Both the position numbers and the translations under genes were made by a program. This document shows, one piece after another, positions 1 through 64,000 of a stretch of 64,000 nt of DNA. Source of the stretch: Clostridia bacterium (GTDB taxonomy: Bacteria > Bacillota > Clostridia > Oscillospirales > CAG-272); NCBI GenBank assembly GCA_017454675.1, contig JAFTCN010000066.1, forward strand, positions 1,579-65,578, written 5' to 3'. The notes below the pieces were generated by a model, which made no database searches, was not told the origin of the DNA, and worked only from the letters and a program-made list of their open reading frames with translations. Within the stretch, counting starts at the first letter, position 1. Every line of letters starts with the position of its first letter.

Positions 1-1758
1 GGTGCGGCGGGATTCCTCAATCTGCACCTTGTCGGCGACGGCGTCGAAGACCTTCTTCACGTCCTCCTCCGGAAGCAGGCCTAGCGCAAAGAGGCTGAGG
101 TCGGCCACCTCGTTCTTTTCGTCGACGACCATCACCACTTCGTTATAGTCGTTCGGCCAGCTGCCGTAGATGAGGTCGTACTGCGAATAGAAGACGTCGG
201 AGATCAGCCTGCCGTCGCGTCCGGGGAGCATCTCCTGGAAGAGGGTGGAGTACGACGAGGCTGACGACATCATCGAACTGAAGCCCGAGGCGCCCTGCCA
301 GCCGCCGCTGCCCGCGGCTCCGTCTCCGTCGCCGCTGCCGGTGTTGAAGATGCTCGACGACTGCTTTATGCGGTCGTTCATGTTCTTTATTATGAGGTCG
401 CGCATGAGCTCGTTGATATCCGAGTGGATGATCTTTCCGTCGGTGCTCTCGGTGTAGACCATGAGGTCGAGCGGATATACGTACTGCACTCCGCTTACCG
501 CGTTTCGCAGCCCGGTCGTGTCATCGGGATCGGCCATGTGCTCCTCGAGGTACGACTTGAAGGCGGTCAGGTCGTTCACGCTCGTCTCGATCGAGTTGAG
601 AGAGTTGACGAGGCTGTAGACCATTGCTTTCTGGTAGATGGCGTCGAGATCGTGCTCGCGGTTCGATTCGGCTTTTCCGAGGAAGGTCTCGATGAGAGAT
701 GAGAGCTCGATGGTCTCCGACTCAAGGGTCAGCGGATATGCGGTCAGAGTCTCCTCCTGGACGTTGTTTATGTAATTCGTGGCTCCGTTCGACACGGCAT
801 AGATCAGCGCGATGCCTATGATCCCTATGCTGCCGGCAAACGAGGTGAGAGCGGTGCGCCCCTTCTTGGTGAACAGATTGTTGAGCGAGAGCCCGAACGA
901 TGTGAAGATCGACATCGACGGCTTCCTCTCCTTCGGCCTGTTCCTGTCCTTCTTCTTCTTTCCGGTCCCGTCTGCTGCTTCCGGCGCACTGCCGGCGCCG
1001 CTTTTTACCTCTGCTTCTCCCGCCGCTCCTTTTTTCGCGGATGTACCGTCAGGAAGAGAGAAGGAAGCTGAAACGGAAGGGACGAACGGGTCGGTATCGC
1101 CGGTGATCAGTCCGTCGATCATGCTGACCGTGCGCGTCGCGTATCGTCCGGCGAGGTCGGGATTGTGCGTGACCATGACGACCAGGCGTTCCTTCGAGAT
1201 CTCCTTGAGTATCTCCATGACCTGGATGCCGGTCTCGGTGTCGAGGGCGCCGGTAGGCTCGTCGGCGAGCACGATGTCGGGATCGTTGACGATCGCCCTG
1301 GCGATGGCCACACGCTGCATCTGGCCGCCCGACATCTCGTTCGGCCGCTTGTTCAGCTGTCCGCCGAGACCGACCCGCTCGAGCGCCTCTCTGGCACGCC
1401 TTCTGCGCTCGGCGCGCGGCACGCCCGAGAGCGTCAGAGCCAGCTCAACGTTGCGCAGTACGGTCTGGTGGGGTATGAGGTTGTAGGTCTGGAATACGAA
1501 TCCCACCGAATGGTTCCGGTAGGCGTCCCAGTCGCGGTCGGAGTAGTCCTTCGTCGACCTGCCGTTTATCGAGAGATCGCCCTCGGTGTAGCTGTCGAGG
1601 CCGCCTATGATGTTGAGCATCGTCGTCTTTCCGCAGCCCGACGGGCCGAGGACGGCGACGAACTCGCAGTCGCGGAAGGCGAGATCTATGCCCCGGAGGG
1701 CGCGGACAGTCTCGGCTCCGGTGATGTAATCCTTTGTGATCTGCTTGAGTTCCAGCAT
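1..1758 (-). CDS. ABC transporter, fused ATP-binding (MacB/LolD-like) and FtsX-type permease protein; C-terminal part lies beyond the window
   Basis: Reverse-strand ATG at 1758..1756 with GGAAAGA upstream. The frame is open to position 1, and it is absent from the ORF track because it has no in-window stop. Hand translation: MLELKQITKDYITGAETVRALRGIDLAFRDCEFVAVLGPSGCGKTT (Walker A), MSGGQMQRVAIARA (ABC signature), VLADEPTGALD (Walker B). A Lys/Gly-rich linker and a hydrophobic FtsX-like segment (TSFAGSIGIIGIALIYAV) follow. Confidence 0.85.
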   Translation of the reverse strand, partial: MLELKQITKDYITGAETVRALRGIDLAFRDCEFVAVLGPSGCGKTTMLNIIGGLDSYTEGDLSINGRSTKDYSDRDWDAYRNHSVGFVFQTYNLIPHQTVLRNVELALTLSGVPRAERRRRAREALERVGLGGQLNKRPNEMSGGQMQRVAIARAIVNDPDIVLADEPTGALDTETGIQVMEILKEISKERLVVMVTHNPDLAGRYATRTVSMIDGLITGDTDPFVPSVSASFSLPDGTSAKKGAAGEAEVKSGAGSAPEAADGTGKKKKDRNRPKERKPSMSIFTSFGLSLNNLFTKKGRTALTSFAGSIGIIGIALIYAVSNGATNYINNVQEETLTAYPLTLESETIELSSLIETFLGKAESNREHDLDAIYQKAMVYSLVNSLNSIETSVNDLTAFKSYLEEHMADPDDTTGLRNAVSGVQYVYPLDLMVYTESTDGKIIHSDINELMRDLIIKNMNDRIKQSSSIFNTGSGDGDGAAGSGGWQGASGFSSMMSSASSYSTLFQEMLPGRDGRLISDVFYSQYDLIYGSWPNDYNEVVMVVDEKNEVADLSLFALGLLPEEDVKKVFDAVADKVQIEESRRT

Positions 1759-1832
1759 TTAATGTCTTTCCGTATAATATTTCGATTTTTGTTTCCTGAG
1801 AAGCATCCCATGGGTCCGTCGTCAGTGACGGG

Positions 1833-2558
1833 TCAGCCTCTGAATCCGCCGTCGACGGGAAGGACCGCGCCCGTTATGAAGGACGCCTCCTCCGACGCGA
1901 GGAAGAACACCGCCGAAGCGACCTCCTCCGGCGTTCCGAGCCTGCACAACGGCGTGGCCTCGCGGAGCGAGTCCTTCACTTCGTCTGTGAGGCCGCGGTT
2001 CATGTCGGTGTCGATGACCCCGGGCTCGACGCAGTTCACCGTGATGCCCGACGGCCCGAGTTCCTTGGCAAGCGCGGCGGTGAATCCGCGTATGGCCGCC
2101 TTGGAGGCCGAATAGTGGACCTCGCACGACGCTCCGCAGCCGCCCCAGACCGAACCGATGTTCACGATCCTGCCGCTGTGCGCACCGATCATGGCCGAGG
2201 ATACGCGCTGGGTCAGCGCGAATACGGCCGAGAGGTTGGTATCGATCATCGTCCGCCAGTCGCGCTGCGTGATCTGACCGTAGAGCTTGATCTGAGCGAT
2301 CCCGGCGGCATTGACGAGGATGTCGCAGCCGCGAAGCATGGAGAGCGCCTCGTCAGCCGCTGCAATCGAATTATTATACACCGCAAGATTGTATTTTATG
2401 TGACGCGCGCCTGTTTCTTCGGCGATTTTGCCGGCGGCCGCGGAATTTTCTCTGTAAATGAATACCACGTCGTCTCCGGCGGCGCAGAATCTTCTGACGC
2501 ACGCGGCGCCGATGCCGCGTGAGCCGCCGGTTACTATGACTTTTCTCGATTTTTTCAT
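1833..2558 (-). CDS. SDR family oxidoreductase (FabG-like 3-oxoacyl reductase)
   Basis: 241 aa. VTGGSRGIG dinucleotide-binding motif at the N-terminus and a catalytic YSASK (Y-x3-K). Confidence 0.85.
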   Translation of the reverse strand: MKKSRKVIVTGGSRGIGAACVRRFCAAGDDVVFIYRENSAAAGKIAEETGARHIKYNLAVYNNSIAAADEALSMLRGCDILVNAAGIAQIKLYGQITQRDWRTMIDTNLSAVFALTQRVSSAMIGAHSGRIVNIGSVWGGCGASCEVHYSASKAAIRGFTAALAKELGPSGITVNCVEPGVIDTDMNRGLTDEVKDSLREATPLCRLGTPEEVASAVFFLASEEASFITGAVLPVDGGFRG

Positions 2559-2610
2559 GATGTATGCCTCCGAACGGCGAAGGGCGCCGCCGTCAGACTT
2601 TTCAGAGCAT

Positions 2611-2648
2611 TTCCGCCGGCGCCCGCAAATAGGTGGGCGCCGGCGGAA
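2611..2648. terminator. GC-rich 14-bp hairpin between uracil permease and the SDR gene
   Basis: TTCCGCCGGCGCCC-10 nt loop-GGGCGCCGGCGGAA. There is no clear U-tract on either strand. Confidence 0.4.
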
Positions 2649-2692
2649 GATCGGTTAAGCGTATAAGAATCTGGTCAGAGAAAGGAAAGTGC

Positions 2693-4108
2693 TTATTCCT
2701 TCTTTTCCGCTTCGGGCTCTTTCTCTCCGGCTTTCGCCGCGGGAGCCTTTTCGCCCTTCGCGAGGATCACGTTAGCGAGGATGCCGAGTATGAGAGCCAC
2801 GGCTATCGAGGTGATCGTGATGCTGCCGAACAGCAGCTTGAGTCCGCCGACGCCGCAGATCAGTATTATCGAGGCGGGGAAGAGGTTGCGGTTGCTGTCA
2901 AGGTTGACCTTCTGGAGCATCTTGAGTCCGGAGACCGCGATGAAGCCGTAGAGCGTGATGCACACGCCGCCCATGACGCAGTACGGGATGGTCGCGAGGA
3001 AGGTCGTGAAGGGCGCGATGAAGGAGGCGACTATCGCGAGTATCGCGGTGGCGACCGTCGTGATGACGGAGGCGTTGCCGGAGATGGCTACGCAGCCGAC
3101 CGACTCGCCGTATGTGGTGTTGGGGCAGCCGCCGAAAAAGGCTCCCGCCATCGATCCGATGCCGTCGCCGAGGAGGGTGCGGTGAAGTCCGGGGTCCTCA
3201 AGCAGGTCGGCCTCGATGATCGAGGAGAGGTTCTTGTGGTCGGCGATGTGTTCGGCGAATACGACGAAGGCGACGGGCACGTAGGCCACCGCTATCGCGG
3301 CGATGTACTTGCCCATGCTTCCGACGGTCCCGTAATCATAGTTACCGCCGAAAGCGGTGAGGAAGGTGAATCCGGGGATCCACTTCATATCCTTGAAGGC
3401 GGTGAAATCAAGTATCTTGAGAGCATCGATGTTCGCGGAGTTGCCGATGAGGGTGAAGCAGAGCGCGACGGCGTATCCGGCGCAGATGCCTATGATGAAT
3501 GGTATCATCTTTGCCATCTTCCTGCCGTAGACCGAGCAGACGATGATGACGGTGAGTGTGACGAGGGCGACGATCAGGTTGACGCCCGTGCTGAGGTTGA
3601 CGATGTAGCTGCCGTTGGCGTCGACGAGCGCCTCGCCGGCGTTGGCATAGCCGAGAGAATTGAGGACGGCGTTGCCGGAGAGCGACAGTCCGATTATGGC
3701 GACCGTCGGCCCGATGATGACGGCGGGCATGAGCTTGTTGACCCAGCCGGCACCGGCGAACCGGATCACTATCGCGATGATAACGTATACGAGACCGGCC
3801 ATGACGGCTCCGATGATCATGCCGAGGTAGCCGAGAGAGGCGGAGACGCCTCCGGCGAACGCGGCGAACATCGAGGAGAGGAATGCGAACGAGGAGCCGA
3901 GGAACACGGGACTCCTGAATTTGGTCAGCACGAGGTAAACGAGGGTTCCGACGCCGGCTCCGAAGAGCGCCGCCGACTGCGACATTCCGTTTCCGACTAT
4001 CGCGGGCACCGCTATAGTGGCCGCGAGGATCGCCAGCAGCTGCTGGAGCGCGAAGACAATGATCTGCCCCGCCTTGGGTCTGTCGCTTACGTTGTAGACA
4101 AGTTTCAT
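2693..4108 (-). CDS. uraA: Uracil permease (NCS2 nucleobase:cation symporter family)
   Basis: UraA-like blocks GSSFAF, AEHIADH, DPGLHR and NTTYGE, with multiple TM segments. I place the start at the internal ATG 4108 (MKLVYNVSDRPK), which has a GGAGGG RBS 8-10 nt upstream. The 577-aa track ORF carries an implausible N-terminal extension. Confidence 0.85.
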   Translation of the reverse strand: MKLVYNVSDRPKAGQIIVFALQQLLAILAATIAVPAIVGNGMSQSAALFGAGVGTLVYLVLTKFRSPVFLGSSFAFLSSMFAAFAGGVSASLGYLGMIIGAVMAGLVYVIIAIVIRFAGAGWVNKLMPAVIIGPTVAIIGLSLSGNAVLNSLGYANAGEALVDANGSYIVNLSTGVNLIVALVTLTVIIVCSVYGRKMAKMIPFIIGICAGYAVALCFTLIGNSANIDALKILDFTAFKDMKWIPGFTFLTAFGGNYDYGTVGSMGKYIAAIAVAYVPVAFVVFAEHIADHKNLSSIIEADLLEDPGLHRTLLGDGIGSMAGAFFGGCPNTTYGESVGCVAISGNASVITTVATAILAIVASFIAPFTTFLATIPYCVMGGVCITLYGFIAVSGLKMLQKVNLDSNRNLFPASIILICGVGGLKLLFGSITITSIAVALILGILANVILAKGEKAPAAKAGEKEPEAEKKE

Positions 4109-4292
4109 CTGGACTTTCCCTCCGTGATTGTGAGGCGTTATGCTCTGTCTGCAAACAAAAACGCCGTTTCGGGAAGAACCACTGGAACGGCTGGAGCTTT
4201 TGCGCGCGACGCGTGAGCAGGCATTGCAGATATAAAGTTGCGGGCCATTGTCACTAATCGCGTCAGCCGATGTAGTTTTTCCGGTTGAGAAG

Positions 4293-4320
4293 ATTATATC
4301 ACAATATATTGTGTTTGTAA
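4293..4320 (-). promoter_or_regulatory. Sigma-A-type promoter of the uracil permease gene
   Basis: Reverse strand reads TTACAA-16 nt-TATAAT with an extended TGa upstream of the -10. It lies about 185 nt upstream of ATG 4108. Confidence 0.55.
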
Positions 4321-4433
4321 ACTCTTTTTTCCCGAAATGGAGGATTTTTTTTGCCGTACGGAGCTTTTTCGGGACGTGCGGAGCGGGAGCCGGCGCATGA
4401 TACGCCTTTTTTGCCCCGATGTTCATAAAATCC

Positions 4434-4462
4434 TTGCCAAGAACATATTTTAGTGTTATAAT
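4434..4462 (+). promoter_or_regulatory. Sigma-A-type promoter of murE
   Basis: TTGCCA-17 nt-TATAAT with an extended -10 TGt. Confidence 0.55.
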
Positions 4463-4519
4463 TATTCATTATGACGCGGCAGACCGCGCCGCATCAAAGT
4501 CAGCGGAGATGGACCGTCA

Positions 4520-6073
4520 ATGACAACTTACACACTTAAAGACTACAGAGATATGCTCGAGTCGCGCGGCATACTCGCGGGCTCGGAGCTGAAGGATCCG
4601 GAGACACCGGTGTTTGCCCTGTCGTTCGATTCGAGGGACGTCATACCGGGCACTCTTTTCATAGCCAAGGGGCTCCACTTCAGGGAGGAGTACCTCGAGT
4701 CGGCGCGTGTCTCGGGGGCGATATGCTACGTCGCCGAGAGGAAGATCGGAGATTCCTTCGGGAACCGCATGATCGTGAGCGATATGAGGGAGGCAATGGC
4801 CTGCCTCGCGAAGATGTTCTACCGCGACCCGCTGTCGTCGCTCGAATCGTTCGCCGTGACCGGCACCAAGGGAAAGACCACGTCGGTCACCTTCCTCAAG
4901 TACATCCTCGACCTTGACGCCGGGAGAAACGGAGGAAAGCCCGCTGGGCTGTCCTGCTCGGTCGATATCTTCGACGGAAGAGAACACATCGAGCCGGTCA
5001 ACACCACGCCGGAGGCCCCCGACCTCTGGAAGTATATGGCCTCGGCGAGGGACAGCGGCCTTTCGCGCTTTGCGGTAGAGGTGTCGTCGCAGGCGATAAA
5101 ATACAAGCGGACAGCCGGCATGACGTTCGACGTCGCGTGCCTCACGAACGTCGGATACGACCACATCGGCCCCGCCGAACACCCCGATTTCGAGGATTAC
5201 TTCACCACGAAACTGAAGATCTTCGACAGCTGCCGCAAGGCCTGCGTGAACATCGACGACCCGCTCTCGGGCAGGATGCTCGAGTATATCGGCGGACGCG
5301 TGCCCGTTATCACGTTCGGCATGAGCGAGGGCGCCGACGTGAGACTTTCCGACGTCTCGAGGGAGGGCGGACGCAGCGTCTTCACGATATCATTCGACGG
5401 CAGGCCGTGCCGCATGAGCATCTCGATGCCCGGCATGTTCAACGTCACGAACGCGCTCTACGCCGCCGCGATGGCGTACGCAGCAGGGATCTCTCCGGAG
5501 ACGGTGCGAGATGCCGTAGCCGACGCGAGAGTGAAGGGCAGGATGCTGAAATACAGTTCCGCCGACGGAAAACTCGTCATACTCATCGACTACGCCCACA
5601 ACGGCATGAGCTTCTCGGCGCTGTTCGATTCGCTCGACGCCGAATATCCGGACACCCGCCGGGTCATAATATACGGATGGCACGGCAATAAGGGTGAGAA
5701 CCGCAGGCACGACATCGGGGTCGTGACGGGCGAGCGTGCGGATCTCACCGTCATCACCGAAAAGGACTCGGCGGACGAGCCCTTCGAGAAGATAGCGGAC
5801 GAGGTGAAGCACTGGATCACCTCGGTTGGAGGAAGGTGCGCCGTCATAAAGGACAGGGAATGCGCCCTGCGCGCCGCCGTCGCCGCCGACCTGTCGGACA
5901 CTCCGCGGAAAACGGACGGGGATCCCGACCCGGACAGACGTGTGGTCGTCTTCGCCGGAAGAGGCGAGGAGGACTGGCAGAAATGGGGAGGCAGCTACTA
6001 CCGCTGGCCGACCGACCCCGAGATGACCGAAAAGATCATAACGGAATACGATTCGGTGCATCCGGCGGACTGA
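4520..6073 (+). CDS. murE: Mur ligase, UDP-N-acetylmuramoyl-L-alanyl-D-glutamate--diamino acid ligase (MurE-like)
   Basis: 517 aa. VTGTKGKTT P-loop, the IDYAHN motif and MurE-like N-terminal region (FDSRDVIPGTLFIA). The third-position amino-acid specificity cannot be read from the sequence. Confidence 0.8.
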   Translation: MTTYTLKDYRDMLESRGILAGSELKDPETPVFALSFDSRDVIPGTLFIAKGLHFREEYLESARVSGAICYVAERKIGDSFGNRMIVSDMREAMACLAKMFYRDPLSSLESFAVTGTKGKTTSVTFLKYILDLDAGRNGGKPAGLSCSVDIFDGREHIEPVNTTPEAPDLWKYMASARDSGLSRFAVEVSSQAIKYKRTAGMTFDVACLTNVGYDHIGPAEHPDFEDYFTTKLKIFDSCRKACVNIDDPLSGRMLEYIGGRVPVITFGMSEGADVRLSDVSREGGRSVFTISFDGRPCRMSISMPGMFNVTNALYAAAMAYAAGISPETVRDAVADARVKGRMLKYSSADGKLVILIDYAHNGMSFSALFDSLDAEYPDTRRVIIYGWHGNKGENRRHDIGVVTGERADLTVITEKDSADEPFEKIADEVKHWITSVGGRCAVIKDRECALRAAVAADLSDTPRKTDGDPDPDRRVVVFAGRGEEDWQKWGGSYYRWPTDPEMTEKIITEYDSVHPAD

Positions 6074-6194
6074 GAGGCGGCAGCACCCTCCGCGGAAGCC
6101 GCGCCGATATCGCTGCAATGACGTGCCGCAGGTCATCCGCACAGGCGGTTTTTCGTTCGCGGCGGCTGTTTTTTGAGGATTTCCGGTTTTTTGT

Positions 6195-6223
6195 TTGACA
6201 AAAAGGCGGAAATAAAGTATAAT
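6195..6223 (+). promoter_or_regulatory. Consensus sigma-A promoter of the rpiR-family gene
   Basis: TTGACA-17 nt-TATAAT, an exact consensus. Confidence 0.65.
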
Positions 6224-6280
6224 TTAACAATACTGCTTTTACCCGCGGATCTTTTCGCCGCGATTTTTCAGGTGACGCGT

Positions 6281-7144
6281 ATGAAAAAGAATCTCTTATC
6301 CGAAATCGAAAGACGGATGCCCGAGTTCTCGAAGGCGCAGAAGCTTCTGTCTTCGTTCATACTCGAGCATTACGACAGGGCGGCGTATCTTACGGCGTCG
6401 AAGCTCGGCAAGACCGCCGGGGTATCCGAATCGACCGTCGTCCGCTTTGCCATCGAGCTCGGATACGACGGATATCCTGAGATGCAGCGCGAGCTGCAGG
6501 AGATCATCCGCTCGAGGCTGACGTCGGTCCAGCGCATGGAGATCACCGACGAGCTCATAGGCGGCGGCAGCGTGCTCGACAGCGTCCTGCTCGCCGACGC
6601 CGACAGGATCAAGACTACTCTTGCCTCGATAGACAGGGCGGCCTTCGACGAAGCGGTGGAGAAGATAGTCGCGGCGGGGAAGATATACATCATCGGAGTG
6701 CGTTCTTCGTCGCTCCTTGCGGGATTCCTCAATTACAATCTCCGGATGATCTTCGACAATCTCGTGTTCGTCCAGACCACCTCGGGCAGCGAGATGTTCG
6801 AGCAGATCATGAACATTACGAAAGACGACCTGCTCATCGCTGTGAGCTTCCCGCGCTATTCGACGAGAGTCATAAACGCGGTGGAATTCGCCCGCGCGGC
6901 GGGCGCCGACGTTGTGTCGATAACCGACGGCCCCCAGTCGCCGATCGCGGCGTCGGCCGACCAGCTGCTCACCGCGAGGTCGGACATGGCCTCGTACGTC
7001 GATTCTCTCGCGGCCCCGCTCTCGATCATCAACGCAATTATCGTCGCGGTGTCGAGAAAAAAGTCCGACGCGGTAAAGACGAGGCTCGAGAAGCTCGAGA
7101 AGATATGGGACGAGTACGACGTCTACGACAAGAGGCGCGGATGA
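6281..7144 (+). CDS. MurR/RpiR family transcriptional regulator (HTH + SIS domain)
   Basis: Start moved to ATG 6281 (MKKNLLSEIERRMPEFSKAQKLL). It has the RpiR-type N-terminal HTH (AGVSESTVVRFAIELGYDGY) and a SIS-like C-terminal half. A consensus promoter lies upstream. Confidence 0.8.
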   Translation: MKKNLLSEIERRMPEFSKAQKLLSSFILEHYDRAAYLTASKLGKTAGVSESTVVRFAIELGYDGYPEMQRELQEIIRSRLTSVQRMEITDELIGGGSVLDSVLLADADRIKTTLASIDRAAFDEAVEKIVAAGKIYIIGVRSSSLLAGFLNYNLRMIFDNLVFVQTTSGSEMFEQIMNITKDDLLIAVSFPRYSTRVINAVEFARAAGADVVSITDGPQSPIAASADQLLTARSDMASYVDSLAAPLSIINAIIVAVSRKKSDAVKTRLEKLEKIWDEYDVYDKRRG

Positions 7145-7161
7145 GCCGCGCGGCAGGATAA

Positions 7162-8439
7162 ATGAGCGGCACAGGCATTTCCGTGCCCGGTCCCGGAAGA
7201 GACCGGAAGACCGTCGCAGTGATAGGCGGCGGGCCTGCCGGGATGACTGCGGCGATCACCGCCGCCGAGGCGGGCGCCGACGTCACGCTCTTCGAGCGCA
7301 ACGGCCCCGGATGCACCGGCAGGAAGCTGGGGATCACCGGCAAGGGCAGGTGCAATCTCACCAATCTGTGCGGGCGCGACGTCTTCCTCGAGAATGTCGT
7401 GACCAACCCGAAATTTCTATATTCCGCATTCAACTCGTTTCCGCCGGCCGACGTCATGGCGTGGTTCGAACGCATGGGAGTCCCGCTCAAGACAGAGCGC
7501 GGCCGCAGGGTGTTCCCTCAGTCGGACAGGGCGTCGGACATAGTCGCGGCGCTTCGCGAAAGACTTTCCGAGGTCGGAGTAAAAACGGTCGGCGGAAAGG
7601 TGACCTCCCTCACGGCGGTCGACGGCGCCTACTGCCTCACCGCGGGCGGCAGGGACGGCATATTCGACGCCGCCGTTCTGGCGACCGGCGGGCTGTCGTA
7701 CCAGATGACAGGCTCCGACGGCTCGGGCTACCGGCTCGCCGCAGCTCTCGGCCACACTCTTTCCGAGCCGCGCGCCGCCCTCGTGCCGATTGTTTCGCCG
7801 TGGGCCGGCTGTGCGAGGATGCAGGGCCTGACTCTTAAGAACGTCTCGATGTCGGTGAGGGAGAACAGCACCGGAAAGACCGTCTTCGAGGATTTCGGCG
7901 AACTTCTCTTCACACATTTCGGGATCAGCGGGCCGATGGCGCTGACGGCGTCGTCGAAGCTCCGCGAAGTGGTCCCGGGCAGATATACCGCCTGTATCGA
8001 TCTCAAGCCGGCGCTCGACCGCCGTATGCTCGAGCGGCGGGTGCTCTCCGATTTCTCGTCGGAACTCAACCGCGATTTCTCGAACTCGCTCGACGGCCTG
8101 CTGCCGCGCAAAATGATACCTGTATTCACCGAACTCACGGGCATCGATCCCGGGAAAAAGGTGAATTCGGTGACGAAAGAGGAGCGCGAGAGGATCACGG
8201 GGCTGCTGAAGTGTTTCGAGATACCGCTCGACCGGCTTCGTCCGATCGACGAGGCCATAGTGACGTCGGGAGGGATCCCGGTGTCGGAGATAAGACCCGC
8301 CACGATGGAGTCGAAGCTCTCTCCCGGACTTTATTTCGCCGGGGAGATCATCGACACCGACGCCCTCACGGGCGGATACAATCTGCAGATCGCCTGGTGC
8401 ACCGGACATCTCGCCGGACTCTCGGCGGCATCCGTATGA
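7162..8439 (+). CDS. NAD(P)/FAD-dependent oxidoreductase, HI0933/YhiN/BaiN-like flavoprotein
   Basis: 425 aa. VAVIGGGPAGMTAA Rossmann motif, TGKGRCNLTN, and a C-terminal GGYNLQIAWCTG typical of this family. Confidence 0.75.
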   Translation: MSGTGISVPGPGRDRKTVAVIGGGPAGMTAAITAAEAGADVTLFERNGPGCTGRKLGITGKGRCNLTNLCGRDVFLENVVTNPKFLYSAFNSFPPADVMAWFERMGVPLKTERGRRVFPQSDRASDIVAALRERLSEVGVKTVGGKVTSLTAVDGAYCLTAGGRDGIFDAAVLATGGLSYQMTGSDGSGYRLAAALGHTLSEPRAALVPIVSPWAGCARMQGLTLKNVSMSVRENSTGKTVFEDFGELLFTHFGISGPMALTASSKLREVVPGRYTACIDLKPALDRRMLERRVLSDFSSELNRDFSNSLDGLLPRKMIPVFTELTGIDPGKKVNSVTKEERERITGLLKCFEIPLDRLRPIDEAIVTSGGIPVSEIRPATMESKLSPGLYFAGEIIDTDALTGGYNLQIAWCTGHLAGLSAASV

Positions 8440-8503
8440 GACATGCCGAAGGCGGCAGACACAAAGCGGAACAAAAGATTTGTTTTCGAAGGAAAAGGGT
8501 GAC

Positions 8504-9214
8504 ATGACTGTTCTTCCCGACGGAAAGCTGCATTTCAACATCGCCATAGACGGCCCGAGCGGCGCCGGAAAGAGCACGCTCGCCAAAATGATCGCGGCCT
8601 CGCTCGGCATACCGTATGTCGACACCGGAGCCATTTACCGCACGGTCGGATACGCGGTCCGTGAGAGGGGCATCGATCCCGACGACGGGGAGGCCGTGGC
8701 CTCCATGCTGCCGTCGGTCAGGATCGAGGCCGATTTCACCGGCGGAGCCCAGCAGATGATTCTGGACGGGCGTCCGCTCGGAGAGCTTATCAGGAATCAC
8801 GAGATATCGTCCTACGCATCGAAAGTGTCGGCGCACCCGGCTGTACGAGGCTTCCTGCTCGAGATGCAGCGGGACATCGCCAGGAGGAATTCGGTGGTGA
8901 TGGACGGCCGCGACATCGGGACCGTTATACTTCCCGGCGCCGAAGTCAAGATCTTCCTCAGCGCAGGTGACGAGTGCCGCGCGAGGCGCAGGTTCGACGA
9001 ACTGCGGGCCTCGGGTTCCGACATCACCTTCGACAAGGTCCTCTCTGATATCCGCGAGCGCGACCGCCGCGACAGCAGTCGCGACACCGCCCCCCTCAGG
9101 CCGGCGGACGACGCCGTTCTGCTCGACAATACGCTCCTCGACGCCGACGCGACTCTTCGGGCGGCGCTGGGCATCATCAGACAGAAAGTCCCCGGGGCAG
9201 CTGTAAAGTCATGA
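8504..9214 (+). CDS. cmk: Cytidylate kinase
   Basis: IAIDGPSGAGKST P-loop and a Cmk-like core (GIPYVDTGAIYR, VMDGRDIGTVILP). Start taken at ATG 8504, preceded by GGAAAAGGG. Confidence 0.9.
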   Translation: MTVLPDGKLHFNIAIDGPSGAGKSTLAKMIAASLGIPYVDTGAIYRTVGYAVRERGIDPDDGEAVASMLPSVRIEADFTGGAQQMILDGRPLGELIRNHEISSYASKVSAHPAVRGFLLEMQRDIARRNSVVMDGRDIGTVILPGAEVKIFLSAGDECRARRRFDELRASGSDITFDKVLSDIRERDRRDSSRDTAPLRPADDAVLLDNTLLDADATLRAALGIIRQKVPGAAVKS

Positions 9215-9870
9215 AGAGCCGCACTTACAAAGTGATGCGGTTCTTGCTCGCATGGCTCTTCCGGATCATCTTTCTTGTCATTCCTCACGGAAGGAAGAAC
9301 GAGCCGAAACTGTCTGAAGGACCGTATATGCTCTGTTCGAACCATATGTCGGCGATAGATCCGATCATGATCTGCGACGTCCTCTCGAGACAGCAGCCGC
9401 GCTTCATGGCGAAAAAGGAGCTCTTCGGGATCCCGCTCTTCGGACGGCTGATAACAGCCCTGGGCGCTTTCCCGGTAGACCGCAGCGGCAGGGACGCGGG
9501 CGTGCTCGTGAGGACGGTGAAGATGCTGAGCGAGGGCTATTCGGTGGGAGTCTTCCCGCAGGGGACCAGACGCCCCGGAGTACATCCTTCGGCGACCCCG
9601 GTCAGGGCCGGCATCGGTGTCATATGCGAGCACAGCAAGGTCACCGTGCTGCCCGTCTTCCTCAAAACGAAGAACTTCAGGGTGCGCTTCCTTCGCCCCA
9701 CACACGTCTACGTCGGAAGACCCATAACATACGACGAATACACCTCCGGCGGAGAACACGCCGGCGACAGACAGTATATAATGGAGTACATCTTCGGGCG
9801 CATATGCGAACTCGACCCGGAATACAGAAAGCCGGAAGAAGCGGGCAGTGCCCCCGCAGCGGACAGATGA
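9211..9870 (+). CDS. plsC: 1-acyl-sn-glycerol-3-phosphate acyltransferase
   Basis: NHMSAIDP (H-x4-D) and FPQGTR acyltransferase motifs. There is a 4-nt ATGA overlap with cmk. Confidence 0.85.
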   Translation: MKSRTYKVMRFLLAWLFRIIFLVIPHGRKNEPKLSEGPYMLCSNHMSAIDPIMICDVLSRQQPRFMAKKELFGIPLFGRLITALGAFPVDRSGRDAGVLVRTVKMLSEGYSVGVFPQGTRRPGVHPSATPVRAGIGVICEHSKVTVLPVFLKTKNFRVRFLRPTHVYVGRPITYDEYTSGGEHAGDRQYIMEYIFGRICELDPEYRKPEEAGSAPAADR

Positions 9871-11996
9871 CCCGTCCTGACGGAACGGCCGGCGGCGGGA
9901 TCCTCCGACGCGAGGTGACCGTCGCTTCGAACGCCGGATTCTGCTTCGGTGTGAGCAGGGCGTCGAGGCTGGTCGAGGCCGCAGTTCAGCGCTCGAAAAA
10001 AGACGGTACGGCTATTTACACGCTCGGAAAGCTCATACACAACAGCGAGTACACGTCGCGGCTGGAGGCCGCCGGTGTGCGTGCGGTCGGTACCGGAGAT
10101 CTTGAGACCGTCGCGGCTTCCTCATCGGAAAAAAGGCGCGCCGAGCTTTACGTCAGGGCCCACGGGATGACGGCGGAGACCGAGCGGGAACTCGTGCTTC
10201 TTTCCGAAAAATATCCTTATTTCAGTTTCGTCGACTGCACCTGCCCCTTCGTTAAGAAGGTCCATGCTGCGGCAGAGCACGGGGCGGGGGAGGACGGAGG
10301 ACAGGGAGAGACCGTGTTCATCCTCTCGGGCTCCCCGTCGCATCCCGAGGCAGTCGGCACCGTCAGCCGCTTCCACGGCCGCAGTTTCGTCTTCCGAACG
10401 GCGGAGGAGATTCAAAGTGCCGTACAGAGCGGAGAACTGCCCGTCGGGGAAGGGATAACGGCTCTGATAGCGGCTCAGACGACTCAAAGTGTGACGGAAT
10501 GGAGAAAATCTCTCGAATATCTCGAAAAACTGTATACAAAATACAGAGTTTTTGATACAATATGTAATGTTACGGAAAAAATGCAGGCTGAGGCGGCATC
10601 GCTCGCGGAAAAAAGCGACTTTGTTGTGGTCATCGGCGGACAGGACAGCTCTAATACTACTGAGCTTTTTGAGGTTTGCCGGGCGGGCTGCCCGGACACC
10701 GTCCGCGTCTCGAATGCCTCGCAGCTTGCAGGAAAGATTCCGTTTCACTGCCGCAGGGTGGGAATTGTCGCCGGAGCGTCAACCCCCGGCGACATAATAG
10801 AGGAGGTATACAAAACCATGAGCGAAGAAAACAAAGCGAAGATCGAAAGCTTTGAAGAGATGCTCGACTCAGCTTGCAAAACTTTAAATACAGGAGACAC
10901 CGTCACCGGAACAGTGATTGCCGTTAACGATCAGGAAATCAAACTTGATCTCGGCGCCAAAGTTACCGGGATACTGACCGCCGAACAGACAACAGACGAT
11001 GCTTCCGTGAAGCTGAGTTCTGAGTACAAAGTCGGTGACAGGATAGACGTTTTCGTTATCAGCGTCAGCGACATCGACGGATGTGCCCGCGTTTCAAAGA
11101 AACGCGCCGATCTCGACAAGAACTGGCACAAGGTGGTCGAGGCGAAGGAAACGGGAGAGACTCTCGAGGCCGTCGTTTCGGAAGCCGTAAAGGGCGGCGT
11201 GGTCATCAAGATCTACGGCGCCAGAGTCTTCGTGCCGGCGTCTCAGACGACGCTGCCGAGGGACGCCGATCTGTCGACTCTCGTCGGACAGACGGTGAAA
11301 TTCAAGGTGATCGAACTCAAGCAGGGAGGCGGCAAGGGAGCCGTCGGTTCGATCAGAGCCGCCGCGAGGGAAGAGCGCCGCGCTCTCGAGGACAAATTCT
11401 GGTCCGAGATCGAGGTCGGCAAGCATTATGAAGGTACCGTCAGAGGTCTTCTCGAGTACGGAGCCTTCATCGACCTGGGCGGAGTCGACGGCATGCTCCA
11501 CAAGAAGGAGATGTCCTGGAAGAGCATCCGCAGACCGGCCGACATCTTCTCGATAGGCGACAAAGTCGACGTCTTCGTGAAGAGCTACGACCCCGAGAAG
11601 CGCCAGATCTCCCTCGGCTACCGCACCGAGGAGTCGAGGCCCTGGAACAAGCTCAAGGCGGAGTTCGCCGAGGGCGACGTCATCGACGTCGTCGTATCGA
11701 GCATCATGAGTTACGGCGCCTTCGCGCACGTGACCGACGACATCGACGGCCTCATCCACATTTCGCAGCTCTCGACCGAGAGAGTGGCGAACGTGTCCGA
11801 CGTGCTGTCGGTCGGCCAGACAGTCAGAGTCAAGATCACAAAGATCGACGACGAACAGCAGCGCGTCTCGCTCTCGATCAGAGCTCTGCTCGAAGATGGC
11901 GAAGATGACCTTCCCGAAGAAGACGTGGAGGACGGCGACGGCGCAGAAGAAGACGCCGGAGAAGCCGCTCCGTCCGAAGGGGAAAGCGAGGAATGA
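9867..11996 (+). CDS. ispH: Bifunctional 4-hydroxy-3-methylbut-2-enyl diphosphate reductase (IspH/LytB) fused to four S1 RNA-binding repeats
   Basis: Start ATG 9867 overlaps the plsC stop (ATGA). The IspH-like half has conserved Cys contexts (GFCFGV, CTCPFV, DTICNVT). Four S1 repeats follow, e.g. GDTVTGTVIAVNDQEIKLDLG and GKHYEGTVRGLLEYGAFIDLGGVDGMLH. The tail is acidic. Confidence 0.85.
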   Translation: MTRPDGTAGGGILRREVTVASNAGFCFGVSRASRLVEAAVQRSKKDGTAIYTLGKLIHNSEYTSRLEAAGVRAVGTGDLETVAASSSEKRRAELYVRAHGMTAETERELVLLSEKYPYFSFVDCTCPFVKKVHAAAEHGAGEDGGQGETVFILSGSPSHPEAVGTVSRFHGRSFVFRTAEEIQSAVQSGELPVGEGITALIAAQTTQSVTEWRKSLEYLEKLYTKYRVFDTICNVTEKMQAEAASLAEKSDFVVVIGGQDSSNTTELFEVCRAGCPDTVRVSNASQLAGKIPFHCRRVGIVAGASTPGDIIEEVYKTMSEENKAKIESFEEMLDSACKTLNTGDTVTGTVIAVNDQEIKLDLGAKVTGILTAEQTTDDASVKLSSEYKVGDRIDVFVISVSDIDGCARVSKKRADLDKNWHKVVEAKETGETLEAVVSEAVKGGVVIKIYGARVFVPASQTTLPRDADLSTLVGQTVKFKVIELKQGGGKGAVGSIRAAAREERRALEDKFWSEIEVGKHYEGTVRGLLEYGAFIDLGGVDGMLHKKEMSWKSIRRPADIFSIGDKVDVFVKSYDPEKRQISLGYRTEESRPWNKLKAEFAEGDVIDVVVSSIMSYGAFAHVTDDIDGLIHISQLSTERVANVSDVLSVGQTVRVKITKIDDEQQRVSLSIRALLEDGEDDLPEEDVEDGDGAEEDAGEAAPSEGESEE

Positions 11997-12075
11997 CATC
12001 CTCCCGGCGCGACCTTCGCGCCGGCGGACGTTGATTTCTCTTGTCTGAAGGATCAGGGAGAGGTTGGGTGATTCC

Positions 12076-12900
12076 ATGTCGCAGAGATTCCCGGACCGCA
12101 GGGGTTACACGGTTTATATCGTAACTTCCACAAAAGGCGGTATAGGAAAATCCACGGTGTGCGCCAACCTCTCCCATGCTCTTTCTCTGCGGGGAAAGCG
12201 GGTGCTGTGTATCGACTGCGACTATTCGAACAGAGCTCTCGACCTGCTTTTCGGCTGCGAAGACAGAGCACTCTACAACATCTCCGATATCATAAACGGC
12301 ATATGCACACCGGCCGACGCGGCAGTTGAAGCGCGCCGGGTACCGGACGGCGGGGCGCTGTATCTCATACCCGGTCCCGATCCGGGAAGCGAGATACCCC
12401 CGCCTGAGCGGCTGTCGGATGCCGTCTTTGCCGCGGCGAAGGCGCTGTCGTGCGACTTTGTCATGATAGACACCCCCGGTGTATCGGGAGGGATCCTCAC
12501 AGCCGTATGCAGATTTGCCGACAGGGCGCTCATCACGGTGTCGCACGGCCCTGCATCGGTCAGGGCGGCGGAGAAGACAGGGTATCTGCTTGAGGCCGAA
12601 GGGGTTTGCAATCAGAAACTCGTCATCAACCGCTTCGACACCGGAAACGGTATAAAGAACGGACGTCAGGGAATACGGTCGCTCATAGAAAACACCCACA
12701 TACCCCTCATTGGAGTGGTGCCCGATTCCCCCGCGCTCGAGCGCGGGTCCGAGGCCGGGCTGCTCTCGACCGAGATACGCGGAGCACGGAAGACTGCCGG
12801 CGTCGCTTTCGGCGAGATCGCCGGACGGATCTGCGGGGAGCGCGTGCCGCTGCTGTCCTTCCTTCCCGCCGGAAAGAGGAGACGGCTCATCGAGTCATAA
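12076..12900 (+). CDS. MinD/ParA-family P-loop ATPase (orphan, no minC/minE adjacent)
   Basis: Deviant Walker A TSTKGGIGKST. Collinear with MinD blocks (CDYSNRALDLLFGCE, MIDTPGV, IGVVPDS). ATG 12076 is preferred over TTG 12064 because GGGAGAGG lies upstream. Confidence 0.75.
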   Translation: MSQRFPDRRGYTVYIVTSTKGGIGKSTVCANLSHALSLRGKRVLCIDCDYSNRALDLLFGCEDRALYNISDIINGICTPADAAVEARRVPDGGALYLIPGPDPGSEIPPPERLSDAVFAAAKALSCDFVMIDTPGVSGGILTAVCRFADRALITVSHGPASVRAAEKTGYLLEAEGVCNQKLVINRFDTGNGIKNGRQGIRSLIENTHIPLIGVVPDSPALERGSEAGLLSTEIRGARKTAGVAFGEIAGRICGERVPLLSFLPAGKRRRLIES

Positions 12901-12926
12901 AACAGAAAGACTGCTGAAACAGAAAA

Positions 12927-13346
12927 ATGAAACTTGCAATCATCGCACACGATTCGAAAAAGGAACTGCTGGCCCAGTTCTGCAGCGCGTATTGCGGGAT
13001 ACTCAGCCAGCACACGATCTGCGCCACCAGCGTGACGGCAAAGTATATCGTCGAGGCTACGGGACTCGAGGTGGACGAACTCATGTCGGGCGAATCCGGA
13101 GGCAACGAACAGATCGCCCAGCGGATCGCATACGACGAGATAGATATGCTCATAGCCTTCCGCGAGACTTCTCCGTCGGTGCTCGACGACATCTCGCTGA
13201 ACGAGTGCCTGCGGCTTTGCGACTACAACAACATCCCGTACGCGACGAATCTCGGCACGGCCGAGGCTCTCATCATCGCGCTCGGGCGCGGCGATATCGA
13301 CTGGCGCAAGTACAGAAGGATAAAGCCCGCGGGCCTTCAGTTCTGA
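12927..13346 (+). CDS. Methylglyoxal synthase-like (MGS fold) protein with substituted catalytic residues
   Basis: 139 aa, collinear with MgsA (IAHDSKK, ATS.TA, SG.SGG, NIPYATN). See the findings for the substituted residues. Confidence 0.7.
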   Translation: MKLAIIAHDSKKELLAQFCSAYCGILSQHTICATSVTAKYIVEATGLEVDELMSGESGGNEQIAQRIAYDEIDMLIAFRETSPSVLDDISLNECLRLCDYNNIPYATNLGTAEALIIALGRGDIDWRKYRRIKPAGLQF

Positions 13347-13384
13347 GAAACACCGACCGATCTCATACAAGGCTGGTTCCTGAT

Positions 13385-15121
13385 TTGAAATCTCTTGTAA
13401 AATATATAGGAAAATACAAAAAAGAGGCTGTCGCGGCGCCCTTCCTCAAACTGGCGGAGGCGCTGCTGGAACTCTGCATACCGCTTTTTGTGGCTAATAT
13501 CATCGATGCCGGCACGGGGCCGTCCGCTAAAAGAGTCATTTTGCTGAACTGCTTGTATATGGCTCTTTTCGGCCTTGCCGGCATGCTTTTTTCGGTATTC
13601 TCGCAGTATCTCTCGTCGCGCGCGGCGGTCGGTTTTTCGACCGGCCTGCGGGCGGACGTCTTCCGCAGGGTGCTTGAGCTGCCGGTGCCCGACGCCGACA
13701 GCTTTGGAAATTCGAGGATACTTGCGAGGCTCACGTCGGATATAGACAGGATACAGAACGGCGTGAATCTGGGGCTGCGGCTACTGCTCCGCTCGCCGTT
13801 CATAGTGTTCGGCTCTGTCATCATGGCGTCGGTCCGCGATCCGAAGTCGTCTGTCATCTTCATCGCGGCGGTCCCCGTGCTCGCGGCCGTGGTCTTCGCG
13901 GTGATGCTCATCGGGAACCCGCTCCAGAAGAAGGCGGGAGAGAAGGTCGAGGCGCTGACCGTACGGACATCGGACAACATCACCGGTGTCCGCGTCATAA
14001 GGGCTTTTTCGGCTGAAAAGCGGCAGAATGAAGCGTTTTCGTCCGAAAACGAGGCCGCGTCGCGCGCCGTCATACTGGCGGGCAGAGTGACGTCGCTCCT
14101 CAATCCCCTGACTTTTGTAATAGTCAATTTCGCCGTCATACTCATCATCCGCTCGGGGGCGGCCGGAGTGGACTCCGGCAGGATCTCGCAGGGGACCGTC
14201 GTGGCCCTGTACAACTACATGGCCCAGATACTGACCGAGCTCGTGAAACTCGCGAGCCTGATCATCACACTGACGCGCACCTCGGCATCCGCCGACAGGG
14301 TAAGGGAGATCATCGAACTTTCAGACAGCATAAGGCCGGAGGCGAAAGAGACGGCCGGGTCTCCATCAGAGGCGGACCGGCCGTACGCGGTCGAGTTCGA
14401 GGACGTGTCGTTCAGGTATCCCGGAGCGTCGGGCGACGCCCTGAGCTCGGTCTCGTTCAGGCTGCCGGCAGGCGGAAGTCTCGGCGTCATCGGAGGCACG
14501 GGTTCGGGCAAATCGACGCTCGCGCTGCTCGTACCCGGGATATACAGACAGACTTCGGGGAGGATCAGAGTGTTCGGCGAGGAATACGGCCCCGGAAACG
14601 CCGTCAGGATAAGAAAGCGGATCGGTTTCGTCCCGCAGAAGGCGAAGCTGTTCTGCGGGAGCGTCGCGGAGAATGTCTCATGGGGCGGCGCGGCTGACGG
14701 CGGAGACATAGACGCCGCCCTCCGCACGGCTTCGGCATACGGTTTCGTCGCCGCAAAACCCGGCGGAAAGGACACGGCCGTCGAGCGCGACGGGAGCAAT
14801 TTCTCAGGCGGCCAGCGGCAGAGGCTCACGATAGCCAGGGCTCTCTCAGGGAATCCCGACCTCCTTGTCCTCGACGACTCCTTCTCGGCGCTCGACTACA
14901 AGACCGACCTTGAAGTCAGACGCGGGATCGCCTCTGCCGGCGGACGGCCGGCCAGGATCATCATAACCCAGCGGCCTTCGTCGGTAATGGACTGCGACGC
15001 GATCCTGGTGCTCGACAACGGAAGCTGCGCGGGATACGGAACGCACGCGGAACTCATGGAGACGTGCCCGCTCTACCGCGAGATATACGCGTCCCAGTAC
15101 GGAGGTGATGCGCTGCTATGA
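13385..15121 (+). CDS. ABC exporter, fused permease/ATP-binding subunit (heterodimer partner 1)
   Basis: The track ORF 12710..15121 overlaps the MGS-like gene, so I start it at in-frame TTG 13385 (LKSLVKYIGKYKKE). It has a six-TM-type N-half, Walker A GGTGSGKST, signature FSGGQRQRLTIARA and Walker B LLVLDDSFSALD. Confidence 0.8.
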   Translation: MKSLVKYIGKYKKEAVAAPFLKLAEALLELCIPLFVANIIDAGTGPSAKRVILLNCLYMALFGLAGMLFSVFSQYLSSRAAVGFSTGLRADVFRRVLELPVPDADSFGNSRILARLTSDIDRIQNGVNLGLRLLLRSPFIVFGSVIMASVRDPKSSVIFIAAVPVLAAVVFAVMLIGNPLQKKAGEKVEALTVRTSDNITGVRVIRAFSAEKRQNEAFSSENEAASRAVILAGRVTSLLNPLTFVIVNFAVILIIRSGAAGVDSGRISQGTVVALYNYMAQILTELVKLASLIITLTRTSASADRVREIIELSDSIRPEAKETAGSPSEADRPYAVEFEDVSFRYPGASGDALSSVSFRLPAGGSLGVIGGTGSGKSTLALLVPGIYRQTSGRIRVFGEEYGPGNAVRIRKRIGFVPQKAKLFCGSVAENVSWGGAADGGDIDAALRTASAYGFVAAKPGGKDTAVERDGSNFSGGQRQRLTIARALSGNPDLLVLDDSFSALDYKTDLEVRRGIASAGGRPARIIITQRPSSVMDCDAILVLDNGSCAGYGTHAELMETCPLYREIYASQYGGDALL

Positions 15122-16929
15122 AGAAGAAACATCCGTACACGCAAAACGGCCGGAACGCGCCGGAGAATAAGCGCGGGGCGGGTCTCCGCGTGCTCCGCAG
15201 GCTGCTTTCGTTCGCCGGCGGCAGCGGATGGCTGCTCATCGCCGGATTCGTACTCGCGCTCGTGTTCTCGCTGCTGTCGCACATGATCCCCGTGAAGATC
15301 GCCGATGCCATAGATCTTGCCGCGGGCGAGGGGAATGTCGACACCCCGGCGATCATCCGCATCCTCGCGTCGCTGCCGCTGCTCATCGGCATATCGGCGC
15401 TTTCTGATCTGCTTCTGCGGTTCGTCGGCACACGCTGCGGGACCGCGATCGTGAAGAAGATGCGCGCCTCCGCCTTCGCGAAGCTGCAGAGGCTGCCCGT
15501 ATCATATATCGACGGACACAGCAGGGGAGACCTTATCTCGCGCGTGATCACCGACTCCGACAGGCTGTCCGACGGCCTTCTCACCGGCATCGTCTCGATC
15601 TACTCGAGCGTGCTCGGGATAGCGGTGACTCTCGTGTTCATGGCGGTGATCGATCCCGTCGTCGCTGCCGTGGTGGTTGTGCTGACGCCGTTCTCGATGC
15701 TCGTGGCCTCGTTCATATCGGGCAGGACGTTCAAACTCTTCAAAAAGAGCGCGGAACTCGCCGCCGCCGAAACGTCTGTCATCGAGGAATCGGTCAGCGG
15801 AAAGCTCGAAGTAAAGCTCTTCGGGAAAGAGGACGACAGATACGAAAAATTCGCGAAGATCAACGAGGAATACAGAAAGACGGCCTCGTCAGCGGTCTTC
15901 TTCTCGTCGCTCACCAACCCTGTGACTCGCTTCGTCAACAGCATTGTATATGTCGGGGTCGCTCTTGCGGCCGGGCTGATGACGGCGACGGGAAGGCTGG
16001 GAGTGGCAGGTCTCACCGTACTGCTCACCTTCTCGAGGGAATACGCCAAGCCCTTCAACGACCTCTCGGGCGTGCTCGCGGAGGCGCAGAACGCTCTTGC
16101 GTCCGCGGTCAGGATATTCGAATTTCTCGACGCTCCCGAGGAGCCCGTGGAGCCGGCCGACATACCGGCCGTTACCGACGGCGACAGAAAGGGAAGAGTC
16201 GAGGCGGAGAAAGTCGCCTTCTCGTACACAGGGCGGCCGTTCATGGAGGACATAAGCTTCTCCGCCGGCCGCGGGATGAAAGTGGCGATCGTCGGCCCCA
16301 CCGGCTGCGGGAAGACCACGCTCGTGAACCTGTTCATGCGCTTCTATTCTCCGTCATCCGGCGATATCAGGGTGGGGGAGAAAAGCATACTCCGCTCGAG
16401 CGTCGAAAGCGTGAGGGCGTCATTCGGGATGGTGCTGCAGGACACCTGGCTGTCTTCGGGAACGGTGAGAGAGAACCTGACTCTAGGCCGTCCCGGTGTC
16501 ACCGAAGAAGAGATACGCGAGGCGTGCCGCCTTGCTCACGCCGATTCTTTCATCAGCCGTCTGCCGCGCGGCTACGACACTCCGCTCGGCGATTCGGGGA
16601 CACTGCTGTCGGCCGGGGAGAGACAGCTCCTGTGCATTGCCAGAGTTATGATCTGCCCGCCGCCGCTGCTCATTCTCGACGAGGCGACGTCGTCGATCGA
16701 CACGATGACGGAGATGAGGATCCAGGACGCCTTCTCGAAACTCATGAAGGGCAGGACGTCGTTCATCGTCGCTCACAGGCTCGGAACGATAAAGAACGCC
16801 GACCTCATACTAGTTATGAATGACGGGCATATAATCGAACAGGGGACGCATGACGCCCTTATGAGTTCGCGCGGCTTCTATTTCGACCTCTATTCTGCCC
16901 AGTTCGAAGGGCTCGAAGGCCGGGCCTGA
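15118..16929 (+). CDS. ABC exporter, fused permease/ATP-binding subunit (heterodimer partner 2)
   Basis: ATGA overlap with the upstream ABC gene. GPTGCGKTT, LSAGERQLLCIARV and LLILDEATSSID motifs. Confidence 0.85.
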   Translation: MKKKHPYTQNGRNAPENKRGAGLRVLRRLLSFAGGSGWLLIAGFVLALVFSLLSHMIPVKIADAIDLAAGEGNVDTPAIIRILASLPLLIGISALSDLLLRFVGTRCGTAIVKKMRASAFAKLQRLPVSYIDGHSRGDLISRVITDSDRLSDGLLTGIVSIYSSVLGIAVTLVFMAVIDPVVAAVVVVLTPFSMLVASFISGRTFKLFKKSAELAAAETSVIEESVSGKLEVKLFGKEDDRYEKFAKINEEYRKTASSAVFFSSLTNPVTRFVNSIVYVGVALAAGLMTATGRLGVAGLTVLLTFSREYAKPFNDLSGVLAEAQNALASAVRIFEFLDAPEEPVEPADIPAVTDGDRKGRVEAEKVAFSYTGRPFMEDISFSAGRGMKVAIVGPTGCGKTTLVNLFMRFYSPSSGDIRVGEKSILRSSVESVRASFGMVLQDTWLSSGTVRENLTLGRPGVTEEEIREACRLAHADSFISRLPRGYDTPLGDSGTLLSAGERQLLCIARVMICPPPLLILDEATSSIDTMTEMRIQDAFSKLMKGRTSFIVAHRLGTIKNADLILVMNDGHIIEQGTHDALMSSRGFYFDLYSAQFEGLEGRA

Positions 16930-16969
16930 CCCTTTCTCCGGATTTATTCGACTTTTCCCAAAAAATAAC

Positions 16970-16998
16970 TTGCATTTTTCGGGCGCTTATTGTATAAT
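16970..16998 (+). promoter_or_regulatory. Promoter of tRNA-Thr
   Basis: TTGCAT-17 nt-TATAAT, about 50 nt upstream of the tRNA. Confidence 0.6.
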
Positions 16999-17049
16999 AT
17001 TCCCGTTGCGGCGAAGACGATGTCTCTGCCGCCGCGGGGCGCCCGTTCT

Positions 17050-17122
17050 GCTGGTATGGCTCAGTTGGTAGAGCAGTTGATTCGTAATCAACAGGTCGTG
17101 GGTTCGAATCCCACTACCAGCT
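17050..17122 (+). tRNA. tRNA-Thr (anticodon CGT)
   Basis: Hand-folded cloverleaf. Acceptor GCTGGTA/TACCAGC, D arm GCTC-AGTTGGTA-GAGC, anticodon arm GTTGA-TTCGTAA-TCAAC, T arm GTGGG-TTCGAAT-CCCAC, discriminator T. No CCA is encoded. Confidence 0.9.
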
Positions 17123-17148
17123 CCGCACAGGGCGAACCGCCCGATATC

Positions 17149-17196
17149 GCGGGACTGCCGTTAACCTGTTTACGGGTTTCGGCGGCCCCGCTTTTT
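17149..17196 (+). terminator. Intrinsic terminator after tRNA-Thr
   Basis: GCGGGACTGCCG...CGGCGGCCCCGC stem with one mismatch, followed by TTTTT. Confidence 0.6.
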
Positions 17197-17257
17197 CAGT
17201 CCGTGCGAGGGCGTCCCGCCTCAGTCCCGCATTTTTTGTGTTCTTTTCCGTTTTTAC

Positions 17258-17286
17258 TTGCTTTTCACCGGATTTTAATGTATAAT
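17258..17286 (+). promoter_or_regulatory. Promoter of galU
   Basis: TTGCTT-17 nt-TATAAT. Confidence 0.5.
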
Positions 17287-17360
17287 AAGATGATATACTG
17301 CAAAAGTATACTTGATACTGTATATTTTGCCTGTGACAGGAAAAGAGAGGGCTTTTTCAA

Positions 17361-18302
17361 GTGGATACCTTAAAAAATGAAACATATGCGCCGGTAAGGA
17401 AGGCCGTCATACCCGCGGCCGGGCTCGGCACCAGGATGCTGCCGATTGCAAGAGCCGTCCCCAAGGAGATGCTGCCGATCGCCGACAGGCCGGCCATGGC
17501 GTATCTGGTGGAGGAATGCGCCGCCAGCGGGATCACCGACGTGCTGATAATCACCGGACGCGGCAAGGAAGCCATAGAGGACTATTTCGACTACTCGCCC
17601 GAATACGAGGCCGCCTTCGTCAAAAAAGGCAGGGCGGAGAAGATATCGGGAATGCGCGGCGACGCCGCTCCCGGCGGCATAAGAGTTTATTTTGTCCGCC
17701 AGAAGGAGGCGCTGGGACTCGGTCACGCGATACTGTGCGCCGAGAATTTCGTCGGCGGCGAGCCCTTCGCCGTTCTCTACGGCGACGACATAATCACTTC
17801 GGACAGATGTCCTGTCACGAAGCAGCTGATCGACAGCTACATGCGCTACGGCAGACCGGTATGCGGGGTCGGGCGGGTCGACGCCGAACAGATAAAGAAA
17901 TACTGTTCGCTCAAGGCCGAGCCGATAGAGGGCGGCTTCGAAGGCAGAGAGTATTTCGTCGACGACATGATCGAAAAACCGCAGAGACCGGAGCAGGTCT
18001 TCACGAATCTGTCGATCCTCGGCAGGGTGCTCCTCACGCCGGAGATCTTCGGGATACTGAAGGAGACTCCTCCCGGAGCCGGAGGCGAGATCCAGCTGAC
18101 CGACGCCATCGCCAGCTACGCAAGGGAGAAGGGCGTCACGGCGCTCGAGTTCGACGGCCGCCGCTACGACATCGGCTCGAAGCTCGGGTTTCTCGGTGCG
18201 AACCTCGTGTTCGGATGCGCGCATCCCGAGGTCGGAGAGGCTTTTTCTGAGCTCGTGATCGAATACGCGGAAGAGCTGCGCAGAAAAAAGGAAATGAATT
18301 GA
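17361..18302 (+). CDS. galU: UTP--glucose-1-phosphate uridylyltransferase
   Basis: PAAGLGTRMLP nucleotidyltransferase motif followed by KEMLPI and LGLGHA. GTG start. Confidence 0.85.
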   Translation: MDTLKNETYAPVRKAVIPAAGLGTRMLPIARAVPKEMLPIADRPAMAYLVEECAASGITDVLIITGRGKEAIEDYFDYSPEYEAAFVKKGRAEKISGMRGDAAPGGIRVYFVRQKEALGLGHAILCAENFVGGEPFAVLYGDDIITSDRCPVTKQLIDSYMRYGRPVCGVGRVDAEQIKKYCSLKAEPIEGGFEGREYFVDDMIEKPQRPEQVFTNLSILGRVLLTPEIFGILKETPPGAGGEIQLTDAIASYAREKGVTALEFDGRRYDIGSKLGFLGANLVFGCAHPEVGEAFSELVIEYAEELRRKKEMN

Positions 18303-18321
18303 CGAAAGGCGGAAAAGTGCC

Positions 18322-18813
18322 GTGGGCGAAAGGGTTTCAAAAGAAAACTACTATCTCGACATAGCCGAGACTGTCTCCGAGCGCAGCACATGCCTGCGCC
18401 GCCGTTTCGGAGCGCTGATCGTCAAGAACGACGTTATCATTTCCACCGGATACAACGGAGCCCCCAGAGGAAGAAAGAACTGCTCCGACCTCGGGTTCTG
18501 CTACCGCGAACACCTCGGCATCCCGCGCGGGGAGCGTTATGAGATGTGCAGATCGGTGCATGCCGAGGCCAATGCCGTCATCGCTGCCGACCACGACCTG
18601 ATGATAGGCTCGACGCTCTATCTCTGCTGCACCTCACCCGACACCGGAGACGTCATGCCCGGTACGACCTGCTGCATGATGTGCAAAAAGCTGGTCATCA
18701 ACGCCGGCATTTCCAAGGTCGTCGTCCGCGACGACAAAGAGAACTTCCGCGAGATAGACGTCTCCGACTGGGTAGCCGACGACGACTCTCTCAGCGGAAG
18801 ATTCGGATACTGA
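18322..18813 (+). CDS. Deoxycytidylate (dCMP) deaminase, ComEB-like zinc deaminase
   Basis: VHAEANAV zinc/catalytic motif and C-x2-C (CCMMCKKLVINAGI). 163 aa, GTG start. Confidence 0.8.
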   Translation: MGERVSKENYYLDIAETVSERSTCLRRRFGALIVKNDVIISTGYNGAPRGRKNCSDLGFCYREHLGIPRGERYEMCRSVHAEANAVIAADHDLMIGSTLYLCCTSPDTGDVMPGTTCCMMCKKLVINAGISKVVVRDDKENFREIDVSDWVADDDSLSGRFGY

Positions 18814-18851
18814 TCGGGCGATCGGCCGATATACCGGAGGGATAACACATT

Positions 18852-19490
18852 ATGGACCGTAAAAAGACTCTGATCAGGGCAGCGGCGCTCGCGCTCGCTC
18901 TCCTCGTTCTCCTGCCGTTCTGCGGATGCGGAAACAGGCTGAAATTCTCAAAGGGCGGGCTTACCGACACAAAGAAGGGCATCACATACAGGTTCGTATC
19001 CGGATGCTACTTCCCGAAGGCGGTCTCGGAAGAGGTCTACGCCACTTTCAAGCACGGCGACGTATCTCTCGACTATTTCCCGATCGAGGGGCTCTCCCCC
19101 GAGGAATGGCTGGTTTCCGAGACCGGAGATGTAGTGTATTCGGGCAGCGACAGACTTCCCGATCTGAAGGAATTCGGCGCCGAGAGCATGCTGATCTGCT
19201 ACAATTCAGAGGTGATAATCTCGTTCGCCGAGATCACCGACCCCGGATTCATATCGGAGGTGATAGACGCGTATTACGCGGAAGGGGAGCCGAAGTCTCC
19301 GAATTACGACTCGAACACCTACCGCCTGATGTTCTCGTCGCCCAAATACCCGGCTCTGTACTACATGCTGTATCTCGTCTCGTACGAGGGGGGGACGCTG
19401 CTGTGCGAGTCCGGAAGGACCGGAGTGGACGCCGGAACGCTTTTCGACGACTACATCGAGGATTATGTATACCCGGAGGACAGTCAATGA
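18852..19490 (+). CDS. Hypothetical lipoprotein
   Basis: N-terminal signal peptide with a lipobox-like LLPFCGC. No recognisable catalytic motif. Confidence 0.6.
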   Translation: MDRKKTLIRAAALALALLVLLPFCGCGNRLKFSKGGLTDTKKGITYRFVSGCYFPKAVSEEVYATFKHGDVSLDYFPIEGLSPEEWLVSETGDVVYSGSDRLPDLKEFGAESMLICYNSEVIISFAEITDPGFISEVIDAYYAEGEPKSPNYDSNTYRLMFSSPKYPALYYMLYLVSYEGGTLLCESGRTGVDAGTLFDDYIEDYVYPEDSQ

Positions 19491-19595
19491 CGCAGCTTTG
19501 CTGCGTCATTGACTGTGCAGCCGGTGACGCAGCATTGCTGCGTCATTGACAATGGAATTTGCGGCTTAGCCGCAAATTCCGGAGTGCAGCCGGTC
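19481..19595. repeat. Cluster of three perfect hairpins plus an 11-nt direct repeat
   Basis: Hairpin 1: 16-bp stem CAGTCAATGACGCAGC-ttt-GCTGCGTCATTGACTG (19481..19515, covers the lipoprotein stop codon). Hairpin 2: TGACGCAGC-att-GCTGCGTCA (19525..19545). Hairpin 3: AATTTGCGGC-tta-GCCGCAAATT (19556..19578). GTGCAGCCGGT is repeated at 19516 and 19583. Confidence 0.85.
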
Positions 19596-19642
19596 TTTGC
19601 CGCAAGATCCCGGACTTTCATTCCGGTTCAAATCATTTCAGC

Positions 19643-20134
19643 ATGAACACTGACGAAAAAGACAGGATCTGTGTCCGCTTCATGACACTCTCCGACACCC
19701 CGCAGATCGCGCAGATCGAGCGGGAGGTCTTCTCAGACCCCTGGAGCGAAAGATCGCTCGGCTATCTGTGCGGCGGAGGCAGCGCCGTAGGAGCCGTCAT
19801 AGATGATGGCGTGATCGTCGCCGCCTACGGCGGCATGGAGTACGCGGCGGACGAGGCGCACATCACGAACATCGCGGTGCGACCGGAATACCGGCGCCGC
19901 GGATACGCGGCGGCGGTGATGCGCTTCCTCGAGGAATTCGCAAAGTCCCGCGGGGCGGAGCGCGCGATCCTGGACGTCAGGCCGTCGAACACGCCCGCGG
20001 TCTCGCTGTACACAAAGCTCGGATACGTGCCCGCCGGGATCGTCCCGCACGGGTATTCGCATCCATCCGAGAACGCGCTCGTCATGGTAAAAAAACTAAC
20101 GGAGGGACCTTCCGGATGGAAGGACGGCCAATGA
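19643..20134 (+). CDS. rimI: Ribosomal-protein-alanine N-acetyltransferase (GNAT)
   Basis: RimI-like IEREVFSDPWSE and the GNAT acetyl-CoA motif RRRGYAAAVM. It sits immediately upstream of tsaD and overlaps it. The start is uncertain (ATG 19643 or 19682); the track ORF start 19559 lies inside a hairpin cluster. Confidence 0.75.
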   Translation: MNTDEKDRICVRFMTLSDTPQIAQIEREVFSDPWSERSLGYLCGGGSAVGAVIDDGVIVAAYGGMEYAADEAHITNIAVRPEYRRRGYAAAVMRFLEEFAKSRGAERAILDVRPSNTPAVSLYTKLGYVPAGIVPHGYSHPSENALVMVKKLTEGPSGWKDGQ

Positions 20135-21207
20135 AGATACTCGGTATCGAATCGTCGTGCGACGACACCTCGGCAGCGGTGGTTGAAGAGACAGCGGCCG
20201 GGCTTGCCGTGCTTTCGAATATAGTATCGTCCCAGATCGGGATACACAGGCTGTACGGGGGAGTGGTCCCCGAGATCGCCGGACGCGCGCACGCGGAGAA
20301 CATCTCCGGCGCCGTTTACGGGGCACTGGAGGCCGCGGGGACTGGGCCCGACGAACTGTCGGCCGTCGCTGTAACGACGCACCCGGGGCTCATTGGAGCC
20401 CTTCTCGTGGGCGTCAACTTCGCTAAGGCGTTCGCCTTCGCGCATTCGCTGCCTCTCATCCCGGTGAACCACATACACGCGCACACCGCCGCGGCATATC
20501 TTCTGCCTGAACCCCCGGTGCCTCCTTTCCTTTCGCTCGTGGTCTCGGGAGGACATACTTCGTTCTACGCGGTCGATTCGTACGTATCCTACCGTGAGAT
20601 CGGCGGGACGCGCGACGACGCAGCCGGCGAAGCCTTCGACAAGGTCGGCAGGGTGATTGGACTGCCCTATCCCGCCGGAGCCGCGATGGAGGAGCTCGCC
20701 TTCGCGGGCGATCTGAAATACGGAAAGATGCGCTCCGGAGAAGATGCGGCCGCAAGGGGAAGGGGAAGAAAGCGAGCAAAAGCGCCGCGGCGCATATCCG
20801 ACCTTCCGTCGCCTGCTCTTCGCGAAGGTCTTGATTTCTCGTTCAGCGGACTCAAGAGCGCGTCGCTGAATTTCCTGCATTCGGCAAAAATGCGCGGCGA
20901 GAGCGTCGATCCCGAGCTCTTCGCCTCCGATTTCACATCCGCCGTGGCGTCGGGGATCTCGTCGAAGATAGCCGAGGCGCTGTCGGTCTCGGGCTGCAGC
21001 AGTCTCGTTCTCGCGGGCGGAGTCGCGGCGAACAGACACCTTCGCGCCGCGGTCGCGTCCGAATGCGAACGCCTAGGGGCAAAGCTGTTCCTCCCTCCCG
21101 TGAGCCTGTGCGGCGACAACGCCGCCATGGTCGCGGCGCAGGGCGTGTACGGATACAGGAACGGCATGGCCGCCGACCTGTACGTCAACGCTTCGGCGTA
21201 CGACTGA
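20131..21207 (+). CDS. tsaD: tRNA N6-adenosine threonylcarbamoyltransferase
   Basis: [14 protein letters not shown] N-terminus, HIHAH metal motif, SGGHT and [10 protein letters not shown]. The ATG 20131 start overlaps the rimI stop. Confidence 0.9.
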   Translation: [358 protein letters not shown]

Positions 21208-21260
21208 GACCGCCCCCGCTGACCGGGCGGAAGACATGAAAATGAGATCTGTGAGTAAAA

Positions 21261-22376
21261 ATGGATAAACTGTTTTACGGAAGCGGTGTCGTGTCGATAC
21301 CGTCTTCGGCGCTGCCCAAACTGCGCAGCGCCAGAAAAAACGATATCATCGTGCTGCTCGAACTGGCCGCCGACATGACGGCGGAGACCGGTGTCCTGGC
21401 CGAACGCTGCGGCCTCTCCGAGGCGGCCGTCGAGTCATCTCTCGGATTCTGGCGCGGCGCGGGGATCATGATCCCGGATCAGGACGAGGCCGGAGCCGAG
21501 CATGTCTCCGAGAACAGCGGAGCCGGGGAGACGAAGCGCCGCGAAAAGGATGCGGAGGAGTTCCGGAAGATCGCCGCACAGCCGCCTGCGTACACCTCAG
21601 AGGAGGTGGCAAAGCTCATCGACGCCGATCCGCATATCGCTTCGATGCTCGACGAATGCCAGCAGCTGCTGGGCAGGATCTTCGGCCAGACCGACAACAT
21701 GCGCATAGTATCGGTGATGAACTATTTCGGGCTTAACCCGGAGTACATGCTGCTCGTCGCGGCGCACTGCGCGGCGATCGGGAAGCAGTCGGTGGGGTAT
21801 CTCGTGCAGTCGGTCACCGGACTGTGCACGCGCGGCATCAGCGACGTCGATTCGCTCAACGAATACCTCATGGCGATCGCGAAGACAGCGACGCTCGAGA
21901 CGAAGCTCCGCGCGCTCTTCGGGATAAACCGGAACAGACAGCTGACCGAGAGGGAGAGCAAATGCTTCGCCGCCTGGAGCGGCCGCTTCGGTTACGATAT
22001 CGACGTCATAACCATGGCCTACAACATAACCGTCGACACTACGAAAGAGCCGTCGGTACCATACGCCAACGCAATACTGGACAAATGGTATTCGCTGGGC
22101 CTGAAGAACGCGGCCGAAGTTGAGAACTACCTCGCGGAGGAAGCCGCGAAGGGCGGACACGGAAGAGGCGGGAAGGGCGGCGGATCGGGAGCGAAGACCC
22201 CGGCAGATCCGTTCGGCGGAAAGAGCTTCGATTCCGACGACTTTTTCGAGCGTTCGCTGCTCAAGTCGTACGGATCGGCAGAGCTCATGCCAGAGATCGC
22301 GGTACCCGACACTCCGGACGAAGGGCGCAACGTCGTCGCGTCCGACAGACAGAGAAGACAGACAAGGAAAAAGTGA
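21261..22376 (+). CDS. DnaD-domain replication initiation/primosome protein
   Basis: C-terminal DnaD/DnaB_2-type repeat (YDIDVITMAYNITVDTTKEPSVPYANAILDKWYSLGL). It is followed by a helicase-loader gene. Confidence 0.7.
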   Translation: MDKLFYGSGVVSIPSSALPKLRSARKNDIIVLLELAADMTAETGVLAERCGLSEAAVESSLGFWRGAGIMIPDQDEAGAEHVSENSGAGETKRREKDAEEFRKIAAQPPAYTSEEVAKLIDADPHIASMLDECQQLLGRIFGQTDNMRIVSVMNYFGLNPEYMLLVAAHCAAIGKQSVGYLVQSVTGLCTRGISDVDSLNEYLMAIAKTATLETKLRALFGINRNRQLTERESKCFAAWSGRFGYDIDVITMAYNITVDTTKEPSVPYANAILDKWYSLGLKNAAEVENYLAEEAAKGGHGRGGKGGGSGAKTPADPFGGKSFDSDDFFERSLLKSYGSAELMPEIAVPDTPDEGRNVVASDRQRRQTRKK

Positions 22377-22417
22377 AGCCGCGGATTCGGAAACGCAGGC
22401 GGCAAAGGACCTGAAAG

Positions 22418-23392
22418 ATGTCATTCAACAGAGACAATCTCGCGGCCGTCAGGCTGAGATACGAGACAAAACACCTCGAGGCCGAACATGAGGCCGACCT
22501 CCGCCGGGCGGAGCTCCAGCGGGTCATTCCCGGCCTTTCGCAGATCGACGCGAAGCTGAATCTGACCGGCAGCAGGCTCATGAAGATCGCGCTGAAAAAG
22601 AGCGGCGAGACCTTCGATGAGGTTCAGAAAGACGTGCAGTCGCTCCGGGCGGAGCGCGACAGGATGCTCACGGAACACGGATTTCCCGCCGACTATTCGG
22701 ACGTCAGATACTCCTGCCCGATCTGCTCCGATTCGGGATACACCGGCGGCCGCATGTGTTCGTGCATGCGCCGCGAGCTCATAATGGCAGGCTACGAGTC
22801 GTCGGGGATCGCCGAACTGATCAGGCGGTGCAGATTCGACAACTTCGACACCGCCTTCTTTCGCGAGGACAAAAGATCCTACGACAACATGTGCAGGATC
22901 CGCGACGAGCTCAGGAGATACGCGGAAAACTTCGGGGAGGATTCTCCGAACCTCGTTCTGATCGGCAATACCGGGCTCGGCAAGACCCATCTCGCCGTGG
23001 CCGTCACCGGACGTGTCATCGAGCGCGGTTTCGACGCCGTCTACACCGGAGCCGTCGGCATGTTCTCGGATTTCGAGAAAGCCAGATTCGGGAGCAGCGG
23101 AGGCACCGAGAGCGGCAACGGGACCGACAGATACTTCGACTGCGAGCTGCTGGTCATCGACGACCTCGGCAGCGAGATCTCGAACCAGTTCACCGTGGCC
23201 TGCCTGTACGAGGTCATAAACCGCAGGCTCAATCTGCGGCGGCCGGTGATAATCACGACGAACCTTAACAACCGCGAACTCGGAAGAGTCTATACCGACA
23301 GGATAGTCAGCCGGATCTTCGGCGAGTACAAGCCGTTCCTCTTCACGGGGAGGGATGTGCGTCTGCAGAAGCTGTCCGGCGGTCCGGACTGA
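22418..23392 (+). CDS. DnaI/DnaC-like helicase loader AAA+ ATPase
   Basis: Cys cluster CPICSDSGY..CSCM, Walker A GNTGLGKTHLA and Walker B LLVIDDLGSE. Confidence 0.8.
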   Translation: MSFNRDNLAAVRLRYETKHLEAEHEADLRRAELQRVIPGLSQIDAKLNLTGSRLMKIALKKSGETFDEVQKDVQSLRAERDRMLTEHGFPADYSDVRYSCPICSDSGYTGGRMCSCMRRELIMAGYESSGIAELIRRCRFDNFDTAFFREDKRSYDNMCRIRDELRRYAENFGEDSPNLVLIGNTGLGKTHLAVAVTGRVIERGFDAVYTGAVGMFSDFEKARFGSSGGTESGNGTDRYFDCELLVIDDLGSEISNQFTVACLYEVINRRLNLRRPVIITTNLNNRELGRVYTDRIVSRIFGEYKPFLFTGRDVRLQKLSGGPD

Positions 23393-23530
23393 CCCTTCCG
23401 CGGGATGCGCGGGATGCAAAGAGGCGGGGATGCCGATCGCGGGACTGTTTCCGCACACGGTGATTCGCCGGAAACGTGAAACCTGAGAAACGGTTCAAAC
23501 AGTTTATACGGAACGGATGTTCAGCTGACT

Positions 23531-24781
23531 ATGGAAGACAGAAGAGAAATAAAAACAGACGAAAAGAAGGAGCAGGGCGGCTCCGCGGAAAAGAACGGCG
23601 GTGCTCCCGTATGCAGGCGCACGACGATCGGCGGGCAGGCGCTGCTCGAAGGCATCATGATGCGCGGACCGCGGCGCTCGGCGATCGCGGTGCGCAAGCC
23701 CGACGGCGGGATCATGCTCGAGACGGAGGAGACAGCCCCGCTAAGCAAAAAAATAAACAGGATACCTGTAGTTCGCGGGGTGTACTCCTTCGTGAGCTCG
23801 ATGATGATCGGATACAAGGCCCTGATGAGGTCGGCCGAGATCGCGATGCCGGAGGACGAAGAAGAGGGTGTGAAGCCTTCCGCCGCGAAGCCGGAAGTTC
23901 CGTCTGCCGAAGCCGCGGAAGCCGCAGAGAAAACTGCGGAAACCGCTGAGCAAGCCGCGGAAGCCGCGGAGAAAAATGCGGGAACCGCAGAGAGGGCCGC
24001 GGAAGCCGCGGAGAAAACTGCGGAAGCCGCAGAAAAATCAGCTGAAGCGGCTACAGCCGCAAAGGAGTCCGCGGACGCCGCCGGAAATGGCCTGGCGACC
24101 GAAAATAAGAAAAACGGCGGCATGACCGCCGTGATGATCCTGTCGGCCGTGCTCGGCGTTGCCCTGGCGCTTCTGCTGTTCAAGGTCATCCCCGAGGCCG
24201 TCTACGGGCTCCTTGCGAAGCTGTTCCCCGGCATGACGGGCACCGGATACGGATACAGCCTCCTCCGTTCGGCTCTGACAGGAATTATGAAGGTGATGAT
24301 ACTCGTCGGATATATGGCCGCGGTATCGCAGATGAAGGACATAAGGCGCACTTTCATGTATCACGGAGCCGAGCACAAGAGCATCTTCTGCTACGAGAAG
24401 GGCCTCGAGCTGACCGTTGAGAACGTAAGGAAGCAGATCCGCTTCCATCCCCGCTGCGGGACCTCGTTCCTCGTGCTGTCGGTCCTTGTGTCGATCTTCT
24501 TCACCATGTTCATACCGGCGCAGCTCGTGCCGGGCAGCGAGATCCTCAACGTCCTTGCGAGGACGGGGATCGGTCTGCTCCTGCTTCCGGTCATAATGGG
24601 ATGCGGGTACGAACTCATCAAGTTCGCCGGCCGTCACGACAACACCTTCACAAAGATCATTTCCGCCCCCGGCGTATGGCTCCAGCACATCACGACGAAG
24701 GAGCCAGAGGACGGCATGATCGAATGCGCCATAGCCGCGCTGAAGGAAGTGATCCCCGACGACGGAAGCGACAGATTCTGA
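23531..24781 (+). CDS. DUF1385 (YqhQ-like) membrane protein with inserted Ala/Glu-rich repeat
   Basis: N-terminal IGGQALLEGIMMRGP and C-terminal HGAEHK..HPRCGTSF blocks, as I recall for DUF1385. It has TM segments and an internal (AAEAAEKTAE)n insert. Confidence 0.65.
   Translation: MEDRREIKTDEKKEQGGSAEKNGGAPVCRRTTIGGQALLEGIMMRGPRRSAIAVRKPDGGIMLETEETAPLSKKINRIPVVRGVYSFVSSMMIGYKALMRSAEIAMPEDEEEGVKPSAAKPEVPSAEAAEAAEKTAETAEQAAEAAEKNAGTAERAAEAAEKTAEAAEKSAEAATAAKESADAAGNGLATENKKNGGMTAVMILSAVLGVALALLLFKVIPEAVYGLLAKLFPGMTGTGYGYSLLRSALTGIMKVMILVGYMAAVSQMKDIRRTFMYHGAEHKSIFCYEKGLELTVENVRKQIRFHPRCGTSFLVLSVLVSIFFTMFIPAQLVPGSEILNVLARTGIGLLLLPVIMGCGYELIKFAGRHDNTFTKIISAPGVWLQHITTKEPEDGMIECAIAALKEVIPDDGSDRF
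23912..24060 (+). repeat. About 3.5 copies of a 42-nt unit encoding AAEAAEKTAETAEQ-type repeats
   Basis: GCCGCGGAAGCCGC(A/G)GAGAAAA(C/A)TGCGG... recurs at 23912, 23954 and 23996. It lies inside the DUF1385 CDS. Confidence 0.8.
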
Positions 24782-24808
24782 ACCGCCGCCGGCTGACAGG
24801 GTAACGGT

Positions 24809-25453
24809 ATGTCAAGATCTTTCGAAACGCCAGAGGAAAGATACAGAAAAAGCAGGATATCGAAGACTTTCGCTCACCCGCCTGTCCTCGAACGCGGCAG
24901 TCTTCTGCTGCGGGAACTGAGGCCGACCGACGCGTCCGACATGTTCGACTACGCGCGGCGTGAGGACGTGACCCGCTTTCTGACCTGGGAGCCTCATCCC
25001 GACGTCACGTATACGAGGGACTGGCTGTCATTCGTCTCGGGTAAATACAGGAGCGGAGAATTCTTCGACTGGGCAGTCACGCTCGCACAGCCGGTCTTTG
25101 CCGGAGAAAAAGCGAAGCCGCATGTCATGATAGGAACATGCGGCTTTACTTCGATCGACACGGCCTCGAATTCGGCCGAGATCGGATATGTGCTGAATCC
25201 CTCTTATCAGGGCCGCGGCTACGCCACGGAAGCGGTGAAGATGGTGCTGCGCTTCGCCTTCGAGGAACTTGAGTTCAACAGAGTCGAGGCGAGATACATA
25301 ATAGGCAACGACAGGTCAAGGCGCGTCATGGACAGAGCCGGAATGCGCTTCGAAGGGGTGTTCAGGCAGAAACTGATGCTCCGCGGCAGATACCGCGACA
25401 TCGGAGTCTGCGCTATTCTTGCGGAAGACTATTTTCGCCTGGGAGGTCTTTGA
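24809..25453 (+). CDS. GNAT family N-acetyltransferase (RimJ/RimL-like)
   Basis: 214 aa. LRELRPTDASDMF N-terminus and acetyl-CoA motif QGRGYATEAV. Confidence 0.8.
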   Translation: MSRSFETPEERYRKSRISKTFAHPPVLERGSLLLRELRPTDASDMFDYARREDVTRFLTWEPHPDVTYTRDWLSFVSGKYRSGEFFDWAVTLAQPVFAGEKAKPHVMIGTCGFTSIDTASNSAEIGYVLNPSYQGRGYATEAVKMVLRFAFEELEFNRVEARYIIGNDRSRRVMDRAGMRFEGVFRQKLMLRGRYRDIGVCAILAEDYFRLGGL

Positions 25454-27467
25454 GCCTCCCGTGTCTGTCCGGGCGGCTCTTTTCCTCGGGTGATCCGCCG
25501 TCCGTGATTATCTCATCCTCCATGTCCCGGCCGCCTTCGATGTAGCGCTTCGCCTGGGTGGAGAAGAGAGTGTAGTATTCTCCGTGAGCCTCCATAAGCT
25601 CGCGATGCGTGCCTTCCTCGGACAGCCTGCCGTTTTTCATGACGATGATCTTGCTCGCGATGACGGCGGACGACAGCCTGTGCGATACGAAGATGGTCAT
25701 CTTTCCCTCACGGAGATCGTCGAACTGATTGAATATCTCCTGCTCCGCCATCGGGTCGAGCGACGCCGTCGGTTCGTCGAGGATCATAATGTCGGAATCG
25801 CGGTAGAAGGCCCTCGCGATCGCAAGCTTCTGCCACTGTCCGCCCGACAGCTCGGTGCCGTTCTTCTCGAATATCCTCATCAGGGGAGTGTCGTAGCCGT
25901 CGGGAAGCCTGTTTATATACTCGGCCGCGTTCGCCTGCTCCGCGCTCTTCTCCATGCGTTCGGCGTCGGTCGCTATGCCGATGTTTCCGAAGGTTATGTT
26001 CTCTCCGGCTGTCACGGCGTATTTTCCGTAGTCCTGGAAGATGATGCCGAAGATGTCGTACAGCTGCTTTATGTCGTACTCGCGGAGATCGCGTCCGTCG
26101 AGGAGTATGCACCCCTCGGTCGGGTCGTACAGACGCGTGAGGAGCTTGATGAGCGTCGTCTTGCCGGCGCCGTTGAGGCCTACGAGCACCACTGTCTCGC
26201 CGGGACGGAAGACGGTTGAGAAGTCGTCGATGACACGTCTCTCGGTGCCGGGATACGAGAAGCTGACATGCCGGAACTCGACAGTGTGCGGGATGCCGTA
26301 CTTTACCGGGACGGGGGCATCCGTCATCGGCACGACGGTCTGCTTCTCCTTCATGAAAGCGATCAGGTTGTCGATGAAGAGCGTGCCCTCGTAGATCGAG
26401 GCGGACGTGTTGATGAGCGTCGTCACGCAGGTCGCGATCTGCGTTAGTGATCCGGTGTATTTCGAATAGTCGCCGATCATGAAGTCGCCCTTGAAGACGC
26501 CGTACGCGATGATCGCGTAGAAGAAGCAGTTGACGCACGCGGAGATCACGGCGATGCCCACGTGCCAGAAGCTCTCCTCGAGTATCAGCTTGCGCAAGCC
26601 GGAGAAGTAGTGATCGAACACCTTTTTGTACTTGCCGATGAAAGTGTCGGCAAGATCAAATATCTTTACCTCCTTGGCCATATCCTTGTTCACCAGCAGG
26701 TCGGAGTAGTAGTTCATCTGTCGGCGGTCCTTCGAGCGGAACCTGACATACTGGAAGTTCTTCCTGCGGTAGATGAAGCTCACGATCGCCGACGGCACAG
26801 ATATCAGTATTATGCCGACCGACATCCACCACATGTTGGGTATCCGAGCGATGATCACGATATAGCTGACCAGCGAAATGATGTTGCTGAGGATCGAGAA
26901 GGTCGACTGAAGAGTGGATACCGGTCTGTTTCCGGCCTCGCGGTTGGCGTTCTCGAGCTTTTCGTAGAAGGTCGGGTTGTCGAAAGACGCTAGATCCACG
27001 GTCTTGGCCTTCTCCATGATCTGGACCTTGACCTGCTTCACCACCTTTTCTCCCGCGATCCGGATGATCGACTGGCTGATCCGGTTGACCACGCGGTTGA
27101 TGATCCGGTAGACGAAGAGCACTATCAGCATCGTAAGGACCGCCGACCCGAAGAAGCCGATGCTGAATGCCGTTCCCGACGATTCGGCCGCGGTGCGCTG
27201 CTGTATGATCGTCTGCATCTCGTTTATCACGTTCGCCGAGATGACGGTCCCGACGGGCGGCATGACGCCGTCGAATATCGAGATGAAGAGCATGGTGAAG
27301 AGGATGACGGGGTCCGTTTTCCATACCAGCACGAATATATATCCGAGCCGGCCGAAGAGCCCGCCTATGAGTTCCTTCAGAAATCTCGGCAGGTCCTTCA
27401 GATTCTTGGGCGGCTCAACTTTTTCGTGCTCGTAGCCTGATCCCCAGCCTCCGTAATGTCCGGTCAT
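25413..27467 (-). CDS. ABC exporter, fused permease/ATP-binding protein
   Basis: Start at ATG 27467 (MTGHYGGWG), which has an AGGAGG RBS about 4 nt upstream (AGGAGGCAATATG); the track ORF extends further upstream. GLNGAGKTT, LSGGQWQKLAIARA and IMILDEPTASLD motifs. Confidence 0.85.
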   Translation of the reverse strand: MTGHYGGWGSGYEHEKVEPPKNLKDLPRFLKELIGGLFGRLGYIFVLVWKTDPVILFTMLFISIFDGVMPPVGTVISANVINEMQTIIQQRTAAESSGTAFSIGFFGSAVLTMLIVLFVYRIINRVVNRISQSIIRIAGEKVVKQVKVQIMEKAKTVDLASFDNPTFYEKLENANREAGNRPVSTLQSTFSILSNIISLVSYIVIIARIPNMWWMSVGIILISVPSAIVSFIYRRKNFQYVRFRSKDRRQMNYYSDLLVNKDMAKEVKIFDLADTFIGKYKKVFDHYFSGLRKLILEESFWHVGIAVISACVNCFFYAIIAYGVFKGDFMIGDYSKYTGSLTQIATCVTTLINTSASIYEGTLFIDNLIAFMKEKQTVVPMTDAPVPVKYGIPHTVEFRHVSFSYPGTERRVIDDFSTVFRPGETVVLVGLNGAGKTTLIKLLTRLYDPTEGCILLDGRDLREYDIKQLYDIFGIIFQDYGKYAVTAGENITFGNIGIATDAERMEKSAEQANAAEYINRLPDGYDTPLMRIFEKNGTELSGGQWQKLAIARAFYRDSDIMILDEPTASLDPMAEQEIFNQFDDLREGKMTIFVSHRLSSAVIASKIIVMKNGRLSEEGTHRELMEAHGEYYTLFSTQAKRYIEGGRDMEDEIITDGGSPEEKSRPDRHGRLKDLPGENSLPQE

Positions 27468-27586
27468 ATTGCCTCCTGATCCGTCCGGGCAGCACCTGGC
27501 CCGGCCATTTTTAATAAAACTGCAATTATTATAGCACTTATCCGTTGCGCGTGCAACAATTTTTCTCAAAAAGGAGTATTATTATT

Positions 27587-28810
27587 ATGCTTATACGACC
27601 CGCAGATATCCTGCTTCCCGATCTTTCAGACGTCTCCTGCTGGACGAAATGGGCCGTCGTTGCCTGCGATCAGTATACTTCAGAGCCCGAATACTGGGAG
27701 AGGGTGAGGAGGTTCACGGACGGCGCTCCGTCGACGCTGGACCTCATTCTGCCCGAGGCGTATCTTGCCGACCCCGGTGAGAGGGTGGACAGGATACACC
27801 GGAAGATGGCCGAATATATGTCGTCGGGGCTCTTCCGGAAATACCCGAACTGCGGGATATATCTCGAGCGCACGCTGCGTTCTGGCAAGACGAGACGCGG
27901 GATCGTCGCGGCGGTCGATCTCGAGGAATACGACTACAGACCGGGATCCGACTCCATGATACGGGCTACCGAAGCGACCGTCGTCGAGCGCATCCCGCCG
28001 AGACTGAAGATCAGGGAGGGCGCGCCGCTGGAGCTGCCTCACATCATGCTGCTCGTCGACGACCCGGACGACGCCCTCATCGGCAGGTTTCGCGGAAGGA
28101 GACCCGACGCCTACTCCTTCCCGCTGATGGAGAACTCGGGAAGCGTCTCTGCGTCATTCATCGAAGGCCGGGAGTTCGACGGGATAGAGAGCACGCTCGC
28201 GGAACTGGGCAGGCGCTCCGGCAGCGGTATAGTCCTGGCGGTCGGTGACGGCAACCATTCGCTCGCGACGGCAAAGACGGCATATGAGAACATAAAGAAA
28301 AAGACAGGGAGCGAAGCGGCGGCGTCGCACCCGGCGAGATACGCCCTGTGCGAGATCGTGAACCTTTACGACCCGTCGCTCGAGTTCGAACCGATCTTCC
28401 GGCTCGTGACGGGAACCGATCCGTCGGAGCTGCTCTCTGAGTTCGCGGCATATTCAGACAGTCTGAACGGCAGCAGACCCGCGCAGAGATTCACCGTCGT
28501 CCGCGACGGAGGGACCGCGGTGCTGACCGTCCCCGCCCCCGAGGCCGAACTGCCGGTCACGACGCTCCAGAAATTCCTCGACGCGTACGCCGCGGCTCAT
28601 CCGGGGACGACGCTCGACTACATACACGGCGAAGAGTCGCTGATCAGGCTGTCGGAAAGGGAAGGCTGCGCCGGATTCCTGTTCGAAGGCATGAAAAAAG
28701 AGGATCTGTTCCCGTCGGTCGCATCCGACGGCTGCCTGCCGAGAAAGACATTCTCGATGGGCGAGGCATCCGACAAGCGCTTCTATATCGAAGCGAGAAA
28801 GATCCTGTGA
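27587..28810 (+). CDS. DUF1015 family protein
   Basis: Start ATG 27587 (MLIRPADILLP) with an AAAGGAG RBS. The overall pattern (ACDQYTSEP, GDGNHSLATAK) matches my memory of DUF1015. Function is unknown. Confidence 0.6.
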   Translation: MLIRPADILLPDLSDVSCWTKWAVVACDQYTSEPEYWERVRRFTDGAPSTLDLILPEAYLADPGERVDRIHRKMAEYMSSGLFRKYPNCGIYLERTLRSGKTRRGIVAAVDLEEYDYRPGSDSMIRATEATVVERIPPRLKIREGAPLELPHIMLLVDDPDDALIGRFRGRRPDAYSFPLMENSGSVSASFIEGREFDGIESTLAELGRRSGSGIVLAVGDGNHSLATAKTAYENIKKKTGSEAAASHPARYALCEIVNLYDPSLEFEPIFRLVTGTDPSELLSEFAAYSDSLNGSRPAQRFTVVRDGGTAVLTVPAPEAELPVTTLQKFLDAYAAAHPGTTLDYIHGEESLIRLSEREGCAGFLFEGMKKEDLFPSVASDGCLPRKTFSMGEASDKRFYIEARKIL

Positions 28811-28950
28811 GTGGCCGGAACACGTATATCTCGGGTGTTTTATCCATTTCCTCTGCGGAAACCGGCACAAAGGCCGGTTCTCATAAGGATGATCAGATAA
28901 CCTTGGAAAGTCCGGGCATTGCTGAAATTAAAACAAATTGCAGAAAATGG

Positions 28951-28979
28951 TTGACATCTCCTAAAATATTTGATATAAT
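28951..28979 (+). promoter_or_regulatory. Consensus promoter in the low-GC islet (drives the 33-codon ORF and lipoprotein)
   Basis: TTGACA-17 nt-TATAAT with an extended -10 TGa. Confidence 0.6.
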
Positions 28980-29032
28980 AGCATTGGATATTAAGTATTC
29001 CAACAAAAAAGGAAAAAGGAGGGCCCCAAGCG

Positions 29033-29134
29033 ATGAAAAAGCCGGGACAGATCTATAATACCGGTTTTGCGCATATCATGAACGGGAACTCCTTCAATTG
29101 TGTAATAGAGACTACACATCATACAGCGGCGTAA
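29033..29134 (+). CDS. Small ORF, 33 aa (MKKPGQIYNTGFAHIMNGNSFNCVIETTHHTAA), unknown function
   Basis: Below the ORF-track size cutoff. An AGGAGGG RBS lies 8 nt upstream of the ATG, and a consensus TTGACA-17-TATAAT promoter about 55 nt upstream. It sits in a low-GC islet. Confidence 0.45.
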   Translation: MKKPGQIYNTGFAHIMNGNSFNCVIETTHHTAA

Positions 29135-29195
29135 ATTATGAAATATTCGTTGGGTATTATGCCGTAAGTGCCTGTACGGGGACATGGTGGGAAGA

Positions 29196-29648
29196 ATGAT
29201 GAAAAAGTGTATCTGTGTTCTTTTTGTTGTTTTGCTGTTTTTTACGTCATGCGATAGTATTAATCATATTGGAGACGAGAGTAGTTTTGAAAGCCAAACA
29301 AATGAAACAACAACTGTTATGAAAAACCCAATTGATTCCATTGAGTTGGAGCCGGACAGAACGGATCTGCCTGATTATTCTGTCCTTCAAAAACTCTCTG
29401 TTGGAATGACATTCACCGAAGCTCAATCCATCGCAGGAAAACCTCAAAGGAGGGAATCTCATATAATACCGGATGGTCCAGGATACTCTTCCGCCTCTAG
29501 TAAAATCTGTTACATTTATGACAGCTCGGACGGTCCATCTGTTCTTGTTTGTTATGCTTGGCACTCTCGCGATGACCTTTCAACATCCGCCTTATTTATC
29601 ACATATGTCCGACCGTTGTCAAGTGAACAAAGCGTTGTGAATCCTTAA
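29196..29648 (+). CDS. Small hypothetical lipoprotein
   Basis: MMKKCICVLFVVLLFFTSC signal peptide with lipobox. The mature part contains an LSVGMTFTEAQSIAGKP motif reminiscent of small SmpA/BLIP-like lipoprotein domains. Composition is low-GC. Confidence 0.6.
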   Translation: MMKKCICVLFVVLLFFTSCDSINHIGDESSFESQTNETTTVMKNPIDSIELEPDRTDLPDYSVLQKLSVGMTFTEAQSIAGKPQRRESHIIPDGPGYSSASSKICYIYDSSDGPSVLVCYAWHSRDDLSTSALFITYVRPLSSEQSVVNP

Positions 29649-29774
29649 AAACAACCCTGTACGGATCGCGAATTAAACTGAAAACACCATTATGGTAACC
29701 GGCGTTAAGTGCCCGTTTTTTGCCCGATGATCGCGGATATGACGTAAAAAACGGTCAAGAAATCGATTTTTCTG

Positions 29775-29803
29775 TTGCATTTTTCACGGGATTGTGATAT
29801 AAT
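29775..29803 (+). promoter_or_regulatory. Promoter of rpmE
   Basis: TTGCAT-17 nt-TATAAT with an extended -10 TGa. Confidence 0.6.
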
Positions 29804-29869
29804 AATTTGTAATTTGCGGCCGGAACGGCAAAATCCGTTCCGATACGGCCGCCGGAAAGGTGTACTGAC

Positions 29870-30088
29870 ATGAAAGAAGGAATCCATCCCAAATACGAGG
29901 AGGTCGTCATCCGCTGCGCCTGCGGCGAGACCCTGACGACCAGGTCCACGAACCCCAAAGGCGGAAAAGAGATCAAAGTCGAGATCTGCTCCAAGTGCCA
30001 TCCGTTCTTCACCGGCAAGCAGAAGCTGGTCGACGTCGGCGGCAGAGTTGACAGATTCAAAAAGAAACTCGAAGTCGCCAGGAAGTGA
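29870..30088 (+). CDS. rpmE: 50S ribosomal protein L31 (Zn-binding type A)
   Basis: [10 protein letters not shown]-terminus and Cys pairs [13 protein letters not shown]. 72 aa. Confidence 0.95.
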
Positions 30089-30108
30089 CCTTTGGGCTGA
30101 AACCGTAC

Positions 30109-30142
30109 GGGCTGTCTCTCGTTAAGACAGCCCTTTCTTGTT
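30109..30142 (+). terminator. Intrinsic terminator after rpmE
   Basis: GGGCTGTCT-7 nt loop-AGACAGCCC followed by TTTCTTGTT. Confidence 0.75.
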
Positions 30143-30168
30143 CTCATACCGGAAGGAGAGACTAAAAT

Positions 30169-31485
30169 ATGATACTTGATATGCTGAAGAAAAAGAGCGG
30201 GCAGACCGGTGACTGCGCGGAGACCGGAGCGCTTCCGGCCGTGCTCGTGGGCATCGTGCCGCAGGGAGAGGCGGAAGCAGCCGAGAGCGAGCTGTCGCTC
30301 GCCGAACTGCGGCGTCTTGCCGATACGGCCGGAGCATATCCGGCGGCTGTCGTCACACAGCAGCGCGACACGCCCGACATACGCACCTGCGTGGGAAGCG
30401 GCAAGCTCGAGGAGATACGCGATCTCTGCCGCACGCTCGGCGCGGGGCTCGTCATATTCGACTGCGAGCTGTCTCCGTCACAGATAAGGAACATAGAGGA
30501 CTCGCTCGACGACGTGCGCGTCATCGACCGGCCGATGCTGATCCTCGACATCTTCGCCCTTCACGCCGAATCGGCCGAGGGCAAGCTCCAGGTAGAGCTG
30601 GCGCAGCTGAAATATACCGCGCCGCGACTTGCCGGCAAGGGCAAGGACCTGTCGAGGCTGGGAGGCGGGATCGGCACAAGGGGCCCCGGAGAGTCGAAGC
30701 TCGAGTCGGACAGGCGCCGCATCAGGCGCAGGATAACGTCACTCGAGGAGGAACTGCGCGGCCTCGAATCGAGGCGCGGAACGATGAGGACGGCGAGGAA
30801 CCGGAGCGGGATAACGCACTTCGCCGTAGTGGGTTACACTAACGCTGGAAAGTCGAGTCTCATGAACAGACTGACCGACGCCGGCATACCGGCAGAGGAC
30901 AAGCTCTTCAAGACCCTCGATCCCACCACGCGCCGCTTCACGCTGCCGGGCGGGAGCAAGGTGCTGCTCACCGACACCGTCGGATTCATCAGAAACCTCC
31001 CCCACCACCTCATCGCTGCGTTCTCGTCGACGCTCGAGGAGGCGGTGCAGGCCGACATGCTGCTCATAGTCGTCGATGCCTCAGACCCCGAGCACGAGTC
31101 TCAGCTGGCCGTCACCGAAGGCCTTCTCGACGAACTGGGCGCCAAAGACCGGCCGTCGGTCACCGTCTACAACAAGTGCGACAGGCTGCAGAGGCACGAA
31201 TATCCGGTAACGGCTGAGGACGGAGGGGACTGCCGCTCGGTATGCGTCTCCGCTCTCACCGGAGAGGGGATCGACAAACTGCTAGAGATCATGGAGAGCC
31301 TGATCAACGGCAGACGGTGCAGGATCCGCTGCAGGATACCCAACTCGAAGTCAGGGCTGCTGAACACGCTGTATTCGGGCGCCTCGGTTGAGGACGTGAG
31401 ATACGGCGACGAATACACCGAGGTGACAGCCTGCTGCGACAGCAGAGTCGCGGGACTGCTCGCCGAATACGCCGTAAGAGACTGA
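30169..31485 (+). CDS. hflX: GTPase HflX
   Basis: HflX N-domain (LQVELAQLKY, GGGIGTRGPGESKLESDRR). G motifs GYTNAGKSS, DTVGF and NKCD. Confidence 0.9.
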   Translation: MILDMLKKKSGQTGDCAETGALPAVLVGIVPQGEAEAAESELSLAELRRLADTAGAYPAAVVTQQRDTPDIRTCVGSGKLEEIRDLCRTLGAGLVIFDCELSPSQIRNIEDSLDDVRVIDRPMLILDIFALHAESAEGKLQVELAQLKYTAPRLAGKGKDLSRLGGGIGTRGPGESKLESDRRRIRRRITSLEEELRGLESRRGTMRTARNRSGITHFAVVGYTNAGKSSLMNRLTDAGIPAEDKLFKTLDPTTRRFTLPGGSKVLLTDTVGFIRNLPHHLIAAFSSTLEEAVQADMLLIVVDASDPEHESQLAVTEGLLDELGAKDRPSVTVYNKCDRLQRHEYPVTAEDGGDCRSVCVSALTGEGIDKLLEIMESLINGRRCRIRCRIPNSKSGLLNTLYSGASVEDVRYGDEYTEVTACCDSRVAGLLAEYAVRD

Positions 31486-31501
31486 CTGACTGACTGACTG
31501 A
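31481..31501 (+). repeat. (ACTG)5 tetranucleotide repeat containing the hflX stop codon
   Basis: ACTGACTGACTGACTGACTGA. TGA occurs at 31483, 31487, 31491, 31495 and 31499, so there is a stop in all three forward frames. Confidence 0.9.
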
Positions 31502-31525
31502 ACAGGGACCGGAGGACTGCCTGCC

Positions 31526-32212
31526 ATGGACACGGGAAGGGCAAAATACATTGCCGGACGCGAAGCGGACGCCTCGTCGCCCGATACGCTGCTCGCGCTC
31601 GCCGGAAGGGGCAGCTCGCACATCACCGACAGAAGATCCGATTTTTACGGCATCGCGGTGCCGGTATCCGGCGCCGGCGAGGCTCTGGACGTCATAGCCG
31701 GCATCAAAAAGGCGAATCCCGGCGCGCGGCACACCGCATACGCGTATATCGCTGCCGGGAGCAGGGGAACTGAAAAGAGATATTCCGACGACGGTGAACC
31801 GCAGGGGACCGCCGGCAGGCCTATGCTCGAGCTGCTCGAGCGGGCGGGGCTCGACGGAGCGCTCGTGGCCGTCACGAGGTATTTCGGCGGCATCCTGCTC
31901 GGTACGGGCGGGCTCTACAGAGCCTACAGCGGTGCCGCGGCTGAGGCGCTGAGCGACGCCGGCAGCGTCGTCATGAGAAAATACGCGCTCATGAGGGCCG
32001 AATTCGGATACGACGAGTGGGCGAGGACCGAGAAGTCCCTCCGGCCCGACATCTGCAGGATAATCGTCTGCGAGTATTCGTCTTCCGTAACGGTGAGCGC
32101 GGCGGTCACGCCGGAGGGAGCGGAGCGCTTCCGCGCGATCGTGTCCGACGTGACCTGCGGCAGATCGTCTCCCGGCATATCCGGGTACGGTTATTACTGT
32201 TTTACCGAATAA
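31526..32212 (+). CDS. yigZ: YigZ/IMPACT family protein
   Basis: HTAYAY, DDGEPQGTAGRPML and VTRYFGGILLGTGGL blocks. Confidence 0.8.
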   Translation: MDTGRAKYIAGREADASSPDTLLALAGRGSSHITDRRSDFYGIAVPVSGAGEALDVIAGIKKANPGARHTAYAYIAAGSRGTEKRYSDDGEPQGTAGRPMLELLERAGLDGALVAVTRYFGGILLGTGGLYRAYSGAAAEALSDAGSVVMRKYALMRAEFGYDEWARTEKSLRPDICRIIVCEYSSSVTVSAAVTPEGAERFRAIVSDVTCGRSSPGISGYGYYCFTE

Positions 32213-32291
32213 TTCCGGGGAAAAAGAGTATTTCGGGGGATCAGGCGCGTATAATATAGTGTAATGAGTTCAGAGGATCGGCGGTGATTTC

Positions 32292-34058
32292 TTGATACCG
32301 AGAGAGATAATTGAAGAAGTCACGAGAAGGACGGACCTCGTCGCTCTGGCCGGGAGCTACATCCAGCTGAAGAAGGCGGGTTCGAACTGGGTCGGCCTCT
32401 GTCCTTTTCATTCCGAGAACAGCCCGTCGTTCACCGTCTTCGGCGGCGGACAGGAAGGCTTCTACTGCTTCGGCTGCGGTGCCGGAGGAGACGCGATATC
32501 CTTCGTCAAAAGGATAGAGAACCTCGAATACCCCGAGGCGGTCGAATTACTTGCGGCGAGAGCGGGCATCGAGATACCGGAGGACGCGTCCGCCGCCCGT
32601 CGCCGCGGTCCCGACCGCTCACGCATACGGGAGATGAACAAGGAGGCAGCGGTATTCTTCCACTCCGTCCTTATGAATTCTCCGCAGGCCGCAGAGGCGA
32701 GGGAATACCTTGCGAAGAGGAAGATAGGAACGCCGGCGATACGCCGCTTTTATCTCGGATACAATCCGGCTGACGGATACGCCCTTCGCGATCATCTCGC
32801 GTCGAAGGGCTACACGCCGGAGGAGATGACGGCAGGATTCCTGTGCGGAAGGAGCCAGGGCGGAAGGATATACGACTATTTCAGGGACAGAGTCATGTTC
32901 CCGATAGTCGACACTTCGCGCAATATCGTGGCATTCGGAGGAAGGGTCATGGGCGACATCAAGCCCAAGTACCTCAACACATCCGACACGCCCGCGTTCA
33001 ACAAGAGCAAGACGCTCTTCGCGCTGAATTACGCCAAGGACTTCTGCTCCGATTCGCTGATCCTCTGCGAGGGATATATGGACGTCATATCGATGCACCA
33101 GGCGGGCTTCCAGAACGCCGTCGCGACCCTCGGCACCGCGATCACCGAAGAACACGCGAGGATCATCTCTAGATACACGAAAAAGGTAATCCTGTCGTAC
33201 GATTCCGACGAAGCCGGGACCGCCGCCACGGCAAAGGCCATGAAGCGGCTGGGGGCCGTCGGAGTCGAGGTGAGGGTGCTTCGGATCGAAGGAGCGAAAG
33301 ACCCCGACGAATACATCGTCAAATACGGAGCCGACTCCTTCCGAAGGCTGCTCGAAGACAGCCTGACCGGCTTCGACTACAGGCTCGGGAAGATCATGTC
33401 CGGCATTAACCCCGACATACCCGAGGATAGGCTGAAGGCCGCGGGAGAGGCCGCGAAACTCATCGCGGGATACGGTTCGGCTGTGGTCAGGGACACATAT
33501 GTCGCGAAGGCCGCCGGACTGCTGTCGGTAAAGCCCGATTCGCTCGCATCCGATGTCGCGAGAGAGCGGCGCAGGGCGGCAAGGAGGCAGGAGCGCGAGG
33601 AGAGCGAGAACGCGATCTCCGCGGCGCAGTACCTCGGCGACAGGGTGAATCCCGAGTCTGCCGGCAACATCAGGGCAGCCGCGGCCGAAGATACCGTGCT
33701 CGGCATGATGCTGATGTACGACGAATACAGGCAGGCGGCGGCCGGCGGGGCCGTCAGGCTGACCGAGGACGATTTTTACACATCTTTCGGAAAGAAGATC
33801 TTCTCGCTGATCATCGGACTGCAGAAGTCTGACGGCGGGTTCTCGTTCCCCGTGCTGGCGTCGGAACTTACCGACGATGAGACAGGCAGGCTCGAGGGCT
33901 GCAGGGTAAGACGGGCAGGCCTGGAGAACAGCATGGGAATATTCGAGTCGGCGGCGTCGGTGCTGGCCGGCGAGAGCGAGGCGAAGCGCAGGGGAGCGGA
34001 ACATCTTTCCCTCGACGAGATACTCCGCAGAAAGCGCGAGGGTACCGGATTCCGCTGA
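32292..34058 (+). CDS. dnaG: DNA primase
   Basis: Zinc-ribbon CPFHSENSPSF..CFGCG, TOPRIM EGYMDV..DSDEAG. TTG start. It is followed by sigA, the classic order. Confidence 0.9.
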   Translation: MIPREIIEEVTRRTDLVALAGSYIQLKKAGSNWVGLCPFHSENSPSFTVFGGGQEGFYCFGCGAGGDAISFVKRIENLEYPEAVELLAARAGIEIPEDASAARRRGPDRSRIREMNKEAAVFFHSVLMNSPQAAEAREYLAKRKIGTPAIRRFYLGYNPADGYALRDHLASKGYTPEEMTAGFLCGRSQGGRIYDYFRDRVMFPIVDTSRNIVAFGGRVMGDIKPKYLNTSDTPAFNKSKTLFALNYAKDFCSDSLILCEGYMDVISMHQAGFQNAVATLGTAITEEHARIISRYTKKVILSYDSDEAGTAATAKAMKRLGAVGVEVRVLRIEGAKDPDEYIVKYGADSFRRLLEDSLTGFDYRLGKIMSGINPDIPEDRLKAAGEAAKLIAGYGSAVVRDTYVAKAAGLLSVKPDSLASDVARERRRAARRQEREESENAISAAQYLGDRVNPESAGNIRAAAAEDTVLGMMLMYDEYRQAAAGGAVRLTEDDFYTSFGKKIFSLIIGLQKSDGGFSFPVLASELTDDETGRLEGCRVRRAGLENSMGIFESAASVLAGESEAKRRGAEHLSLDEILRRKREGTGFR

Positions 34059-34190
34059 TCCCGGTCCCCACCGTGACACCCGACGCCACCGGCGGAGGCG
34101 GTCAGGTGTACGGATCTTTACAGTACAGAAAAGAAATAATAATAACGGCGCTGTGCCGGAGCGGATACCGTCCGGCCGCGCGCGGGAGGC

Positions 34191-35426
34191 ATGGAAAAGA
34201 TGAACAGAGACTCTGAAAACGAAGGAAAAGAAGCCATGAGCGATATGTCGTTCGATAACGTAAAGGGCAGGAAGCAGAAGGACATCGATCCCGATGACAT
34301 GATCGAGGAGCCGAACGAGGCCGACCTCGCGGCGGTAGACGAAGAGGATCCGTCGGATCTCGACTCCGACCTTGACGTCGGCGTCGACGACGTCGATCCC
34401 GACGTCGATCCCGACGTCGATCCGGACGAGGACGAAGACGACGATGACGGCGAGCGCGATCCCGACGACGAAGAGCCCGACGACGGCGAATTCGGCGACG
34501 ATATGTCGCAGGATGACTACGATTCGCTTGATTTCGGCGACGCCGACGACCTGGAGAAGATGCTCGAATCGGAGGGCATCCAGATCGATGACCCCGTCAG
34601 GATGTACCTCAAGGAGATCGGACGCGTCGATCTGCTCACTTCCGAGCAGGAGTACGAGTGCGCCATCGCGATGAACAACCCCGAGCTGACGGAGGAGGAG
34701 CGCAAGGCCGCCAAGGACAAGCTGGTCGTCGCGAACCTCAGGCTCGTCGTGTCGATCGCGAAGAGGCATGTCGGAAAGGGCATGTTCTTCCTCGACCTCA
34801 TCCAGGAGGGCAACCTCGGTCTTATGAAGGCTGTCGAGAAATTCGATCCGGAAAAGGGATACAAGTTCTCCACGTACGCCACATGGTGGATCAGGCAGGC
34901 GATCAACCGCGCCATAGCCGACCAGGCGAGGACGATCAGGATCCCCGTACACATGGTCGAGACGATCCACAAGGTCTCGAGATATCAGCGCCAGATGCTC
35001 CAGGAGCTCGGTCGCGAGGCCACAGCCGAGGAGCTCGCCGAGAAGATGAGCATGACGCCCGAGAAGGTCAGGGAGACGCTCAAGATCGCACAGGAGCCCG
35101 TATCGCTCGAGACTCCTATCGGCGAGGAGGAGGACAGCCATCTCGGCGACTTCATCCCCGACGACGAAACGCCCGCCCCCGCAGAAGCGGCGTCCGCCAA
35201 TATACTCCGCCAGGTGCTCGAGAAGCAGCTCCACACCCTCACACCGCGGGAGGAGCATGTCATAAAGCTCCGCTTCGGGCTCTACGACGGCCGCTGCCGT
35301 ACGCTCGAGGAGGTCGGCAAGGAGTTCGACATCACCAGAGAGCGCATAAGGCAGATCGAGGCCAAGGCGATAAGAAAGCTCCGCCATCCCAGCCGCAAGA
35401 GCTACCTCACAGGATATTACGACTGA
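34191..35426 (+). CDS. sigA: Primary RNA polymerase sigma factor (SigA/RpoD)
   Basis: Region 2 [10 protein letters not shown] and region 4.2 [28 protein letters not shown]. The acidic N-terminal region contains a DVDP repeat. Confidence 0.95.
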
Positions 35427-35464
35427 CCGCCTCTGTGAATTTTGCGTGTACCGGCAAATCACTA

Positions 35465-35493
35465 TTGACTTTTCGGAAGGAATAGTGTAAAAT
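35465..35493 (+). promoter_or_regulatory. Promoter of the SBP-like lipoprotein gene
   Basis: TTGACT-17 nt-TAAAAT. Confidence 0.45.
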
Positions 35494-35538
35494 ATATTAT
35501 AATCTACCTCATTATATCCAGCGGGAGGAATTCAGTAA

Positions 35539-37389
35539 ATGAATAAACGCTTGATCAGTCTTATTCTATCGGCTGCTATGCTCGTAGGCGTACTGCTTAC
35601 CGGTTGTTCGCAGGAAGAACCGGTTGATCCCAACGCGCCTACGAAACAGCTCGCGTCAGCCAGCGCCAAGACGGTGTCGATGTATGTCGTGACCGAGAAC
35701 GATGTCTCGGAAGAGACCGCGGCCAAAGTCACAGACGCGTTCAACCAGATCACCAAGGCGAAATTCAAGACGAGAGTAGTCCTTCATTTCTATACATATG
35801 ACAATTATTACACGGCCATAGAGAAGGTCATTGCTGACAACGCCGCCCGTGAGGCTATGAAGGAAGAGCACCAGAAGGCTCTCAAGGCCGCAAAGGCGGA
35901 GGCTAAGGCTGAAGAGATTCCCACCGATTCCGAGTGGTTCGATCAGTTCTACATCAAACATCCGGAATACGCCGAGTTCAGAGAGACCCAGGAGCTCACC
36001 GGTGAAGACACCACCGCCGAAGAGACCGAGACGATGGCGATCTCTGGCACCGAGAACTTCTTTATCACTTCGGTCAAGTATCCGGAGGAGAAGGTCGGTC
36101 AGCTCGACATCATCTGGATCGACAGCTACGACAGATATATGGACTACATAGGCAGGGAATGGCTGTCCAGACTAGACGACGAACTCACCGCCTCGTCCAA
36201 GAAACTCAAGGAGTATATCTCTCCCGAGCTTCTCGCGTGGGCAAAATGGGCCGGCAGCGGCACTTACGCGATCCCGAACAACTGCGTCGTGGGTGAGTAC
36301 ACCTACATGCTCCTCAACAAGAAGTATGTCGACAAGTACAACTACGATCCCGCGACGATGAGCAATCTTGCCTCGACCGATACCGCGAGCTACCTTGCCG
36401 ATATCGCGAAATACGAGCCGTCGCTCATCCCGATCGTCGGCGAACTTCCGGTGACCAATACCATATACTGGAATTATAACGAGGAGACCCGCGCGATCGA
36501 CACCGATAAGTTCTGCATCCTCGGCGAGTACTACAGTTCGGCAAGGACGATAGATCCTTCGGTCACGACCAACATGCCGATCTCGGCGAGAAACCTCTTC
36601 GGTGTATCCTACTACACCGACCAGCTGATGAACATCCAGCGCTACAAGGATGCCGGCTATATCCGCACCGACGTGCCCGTCGACACCGAGTGCGCCCTCA
36701 AGGTAGTAAAGGGCGGCAAGGAGCTCGAGTCCAAATACAGCGACGATTACTACATCAATGTGCTCGAGTACCCGAGGATCTCCGAGGCCAACGTGTTCAA
36801 CAGCATGTTCGCCGTATCCTCCTTCACCAACAGTCTGTCCAGATCGATGGAGATAGTCACCTATCTCAACACCAACGCCGATCTTCGCAACGTGCTCCAG
36901 TACGGCGTCGAGGGAGTCCATTACAAAGTCAAAGCCGACGGCACCGTCGAGCGCCTCAACCACGACTATATGATGAACATCCTCAACACCGGAAACGTCT
37001 TCATTGCGCACCCCGAGGAGAACGCCGATCCCAAAATCTGGGAGTACGGAAAGCTTCAGAATCTTGAGATCAAGTCCGAACTCCTAAACTGCTTCAGAGT
37101 TCCCGAGAAATACCTCGTGCCGCCTGAAGGGGAAGTCAAGGAGGACGAAAAGGTTCAGCTTCTCGATCTCGACCAGCTGAAGACCATCCTCGACGCCAGC
37201 AAGGAAGTCGAGGAGAAACTCAAGAACGTCAAGAACGCGGCTGAACTCGAAGCACTCATCAGTTCTACCGCCGGAATGCTCACGAACGCCATAAGGACGC
37301 ACTCGAGGAGCACGGAGGAAAAAGGTCTCTACTACATCTACTACAACTGGATGCAGGATACGCAGCTCTACATACCGAGCGAAGACTGA
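35539..37389 (+). CDS. Large lipoprotein, extracellular solute-binding-protein-like (LplA/LipO-type), orphan
   Basis: LLTGC lipobox. A 616-aa body has SBP-like blocks (DIIWIDSYD, GTYAIPNN, LLNKKYVDKYNYD). No permease or ATPase genes are adjacent. Confidence 0.55.
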   Translation: MNKRLISLILSAAMLVGVLLTGCSQEEPVDPNAPTKQLASASAKTVSMYVVTENDVSEETAAKVTDAFNQITKAKFKTRVVLHFYTYDNYYTAIEKVIADNAAREAMKEEHQKALKAAKAEAKAEEIPTDSEWFDQFYIKHPEYAEFRETQELTGEDTTAEETETMAISGTENFFITSVKYPEEKVGQLDIIWIDSYDRYMDYIGREWLSRLDDELTASSKKLKEYISPELLAWAKWAGSGTYAIPNNCVVGEYTYMLLNKKYVDKYNYDPATMSNLASTDTASYLADIAKYEPSLIPIVGELPVTNTIYWNYNEETRAIDTDKFCILGEYYSSARTIDPSVTTNMPISARNLFGVSYYTDQLMNIQRYKDAGYIRTDVPVDTECALKVVKGGKELESKYSDDYYINVLEYPRISEANVFNSMFAVSSFTNSLSRSMEIVTYLNTNADLRNVLQYGVEGVHYKVKADGTVERLNHDYMMNILNTGNVFIAHPEENADPKIWEYGKLQNLEIKSELLNCFRVPEKYLVPPEGEVKEDEKVQLLDLDQLKTILDASKEVEEKLKNVKNAAELEALISSTAGMLTNAIRTHSRSTEEKGLYYIYYNWMQDTQLYIPSED

Positions 37390-37404
37390 TAATCTGTAAA
37401 TCAC

Positions 37405-37432
37405 ACGCCCGGCGGGGTCACCCGCCGGGCGT
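37405..37432. terminator. Perfect 12-bp GC hairpin after the SBP-like lipoprotein gene
   Basis: ACGCCCGGCGGG-gtca-CCCGCCGGGCGT. No U-tract follows. Confidence 0.45.
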
Positions 37433-37502
37433 ATAACATGTCAGCCATGCATGCGGTCGCCGGGCAGTCAGGATCGCCGGCGCCCGGAAGCGTGGAACGG
37501 AC

Positions 37503-37706
37503 GGAAGAGTGAAGAGTAAGAGTGAAGAGTAAAAAGTGAATAGTGAATAGTGAAGAGTGAAAAGTGAAGAGGGAGGAATGAATTGGGAAGAGTGAAGTGG
37601 AAATATGATAGAGGAAAGATGATAGAGTAAAGATGATAGAGGAAAGATGATAGAGGAAAGTGGAAAGAGGAGATAGAAAAGAGGAAAGGTAAGAATAAAT
37701 GAAGAT
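37503..37706 (+). repeat. Cytosine-free tandem heptamer array (~26 units; AGTGAAG type, then a 14-mer ATGATAGAGGAAAG x4)
   Basis: Hand parsing. There is no C on the + strand from 37503 to 37706. Units are AGTGAAG, AGTAAG, AGTGAAG, AGTAAAA, AGTGAAT x2, AGTGAAG, AGTGAAA, AGTGAAG, AGGGAGG and so on, then ATGATAG/AGGAAAG alternating from 37605 to 37660. The array runs into ATG 37699. Confidence 0.9.
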
Positions 37707-38643
37707 CAGAACGTACGTCAGCCGGGACACGGAATCGCTGCTTGAGCTCTGGAACTCGGCTCATCCGTCGACGCCGCTGACGATGGAGAGGATGGCAAGG
37801 TTACTATTCCTTGACTGCAACTTTTCTCCCGCGGATCTTCTCGTGGCGGTCGGAGACGATGGCAGGGAACTTCTGGGCATGTCATACTGTCCGCACCGGT
37901 ATTTCGCAGTCGGAAAAGACGGGGACAGGGAGGAGAACAAGGGCTTCATAACCCTTTTTGCGGTCGCCTGCGACAGCTTCGACGATGTCGGAAAAGTTCT
38001 TCTTTCAGTAAGCGAGGAGCATCACAGAAGAGGCGGAAGGAGCATCATATCGACCGCCTACAGCCCGCTGTATCTCACGCAGGGGTTTGAATCGGGTGAG
38101 GAGAACTATATAAGGCTGTTCGAATCGAGCGGATATTCCCGGTCCAGCAGCTATAAACGGTCGGCGTACCTCGCTTCGTTCAGTCTCCCGGGATCATACG
38201 CCGGGGCCAGAAGAAGGCTGGAAAGCGAAGGCATCGTATTCGGCCCGCTCAGATACGAGTATCTTCAGGAGTTCCTTGACCCCGGATCCGAGTTTTCAAG
38301 TCCCGGATGGTCATGGGAGTTCAGGACCCGCCTCACTGCCGACTTCGATCTTGAAAAGGCCCGCACAGCCGTCTGCGGCGGGCATGTGATCGGAGGCTGC
38401 ATATTCGGCGATCCGAACAGCGACGAAGGCAGGTTCGGTCCTCTGGGCGTGTCTCCCGCCTTCAGGGGCAGGGGGATAGGAGGAGTCCTGTTCGCCGACT
38501 GCCTCGAGACTATGAAGAGGCGGGGAATTAAAAGAGCCTGGGCTCAGTGGACCCCCGGGGAAGGGCCGGCGCATGCTCTTTATGAAAAAGCCGGCTTCGC
38601 TATCGAGGCCTGCATCGTGAGCTTCAGAAAAGAGCTGAAATAA
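37699..38643 (+). CDS. GNAT family N-acetyltransferase (two-lobed, 314 aa)
   Basis: C-terminal acetyl-CoA motif FRGRGIGGVLF and YEKAGF. Preceded directly by the cytosine-free heptamer array. Confidence 0.7.
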   Translation: MKIRTYVSRDTESLLELWNSAHPSTPLTMERMARLLFLDCNFSPADLLVAVGDDGRELLGMSYCPHRYFAVGKDGDREENKGFITLFAVACDSFDDVGKVLLSVSEEHHRRGGRSIISTAYSPLYLTQGFESGEENYIRLFESSGYSRSSSYKRSAYLASFSLPGSYAGARRRLESEGIVFGPLRYEYLQEFLDPGSEFSSPGWSWEFRTRLTADFDLEKARTAVCGGHVIGGCIFGDPNSDEGRFGPLGVSPAFRGRGIGGVLFADCLETMKRRGIKRAWAQWTPGEGPAHALYEKAGFAIEACIVSFRKELK

Positions 38644-38677
38644 ATCCGTTTATTCTGCAGAACGACTGACTATATGG

Positions 38678-38809
38678 CAAAGGACCCGCACAGAGGGGAT
38701 ACTTTGATATCCTCGACAGATGCGAGTCCTTTTATATTCGATTGAACCGTCGTGAACCGAACGTTACGCGCAACGGTGCGGGAGGCATGTTACTCAAACA
38801 ACGGATGAG
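38678..38809 (+). repeat. Left copy of the ~130-145-nt imperfect direct repeat flanking the low-GC sigma-fusion islet
   Basis: Aligns by eye with 42248..42393. Shared blocks: CAAA(G/A)GAC, CGCAC, GGATA.TTT.GATATCC, CGAGTCCTTT, TTGAACCGT, GGCAT, ACTCAAA.AACGG. Confidence 0.7.
38679..38738. terminator. Bidirectional terminator hairpin (left copy of the flanking repeat)
   Basis: AAAGGACCCGCA-30 nt-TGCGAGTCCTTT (11 of 12 bp), followed by TTATATT on the + strand and by TTTG on the - strand. It sits between the convergent GNAT and sigma-fusion genes. Confidence 0.6.
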
Positions 38810-38880
38810 TTCCCGGTCGATCGACCGGCATGCGCGACTTTCAGGCTGTGAAGGCCCGAGCGAGATCTTTGAAGTTCAAT

Positions 38881-41800
38881 TTACTTTTCAGACTCCATCA
38901 ATGTCTTTGCCCGTTCGATGTATGATTTGAACCGTTCTTCTTCCCGAACAGAGTTAAACCATTCCCAACCGCGTTTTGCCGTCATTCCGTAATACATTTC
39001 TTCAGCTTTAGGATAAAACAGGTATCCGTAATCAATGCCTTCTCTTGTGCCGTCGGGCAATTCGATGATTTCTTTTCCCTTAATCAGCTTAACGCCGCCG
39101 TAGATCATTTCGTCACCGACATCAAGAAGCGTACCGTCGGGAATGTTTTTCCATGCAGGATACAATTCAAAGGCTTTTTCAAGATAGGCATAGCCTTCTT
39201 CTTTCTTATCCTCGCCGCAACCGAACAATCTGCAGGCGACATTAAAATGTTGACGCCAGTAGCAACCGAGCCATGCCTTCGGGATCTCTCTGTCGTTTGA
39301 TAGATCTTCTATTATTTTGATGATATATTTGCTCCAGGCGGCCGCTTTTTGCGGTGCTGCCCAATACTTGCTTGACCTGCCGAGAAAGTGAAGAAGCAAT
39401 CTGAAATTGTTAACATCGTGACGGAGTCTGCTCTCATCGGTTTTTTTGGAGTCCCAGAGCTCATCCTCGACGATTTCATCATGTACGGAACAGTACATTG
39501 TGATAGGTGACTGTATGTTTTTGATTCCGCATTTGTCGGCCAATATAACGATATCTCCGTTTTCGTCGGCAACATAGGTATATTCGGATGATGCATAAAA
39601 GCCGTCTGTCAATCCGACTGCTTCATATTTGCGCACAAGTCCGTCAGAGATCGGAAAATAACCTTCACTCCTGCCTTTGTAATATGTAAGTTCGTATACT
39701 GCTTTTTTGAGGTTTGCAAGCTCGTTCACAGCTTTGACGATACCGATTCCCTCGGCAAAATAATACTCTTTATTACCGCCGCGGTATTGATGTCCGTCAC
39801 CCATACCGGTAATATCAAACGATATCTTCATACAGTTTTCAAAAGTACCGGCTTTGGTTGTCACAGCGCCTCCGTCTGTGCAGGAGATCTTGGTTTTCAA
39901 AGGGTATTCATCATAAAGAGAGTATTCAATAAGGGAATCTGTTCCGACATTATATTCGTCAGACCAAAGGTATCTGCCGGCATCCTGAAGTATTCCGTAA
40001 ATATGATTACAGCAAAGCGGTTCGCAGCCGTTGCACCATCCTTTCCACTCAAAAGACCAACGGTCATGGCGATTGAGACTTATATGTCCCCGTTCCCTGC
40101 GTACCACAAAAAATACAAAGAAGTTCCAAAGACCTTCTGCAGTCCGCTCCGGGTTCAGAGTCTGATCGGTAGTCATAATTCTCCTTGCAGCCGAAGCAGC
40201 AGCTTTTGTATGAGCTATTTCCATCGGTGTTTTCGCAAGGACTTCCGCCCGTTCTATAGCATGAGAAACGTCGCAAAGCTTGTATTGTCCGTCTGTTTCC
40301 GTCCAGTATTCATTTCGAATCTGTTCTATCATATCGAGCCACGAATTTTCATCATACCCAAAGCGCTCAATCATTTCTTTGGATGCGATCATGACGGATT
40401 CATCATTCGCATGGATAACCCGGCAGGAAAACTCCGATACCATATACTTCGGATCATATTCGGCTACATACTCCCAGGTATTATCATTTTGCACGGGCAG
40501 AAGCCCCGTCCCGCCGTTAATATGATACTTTCCGAGCAAGCGCGTGTCGGCAGTACCGCCGTTTTGTGCAACATATTTTACGATGCCGATGCCGTCCTTA
40601 TAGTAAACTTTATAAACAGAAGTGCCTTTATAGGGATCATAGTTTTTTGTTATCCAAAGCTGGCAACCGTCAAACACACCAGCAGGCGTAACTACTTTCT
40701 CGCTGTTGCTTTCAAATCTCAACGTTGTCCCGTCAGAACCTGTCATGCATTCTCCGACAGCAAGGTCGTGATTAAAGAAATACCCGTCGCAAAGAGAAGC
40801 TGTCCGGAAAATGCGGTGAATATCGCTGTTGACAGAATTCAAATATCCTTCGCCCGCCACTTCCTCTTTCCAGTATCGCAGAGAAGAATCTGAGTATCTG
40901 AGTTCGTCTGCACGGCAGCCTATCAAATAACGGTTGGGGCTCTTTCCCTTGAATTCACCGTTCAGCTTTTCTTCATTCCGGAGAGTGTTTACGGCGAGTG
41001 CGTAATATGGATCGGACGGAAGAAGCAGTTCTATAGTCTTTTTAGTCGCTTCCACTCCTTCGCTGTATTTTTGTTCTCTGAAACAATAGTATCCAAGCCA
41101 GAACATCTCTCTTGCCAGAGCTTTGGTGAAGCCGGCTTTTTTAAGATACGGGATCTGTTTATCACGGATGAAATCGATTCTGCCCTGGCGGTCATAATAT
41201 GGGATCTGCTGTCTTTCACGGGTCGTGATGAACTCCATGACATCTTCGTTGTGGCCCAGTTCCGCCGATTCTTTGATACGTGCGAAAAGAGTGTCGTTCT
41301 TGTCACCCGGCAGCCACCACCAACCGCGCATAAGAACATCAGCCAGGGCATGATGCTTTTTATCGGATTCAGGCAGTTCTTCCACATCTCTGAGTACGTC
41401 TCTGTAGACAGTTTCAAAACCGTCTTTGCTGTTTTTGAATTGCCAGAGCTTAAGCTCCGCAACCTTCTTCATTACTTTTTCAGCCAGGGTATCGCTCCAT
41501 TTTTCATTCATAGCACACAGCTCCTTTCGAATTCGTTTGCGTCCGTCGTGAAGTTGGGATTTGACCGTGCCCTGTGATATACGCAGCCTGTCAGCGATCT
41601 CGACAACAGAAAGCCCCTCGAAATAATGCAGTTTTATGATTTCTTTTACCTTTGCGGGAAGTCTTGATATCGTTTCGTGAAGTTCAGCCGATTCTTCTTC
41701 CTTTTCATATTGCAGATCAAAGATATCCTTATCCGCAGTATCAAGGTTTTCAACGGTATCGAGCGACAGAAAGCTGCGATACTGCCTTAGCATGTTCATA

Positions 41801-42051
41801 CCGCAGTTTTTTGCAATGCGGCAGACCCATGCAGAAAACTTGCAGGGTTCATTCAATGTGTCAAGCTTTATCCATGCAGTCACAAAAGCATCCTGTGCGG
41901 TATCTTCTGCGAGAAATGCATTATGCGTTACCGAGTAAGCCGATGCAATAACGGCCTTTTGATAACGGTTTACAAGCACCTCATATGCACTCTGTTCGCC
42001 TGCAAGCGTGAGCAACACAAGGGTTTCATCATTTAAGTACCGGTACGACAT
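38881..42051 (-). CDS. ECF-type sigma-70 domain fused to a ~870-aa non-membrane C-terminal region (unknown function)
   Basis: Start ATG 42051 (MSYRYLNDETLVLL) with GGAAAGGA upstream. Region 2 AEDTAQDAFVTAW and region 4 LPAKVKEIIKLHYFEGLSVVEIADRLRISQGTVKSQLHDGRKRIRKEL. No TM segment is evident. A beta-rich module is internally duplicated (V.T.AG.F..C...GIGIVK). Confidence 0.75.
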   Translation of the reverse strand: MSYRYLNDETLVLLTLAGEQSAYEVLVNRYQKAVIASAYSVTHNAFLAEDTAQDAFVTAWIKLDTLNEPCKFSAWVCRIAKNCGMNMLRQYRSFLSLDTVENLDTADKDIFDLQYEKEEESAELHETISRLPAKVKEIIKLHYFEGLSVVEIADRLRISQGTVKSQLHDGRKRIRKELCAMNEKWSDTLAEKVMKKVAELKLWQFKNSKDGFETVYRDVLRDVEELPESDKKHHALADVLMRGWWWLPGDKNDTLFARIKESAELGHNEDVMEFITTRERQQIPYYDRQGRIDFIRDKQIPYLKKAGFTKALAREMFWLGYYCFREQKYSEGVEATKKTIELLLPSDPYYALAVNTLRNEEKLNGEFKGKSPNRYLIGCRADELRYSDSSLRYWKEEVAGEGYLNSVNSDIHRIFRTASLCDGYFFNHDLAVGECMTGSDGTTLRFESNSEKVVTPAGVFDGCQLWITKNYDPYKGTSVYKVYYKDGIGIVKYVAQNGGTADTRLLGKYHINGGTGLLPVQNDNTWEYVAEYDPKYMVSEFSCRVIHANDESVMIASKEMIERFGYDENSWLDMIEQIRNEYWTETDGQYKLCDVSHAIERAEVLAKTPMEIAHTKAAASAARRIMTTDQTLNPERTAEGLWNFFVFFVVRRERGHISLNRHDRWSFEWKGWCNGCEPLCCNHIYGILQDAGRYLWSDEYNVGTDSLIEYSLYDEYPLKTKISCTDGGAVTTKAGTFENCMKISFDITGMGDGHQYRGGNKEYYFAEGIGIVKAVNELANLKKAVYELTYYKGRSEGYFPISDGLVRKYEAVGLTDGFYASSEYTYVADENGDIVILADKCGIKNIQSPITMYCSVHDEIVEDELWDSKKTDESRLRHDVNNFRLLLHFLGRSSKYWAAPQKAAAWSKYIIKIIEDLSNDREIPKAWLGCYWRQHFNVACRLFGCGEDKKEEGYAYLEKAFELYPAWKNIPDGTLLDVGDEMIYGGVKLIKGKEIIELPDGTREGIDYGYLFYPKAEEMYYGMTAKRGWEWFNSVREEERFKSYIERAKTLMESEK

Positions 42052-42247
42052 TTTTTTCCTTTCCCGAAATGATCTGTTCAGGTGAAAAAACAGCTGTTCA
42101 GATCTGCCTGAGTTTCGATGCATCTGTCATACAGACACAAATTGTATTAAAAAGGTTGGAAACAGAATGTGTTTTTTTTCATGACAGTGTGGTTTTTCTG
42201 AATCGAAATTGCTAGGATGAAAGCAACCTGTTTTATTCCATTACTGA

Positions 42248-42393
42248 CAAAAGACTCGCACTGGCTGGATATTTCGATATCCGGGCCGGTACGAGTCCTT
42301 TCATTATTGTTTGAACCGTTCGCTGACCCGCGGTTTGCGTGACGAACGGAAGGCATTGAGGTTTACGGGGACGGAAACTCAAATAACGGGGAG
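42248..42393 (+). repeat. Right copy of the imperfect direct repeat flanking the low-GC islet
   Basis: See the left copy. Same orientation, and about 70-75% identity by eye with a ~20-nt insertion. Confidence 0.7.
42249..42308. terminator. Bidirectional terminator hairpin (right copy of the flanking repeat)
   Basis: AAAAGACTCG...CGAGTCCTTT stem. On the - strand it is followed by TTTTGT, directly downstream of the P-type ATPase stop. Confidence 0.6.
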
Positions 42394-42431
42394 CGTCTGC
42401 CCGGTGCAGGCCGCTGAACTATAACGGCGGC

Positions 42432-44393
42432 CTATTTGCTTCTATCCGAAAGGAGTCGCGAGCTGTTTATCAGCACCGAGAAGGCGCCGACGTTATGCAG
42501 CACGGCTCCGGTCACCGAGCTGATCACACCGAAAGAGGAGAGTATTATCATCACCGCGCTCACGAGCATCGAGAGGATAAGGTTCTGGTAGATGATCTTC
42601 TTCGTCCTTCCGGCAAGCTCGAGGGTGAAGGGTATATTGGACAGGCGGTTGTTCATCAGCGCGATGTCGGCGGACTGGATCGCGAGATCGGATCCCATGG
42701 CGCCCATCGCGATGCCTATGTCGGCGTCGCGCAGGATGAGCGCGTCGTTGATGCCGTCGCCGACGGCTATGACGCTCCTTCCGGCCTTGCGGAGCTCCTC
42801 AAGGCGTGAAAGCTTGTCCGAGGGCATTAAGCCGTAGAAAGCCCTGTCGACGCCTGATGAGGCCAGGACGGGCCTTCCCGTCGATTCTCTGTCGCCGGTG
42901 AGCATGACGGTATCGGTGACGCCGAGTTCCTTGAGTCTGGCGACGGCTTCCGCGGCGTCCTCTCTGGGGGTGTCGCCGAAGCTCAGCGCGCCGAGAAACC
43001 GGTCGCCGCGGCATACGAAACTGAGCGAGCCTTCGGCATCTTCGGCGAATTCGGGCGGTATCCGGCCGGGGCATTCTGTGTCGAACCATGCGCGCTTGCC
43101 GAACATCACGCGGTCCCCGTCTCCGTCGGTCCCTTCCGTGCCGCATCCCGAGATCTCTCTGATCTCCGCGAGCGCGGGCTCTGTCACGGCGTCGTGAACG
43201 TCAGGGTCGCTGTCGTTTGCGGAGAGCCAGTTCGATACCGCTCTCGATACGGGATGTGCCGAGCCCGCCGACAGCGCTCCAGCGCAGGAGAGGAGCTCCC
43301 GCCTGTCGGCACCTTCGGCGGGATATATGCAGGTAAGGGTCATTTCGCCGACCGTCAGTGTGCCGGTCTTGTCGAAGACCACCGCGTCGACTTTAGACAT
43401 CTTCTCGATGAACTTCGAGTTTTTGATGAGGATACCGCGCTTTGTGGCGGAAGAGAGGGCGGCGACCATCGGGGCCGAACTGACGAGCATCTGTCCGCAC
43501 GGGCAGGACACGACGAGAATCGCTATCGCCCTTGAGATGTCGGAATTCACCAGCGCGACCGCGGCGGCGATCGCCAGCACAAACGGGATGTAGTAGTGCA
43601 TGAACCGGTCGATGAGACGCGATTCGGGGATGTCGAGCTTTTCGGACTGCTCGAGCAGTTTTATGATATTCGAGAACGAGCTGTCGGAGTATTTCTTCTT
43701 CACCTCGACGGTAAGTCTGCCGTCCAGATTGACGGTGCCGGCGTACACCGGGTCGCCGGGGCCGGCGAATACCGGCTCGGCCTCGCCTGTGAGGGATTTC
43801 TGGTCGATGTTAGAGTTTCCGGAGACGATCTCGCAGTCGGTGGGGAAGCCGTCGCCCGGGAGTATCAGCAGACGCTGCCCGGGCTCGAGGACCGATGCGT
43901 CCACCGTGACCGACGTCTCCTGCCCCTGCGCCCCGTCGCCGGTGATAAGCCGCGCGCTCGTCTGGCGCATCCTCCTCAGGCCGTCTATCGCCTCGCGACC
44001 GCCCATTATGCTGCGTTCCTCGAGTATGTGTGCCGCGTTGAGGATGACGGGGATGAGCAGGCCTGTTATGAGCGATCCCGAGAAATAGCATGCCGTTACC
44101 GCTATGGCGACCAGTATCTCCATCGAGTTCGTCAGGTTCTTCCCGAATATCCCCTTTACCGCCACGGCGTATATGGGAATGAGTTCTATGACGATCCCGA
44201 CGGTATATATCAGCGCGACGATCCCCTCGCGCCCGGGGAAGAGCCTCCCCAGCAGAAGCCCGGCTGCCAGCGCGACGAGCCCCGCGGAGCCGGTCACGAT
44301 GTCCACCGTCATGCTTCTTCTGCCTTCGGGCGAGAGGTTGTCCCTCGCAAGGGCGTCGAGGCTGTTCTTAGCCATGTGATCTATGTTTTCCAT
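42432..44393 (-). CDS. Heavy-metal-type (P1B-like) P-type ATPase without N-terminal metal-binding domain
   Basis: DKTGTLT phosphorylation site, TM SCPC motif, SAHPVS (HP motif) and GDGINDA hinge. No CxxC HMA domain at the N-terminus. Confidence 0.85.
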   Translation of the reverse strand: MENIDHMAKNSLDALARDNLSPEGRRSMTVDIVTGSAGLVALAAGLLLGRLFPGREGIVALIYTVGIVIELIPIYAVAVKGIFGKNLTNSMEILVAIAVTACYFSGSLITGLLIPVILNAAHILEERSIMGGREAIDGLRRMRQTSARLITGDGAQGQETSVTVDASVLEPGQRLLILPGDGFPTDCEIVSGNSNIDQKSLTGEAEPVFAGPGDPVYAGTVNLDGRLTVEVKKKYSDSSFSNIIKLLEQSEKLDIPESRLIDRFMHYYIPFVLAIAAAVALVNSDISRAIAILVVSCPCGQMLVSSAPMVAALSSATKRGILIKNSKFIEKMSKVDAVVFDKTGTLTVGEMTLTCIYPAEGADRRELLSCAGALSAGSAHPVSRAVSNWLSANDSDPDVHDAVTEPALAEIREISGCGTEGTDGDGDRVMFGKRAWFDTECPGRIPPEFAEDAEGSLSFVCRGDRFLGALSFGDTPREDAAEAVARLKELGVTDTVMLTGDRESTGRPVLASSGVDRAFYGLMPSDKLSRLEELRKAGRSVIAVGDGINDALILRDADIGIAMGAMGSDLAIQSADIALMNNRLSNIPFTLELAGRTKKIIYQNLILSMLVSAVMIILSSFGVISSVTGAVLHNVGAFSVLINSSRLLSDRSK

Positions 44394-44441
44394 TGTCCTG
44401 TATGTCCGTTTCTGTGCCGGTCAGACTGCCGTCATTCCTGA

Positions 44442-45440
44442 TCAGCCGCCGGTCTTTCCGCCGATCACGATCCTCGAGTCGGAATCGCCGTCGGTGATCT
44501 TCACGGTTCCGATCGCGCCGATCATGGCCGCGATCTTTTCATTGTATATGCGGGTCCTCACCTTTTCCGGATTCGTTCCGTATTCGTCGAGCACTCCGTA
44601 GAACTCAGAGAGGTAAGAGTTTGCCGCGGCTACCGCAGACGCCTTTTCAGCCGAGGCTGCCGATACCAGTGTGTCGGCCTTTGCCTCGGCGGACGGGATC
44701 AGGCTCCCTCTGTAGAGCGCGGCGTTCTCGAGTTTCGTCGCGGCAGAGACCTTGGCGGAGTTGACGGCGTCGTACATGTCCTTTACCTCGAACGGCATGC
44801 TGACCGAAGTCAGTTCGACCGATTTCAGCGTTATGCCGGCTCCTGCGCCGTCGATCAGTTCCTGCGCTCCGCGGAGGACTTCATCGGAATAGCGCAGCTT
44901 GCCCGAGGTGAGGAGCTCCTCCGCCGACATCGGAGCGGCGGCTCCGGACATCGCGCTGCTGACCGACGCCGTGACGAGCTTCGTACCGTCGTCTATGTTC
45001 AGCGTATAAGCCACGGGATCGGAGATGACGTACTGAACCGAGGCGGAGATTATGATCAGGTTCCGGTCGCCCGTGATCACGTATCCGTTGTGCGAGTAGC
45101 TTGTCATGTGCGTCGGGGTGTAATGCGTGGTGACGTCGAGCTTCATAACGCTCCCGACCGGTACGGTCACCACTTCATCGATGATGTACGGGAATGCAAG
45201 CAGCAGTCCCGGCTCGTGTATCTGCTCCTCGGGCGTCGTTCCGAGGAGCTTCCCGAAGCGGAGCACCAGCGCCACTTCGCCGCTCTTTACGATGCGGATC
45301 CCCGAGAGCGCGATGACGAGCAGCACGACAGCGGCGAGCACGGCGAACCAGACGGTGAGCGACGAAATTATGTCTGATGCGGCGGCGGACCTGTCGGTCC
45401 CGCCTCCGGCAGCGGCCTTCTTCAGATCTTTTCTTTTCAT
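44442..45440 (-). CDS. SPFH/Band-7 domain membrane protein (HflK-like paralog 3)
   Basis: A single N-terminal TM, then IVKSGEVALVLRFGKL..EPGLLLAFPYIIDEV, which is typical of HflK/C-type SPFH domains. ATGA overlap with the upstream gene. Confidence 0.75.
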   Translation of the reverse strand: MKRKDLKKAAAGGGTDRSAAASDIISSLTVWFAVLAAVVLLVIALSGIRIVKSGEVALVLRFGKLLGTTPEEQIHEPGLLLAFPYIIDEVVTVPVGSVMKLDVTTHYTPTHMTSYSHNGYVITGDRNLIIISASVQYVISDPVAYTLNIDDGTKLVTASVSSAMSGAAAPMSAEELLTSGKLRYSDEVLRGAQELIDGAGAGITLKSVELTSVSMPFEVKDMYDAVNSAKVSAATKLENAALYRGSLIPSAEAKADTLVSAASAEKASAVAAANSYLSEFYGVLDEYGTNPEKVRTRIYNEKIAAMIGAIGTVKITDGDSDSRIVIGGKTGG

Positions 45441-46624
45441 GACTGCGCCGTTCCTTCCGCTTCCTGCTCTGCGGCGGTGGCTTCGGGGAGCGTTCCGGCT
45501 GAAGCGTTCTCGATGAGCTTGTAAATGGCATTGCTCAGCGCCTCAGCGTCTTTCTCCGGGAGCTGGGAGAGGATGTATGTAAGGTCTTTCAGCACGGTCC
45601 TGTTTCCGGCGTCGCCGTCGCCCGAGAGCATGTCGGAGTAGTCGCGGAGCACGGTGAAGGGGTAGGTGTCGGTATCGACGATCAGCACGGTGCTGTCACC
45701 TACCGACGAAACTGCGGTGTCGAGTCTGCGAAGGAAGGTGTAGAGCTCGAGATTCGCGTCCTGCGCCGCGGCGTAGATCGACGCCACCTCAGCCTCTGCG
45801 GCCGCCTTTATCTCGGCCGCCTTCGTCGTGCCGTCGGCGATGATCGAGGCGGCTTGGGCGTCGGCCTCGGTCATGATCCTGTTTGCGTCGCGGTCGGCGT
45901 TGGCGAGAATGGTGTCGATGTCCTTCTGGCGTTCGGCCGTCATCTGGTCGAATACGCTCTGGAGGTTGGTGTCGGGGAGCGACAGCCGCAGGATCCGGAC
46001 GTTCAGCACCTCGATACCGTAATTTGAGCGGCATCTGGCGGCGACGGTATCAGTTATCGCCTGCTGTATCTCCTCGGTCTTTATCGACTCTGATTCGAGC
46101 GATACGATGTTCGAGAGATCGTACCCGCCGAGAATGCTGTTGGTCGCGCTGAACACCTGGTCCCTTATATACGAATCGATGTTGCCCGACGCTCCGACGC
46201 TGTTGTGATAGAGCAGCGGGTCACCGATCCTCCAGATGATGTATGGCTGTATGATTATGTTGCGTTTGTCGCCGGTTATCGTCTCGAGATAGGCGGTCTC
46301 GAGGTACTGCAGGCGGCTGTCATAGTTCGTGACGGTCTCGAACGGCCAGGGAAGGCGCAGATGGATCCCCGCCTCGGTGACCTGAGAGCGTGGCGCGCCG
46401 AACCTCAGCACGATCGCGCAGTTGCCTTCGCGGAGCCGGAATGTGAATCCGAACCAGACTATGAATACGAGGATGGCAGCCGCCAGTATGATCCTGGAGA
46501 CACGTCCGCCCCGGCCTTTCCTTGCCGCAGGGGCGGGGGAGACGGTGTTTTCCTTCACGCCGGCAGCGTTCTCACCGGCCGCGGCGTTTTCAGTTGTATC
46601 TCTGTCTTTTTCGTTCATGCTCAT
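45437..46624 (-). CDS. SPFH/Band-7 domain membrane protein (HflC-like paralog 2)
   Basis: An N-terminal TM, then REGNCAIVLRFGAP..GIHLRLPWPFETV..IIWRIGDPLLY, followed by an Ala-rich coiled-coil region. ATG 46624 (GGAGAA RBS) is preferred over TTG 46639. Confidence 0.75.
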   Translation of the reverse strand: MSMNEKDRDTTENAAAGENAAGVKENTVSPAPAARKGRGGRVSRIILAAAILVFIVWFGFTFRLREGNCAIVLRFGAPRSQVTEAGIHLRLPWPFETVTNYDSRLQYLETAYLETITGDKRNIIIQPYIIWRIGDPLLYHNSVGASGNIDSYIRDQVFSATNSILGGYDLSNIVSLESESIKTEEIQQAITDTVAARCRSNYGIEVLNVRILRLSLPDTNLQSVFDQMTAERQKDIDTILANADRDANRIMTEADAQAASIIADGTTKAAEIKAAAEAEVASIYAAAQDANLELYTFLRRLDTAVSSVGDSTVLIVDTDTYPFTVLRDYSDMLSGDGDAGNRTVLKDLTYILSQLPEKDAEALSNAIYKLIENASAGTLPEATAAEQEAEGTAQS

Positions 46625-46628
46625 GATG

Positions 46629-48293
46629 TCATTCTCCAAGCCAGATCCTGGCGCTGTCGATGCCCTCTCCGACGAGTATCAGTCTCGAGCGGCTGTATGC
46701 CTCCGTCAGGGCGGAGAGATATTTGTAGTTGCGGTAGGAGTCGCTGTACCTGCTGTCGGCCTCGACTCCGGCCATGAACTCCGAAACCGAAGCCCTGGCG
46801 TCGGCGACTTTGGTGAAGCCGTCGGCGGTCGCCCTGTTGACGGTCGAGTCGCGCAGAGCCTCGGCATCGGCCACCGTCTTTTTCGCGTAGCCTTCCGCCT
46901 GCAGCATCTTCTTTCCGGCCTCGATGCCGGCAGAGATGAGTTCCTGGTACTTGGCCGCGACGTTGACCGGCGGGTGTATGCTCTCGAGCACCACCGACAC
47001 GATCTCAAGGCCGGTACCGCTGCCTCCGCCTACCGCGACGCCGGGGGCGGCGTATGACTCCGTCTTCTCACGCAGCTGTCTTCCGAAGGTCTCGGAGAAC
47101 TCCTGTCTGTCGATCGACAGCAGCGTTTCGAGGTCGGTCGAGATTATATCTTTCGTGACGAGCTCGTATGCCGAGGCTTCGAGCAGTTTGTCCGGAGACG
47201 AGCAGCACCTGATGTATGAGAGCAGATCGGATATGCGGTATTCTATCCTGAGGTTCACCGAGACCAGTTCGTTCCCTCCGCCGACGAGCAGCTTGAACTC
47301 CTCGCCGCCGTGAGCCTCGGTCCAGATGACGTCGGTCTCGACTTTGCTGATATAACCGACGGTCAGTTCCTTCACCGTTTCGGTCTCGTACTTCTCGACC
47401 TTGTCGAACGGGTAGGGAAGCGTGACGCGCAGCCCGGGCTCTAGGACCCGGTCGGAGAGCCTCCCGAACCGGTACAGCGCCCCTCTCTCGTACGGCTTGA
47501 CTTCGTGGAGCCCGGTGGCGAACCAGAATACGGCGGCGAGCGCGAGGAGCGCTAACGGGACCGTCCTCTTTATCATCCTTATGCTCCACAGGCTTCTCAT
47601 CGTGATGCCGGTGTTCTTTTCGAGATATCCGATCACGCCTATGTCTCCTCTGCCCGAGAAGGGCACCGGGACCGACAGATCTGGACGCGTCCTGTACTCT
47701 CTGCGTATGAGCCTTGCCGCAGCTGCGACGAGAGAGAAGGCCGCGCAATAGAAGAATATGACCGCCATCGCGACGTCGAGCAGCGTCAGCGGGTCGTAGA
47801 ACCCGAGCAGCCGCAGGACGGCGAAGGGCTGGATCAGCAGCGACGCGAGCCTGCCGGCGGCGAAGCCGGACCGCACCGTCGCCGTGAGCGCCGAGTCTGC
47901 CGGGTCATCCGACGGTGTGTGTTTGCACAGTCTGTCGGCCACGAGCAGGATCACAAATATCCCGGCGGTGATGAGGACGGCTGGCCAGGTCATCCGGTAA
48001 AGCGATGTCTTCCTCCGCAGCATAATAACAAAGAAGAAGACGAGGCCTCCCGCGAGTGCTCCGGATACCGAGGCCGCTACGGCCGGGCCGCGCTTTCCTT
48101 CGCCTTCGGGGTCGAGGAATAAAGCCGGGATCACGAAGACCGGTGTCACGAGCAGGACCGCGGCAAGCAGTGCGAACGGAGCGAAGAAGGTAAGAAAGTA
48201 CGGTATCAGGGCAAGGCCGGCGCAGAGTACGGCAGCGGCCGCCCCGAAGAGCGCCGACCTCCTCGAGTGGGAATATTTCAGAGGATTAATCAT
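46629..48293 (-). CDS. Polytopic membrane protein with C-terminal SPFH/Band-7 (HflK-like) domain (paralog 1)
   Basis: About 6-7 hydrophobic helices in the first ~260 aa, then KPYERGALYRFGRL..PGLRVTLPYPFDKV and a coiled-coil tail. ATG 48293 (GGAGG 12 nt upstream) is preferred over TTG 48305. Confidence 0.7.
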   Translation of the reverse strand: MINPLKYSHSRRSALFGAAAAVLCAGLALIPYFLTFFAPFALLAAVLLVTPVFVIPALFLDPEGEGKRGPAVAASVSGALAGGLVFFFVIMLRRKTSLYRMTWPAVLITAGIFVILLVADRLCKHTPSDDPADSALTATVRSGFAAGRLASLLIQPFAVLRLLGFYDPLTLLDVAMAVIFFYCAAFSLVAAAARLIRREYRTRPDLSVPVPFSGRGDIGVIGYLEKNTGITMRSLWSIRMIKRTVPLALLALAAVFWFATGLHEVKPYERGALYRFGRLSDRVLEPGLRVTLPYPFDKVEKYETETVKELTVGYISKVETDVIWTEAHGGEEFKLLVGGGNELVSVNLRIEYRISDLLSYIRCCSSPDKLLEASAYELVTKDIISTDLETLLSIDRQEFSETFGRQLREKTESYAAPGVAVGGGSGTGLEIVSVVLESIHPPVNVAAKYQELISAGIEAGKKMLQAEGYAKKTVADAEALRDSTVNRATADGFTKVADARASVSEFMAGVEADSRYSDSYRNYKYLSALTEAYSRSRLILVGEGIDSARIWLGE

Positions 48294-48301
48294 ATGTTCG
48301 G

Positions 48302-50245
48302 TCAACCTCCGTAACCGGAAATTATGAGCATGTCGGATATGTACATGTCTCCGTCCTCGACTGAGCGGGAAATCAGTTCATCTTTAGCGTATGGGGACAG
48401 GAAGATGAACGGCATGCAGCTGTCGAAACAGCTCGCGTGGAGCTTTTCTATTCCGTCGGGCACTCTGAAGAGACGCAGGTTCTGACAGTTCATAAGGATC
48501 GAGCCGCCGAGCTCGTTAACGCTTCCTGAGCATCCGAAATATCTGAGCGTGTGGCAGTCGGCCACGGCGTATTCCCCGGCAAAGCAAAGGGAGGGCAGCT
48601 CGAACGACTTAAGTCCCTCGCAGTAGCTGAACGCGTACTTTCCTATTTCGACGACCGAAGGTCCGCAAACCAGTCTGAGGTCGGGGCAGAAGGCGAACGC
48701 CTGGTTGCCGACCGACAGGACGTCGCTCCCCAGGTCTGCGAAATACAGCCCCTCCCGCGTCGTGAAGGTGCCGCCGGCGATGTGCTTTATCCCCGACGGG
48801 ATCTTTACCGCGGGCGTCGAACCTGTGTACTTGATAAGGACGGAATCGAAGACGGTCGCGAATTCCTGCGTCATGGCGGCGAGCCAGGGGGTGTCCTCGA
48901 AAGCCATAATTCCGACATTTCTGATCTTTCCGCCGCCGTTCACCGCCGAGAGCGAAGTGCATCCCGCGAACGCGCCGTCGCCGACAGATATGACGGAGTC
49001 GGGAAATTCGACCGAAACAAGCGTGGTGTTCTCGGAAAAAGCGAAGTCGCCGACCGCGGTCACGGGACGGCCGTCGATCTCTGACGGAATTACCGCCGCG
49101 GATGAGGTCCCCGAGTATGCCGTTATCATCGCGCAGCCGTCGGAGTCGGTGACGTAGGTGAAATCTCCGCTCACCGCGGGCTCTCCGGATGTCGCGGAAA
49201 AGACCGCGGACCTGTATCTGCCGGCGTTTCCGGAACCTTCAGACGAAAGATCCGCGGTGCGCTGCGCGGTCTTCGACGAGAAGACGGGAGAGGCTCCCTT
49301 CAGTTCTTCGTTGCCCGGCGCGACGGTGATCCTGCTCCAGGCCGATGTGCTGCCGGCGTAGCCTATCCCGCCGATCGACGAACAGCCGGAGAAGGCCGAG
49401 TCACCGATCTCACGGAGCGATCTCGGGAGCGTGATATCGTACAGTGAGGCACAGTTCCTGAACGCCTGCGCTCCCACTGTTCTGATCTTCGGAGCCGTCA
49501 CGGTTGTGAGTGAGGAGCATTTGGTGAAGCAGCGCTCGGGAATATCCTCGAGTCCGCGCAGCTCGGCATAGACGAGCGAGCCGCAGTCGAAGCAGAGATC
49601 GGCGCCGCACGACCTTACGGATTCGGGCAGGATGAGAAATGTCAGTGAGGAACAGCCGTAGAAGACCGATGCCCCAACGGTCTTCAGTTTCTTCGAGAAG
49701 ACCGCGGATGTAAGCGAAGAGTCGCCCTCGAAGACGGAGTCACCGAGCGCCGTTATGTCCGACAGGTTCTCGCAGTGCGTGAGATTCGGACAATCCGAGA
49801 ACGCGTATGCGCAGAGCTCAGAAGCGTTTTCCAGGTCGGCGAAGGTGAGAGCGGAGCAGCCGGAGAATGCCGATGCCCCTATCTTCTTAACGTTTTTTCC
49901 GATGATCACGGCAAAGAAATCCTGCCTGCCGGAAAAAGCGCCGCCGCCGACCGATACGACCCTGTGTCCGTCGGCTTCGCCGGGGATACGCAGTATGCCG
50001 TCTGCCGGGGCGTCAGAGCCTGTCACTTCGGCGTCGCCGTTCTCGTAAAGGCTGTAAATGAGTCCCTCCGCCGTTCTGTTACCCTCGCTTACGAGCGCGT
50101 ATTCGGGACTGCCGCACCCCGCAAACAGCGGCGCGGCGACGGCAAACAGGAGGAGCAGTACAGTGATACGGCAGGGGAGGAGGAGCTTTGTTCCGTGGAG
50201 GCTGCCGGAAACTGTCAGTCGGTTGTTTTCAAAACGGTCAGTCAT
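48302..50245 (-). CDS. BspA-type leucine-rich-repeat lipoprotein
   Basis: Signal peptide with LFAGC lipobox. Many LRR_5-like units (AFSGCSSLT.., FYGCSSLTFLILPESV, AFRNCASLYDITLP). ATGA overlap with the upstream gene. Confidence 0.8.
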   Translation of the reverse strand: MTDRFENNRLTVSGSLHGTKLLLPCRITVLLLLFAVAAPLFAGCGSPEYALVSEGNRTAEGLIYSLYENGDAEVTGSDAPADGILRIPGEADGHRVVSVGGGAFSGRQDFFAVIIGKNVKKIGASAFSGCSALTFADLENASELCAYAFSDCPNLTHCENLSDITALGDSVFEGDSSLTSAVFSKKLKTVGASVFYGCSSLTFLILPESVRSCGADLCFDCGSLVYAELRGLEDIPERCFTKCSSLTTVTAPKIRTVGAQAFRNCASLYDITLPRSLREIGDSAFSGCSSIGGIGYAGSTSAWSRITVAPGNEELKGASPVFSSKTAQRTADLSSEGSGNAGRYRSAVFSATSGEPAVSGDFTYVTDSDGCAMITAYSGTSSAAVIPSEIDGRPVTAVGDFAFSENTTLVSVEFPDSVISVGDGAFAGCTSLSAVNGGGKIRNVGIMAFEDTPWLAAMTQEFATVFDSVLIKYTGSTPAVKIPSGIKHIAGGTFTTREGLYFADLGSDVLSVGNQAFAFCPDLRLVCGPSVVEIGKYAFSYCEGLKSFELPSLCFAGEYAVADCHTLRYFGCSGSVNELGGSILMNCQNLRLFRVPDGIEKLHASCFDSCMPFIFLSPYAKDELISRSVEDGDMYISDMLIISGYGG

Positions 50246-51273
50246 TGTTCGGTCTGTTCTGTGTGTTCTTTGGGAGCGGCGTCGCCCGTTTCACGTCCGG
50301 ACGCCGGAAGCGGCGGGCGCACAGGTTCGGTCTTGAGCGGGTCGTATTCGTATCTGCCGCAGCAGAATCCGGCGTCGGTCACGCCCTTTCTGTCGCAAAG
50401 GACTTTTCCCCCGGGGACAGATAACTTCTGCGAGCGGACGCAGGTGAGGCAGCACTTTCCGCTGTCGGGAAAGTCCCCGGCTCCCTCCGCGGTCCTCTTT
50501 CCGACTGAGCCGGCCTCGGTACCCTTCGACCGGGCCTTTCCGCCGCGGGGGGCAGTCTCATCCGTCTCGCCGTCCTTCAGCACGGCGGTGAACGAGAGGA
50601 GGAAACCCACGATATACAGAACGAGAAGCAGGATGCTGAAGGCGAACAGCCCCGATTCGGCTGCCGGAGCAAGGAAAGACACCTTTCCCAGCGCGGGAAA
50701 GACCTCGCCCAGCGTATACCGTTTCACGTTTCCCGCAAACAGCGCCGCTACCCACAGGATGTATTCGAGAGCAAAATAGAGGAGCGATGTCACGAGGATC
50801 GCGATCCGGCCCTTTTTCTTCATCGCGCCTTGACTGCAGATCAGCGCGCAGGATCCGAGGTATGCGATCCCCACCCCGCACGCGGCGGTAAGACCGGTAT
50901 ATCCGAAGAATTCGCCGGAGAGGCCTGCGGCTCCGGCTCCGAATGCCGCGAGAGCCGTCCCCAGGTCGGAAAAAAAGAAGACCGACAGGAAGACGAAAAC
51001 GGGCATCGATATGAAATATGTGAGCAGTCTTCGTCTCAAAGGGGCGCGCCTCAGAGGAATGAACAGCACCGCGGCGCAGCACGCGGCGACTGCGACGGTG
51101 ACGATCAGAATGAGAGACGTATAAGTTAGCGACAGCTCCGCGGGAGAGGGGATCCCCCTGGCGGATATGCTGATCCTGAGTTCCGGATGCCGTCCTCCGG
51201 CGGACGGGAATACGCCGCCCGCGCGCCGCAGGATGTGAAAGATCCGGGATATATCCGTATCGACTGGAAACAT
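50242..51273 (-). CDS. Polytopic membrane protein with Cys-rich C-terminal tail
   Basis: 343 aa. About 6 hydrophobic helices, then a soluble tail carrying CC-x2-C-x14-C-x10-CC. A GGAG RBS lies about 9 nt upstream of ATG 51273. First gene behind the consensus promoter. Confidence 0.65.
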   Translation of the reverse strand: MFPVDTDISRIFHILRRAGGVFPSAGGRHPELRISISARGIPSPAELSLTYTSLILIVTVAVAACCAAVLFIPLRRAPLRRRLLTYFISMPVFVFLSVFFFSDLGTALAAFGAGAAGLSGEFFGYTGLTAACGVGIAYLGSCALICSQGAMKKKGRIAILVTSLLYFALEYILWVAALFAGNVKRYTLGEVFPALGKVSFLAPAAESGLFAFSILLLVLYIVGFLLSFTAVLKDGETDETAPRGGKARSKGTEAGSVGKRTAEGAGDFPDSGKCCLTCVRSQKLSVPGGKVLCDRKGVTDAGFCCGRYEYDPLKTEPVRPPLPASGRETGDAAPKEHTEQTEQ

Positions 51274-51326
51274 GCTTCGATCTCCGCAAGAAATGATGAT
51301 ACAAAAATATAGTACCTCTAAATAAT

Positions 51327-51355
51327 ATTATAGTCAAAGAATAAACCCTTGTCAA
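51327..51355 (-). promoter_or_regulatory. Consensus promoter of the six-gene SPFH/LRR/ATPase operon
   Basis: Reverse strand reads TTGACA-17 nt-TATAAT exactly, about 50 nt upstream of ATG 51273. Confidence 0.65.
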
Positions 51356-51429
51356 GATATTTCGCTCCCCGGCAAAGGCTCCCCGGCGGTCATGCCTCCT
51401 GTATCGATTTCCGTATTTTACGATTTATA

Positions 51430-51458
51430 TTGAAGATTGAACGGTTTTATGATAAAAT
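51430..51458 (+). promoter_or_regulatory. Promoter of phoH-ybeY-lgt
   Basis: TTGAAG-17 nt-TAAAAT with an extended -10 TGa. Divergent from the operon promoter above. Confidence 0.5.
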
Positions 51459-51533
51459 ATATCCGGTATCTGACAGCCGCGCGGGAACTGCCGCGCCGCA
51501 GACCGAATTCAGATGCAGGGACGGTCTTAATAT

Positions 51534-52580
51534 ATGGAATCACAGAACGGAAAAGACACGAGATATGTAAAGGTCCCGGACGGCGGAGACGTTGCGCTGA
51601 TCTTCGGAAGCCGGGACGTCTTCATAAAGATGATAGAGGAGACCTTCGGCGTCACGGGGGCCGTCGCGCCGACTGAAGGGGGCGGCGACGGAGCCCTCAT
51701 AGCGATATCGGGGACGGAGCCGGGGAAGGTCGCTGCGGCAGCCGAGACCGTCGGGATCCTTTCGGGCATCGTGGGGAAAAAGGGCGAACTCACCGAACAG
51801 ACGGTCCGTTATGTCGCCGACATGGTGGCGTCGGGAAAGGGCGGCGAGCTCAGCGGATACGATTCCGACTGCATCTGCGTCTCCGCCAGAGGAAGACCGG
51901 TCCACGCGAGGAGCGTAGGACAGAAGAAGTACGTCGAACAGATAAAGAAGAACACCGTCGTGATGGGCATAGGTCCCGCCGGCACCGGGAAGACCTTCCT
52001 TGCCGTAGCCATGGCCGTCAAGGCCCTGCGCGAGCGTCAGGTCAGCCGTATAGTCCTGACGAGACCGGCTATCGAGGCGGGTGAAAAGCTGGGATATCTT
52101 CCCGGCGACCTTCAGAGCAAGATCGATCCCTACCTGAGACCGCTGCACGACGCCCTGGGAGAGCTGATGGGCCCCGAGAACTATCTGCGAGCCACCGAGA
52201 AGGGTACGGTCGAGGTCGCACCGCTCGCTTATATGCGCGGACGCACGCTCGACGATTCGTTCATCATCCTCGACGAGGCGCAGAACGCGACATTCGAGCA
52301 GATGAAGATGTTTCTCACGAGGCTGGGGAACAATTCGAAGGCCGTCGTGACGGGCGACCTGACGCAGACCGATCTCCCACGCGGGCAGAAGAGCGGACTC
52401 GGTTCCGCCGTGACCATACTCCGCGGCATCGACGGGATCGCGGTGCACGAATTCACCGAGGCGGACGTCGTCCGCCACAGGCTGGTGCAGAAGATCATCG
52501 TCGCGTACGACAAATATGAGAAGGAGCAGGCGGCCGAGTTCCAGAAGCACAGGAGCCCGTCGCGCTACCGCAAACTGTGA
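51534..52580 (+). CDS. phoH: PhoH family ATPase
   Basis: GPAGTGKTFLAVA Walker A, ILDEAQN Walker B, and a PhoH-like C-terminus (VTGDLTQTDLP). Confidence 0.9.
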   Translation: MESQNGKDTRYVKVPDGGDVALIFGSRDVFIKMIEETFGVTGAVAPTEGGGDGALIAISGTEPGKVAAAAETVGILSGIVGKKGELTEQTVRYVADMVASGKGGELSGYDSDCICVSARGRPVHARSVGQKKYVEQIKKNTVVMGIGPAGTGKTFLAVAMAVKALRERQVSRIVLTRPAIEAGEKLGYLPGDLQSKIDPYLRPLHDALGELMGPENYLRATEKGTVEVAPLAYMRGRTLDDSFIILDEAQNATFEQMKMFLTRLGNNSKAVVTGDLTQTDLPRGQKSGLGSAVTILRGIDGIAVHEFTEADVVRHRLVQKIIVAYDKYEKEQAAEFQKHRSPSRYRKL

Positions 52581-52706
52581 CCGTGCCGCAGCGGTAAATG
52601 TATCTGCGGAAGACGCCGGCGGACCGAAAAACAGATACTGACGGGAGTCGCGCGTGCCTGACTTGGGACCGTCCCGGCCGTCATCGGGAGAGGAATGGAC
52701 TTGAAT

Positions 52707-53189
52707 ATGGAACTTTATATCGATTTTATGAACAGAACGAGAAAATACGGCAGAGAAGAGATCGATGCCGTAAAGGAACTCGTTAGAAAGGCGCTGACCG
52801 CGGCGCTTGAATATGAAAAGGTGAGCTGGCCCTGCGCCGTATCGGTCACGTTCGTGTCCGACAGGACGATAAAGCGGCTCAACCGCGAATACAGGGGGAA
52901 AGACGCCGCGACCGACGTCCTGTCCTTCCCGCAGGCGGAGGACGGCAGGCTTGACGACACCTTCGACGGCGAACGTTACGAGCTCGGGGACATCGTGATC
53001 TCGCTCGAACGCGCCGCGGCTCAGGCTGACCTCTACGGTCACCCATTCGAGCGCGAAGTCGCCTTCCTGTCGGTACATTCGATGCTCCACCTGCTCGGAT
53101 ACGACCACGAGAGGGGAGAGACCGAGGACACCGACATGCGCCGCCGCCAGCGCGAGATCCTCGCATCAATCGGAGAGGCGGTGAAGTAA
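52707..53189 (+). CDS. ybeY: rRNA maturation endoribonuclease YbeY
   Basis: HSMLHLLGYDH zinc motif. ATG 52707 is preferred because GGGAGAGGA lies 12 nt upstream; ATG 52695 is too close to that RBS. Confidence 0.9.
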   Translation: MELYIDFMNRTRKYGREEIDAVKELVRKALTAALEYEKVSWPCAVSVTFVSDRTIKRLNREYRGKDAATDVLSFPQAEDGRLDDTFDGERYELGDIVISLERAAAQADLYGHPFEREVAFLSVHSMLHLLGYDHERGETEDTDMRRRQREILASIGEAVK

Positions 53190-53968
53190 TGTACCCGCGC
53201 GAGATAATCTTCGGCATGACGCTCTACGACATACTCATGGGAGTCGGTGTCATCGCGGCCATGCTGATCTTCAGGTATTTCTCGGACAGAGAGAAGTTCG
53301 ACGCGAAATATCATAATTTCGTGCTCGGAGTCGCCGTGGTGACCGTGATCGGCGCCTATTTCGGAGCCGTTGCGCTTCAGGCTGTCTGGAATGCCCTGGC
53401 GGGCGGTAAGTTCTCGATCGGCAAAAACACCGGGGCGACCTTCTTCGGGGGCCTGCTCGGCGGCGCCGCCGTCTTTTTTGCAGTCTATTTTCTAGCCGGC
53501 AGATTCGTTTTCAAAGACGGCCTTCACAAAAAGAATATTTATACGCTCGTAAACATCCTCGCCGTCAGCATCCCCGCGGCGCATTCTCTCGGGCGGGTCG
53601 GCTGCCTCACGGCAGGATGCTGCCACGGCGCCGCGACCGACGCCTGGTACGGCATATATATGGTGAACCCGGGATACAGGGTCATACCCGTACAGCTTTA
53701 CGAAGCGGTATTCCTGGCAGTCCTCGCCGCGGTGCTGTTCATACTTTGCAGAAGGGGTTTCCGTTACTGCATGCCGGTGTATATGATATCGTATTCGGTA
53801 TGGCGCTTCTTCGTCGAATTCCTCCGCGGTGACGACAGGGGAAGCTCGTTCATTCCCGCGCTCTCGCCGTCGCAGCTGATATCGGTGCTGCTGTTTCTCG
53901 GCGGTGCGGTGCTGCTTTTCCTCCTTGTCCGCCGCGAAAAGAAGCTGAGTGAGACTTCAGCCGCCTGA
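53189..53968 (+). CDS. lgt: Prolipoprotein diacylglyceryl transferase-like membrane protein
   Basis: Multi-TM protein with GATFFGGLLGG and HSLGRVGCLTAGCCHG blocks resembling Lgt. 1-nt overlap (TAATG) with ybeY. Confidence 0.7.
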   Translation: MYPREIIFGMTLYDILMGVGVIAAMLIFRYFSDREKFDAKYHNFVLGVAVVTVIGAYFGAVALQAVWNALAGGKFSIGKNTGATFFGGLLGGAAVFFAVYFLAGRFVFKDGLHKKNIYTLVNILAVSIPAAHSLGRVGCLTAGCCHGAATDAWYGIYMVNPGYRVIPVQLYEAVFLAVLAAVLFILCRRGFRYCMPVYMISYSVWRFFVEFLRGDDRGSSFIPALSPSQLISVLLFLGGAVLLFLLVRREKKLSETSAA

Positions 53969-53997
53969 CCGCGGAGACCTTTTCCGGAGATCTCAAT

Positions 53998-54945
53998 ATG
54001 TCGCATAATAAAGAAAACAGAATATCGGAAAAGACGCCTTCGGAAGAGACCTTCCGTCCGGAAGCGGCGGATGCTCCGGGGAAAGAGGGTCATATCCCTG
54101 CGAAAACAGAGAGTGCAGCAAAAGCAGGGAGAAAACGGACCGTATTCTTCGTTCTTGTCATCGCGTTCGCTGCTGCGATCGCGGCCCTCGAAATATTCCC
54201 GCCGGCATATTCGGCCGATCCGCTTATTCAGGATATGATGAAGGTCACAGTCACGAGGCTCATCGGAGCCGCTCTGTTCATCCCGATCATGCTGACTAGG
54301 AAGTACAGGATCCTGGGATTCGCAAAGGAAAACAGGGCCTTCGCCCTGCTCGTGACTCTTCCCGCGCTTGCCGTTGTGGTGAACAACCTGCCGGTCATCG
54401 GTCTGATATCTGGAGGTGCGGCGGTAACCCGCAAAGGGCTGTATCTTGCGCTCTACGCCCTTGAATCGATATCGATCGGCCTGTTTGAAGAGGTCGCATT
54501 CAGGGGAGTGCTCTTCATGTCGGTGCTCGAGGACAGGAGGAGCACATCCCGCGAGATCTTCGGCGCGACTCTCGTCACGTCGCTCGTCTTCGGGGCAGTA
54601 CACCTTCTCAACCTGTTCATCGGTGCATCCCCGCTGTCGGTGATGCTTCAGGTGGGGTATTCGTTCCTGATCGGCGGGATGTGCGCCATAGTGCTGCTGC
54701 GGACACATTCGGTATGGATCTGCGTGTTCCTCCATTCGCTCTTTGATTTCAACGGTAATCTGGTGCCGAAACTCGGAGAGGGGAAGATATGGGACGCCGC
54801 CACGGTGGCGATCACAGCGGTGCTTGGCGTCGCCGTGCTCGTATTCATGCTGGCAGTGCTGAAAAATACGCGGCCGTCAGATGTCGCCGGCATTTTCCCC
54901 GACCTCCCGCCGGAGCCGGATGGAGACGGCGGAAAGCCTGAATAA
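53998..54945 (+). CDS. CPBP family intramembrane glutamic endopeptidase (CAAX protease/Abi)
   Basis: EEVAFRG (motif 1), FGAVH (motif 2) and HSLFD (motif 3) set in TM segments. Confidence 0.8.
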   Translation: MSHNKENRISEKTPSEETFRPEAADAPGKEGHIPAKTESAAKAGRKRTVFFVLVIAFAAAIAALEIFPPAYSADPLIQDMMKVTVTRLIGAALFIPIMLTRKYRILGFAKENRAFALLVTLPALAVVVNNLPVIGLISGGAAVTRKGLYLALYALESISIGLFEEVAFRGVLFMSVLEDRRSTSREIFGATLVTSLVFGAVHLLNLFIGASPLSVMLQVGYSFLIGGMCAIVLLRTHSVWICVFLHSLFDFNGNLVPKLGEGKIWDAATVAITAVLGVAVLVFMLAVLKNTRPSDVAGIFPDLPPEPDGDGGKPE

Positions 54946-54974
54946 GATCCTGCAGAAAACATTATATACAGCAA

Positions 54975-55005
54975 ACGCGGCACCCTCCTTTGTCGGGTGC
55001 CGCGT
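54975..55005. terminator. Hairpin between the convergent CPBP and repeat-lipoprotein genes
   Basis: ACGCGGCACCC-9 nt loop-GGGTGCCGCGT, an 11-bp stem. Confidence 0.5.
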
Positions 55006-55072
55006 CATTATAATGCGGTCTTGCTGCGCGGAACGGCGTGTCCTGAGTTCCCGCCGCGGCCTCGCCCGCATC

Positions 55073-56032
55073 TCAGCCGGCGATTATCACGCCTTCGAGC
55101 GTGACTGTACCGTAGTCGGTGCCGCTGAACTTGATGTTGAGATTCTGCTCCATCACCACGTCGAGAGTTCCTGTTCCGCCGGCGAGCGGGACTTCCATCT
55201 CAAAGTTTCCGATCTCGAGCTCGGCGCGCTTGTTGCTGAACTCCTTTTCGGTTTCGGTCGTGTAGTATTTACGGGTGACTCCGCCGACAGTTATCGTCGA
55301 TGTTCTGTTTCCTATTTGGATCGAATAGCAGCTGAGCTTTACGGTAAAGCGGATCTTCATTCCGTCCGTGTCGCGGGTGACGGTCTCGTAATCGAGTATG
55401 AGCTTCAGATATCCGTTCGGATCGACGTTCTTCGAAAATCTTCCAGAGATCGGCGAGAGGTCCGAATGAGCCGTGGGCTCAGGCGACGTCGTAACCGCCG
55501 GAGACGTCGTAACAGCCGGAGAGGTCGTAACAGCCGGAGAGGTCGTAACCGCCGGAAACGTCGTAACCGCCGGAGACGTCGTAACCGCCGGAGACGTCGT
55601 AACCGCCGGAAACGTCGTAACAGCCGGAGAGGTCGTAACTGCCGGAGACGTCGTAACAGCCGGAGACGTCGTAACAGCCGGAGAGGTCGTAACTGCCGGA
55701 GACGTCGTAACAGCCGGAGACGTCGTAACTGCCGGAGAGGTCGTAACAGCCGGAGAGGTCGTAACTGCCGGAGACGTTGTGACGGCGGGAGACGTCGTAA
55801 AGACAGGCGACGTCGTTACTGCCGGTTCCGACGTACCTGAAGGTGCTCCCGCGGTCCCGGGCGCCAAAGAACCTCCGGGCGCGTCCGTCAGGGCCCCGGA
55901 GGACACAGCCGTGTCAGACGTCTGACCTCCCGGATTGATGTTGATATGCAGTCTGCACGACGCAAGAGGTATGAGTGCGGCGATCGAGATGAATGCCGCT
56001 GCGATCCTTGTGATCCTTACAGATTTTTTCAT
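55073..56032 (-). CDS. Surface lipoprotein with ~20 tandem S/T/P hexapeptide (SPAVTT) repeats
   Basis: Start ATG 56032 (MKKSVRITR) avoids overlap with rnhA. LASC lipobox, (SPAVTT)n linker and a ~130-aa beta-rich C-terminal domain of unknown function. Confidence 0.7.
   Translation of the reverse strand: MKKSVRITRIAAAFISIAALIPLASCRLHININPGGQTSDTAVSSGALTDAPGGSLAPGTAGAPSGTSEPAVTTSPVFTTSPAVTTSPAVTTSPAVTTSPAVTTSPAVTTSPAVTTSPAVTTSPAVTTSPAVTTSPAVTTFPAVTTSPAVTTSPAVTTFPAVTTSPAVTTSPAVTTSPAVTTSPEPTAHSDLSPISGRFSKNVDPNGYLKLILDYETVTRDTDGMKIRFTVKLSCYSIQIGNRTSTITVGGVTRKYYTTETEKEFSNKRAELEIGNFEMEVPLAGGTGTLDVVMEQNLNIKFSGTDYGTVTLEGVIIAG
55482..55823. repeat. 19 tandem copies of an 18-bp unit (GGAGACGTCGTAACCGCC type) encoding SPAVTT
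   Basis: Read directly from the sequence. Variants differ mainly at 2-3 positions per unit. It lies inside CDS 55073..56032. Confidence 0.9.
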
Positions 56033-56058
56033 TCCGTTGTCCTGATTACCTGTCCCTG

Positions 56059-56505
56059 TCATTTCTTTCCCGTAAAGGCCGCGGCATACGACCGGGCGAT
56101 CAGGTCGCACCGCTCGTTGCGGGGGTCACCGTCGTGGCCTTTTACCCAAACGTATCTCACGCTGTGTGCGGAGTTGAGATCCAGGAGCCTGTCCCAGAGG
56201 TCTGTGTTCAGGGCGGGCGACCTGTCGGCTCTCTTCCAGCCGTTCCGCTTCCATTTCTCGGCCCATCCGAGCATTATCGAATCCGCCAGGTATTTCGAAT
56301 CGGTGTGTATGACGACCTCGCACGGTTCCTTGAGGACCTCGAGTGCGCGGATCGCAGCGGTGAGTTCCATGCGGTTGTTGGTGGTCTCGGCTTCGCCGCC
56401 GGCCATGACCTTTTCGGCACCGGATACCGCGAGTATGCATGCCCAGCCCCCGGGTCCGGGATTGCCGAGGCACGAGCCGTCGGTGTAAATATCGACAGTT
56501 TTCAA
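56059..56505 (-). CDS. rnhA: Ribonuclease HI
   Basis: IYTDGSCLGNPGPGGW, TNNRMEL, HTDSKY and WVKGH..NE.CD catalytic DEDD context. TTG start with GGAGGA upstream. Confidence 0.9.
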   Translation of the reverse strand: MKTVDIYTDGSCLGNPGPGGWACILAVSGAEKVMAGGEAETTNNRMELTAAIRALEVLKEPCEVVIHTDSKYLADSIMLGWAEKWKRNGWKRADRSPALNTDLWDRLLDLNSAHSVRYVWVKGHDGDPRNERCDLIARSYAAAFTGKK

Positions 56506-56541
56506 ATCTGCGCGATCTCCTCCACAGTTATTGTTTGTAAA

Positions 56542-56570
56542 ATTATATCACAATTTGCATTATAAGGCAA
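56542..56570 (-). promoter_or_regulatory. Promoter of rnhA
   Basis: Reverse strand reads TTGCCT-17 nt-TATAAT with an extended TGa. Confidence 0.5.
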
Positions 56571-56577
56571 GAAATAC

Positions 56578-56606
56578 TTGATTTATGACCGATAATGGAG
56601 TATAAT
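56578..56606 (+). promoter_or_regulatory. Promoter of the acyltransferase-like gene
   Basis: TTGATT-17 nt-TATAAT. Confidence 0.5.
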
Positions 56607-56617
56607 ACGTTAAATTC

Positions 56618-57607
56618 ATGAAAGGCGGTGACACAATGGAAAACGAAAACGATGTCACTTCACGGGAGGTAAAGGCCGGCGTGGCCGCGGAAGCGGAGAA
56701 GACGGCCGAGGAGAATCCGCTTGCCTACCGCAAACGCAAAAGACGTCTCGGTGACCGGTCGGACGGACGAAGGCTCCGTTCGCTTGAGCCTATGCACAAG
56801 CTCATGCCGTTCATTATGGCGAGACGCAGTGACGCGCTGAACACCTTTTATGACCGTATCGATGTAGGACGCGCCGAAGATCTCTGCCGGAGAAAGGCCA
56901 GAGAGGGACTGACGCACTTCACGATCCTCCACGTTATCCTCGCTTCGTATCTGCGGACGATCGCCGAGCGGCCGGGAATCAACCGCTTCGTCAGCGGTCA
57001 GCGGATATTCGCCAGAAACGAGATCGTGTTCGTCATGACGGTCAAGAAGGAGATGGCGCTCAACGCCCCCGAAACTCTCATAAAGGTCAAATTCAATCCG
57101 ACCGACACCCTCGACACGGTGTATGAGAAATTCAACACGACGGCCCAGGAGGCGATCGCCTCGCTCGACGTTCCGACGAGCTTCGACAAGGTCTGCAAAC
57201 TCTTCAACGTCATGCCGAGGTTCATGCTGCGTTTCCTCGTATGGCTGCTCAACTGGCTCGACTACCACGGCATCATGCCGAAGTCGCTGCTCGAGGTCCT
57301 TCCGTTCTACGGTTCGATGATCATCACGAGCATGGGGTCGCTCGGGATAAACCCGATCTACCACCACATCTACGACTTCGGAAACCTGCCCGTCTTTATC
57401 TCCTACGGGATAAAGAAGGTGGCCTTCGAGTACGACAGGAAGGGCAATCTCTCGAAGCACCGGTATATCGAACTCAAGGTCGTGACCGACGAGCGTATCT
57501 GCGACGGACACTATTTCGCTTCAGCCTTCAAGATCTTCAGAAGGTACGTCGAGCACCCCGAGATGCTCGAAGTCCCGCCTGAGAGGATATACGAGGACGT
57601 CGACTGA
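56618..57607 (+). CDS. 2-oxoacid dehydrogenase acyltransferase catalytic-domain-like protein (no lipoyl domain)
   Basis: The C-terminal VVTDERICDGHYFASAF aligns with the DHRxxDG active-site motif of E2/CAT-fold acyltransferases. The start could be ATG 56618 or 56636. Confidence 0.55.
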   Translation: MKGGDTMENENDVTSREVKAGVAAEAEKTAEENPLAYRKRKRRLGDRSDGRRLRSLEPMHKLMPFIMARRSDALNTFYDRIDVGRAEDLCRRKAREGLTHFTILHVILASYLRTIAERPGINRFVSGQRIFARNEIVFVMTVKKEMALNAPETLIKVKFNPTDTLDTVYEKFNTTAQEAIASLDVPTSFDKVCKLFNVMPRFMLRFLVWLLNWLDYHGIMPKSLLEVLPFYGSMIITSMGSLGINPIYHHIYDFGNLPVFISYGIKKVAFEYDRKGNLSKHRYIELKVVTDERICDGHYFASAFKIFRRYVEHPEMLEVPPERIYEDVD

Positions 57608-57613
57608 CGTCAT

Positions 57614-57650
57614 GCGGACGGATGTGCATATCCGTCCGCGCTTTTTGCTT
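57614..57650 (+). terminator. Intrinsic terminator after the acyltransferase-like gene
   Basis: GCGGACGGAT-6 nt loop-ATCCGTCCGC followed by GCTTTTTGCTTTG. Confidence 0.75.
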
Positions 57651-57782
57651 TGTGTGAATTTTTTGCGCCGCGCAGTGTTCATCAGCTTCGCAAAATGACC
57701 GATAAACAGGCTGTTTATATCGAAATTATACGAAAAAAATGAATTTTTCACCGGATTTTCCTTCAAAAATCGCTTTTTCTTA

Positions 57783-57811
57783 TTGACGCACCGACAGCAT
57801 TGTGATATAAT
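57783..57811 (+). promoter_or_regulatory. Promoter of the citrate synthase-aconitase-icd cluster
   Basis: TTGACG-17 nt-TATAAT with an extended -10 TGa. Confidence 0.55.
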
Positions 57812-57903
57812 ATTGCATTATATCCGCTGCCCGCCTTCTGTATCCTTACGTAATGAGGAAAGAAAGCGAATGCGGGAGAACGGAAAAGGAAAGTGGTACG
57901 ACA

Positions 57904-59271
57904 ATGAACTATCAGACCGTGGATATCGAAAAGGAATTCAAGTATCTCGCCGACAGATACAACCCGGACGGGGAATTCGACGCCAAGCTGTATACGATGT
58001 CCAACGCCAAGCGGGGCCTGCGCAACGCCGACGGCACCGGCATCGTCGCCGGCATCACCAGGATCAGCAACGTTCACGGATATCTCATAAACGAATACGA
58101 ACGGGTGCCGGTGGACGGCGAGCTCTTTTACCGCGGCGTGAACGTCGCGGATATCGTCGCAGCCTGCTCGAAGGAGGACAGGTTCGGATACGACGAAGCC
58201 TCGTGGCTCCTGCTGTTCGGCGAGCTTCCCACGCGCGACGACCTCGAGCTCTACAGCAGACTGATCCAGAAATGCCGCCAGATACCGAACGACTTCATCG
58301 ATGACGTCATAATGCGCAACCCCTGCCGGGACATAATGAACAAGCTCGCGAGGTCGGTGCTCTCGCTCTATGCCTACGACGAGGATCCCGACAACACGAG
58401 CGAGGTCAACTCGCTTCGCCAGTCGATGGAGCTCATAGGCAGGCTGCCGGTCATGATGGTCGCCGCGTATCAGGCCAAGCGCCGCGCCTTCGACTACGAG
58501 AGCATGTTCCTTCACATGCCGCTCGTCGGTCTGTCGACAGCCGAGAACATCCTCTCGACGCTGCGCGCCGACAGGCAGTTCACGCACGAGGAGGCGCTGC
58601 TCCTCGACCGCTGCATGATCCTCCACGCCGAGCACGGCGGAGGCAACAACTCCGCCTTCGTCTGCAGGGCGGTCACCTCTTCGGGCACCGACATCTACTC
58701 TGCGATCTCTGCAGCCATCGGTGCTCTCAAGGGTCCGAGACACGGCGGAGCCAACCTGAAGGTCTGCGACATGCTCGACGACATAAAGGAACATGTGCGT
58801 GACATCCGCGACGACGACGAGATACGCAATTATCTTGTTAAAATATTCAACCGCGAGGCGGGCGACGGCACCGGCCTCATCTACGGCATGGGGCACGCGG
58901 TATACACCAGGAGCGACCCCCGCGCCGTCATCCTCAAGCGCGAGGCGGAGAAGCTGGTCGACGAAAAAGGATTCAGAGACGATTTCACACTGCTCGACGC
59001 GGTCGAGAGACTGTCGCCTTCGATCCTGAACGCGAAGATGATAGACGACACCGGCATCTGCGCCAATGTCGACATGTACTCAGGCCTCGTATACCGCATG
59101 CTCGGCATCCCCAGGGAGCTCTTTACGCCGCTGTTCGCGGTCTCGAGGATGGCGGGATGGTGCGCCCACAGGCTCGAGGAGATCCAGACCTGCCACAGGA
59201 TCATGAGACCGGCGTACAGACCGCTCACTAAGAGCGTTGAATACGTACCGCTCGACGAAAGGAAGAACTGA
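57904..59271 (+). CDS. Citrate synthase
   Basis: HAEHGGGNNS and GMGHAVY catalytic-histidine blocks. Start ATG 57904 (MNYQTVDIEKEF) with AAAGGAAAG upstream. Confidence 0.85.
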   Translation: MNYQTVDIEKEFKYLADRYNPDGEFDAKLYTMSNAKRGLRNADGTGIVAGITRISNVHGYLINEYERVPVDGELFYRGVNVADIVAACSKEDRFGYDEASWLLLFGELPTRDDLELYSRLIQKCRQIPNDFIDDVIMRNPCRDIMNKLARSVLSLYAYDEDPDNTSEVNSLRQSMELIGRLPVMMVAAYQAKRRAFDYESMFLHMPLVGLSTAENILSTLRADRQFTHEEALLLDRCMILHAEHGGGNNSAFVCRAVTSSGTDIYSAISAAIGALKGPRHGGANLKVCDMLDDIKEHVRDIRDDDEIRNYLVKIFNREAGDGTGLIYGMGHAVYTRSDPRAVILKREAEKLVDEKGFRDDFTLLDAVERLSPSILNAKMIDDTGICANVDMYSGLVYRMLGIPRELFTPLFAVSRMAGWCAHRLEEIQTCHRIMRPAYRPLTKSVEYVPLDERKN

Positions 59272-59274
59272 CCG

Positions 59275-61212
59275 ATGGGACTCGGAGTCGCACAGAAACT
59301 TATAGCGGCGCATCTCGTCTCGGGAGATATGAAAAAGACCGGCGAAGAGATCGGTCTGAAGATCGACCAGACCCTGACTCAGGACGCCACCGGTACTATG
59401 GCCTATCTCGAATTCGAGGCTATGAAGATACCGAGGGTGAGGACAGAGCTGTCGGTCGCCTATATCGATCACAACACGCTCCAGACCGGATTCGAGAACG
59501 CCGACGACCACCGCTTCATACAGTCCGCCGCCAGGAAATACGGGCTGATCTTTTCGCGCCCGGGCAACGGCATCTGCCATCAGGTGCATCTTGAGCGCTT
59601 CGGGATACCCGGCAAGACCCTTATCGGATCCGACAGTCACACTCCGACGGCCGGAGGCCTGGGTATGCTGGCTTTCGGCGCGGGAGGCCTTGACGTGGCA
59701 GTCGCGATGGGAGGCGGAACATACTATATCAATATGCCGAAGATCGTCCGGATCGAACTCACCGGCAGCCTGCCCGAATGGGTATCGGCGAAGGACGTCA
59801 TCCTCGAAGTCCTGCGGAGACTGTCGGTAAAGGGCGGAGTAGGAAAGATAATGGAGTACTGCGGGGAGGGCGTCCGCACTCTGTCGGTCCCCGAGCGCGC
59901 CACGATAACCAATATGGGAGCCGAACTCGGAGCGACTACGTCGGTGTTTCCGTCGGATGACATAACGCGGAAATTCCTGCGTGCGCAGGGCAGAGAGAGC
60001 GCCTGGCGCGAGATCCTCGCCGACCCCGACGCGGAATACGACGAATATGTCACGGTCGACCTGTCGTCTCTCGAGCCGCTGGCGGCATGCCCCCACAGTC
60101 CCGACAACGTCGTGGCGGTGAAGGACGCGGGGAACATCGTGATAGACCAGGTTTGCGTCGGTTCGTGCACCAACTCGTCGCTGTCTGACATGCTGAAGGT
60201 AGCCGGGATACTGAAGGGCAGGAAGATCGCCGACGGCGTATCGCTCACCGTCACGCCCGGCTCGAGACAGGTATATTCGATGCTCTCGCGCTGCGGAGCG
60301 CTTTCTGACATCATCGACGCCGGAGCCAGGGTGCTTGAGTGCACCTGCGGCCCTTGCATAGGAATGGGACAGTCGCCGGTCAGCTCTGGCATTTCGCTGC
60401 GCACCTTCAACCGCAATTTCAAGGGAAGGTCTGGCACCACGGACGCCGGAGTGTACCTCGTGAGCCCCGAGACGGCCGCCGCTTCGGCGATATCCGGAAA
60501 ACTCACCGACCCACGGACGCTCGGAAAGATGCCGGAGATCAGGCTGCCCGACAGATTCGATGTGAACGACAATCTGCTGATTCCGCCCGCTCCCGCGGAC
60601 GAGGCGGCCTCACTCGAGACGGTCAAGGGACCGAACATAAAGGAATTTCCGTCGTCGGGACCGCTTCCCGACAGTATCGACTGCACCTGCGTGCTCAAGG
60701 TCGGAGACAACATCACGACCGACCACATCATGCCCGCCGGCGCGAAGATCCTGCCTTACAGATCCAACATACCCTATCTTTCGAAATTCTGCTTCGCCGT
60801 CTGCGACGAAAGCTTCCCCGAGCGCGCGAAGGCTGCCGGAGGCGGCATAATTGTCGGGGGCGAAAACTACGGTCAGGGTTCGTCGCGCGAGCACGCGGCC
60901 CTGGTGCCGCTGTATCTGGGGATAAAGGCGGTGGCGGCGAAATCGTTCGCGCGCATACACGCCGCTAATCTGGTAAACGCGGGGATACTTCCGCTGGTAT
61001 TCGACGATCCCGCCGACTGCGACCGCCTCGCGCAGGGCGAGCGCATCGTGATCGACGGTCTTCGTGAAGCCGTCGCCGGGTCTGACACGCTCACGGCTCA
61101 TGCCGGGGAGGGCGCATCACGCCGCGACGTCGTATTCAGACTTGCGCTGACCGGACGTCAGCGCGAGATCATTCTCGCGGGAGGACTGCTGAACTATACC
61201 GGTTCGGTCTGA
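59275..61212 (+). CDS. Aconitate hydratase (short ~645-aa form)
   Basis: Fe-S cluster ligand contexts GSDSHT, GSCTNSS and CGPCIG. Swivel domain with [14 protein letters not shown]. Confidence 0.8.
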
Positions 61213-61222
61213 TGATACTGCA

Positions 61223-62416
61223 ATGGAAAAGATAAGAATGAGCACGCCGCTCGTCGAGATCGACGGCGACGAGATGACGAGGATCATCTGGAAAGAGATA
61301 AAGGACATACTTATACTGCCGTATGTCGACCTGAAGAGCGAATACTACGATCTCAGCCTCCCCGAACGCGACCGGACATCCGACGCCGTTACTGTCGAGG
61401 CAGCAAGAGCGGCGAAGAGACTCGGAGTGGCGGTTAAATGCGCCACGATAACCCCGAACAGGCAGAGGGTGGAGGAATACGGCCTGCACGAGATGTGGAA
61501 GAGCCCCAACGCCACCATAAGAGCAGAGCTCGACGGGACCGTCTTCCGCACGCCCGTAACGGTAAAGAACATAAAGCCGGCGGTATCGGGCTGGAAGAAG
61601 CCGATCACCGTCGCGAGACACGCCTTCGGAGACATATATAAGGCGTCCGAGCTGCGCACGGCCGGCGGAGGCAGGGCGGAGCTCGTGTTCACGGCCGACT
61701 CGGGAGAGAAGACGTCGCTCGAGATAGCAAAGCTCGAAGGCCCCGGAGTCCTTCAGGGACAGTTCAACAAAGAGTCGTCGATCCGGTCGTTCGCTCACTC
61801 CTGCTTCAGATACGCCCTCTCGGCCGGAGAGGACCTGTGGTTCTCGACAAAGGACACCATTTCCAAACAGTACGACCAGACGTTCAAGCTGATCTTCGAG
61901 GAGATCTTTGAGAACTGCTACAGGGCCGATTTCGAGAAGGCCGGATTAAAGTATTTTTACACCCTGATCGACGACGCCGTCGCCCGCGTTATCCGCTCTG
62001 AGGGCGGGTTCATATGGGCGCTGAAGAACTACGACGGCGACGTAATGAGCGACATGATCTCCACCGCGTTCGGTTCTCTCGCGATGATGACATCCGTACT
62101 CGTGTCGCCCGACGGAAAATTCGAATACGAGGCCGCCCACGGCACTGTGACAAAGCACTACTACAGACGGCTGAAGGGAGAGAAGACCTCGACGAACCCG
62201 ATCGCCACCGTCTTCGCCTGGACCGGAGCTCTCCGCAAGCGCGGCGAGCTGGACGGCACCTGCGAGCTGTGCGCTTTCGCTGACAGGCTCGAGAAGGCCT
62301 GCATCGACACCGTCGAATCGGGCGTCATGACCGGAGACCTGACTCCGCTCGCCGAAGGCCCTGCCGAGAAGGTCGATACAGAGACTTTTCTCGCCGCCGT
62401 CGCATCTAAGCTCTGA
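61223..62416 (+). CDS. icd: NADP-dependent isocitrate dehydrogenase (homodimeric type II, ~400 aa)
   Basis: [14 protein letters not shown]-terminus, CATITPN and [10 protein letters not shown]. The start could be 61223 or 61238. Confidence 0.85.
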
Positions 62417-62561
62417 TCCGGAAATGCAGCTTGAAAGATCGACGGTAAAGCTTCAGCGGGTGCGCAAGGGAGATAACGCTCGTCTGATCCGGGGATCCGG
62501 TCCAGCGGCCTCTCCGGGAGCAGGTAATATCGATTCATGATCCGTGATAAAGGAGAGAACC

Positions 62562-64000
62562 ATGACAGAAAAAAGATTTGAAGAGCTCGCAGCCGTGCAG
62601 TGCTCATCTGCCGCGACGTCGGCACACGCGGGAGGAGGCCCCGGAAGGCCGTTCTGGAACCCGCAGTCGACCGAATTCATGTATGTTCCCGCGTTTCAGT
62701 TCGCGCCTCAGCCGGGCTGCGCCGGATACAGGTACAGAGCAAAGGGCTCAGACGGAGTGATCCGCACCTTCGACGCTCCGACGGCTTCGGCGTCGCTCGA
62801 GCCGGTGTGGCGTGAACTTCCCGAGGGAGTCGTCGAGCTGACCGTGCGTCCGTTCGGCGCCGACGGAGAGGAGTGGCCCCTTTGCGGAGCCCGGACCTTC
62901 TTCAGACTCTCGCCGTTCCCGTCGGATCTTCCTCCGGCGGCAAGAAGCTGGAGGGACTCGGTGCTCGCGGTCTACGACTACGCCATCGGACAGAGCTTCC
63001 TAACTCACTGGCTGACACACGGCACCCCCGACCCCGATTACGACAGATACGTCTACCCCAGCAAGATGGTCCCGACCGTTATCGAGGCCATGATAAACTA
63101 TTCAAAGCTGCGGCCCGAACGCTCGGCCGACGCGATAAGGATCGCCCGCGCCGCGGCCGACTGGCTCATCGGGATCACTCCGGGAGAAGGAGCGCCTCTC
63201 GCACATCTGCCGCCGACATATTATATCAACTGGCGCCCGGATCCTGAAACGCGGACGAATCTCAAGGCGACATCCAGGATCGACTGGATCATGATGATCT
63301 ATCCGGCGCAGGTCGGTTCGGCATATATACGCCTGTGGAGCGCGACCGGCGATGAAAGATACCTCGGTGAGGCAATGAAGATCGGCGCCTGGTACCGGGA
63401 TCACGTCGAAGAGAACGGCAGCTGGTATATGATACGCCGCCTCTCCACAGGCGAGCCGGTGAACGGCCACTATTGCGGACCGATGGAGCTGATACTGCCC
63501 TTTCTCGAGAGCCTGTACGTGATCACCGGCGACGGTGTCTGGAAAAAACTCGCCGACGGCGCCGTCGGGTATGTCGAGAAGAGGATGCTCTCAAGCTACA
63601 ACTGGGAGGGGCAGTTCGAGGACAGTCCCTGCTCCGAGAACTACAACAACCTCTCACACTACTGCGCAGCCGCTCTTGTCAGATACCGCTGCCGCAACTG
63701 CCGGGACGATGAGGAAAAGATGGCTGAGGCCGACGATCTTTCGCGCTTCATAGAGGATCAGTTCGTCGTCTGGAAGACCCCGGCACCCTGGAACAAGTCA
63801 CATTTCGATCCCTCGCTGTGGCATACGCCCTGCGCGATGGAGCAGTACGACTGGTACGTGCCGATCGACAACAGCGCCGCCGACATCGCACAGACTTTTC
63901 TCGCGATGTACAAAGCGGGCAGGGGAGAGCTCTGGCTCGAGAAGGCGAAGGCGCTCTGCGATTCGATCACGAGGGTACAGCGGGCGGACGGCATGATCCC
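62562..64000 (+). CDS. Hypothetical protein, N-terminal 479 aa only (continues beyond window)
   Basis: ATG 62562 follows AAAGGAGAG. I hand-translated the frame with no stop through 64000 (MTEKRFEELAAVQCSS...WYMIRRLSTGEP...YDWYVPIDNSAADIAQTFLAMYKAG). It is rich in W/Y and helical-repeat-like, possibly a glycoside-hydrolase-like toroid, but that is only a guess. Confidence 0.5.
   Translation, partial: MTEKRFEELAAVQCSSAATSAHAGGGPGRPFWNPQSTEFMYVPAFQFAPQPGCAGYRYRAKGSDGVIRTFDAPTASASLEPVWRELPEGVVELTVRPFGADGEEWPLCGARTFFRLSPFPSDLPPAARSWRDSVLAVYDYAIGQSFLTHWLTHGTPDPDYDRYVYPSKMVPTVIEAMINYSKLRPERSADAIRIARAAADWLIGITPGEGAPLAHLPPTYYINWRPDPETRTNLKATSRIDWIMMIYPAQVGSAYIRLWSATGDERYLGEAMKIGAWYRDHVEENGSWYMIRRLSTGEPVNGHYCGPMELILPFLESLYVITGDGVWKKLADGAVGYVEKRMLSSYNWEGQFEDSPCSENYNNLSHYCAAALVRYRCRNCRDDEEKMAEADDLSRFIEDQFVVWKTPAPWNKSHFDPSLWHTPCAMEQYDWYVPIDNSAADIAQTFLAMYKAGRGELWLEKAKALCDSITRVQRADGMI

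Follow-up and report, generated by a model that had tools for sequence, protein, structure and literature searches.

ECF sigma factors constitute a major route of signal transduction in bacteria, and members that carry a fused regulatory domain are prized as orthogonal switches complete in themselves. Among the described groups, the extensions of ECF41, ECF42 and ECF238 regulate the sigma factor in cis. In ECF42 of the Actinobacteria and Proteobacteria (e.g., Sven_0747 of Streptomyces venezuelae), sigma activity is controlled in this way by a C-terminal TPR extension of ~200 residues. The extension of ECF41 and ECF56 (SigJ, Ecf41Bli and SigG1) is a single SnoaL-like domain of 100–150 residues, which is thought to bind small molecules and which contacts the sigma domains or the linker in a conformational mode of modulation. 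ECF52, ECF48 and ECF57 have longer extensions with putative sensory domains, for which the catalogue gives lengths of up to ~400 aa; these feature zinc-finger anti-sigma-like segments, one or two TM helices and extracellular sensing. Further, ECF262, a group of the Clostridiales with models from Ruminococcus albus, displays assorted extensions and has no anti-sigma factor.

We analyzed a 64,000-nucleotide stretch of DNA from a bacterium of the Clostridia (hereafter the window), which codes for a protein of 1,056 aa plus stop in which an ECF sigma domain is fused to a soluble extension of ~870 aa (Table 1). This exact protein sequence was not on record in a look-up, but the same ~1,050-aa fusion occurs as one ORF in hundreds of genomes. 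Thus, the first-pass annotation was right to call a single gene, and a frameshift artefact or a pair of genes is ruled out. The one sigma-less relative checked as a possible split gene (P0167) is a truncated call, its contig having just 30 bases ahead of the start at base 31. An alternative in-frame ATG at 42123 would yield a protein of 1,080 aa; however, the homologue alignments begin at the Met of 42051 (consensus MxYxNxxDETLV), and the upstream ATG follows the predicted −10 element at a distance of just ~10 nt.

Table 1. Features of the gene, its protein product and its surroundings, in positions of the window.
Feature	Position	Strand	Evidence or remarks
Complete ORF, ECF sigma + ~870-aa extension	38881..42051	-	ORF call, Pfam, NCBIfam, full-length homologues
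Sigma region 2, residues 26-92	41776..41976	-	Pfam PF04542 (Sigma70_r2), E 3e-12
Sigma region 4, residues 122-176, HTH reading the -35 element	41524..41688	-	PF08281, E 7e-17; PF04545, E 8e-12
First helical segment, residues 183-266	41254..41505	-	AF2 helices 183-205, 212-224, 230-246, 250-266
Helical repeat, residues 267-364, weakly TPR-like	40960..41253	-	AF2 helices; TPR_2, E 0.15; consensus-TPR PDB, E ~0.01
Beta-module 1, residues 375-563, motif TPAG.F..C ... GIGIVK	40363..40929	-	AF2, hhalign, partial DUF3108_like
Helical linker between beta-modules, residues 571-627	40171..40341	-	AF2 models
Beta-module 2, residues 638-845, motif TKAGTFENC ... GIGIVK	39517..40140	-	hhalign vs module 1; DUF3108_like
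C-terminal ~200-aa helical/beta-hairpin domain, residues 854-1056	38884..39492	-	Homologues at 37-53% identity (HTH_3 proteins)
Predicted ECF-type promoter: -35 CCAACC (42159-42154), -10 GTGTCT (42138-42133)	42133..42159	-	Motif in 73/79, AAC-N18-GTC
5' leader: dyad-symmetric elements GATGCATC, AACAGCTGTT; AGGA ribosome-binding site	42052..42132	-	Leader analyses
Direct repeat copy U, terminator-like hairpin (-31.9 kcal/mol), between ATPase gene and cassette	42222..42350	-	Fold/repeat comparison
Direct repeat copy D, terminator-like hairpin (-31.0 kcal/mol), downstream of sigma gene	38640..38790	-	~77% identical to U
Strain-variable 3.58-kb cassette: sigma gene, promoter, repeat copy D	38642..42224		Empty-site contigs

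The sigma-70 regions 2 and 4 noticed in the N-terminal sequence at first reading were recovered in Pfam, NCBIfam and PDB searches: the ECF sigma domain spans residues ~20–181 and scores 99.7 bits with the NCBIfam model TIGR02937 (sigma70-ECF; cutoff 42.9), and its best match among solved structures is SigW (E = 3e-20). The match to Sigma70_r4_2 (PF08281) covers residues 122–174, and a disordered linker of 28 residues joins it to region 2. Pfam gave no match to region 3; this is the composition of the ECF (group 4) sigma-70 factors, with regions 2 and 4 present and region 3 absent. The two sigma domains are about 70% identical throughout the family, and region 2 bears an AED...QDAF..W motif, in which D50, Q53, D54, F56 and W60 are invariant. 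The acidic AED of region 2.2, which is kept in the family alignment, corresponds to the DAED motif required for core binding (PMC8999054), and it is this one feature that suggests that the window protein may bind core RNA polymerase and direct transcription.

The homologous fusions that the first-pass annotation proposed to look for proved abundant, with at least 442 clusters (at 50% identity) and at least 352 species-level genome loci. The window protein had 585 word-index matches; nearly all of these homologues measure ~1,050 aa and include the sigma domain, and the carriers are gut or rumen Clostridia, almost all of them uncultured. Among more than 100 aligned members the extension is conserved at 50–85% identity; thus, the group-conserved sequence following sigma4 comprises ~870 aa, as against the >50 aa expected of an extension-bearing group. 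As annotated, no anti-sigma gene lies next to the gene: its neighbors in the window are a GNAT-like ORF (37699–38643, forward strand) and a P-type ATPase (42432–44393, reverse strand). Clustering of 80 loci yielded no conserved neighbor gene family within 5 kb, contexts being different and mostly made up of ordinary metabolic genes, and neither a cognate anti-sigma gene, whose absence typifies extension-bearing ECFs, nor a conserved protease gene was found nearby. One homologue adjoins restriction-modification, AlbA_2 and ImmA-like genes, and another adjoins TnpV. An Rfam scan of the window matched one tRNA and nothing else.

The extension comprises five parts, namely a conserved helical segment, a helical repeat, two homologous beta-modules and a C-terminal domain of ~200 aa. 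It is soluble, as had been claimed: across the whole protein the top 19-residue Kyte-Doolittle mean is 0.91, far under the TM range, the H-x3-C-x2-C anti-sigma motif is absent, and no anti-sigma Pfam domain matched the protein or its separate segments. The full-length AlphaFold2 model (pLDDT 87.3) places helices at residues 183–364 and 854–1055. Hence, of the first reading of TPR-like helices at both ends, the helices stand. The TPR likeness is only weakly true, with Pfam TPR_2 at E 0.15–0.28 and PDB profile matches at E ~0.01 over residues ~312–350, and the C-terminal part is a distinct helical/beta-hairpin module common to XRE-type regulators.

Residues 183–266 show the highest mean column conservation of the whole protein (0.84, compared to 0.80 for sigma2 and 0.82 for sigma4) and are a candidate contact element for RNA polymerase or the sigma domains. 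The junction between sigma4 and the extension has a pLDDT of only ~60, which would be compatible with an accessible linker, were the extension to keep the sigma factor inactive until a protease cleaves or degrades it, in parallel to the anti-sigma-like extensions fused in ECF52, ECF53 and ECF115. Proteolysis is given in a review as one of three known mechanisms of extension-bearing ECFs, but the protein has no anti-sigma signature, zinc finger or TM segment, the loci have no conserved protease gene, and a segment after sigma4 that is the most conserved of the protein is unlike a disposable linker. We therefore regard activation by proteolysis as improbable.

The duplication of a beta-rich module, first noticed from a shared motif, was evident by BLASTP (residues 453–558 versus 730–840, 29% identity, E = 4e-5) and in a profile–profile comparison with hhalign (97% probability, E = 1.1e-10, 142 columns), in which control domain pairs reached probabilities of just 0.2–2.6%. 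These modules are the most variable parts of the protein, with conservation of 0.61 and 0.73. Pfam DUF3108_like (PF21347) matches both copies, with E-values of 0.086 (copy 1) and 9e-6 (copy 2) for the separate segments; the whole-protein score of 33.3 bits (cutoff 27) is the sum of two partial stretches, each spanning just model positions ~138–184 of 199. The AlphaFold2 model of the beta region is of high confidence (pLDDT 94.7). A fold search with it returned nothing at E ≤ 1e-3 and no solved relative, with TM-scores below 0.35; we drew nothing from vague likenesses to the folds of Bet v1/ARO-CYC, TbpB, haemophores and dirigent proteins. A fold search with the whole model matched only the sigma domain, and the profile of the extension retrieved nothing from PDB sequences beyond the marginal consensus-TPR matches. 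No ligand-binding family was recognized in the extension, and no NTPase or effector domain in the protein.

The C-terminal domain is missing in ~840-aa variants of the family and is also carried by XRE-family (HTH_3) proteins of ~375 aa (P0217, P0226, P0254, P0263, P0264 and P0238), with which it shares 37–53% identity and invariant W, G, E and R positions. In both protein types a helical region precedes it, and the head to which it is linked serves in DNA binding or transcription. The XRE proteins, which are likewise uncharacterized, however have an XRE HTH in place of the sigma domain and lack the beta-modules; their PDB matches are confined to the HTH region, bar two insignificant ones (E > 0.3). 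That such sensor modules pair with different DNA-binding heads is what one would expect if the sigma-like domain were a mere DNA-binding module of a large one-component regulator rather than a subunit of RNA polymerase. We consider this quite improbable, given the ~70% identity of sigma2 and sigma4 across the family, the acidic region 2.2 motif included, and an upstream motif whose two −35/−10 blocks at fixed spacing are of the sigma type and not of the operator type.

This motif emerged from the search for a conserved promoter that the first-pass annotation had suggested: of the 79 distinct upstream regions of homologues, 73 carry an ECF-type promoter, CCAACCTTTT-N-GTGTCT, ~59 nt upstream of the start codon, with a spacing of AAC-N17/18-GTC (AAC-N18-GTC in 67). 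In the window, a scan with the position weight matrix (PWM) retrieved only the promoter of the sigma gene itself, with a score of 35.3, as the sole site in 64 kb and with none in 10 shuffles. By comparison, the gene is thus preceded by the AAC −35 and CGT/GTC −10 elements typical of ECFs, which often lie in front of the ECF gene itself, and CAACC/CGTC-type motifs are on record for known ECF groups. Since this promoter is found throughout the family, autoregulation is implied, and the sigma factor probably switches on its own promoter. The same promoter type is also shared by other ECFs, namely one kind of 555 aa and two of ordinary size; therefore, another sigma factor could drive the window gene instead.

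Between promoter and start codon, the leader shows strongly non-random dyad symmetry (z ~16–18). RNAalifold gave no consensus structure for the leaders, and the Shine-Dalgarno sequence is paired in just 21 of 64 single-sequence folds; the symmetry looks to be a DNA-level feature rather than an RNA structure. A separate regulator could have its operator here, and this would accord with an alternative in which the extension is a positive scaffold needed for activity, recruiting a partner or stabilizing the holoenzyme, while control is mainly transcriptional, through the promoter and the dyad leader. The C-terminus of ECF42 is indeed essential for activity (according to supplement text and a review), and the helical repeat of the window protein is weakly TPR-like. 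Nevertheless, that likeness is no more than marginal, and the ECF42 extension has only a quarter of the length of the present one, which is dominated by beta-modules without a known protein-interaction signature. Moreover, no partner gene is conserved nearby; we hold such a scaffold to be unlikely, though the most probable of the alternatives.

Beyond the window, a PWM scan of 1.05 Mb of loci gave three additional sites: two are promoters of the neighboring 555-aa ECF (with N16 spacing), and the third (locus L017) is followed by an ORF for a small membrane protein and by a MutS-like gene. A pattern scan of metagenomes returned at least 120 stretches, of which ~17–20 are promoters of sigma genes and the remainder chance matches, with no regulon member among them. 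Short contigs over the gene in four gut metatranscriptome libraries, of low depth and possibly stemming from DNA carry-over, are a weak hint that it is expressed; being sparse and extending past the promoter, they placed no transcription start.

The GC content of the gene is 45.6% (region 44–47%), as opposed to ~59% for the window and ~60% for the genome, and its closest relatives are located in genomes of 40–44% GC. Moreover, the 3.58-kb cassette is missing in near-identical strains, with the junctions falling inside the flanking direct repeats. In a contig of X44 position 38641 is joined straight to 42225, and X44 has zero depth over the gene; in X43 position 38698 is joined to 42292 via a D/U chimera, with a gene depth close to zero. 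Recombination between the terminator-like repeats U and D would delete the cassette in such strains. The proposal of a horizontally acquired low-GC gene is thereby strongly supported, and the present bacterium appears to have received the gene recently from a lineage of Clostridia with low GC. At the other loci the GC of the gene equals that of its flanks, the only deviants being the window and L013 (about −15 points); a GC matching the host in most genomes implies long residence there.

Strain variability and horizontal transfer, together with the two homologues beside defense-related genes or TnpV, might also point to a mobile sensor of phages or mobile elements, that is, a sigma-based alarm reprogramming transcription upon invasion. 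However, the PADLOC defense models had no match, the neighborhoods are mostly metabolic, NTPase and effector domains are lacking, and the long residence in most hosts speaks against such a role, for which we see very little likelihood.

Taken together, we think it reasonably probable that the window gene codes for a cytoplasmic "one-component" ECF sigma factor, which was imported on a low-GC cassette, transcribes its own gene and is controlled from within by its extension. The suggestion of a built-in sensor or auto-inhibitor, made at first reading, appears to be the best explanation of the extension because of the analogy with the cis-acting extensions of ECF41, ECF42 and ECF238, the contrast between the most conserved segment after sigma4 and the most variable beta-modules, the lack of a partner gene and the conserved, putatively autoregulatory promoter. 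Under this model, transcription of its own gene by the sigma factor would create a positive feedback loop, with the extension governing sigma activity inside the same polypeptide. The hyper-conserved helices 183–266 would make contact with RNA polymerase or the sigma domains. An intracellular signal, be it a partner protein or a small molecule, would bind to the more variable beta-modules, alone or together with the C-terminal domain, and cause a conformational change that permits or blocks holoenzyme formation and promoter recognition. The extension could just as well be indispensable to activity, like that of ECF42, or be cleaved off by a protease.

More tentatively, the tandem beta-modules may be a new intracellular ligand receptor gating the sigma factor, and the C-terminal domain a portable input wired to both ECF and XRE heads, a possibility to which we give limited credence. 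If so, the family would greatly surpass every other true one-component sigma factor in size, and one gut-specific signal would steer two regulator classes across hundreds of Oscillospirales species. A tail that proves to be a ligand-gated switch would provide a new sensory fold and a synthetic-biology part; if not, the family would be a well-defined but ordinary entry in the ECF catalogue. The family is abundant in a part of the gut and rumen microbiota that is poorly understood, its conserved promoter is a ready reporter for signal hunting, and natural strains with and without the cassette offer a comparison for finding the regulon.

Among the catalogued groups compared, no characterized extension family matched. 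With ECF42 the window protein shares a soluble, helical-repeat extension after sigma4 and the lack of an anti-sigma factor. In contrast to ECF42, it has two beta-modules and the C-terminal domain; the YCII-domain neighbor at −1, an ECF42 trait, is absent at the 80 loci; the promoter is CCAACC-N-GTGTCT rather than TGTCGAT-N-CGTC; and the carriers are Clostridia. Thus, extension length, domains, neighbors and promoter all set it apart from that group. The one-component logic of a fused soluble domain is shared with ECF41 and ECF56, but no SnoaL domain was matched in Pfam at E ≤ 1, which separates the protein from ECF41, ECF56, ECF205, ECF294 and ECF295, and the SigG1 structure (7qh5) matches via its sigma part only. 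Fusions to Class I anti-sigma (ZAS) domains, such as ECF52 and IutY, and the membrane-spanning extensions of ECF48 and ECF57 likewise differ, as the window protein has no such motif, TM segment or anti-sigma Pfam match. ECF262 comes from the same order and sometimes has other extended ECFs next door, much as a 555-aa ECF-like gene adjoins the sigma gene in 7 of the 80 loci. By its description, however, ECF262 has various small domains, of which some bear TM helices, and no conserved promoter, whereas in the window family the soluble extension is uniform at ~870 aa and the promoter is strongly conserved. The sigma domain of the one ECF262 sequence compared shows 24% identity, as is generic among ECFs. 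Signature peptides for a group assignment were absent among the sequences listed. The extension is thus new in length, its ~870 aa exceeding the maximum of ~400 aa among the catalogued groups compared, and soluble as well, and new in content, combining two beta-modules without a solved relative and a domain common to XRE regulators. The family is uncharacterized and extends the known class of ECFs with fused regulatory extensions.

Homologous fusions and a shared upstream motif were both looked for, and both were found. The giant sigma gene itself is one fusion gene, as the first-pass annotation had held: it is a single uninterrupted ORF of 1,056 codons, and hundreds of homologues of ~1,050 aa likewise carry sigma domains. 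An in-frame ATG at 42123, upstream of that at 42051, would give 24 more residues; we place the start codon at 42051 because more than 100 homologues align starting at its Met (consensus MxYxNxxDETLV) and because 42123, only ~10 nt beyond the predicted -10 element, is too near to it. Pfam recovered the claimed sigma-70 regions 2 and 4 at the N-terminus, and the NCBIfam ECF superfamily model gives the protein 99.7 bits (cutoff 42.9). None of the NCBIfam equivalog cutoffs was reached (the SigW model NF007223, PRK09641, gave 103.8 bits against a cutoff of 209), and the protein is therefore not orthologous to any named sigma factor. It falls in the ECF family and, within that, in the wide class whose members carry a fused regulatory extension.

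Positions of the giant sigma gene, the domains of its product, and surrounding or related features (window nucleotides unless residues or a locus are named)
Feature	Position	Strand	Remark
Giant sigma ORF	38881-42051	minus	
Predicted promoter, window copy	-35 42159-42154; -10 42138-42133	minus	score 35.3
Leader, -10 to start codon	42052-42132	minus	
Cassette	38642-42224		3.58 kb
Repeat copy D	38640-38790		
Repeat copy U	42222-42350		
GNAT-like ORF	37699-38643	plus	
P-type ATPase gene	42432-44393	minus	
Sigma70_r2	residues 26-92	minus	Pfam
Disordered linker, sigma2 to sigma4	residues 94-119	minus	AlphaFold2
Sigma70_r4_2	residues 122-174	minus	Pfam
Helical stretch	residues 183-364	minus	AlphaFold2; nine helices
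Beta-module 1	residues 375-563	minus	AlphaFold2
Helical linker between beta-modules	residues 571-627	minus	AlphaFold2
Beta-module 2	residues 638-845	minus	AlphaFold2
C-terminal domain	residues 854-1055	minus	AlphaFold2; helical with small hairpins
dnaG and rpoD/sigA	32292-35426	plus	
154-aa ORF in low-GC patch	29184-29648	plus	
Purine-rich tandem/low-complexity repeat	37322-37630		AAGAGTGAAGAGT..., 14/21-nt spacing
N18-type second site	L017 1173-3136	plus	PWM 29.4
P0238 (~375 aa)	L008 2049-3206		
Second ECF-like family	L066 139-1821	plus	
Second ECF-like family	L029 2296-3981	minus	
Second ECF-like family	L047 4255-5901		
Mobile/defence-type gene	L210 9296-9496		

With the extension alone as query, 585 proteins were matched, nearly all of them ~1,050 aa long with sigma domains attached; the few named members are called only 'sigma-70 family RNA polymerase sigma factor' (Clostridia, Ruminococcaceae and Oscillospiraceae MAGs). 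When 1.84 billion representatives were searched exhaustively, at least 442 clusters at 50% identity came back, and relatives are encoded at no fewer than 352 loci of species-representative genomes. The 80 loci fetched from these all belong to uncultured gut or rumen Clostridia, and one MAG holds two copies (loci L017 and L023). This is a large, coherent, widespread and uncharacterised family, not an artefact. Two variant architectures accompany it, namely ~840-aa proteins without the C-terminal domain and ~375-aa proteins whose similarity is confined to that domain. Among the latter, all three scanned with Pfam have an XRE-type HTH_3 head, and in all six aligned (P0217, P0226, P0254, P0263, P0264, P0238) the C-terminal ~200 aa are 37-53% identical to those of the giant sigma factor. 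Found on transcription heads of two kinds, this stretch of ~200 aa is thus a portable module. In the six proteins, which stand alone and are uncharacterised, a helical region with faint TPR matches precedes it. One apparent sigma-less form was a truncation at a contig end.

Neither TM-grade hydrophobicity (top 19-residue Kyte-Doolittle mean 0.91) nor an H-x3-C-x2-C motif was found in the ~870-residue extension, in agreement with the first reading. The duplication of a beta-rich module that had been noticed by eye is real: BLASTP between the protein halves pairs 453-558 with 730-840 (29% identity, E 4e-5), and the family profiles of the two modules match with 97% probability (E 1.1e-10, 142 columns aligned), other domain pairs scoring 0.2-2.6% as a control. 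DUF3108_like (Pfam) hits one short part, the same in each copy. AlphaFold2, with 108 homologues as input, modelled the full protein at pLDDT 87.3 and pTM 0.72, and residues 365-850 separately at 94.7 and 0.90; pLDDT is only ~60 at the junction of sigma4 and the extension. The ends described as helical and TPR-like are helical in the model, their TPR similarity being only marginal. In fold searches the beta-modules matched no solved structure at E <= 1e-3 (TM-scores <0.35), and the whole model recovered sigma factors alone.

The family's top-conserved segment is residues 183-266, directly C-terminal to sigma4 (mean column conservation 0.84; sigma2 0.80, sigma4 0.82). Among folded domains, conservation is lowest in beta-module 1 (0.61), the disordered sigma2-sigma4 linker (0.63) being the sole other stretch comparably low. 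Eight cysteines (77, 83, 179, 421, 463, 724, 740 and 940) show 90-100% conservation among family members: C77 and C83 form a pair in sigma2, C179 lies at the sigma4 end, and C463 and C740 occupy equivalent positions in the two beta-modules (AG.F..C). They could constitute a redox or metal site.

At 73 of 79 distinct loci, the gene is preceded by an upstream motif, CCCAACCTTTT and, after a gap of ~11 nt, tGTGTCTaaAaGAC, situated ~59 nt 5' of the start codon with AAC and GTC 18 nt apart at 67 loci and 17 nt apart at six. Judged from sequence, it has the layout of an ECF promoter; CAACC/CGTC-type motifs are recorded for ECF21, 39, 51, 128 and 213. One site was predicted in the 64-kb window and 0 in shuffled sequence. 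The simplest reading would be positive autoregulation of the giant sigma gene. A metagenome-wide pattern scan gave, among the matches listed, sigma-gene promoters and chance matches only. Additional sites with N16 spacing lie directly before a 555-aa ECF gene in L066 and L029. The only N18-type second site found, in L017, is followed by a small membrane ORF and a gene for a 503-aa MutS-domain-like ATPase, just upstream of that genome's own giant sigma gene; this site marks a single candidate regulon member, and the scans gave no regulon beyond it.

The leader contains two short palindromes, with equivalents in loci L010-L089, whose letters vary by locus while their symmetry is retained (AAGCGCTT, GAGCTC and GATGCATC for the first; GGGAAnTCCC, GAAAATTTTC and GAAGATCTTC for the second). 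Their longest-arm statistic stands at z ~16-18 over shuffles, and RNAalifold gave no consensus RNA fold for the leaders. They could serve as an operator or a hairpin.

The surroundings of the gene vary from genome to genome, and clustering of all ORFs within 5 kb at 80 loci revealed no conserved partner gene; the top neighbours are generic ABC exporters (11/80) and an ECF-like protein of ~555 aa whose extension is unrelated (7/80). The latter belongs to a second extended family (~530-560 aa, with a ~380-aa soluble tail; also at L129, L138 and L153), whose related promoter, CCCAACCTTTTT-N-GTCTATATAAG, has a spacing of N16 as against N18. Mobile/defence-type genes (AlbA_2/Schlafen-like, HinfI restriction-modification, ImmA-like peptidase M78, TnpV) lie beside the homologue in some genomes, not most (downstream in L004-L006; L210).

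Horizontal acquisition of a low-GC gene, as first proposed, finds support in composition, relatives and empty sites, three lines that are independent of one another. The gene has 45.6% GC against a background of ~59-61%. Gene and flank GC agree at ~85 other loci (mean difference +1.3 points), the only exceptions being L013 (rumen 'Ruminococcus sp.' MAG), the 98% twin of the window, and the window itself. Homologues closest to the window gene, with identities of 79-85%, reside in genomes of 40-46% GC, match them in composition, and share the promoter and leader subtype of the window. In metagenome run X44, a 1,975-nt contig fuses 38641 directly to 42225, its flanks showing only 11 differences from the window, with zero depth over the sigma gene; in run X43, a contig links 38698 to 42292 via 25 nt identical to repeat copy D. 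The cassette is flanked by imperfect direct repeats of ~130-150 nt (77% identical), each with a hairpin of ~-31 kcal/mol and T-runs on both strands, features by which they resemble bidirectional terminators separating two convergent genes, GNAT and ATPase. The copy left in X44 is purely U-type and the one in X43 a D/U chimera, so recombination between the repeats must have produced at least one of the empty alleles. The cassette contains no integrase or transposase.

Elsewhere in the window, GC drops to 44% (from ~59%) in a second patch, which contains an ORF of 154 aa whose signal sequence (…LFFTSC…) resembles that of a lipoprotein; this may be another acquired gene. The purine-rich repeat draws thousands-fold contig depth in every gut metagenome compared; sequence of this kind must thus be very widespread among organisms, or repetitive. 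The primase and housekeeping sigma genes lie ~3.5 kb from the cassette, and RpoD carries an N-terminal insertion that is long, acidic and rich in D/E.

The giant sigma factor combines an intact ECF sigma domain, permanently fused to its extension, with a conserved ECF-type promoter upstream; by its sequence it is predicted to be soluble, and it has no partner gene. By analogy, we infer that the extension would regulate the sigma domain in cis, by inhibition or by activation, and the built-in sensor or auto-inhibitor suggested by the first-pass annotation appears plausible. Helices 183-266, which are invariant, would provide the interface with the sigma domain, and signal binding would fall to the variable beta-modules, alone or together with the C-terminal domain. 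Alternatively, the sigma domain might possibly be freed from the extension by proteolysis. Regulation in cis has counterparts in ECF41, where the SnoaL domain is both inhibitory and activating, in ECF238 with its metal-binding tail, and in ECF42, whose TPR tail is needed for activity.

In the searchable supplements of ECF classification 2.0, DUF3108-like modules appear in no group description, and the longest extensions given there reach ~400 aa and are membrane-associated; none of the sequences listed in its table contains the signature peptides of the giant sigma family. ECF262 is a heterogeneous group found in this bacterial order. Its published description does not match the giant sigma family, and the one ECF262 sequence compared is only 24% identical, but the family might fall within it. 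Unlike ECF41 and ECF56, the giant sigma factor has no SnoaL domain; unlike ECF52, of the fused anti-sigma type, it has neither zinc finger nor TM segment; and from ECF42 it differs in length, domains, neighbour and promoter.
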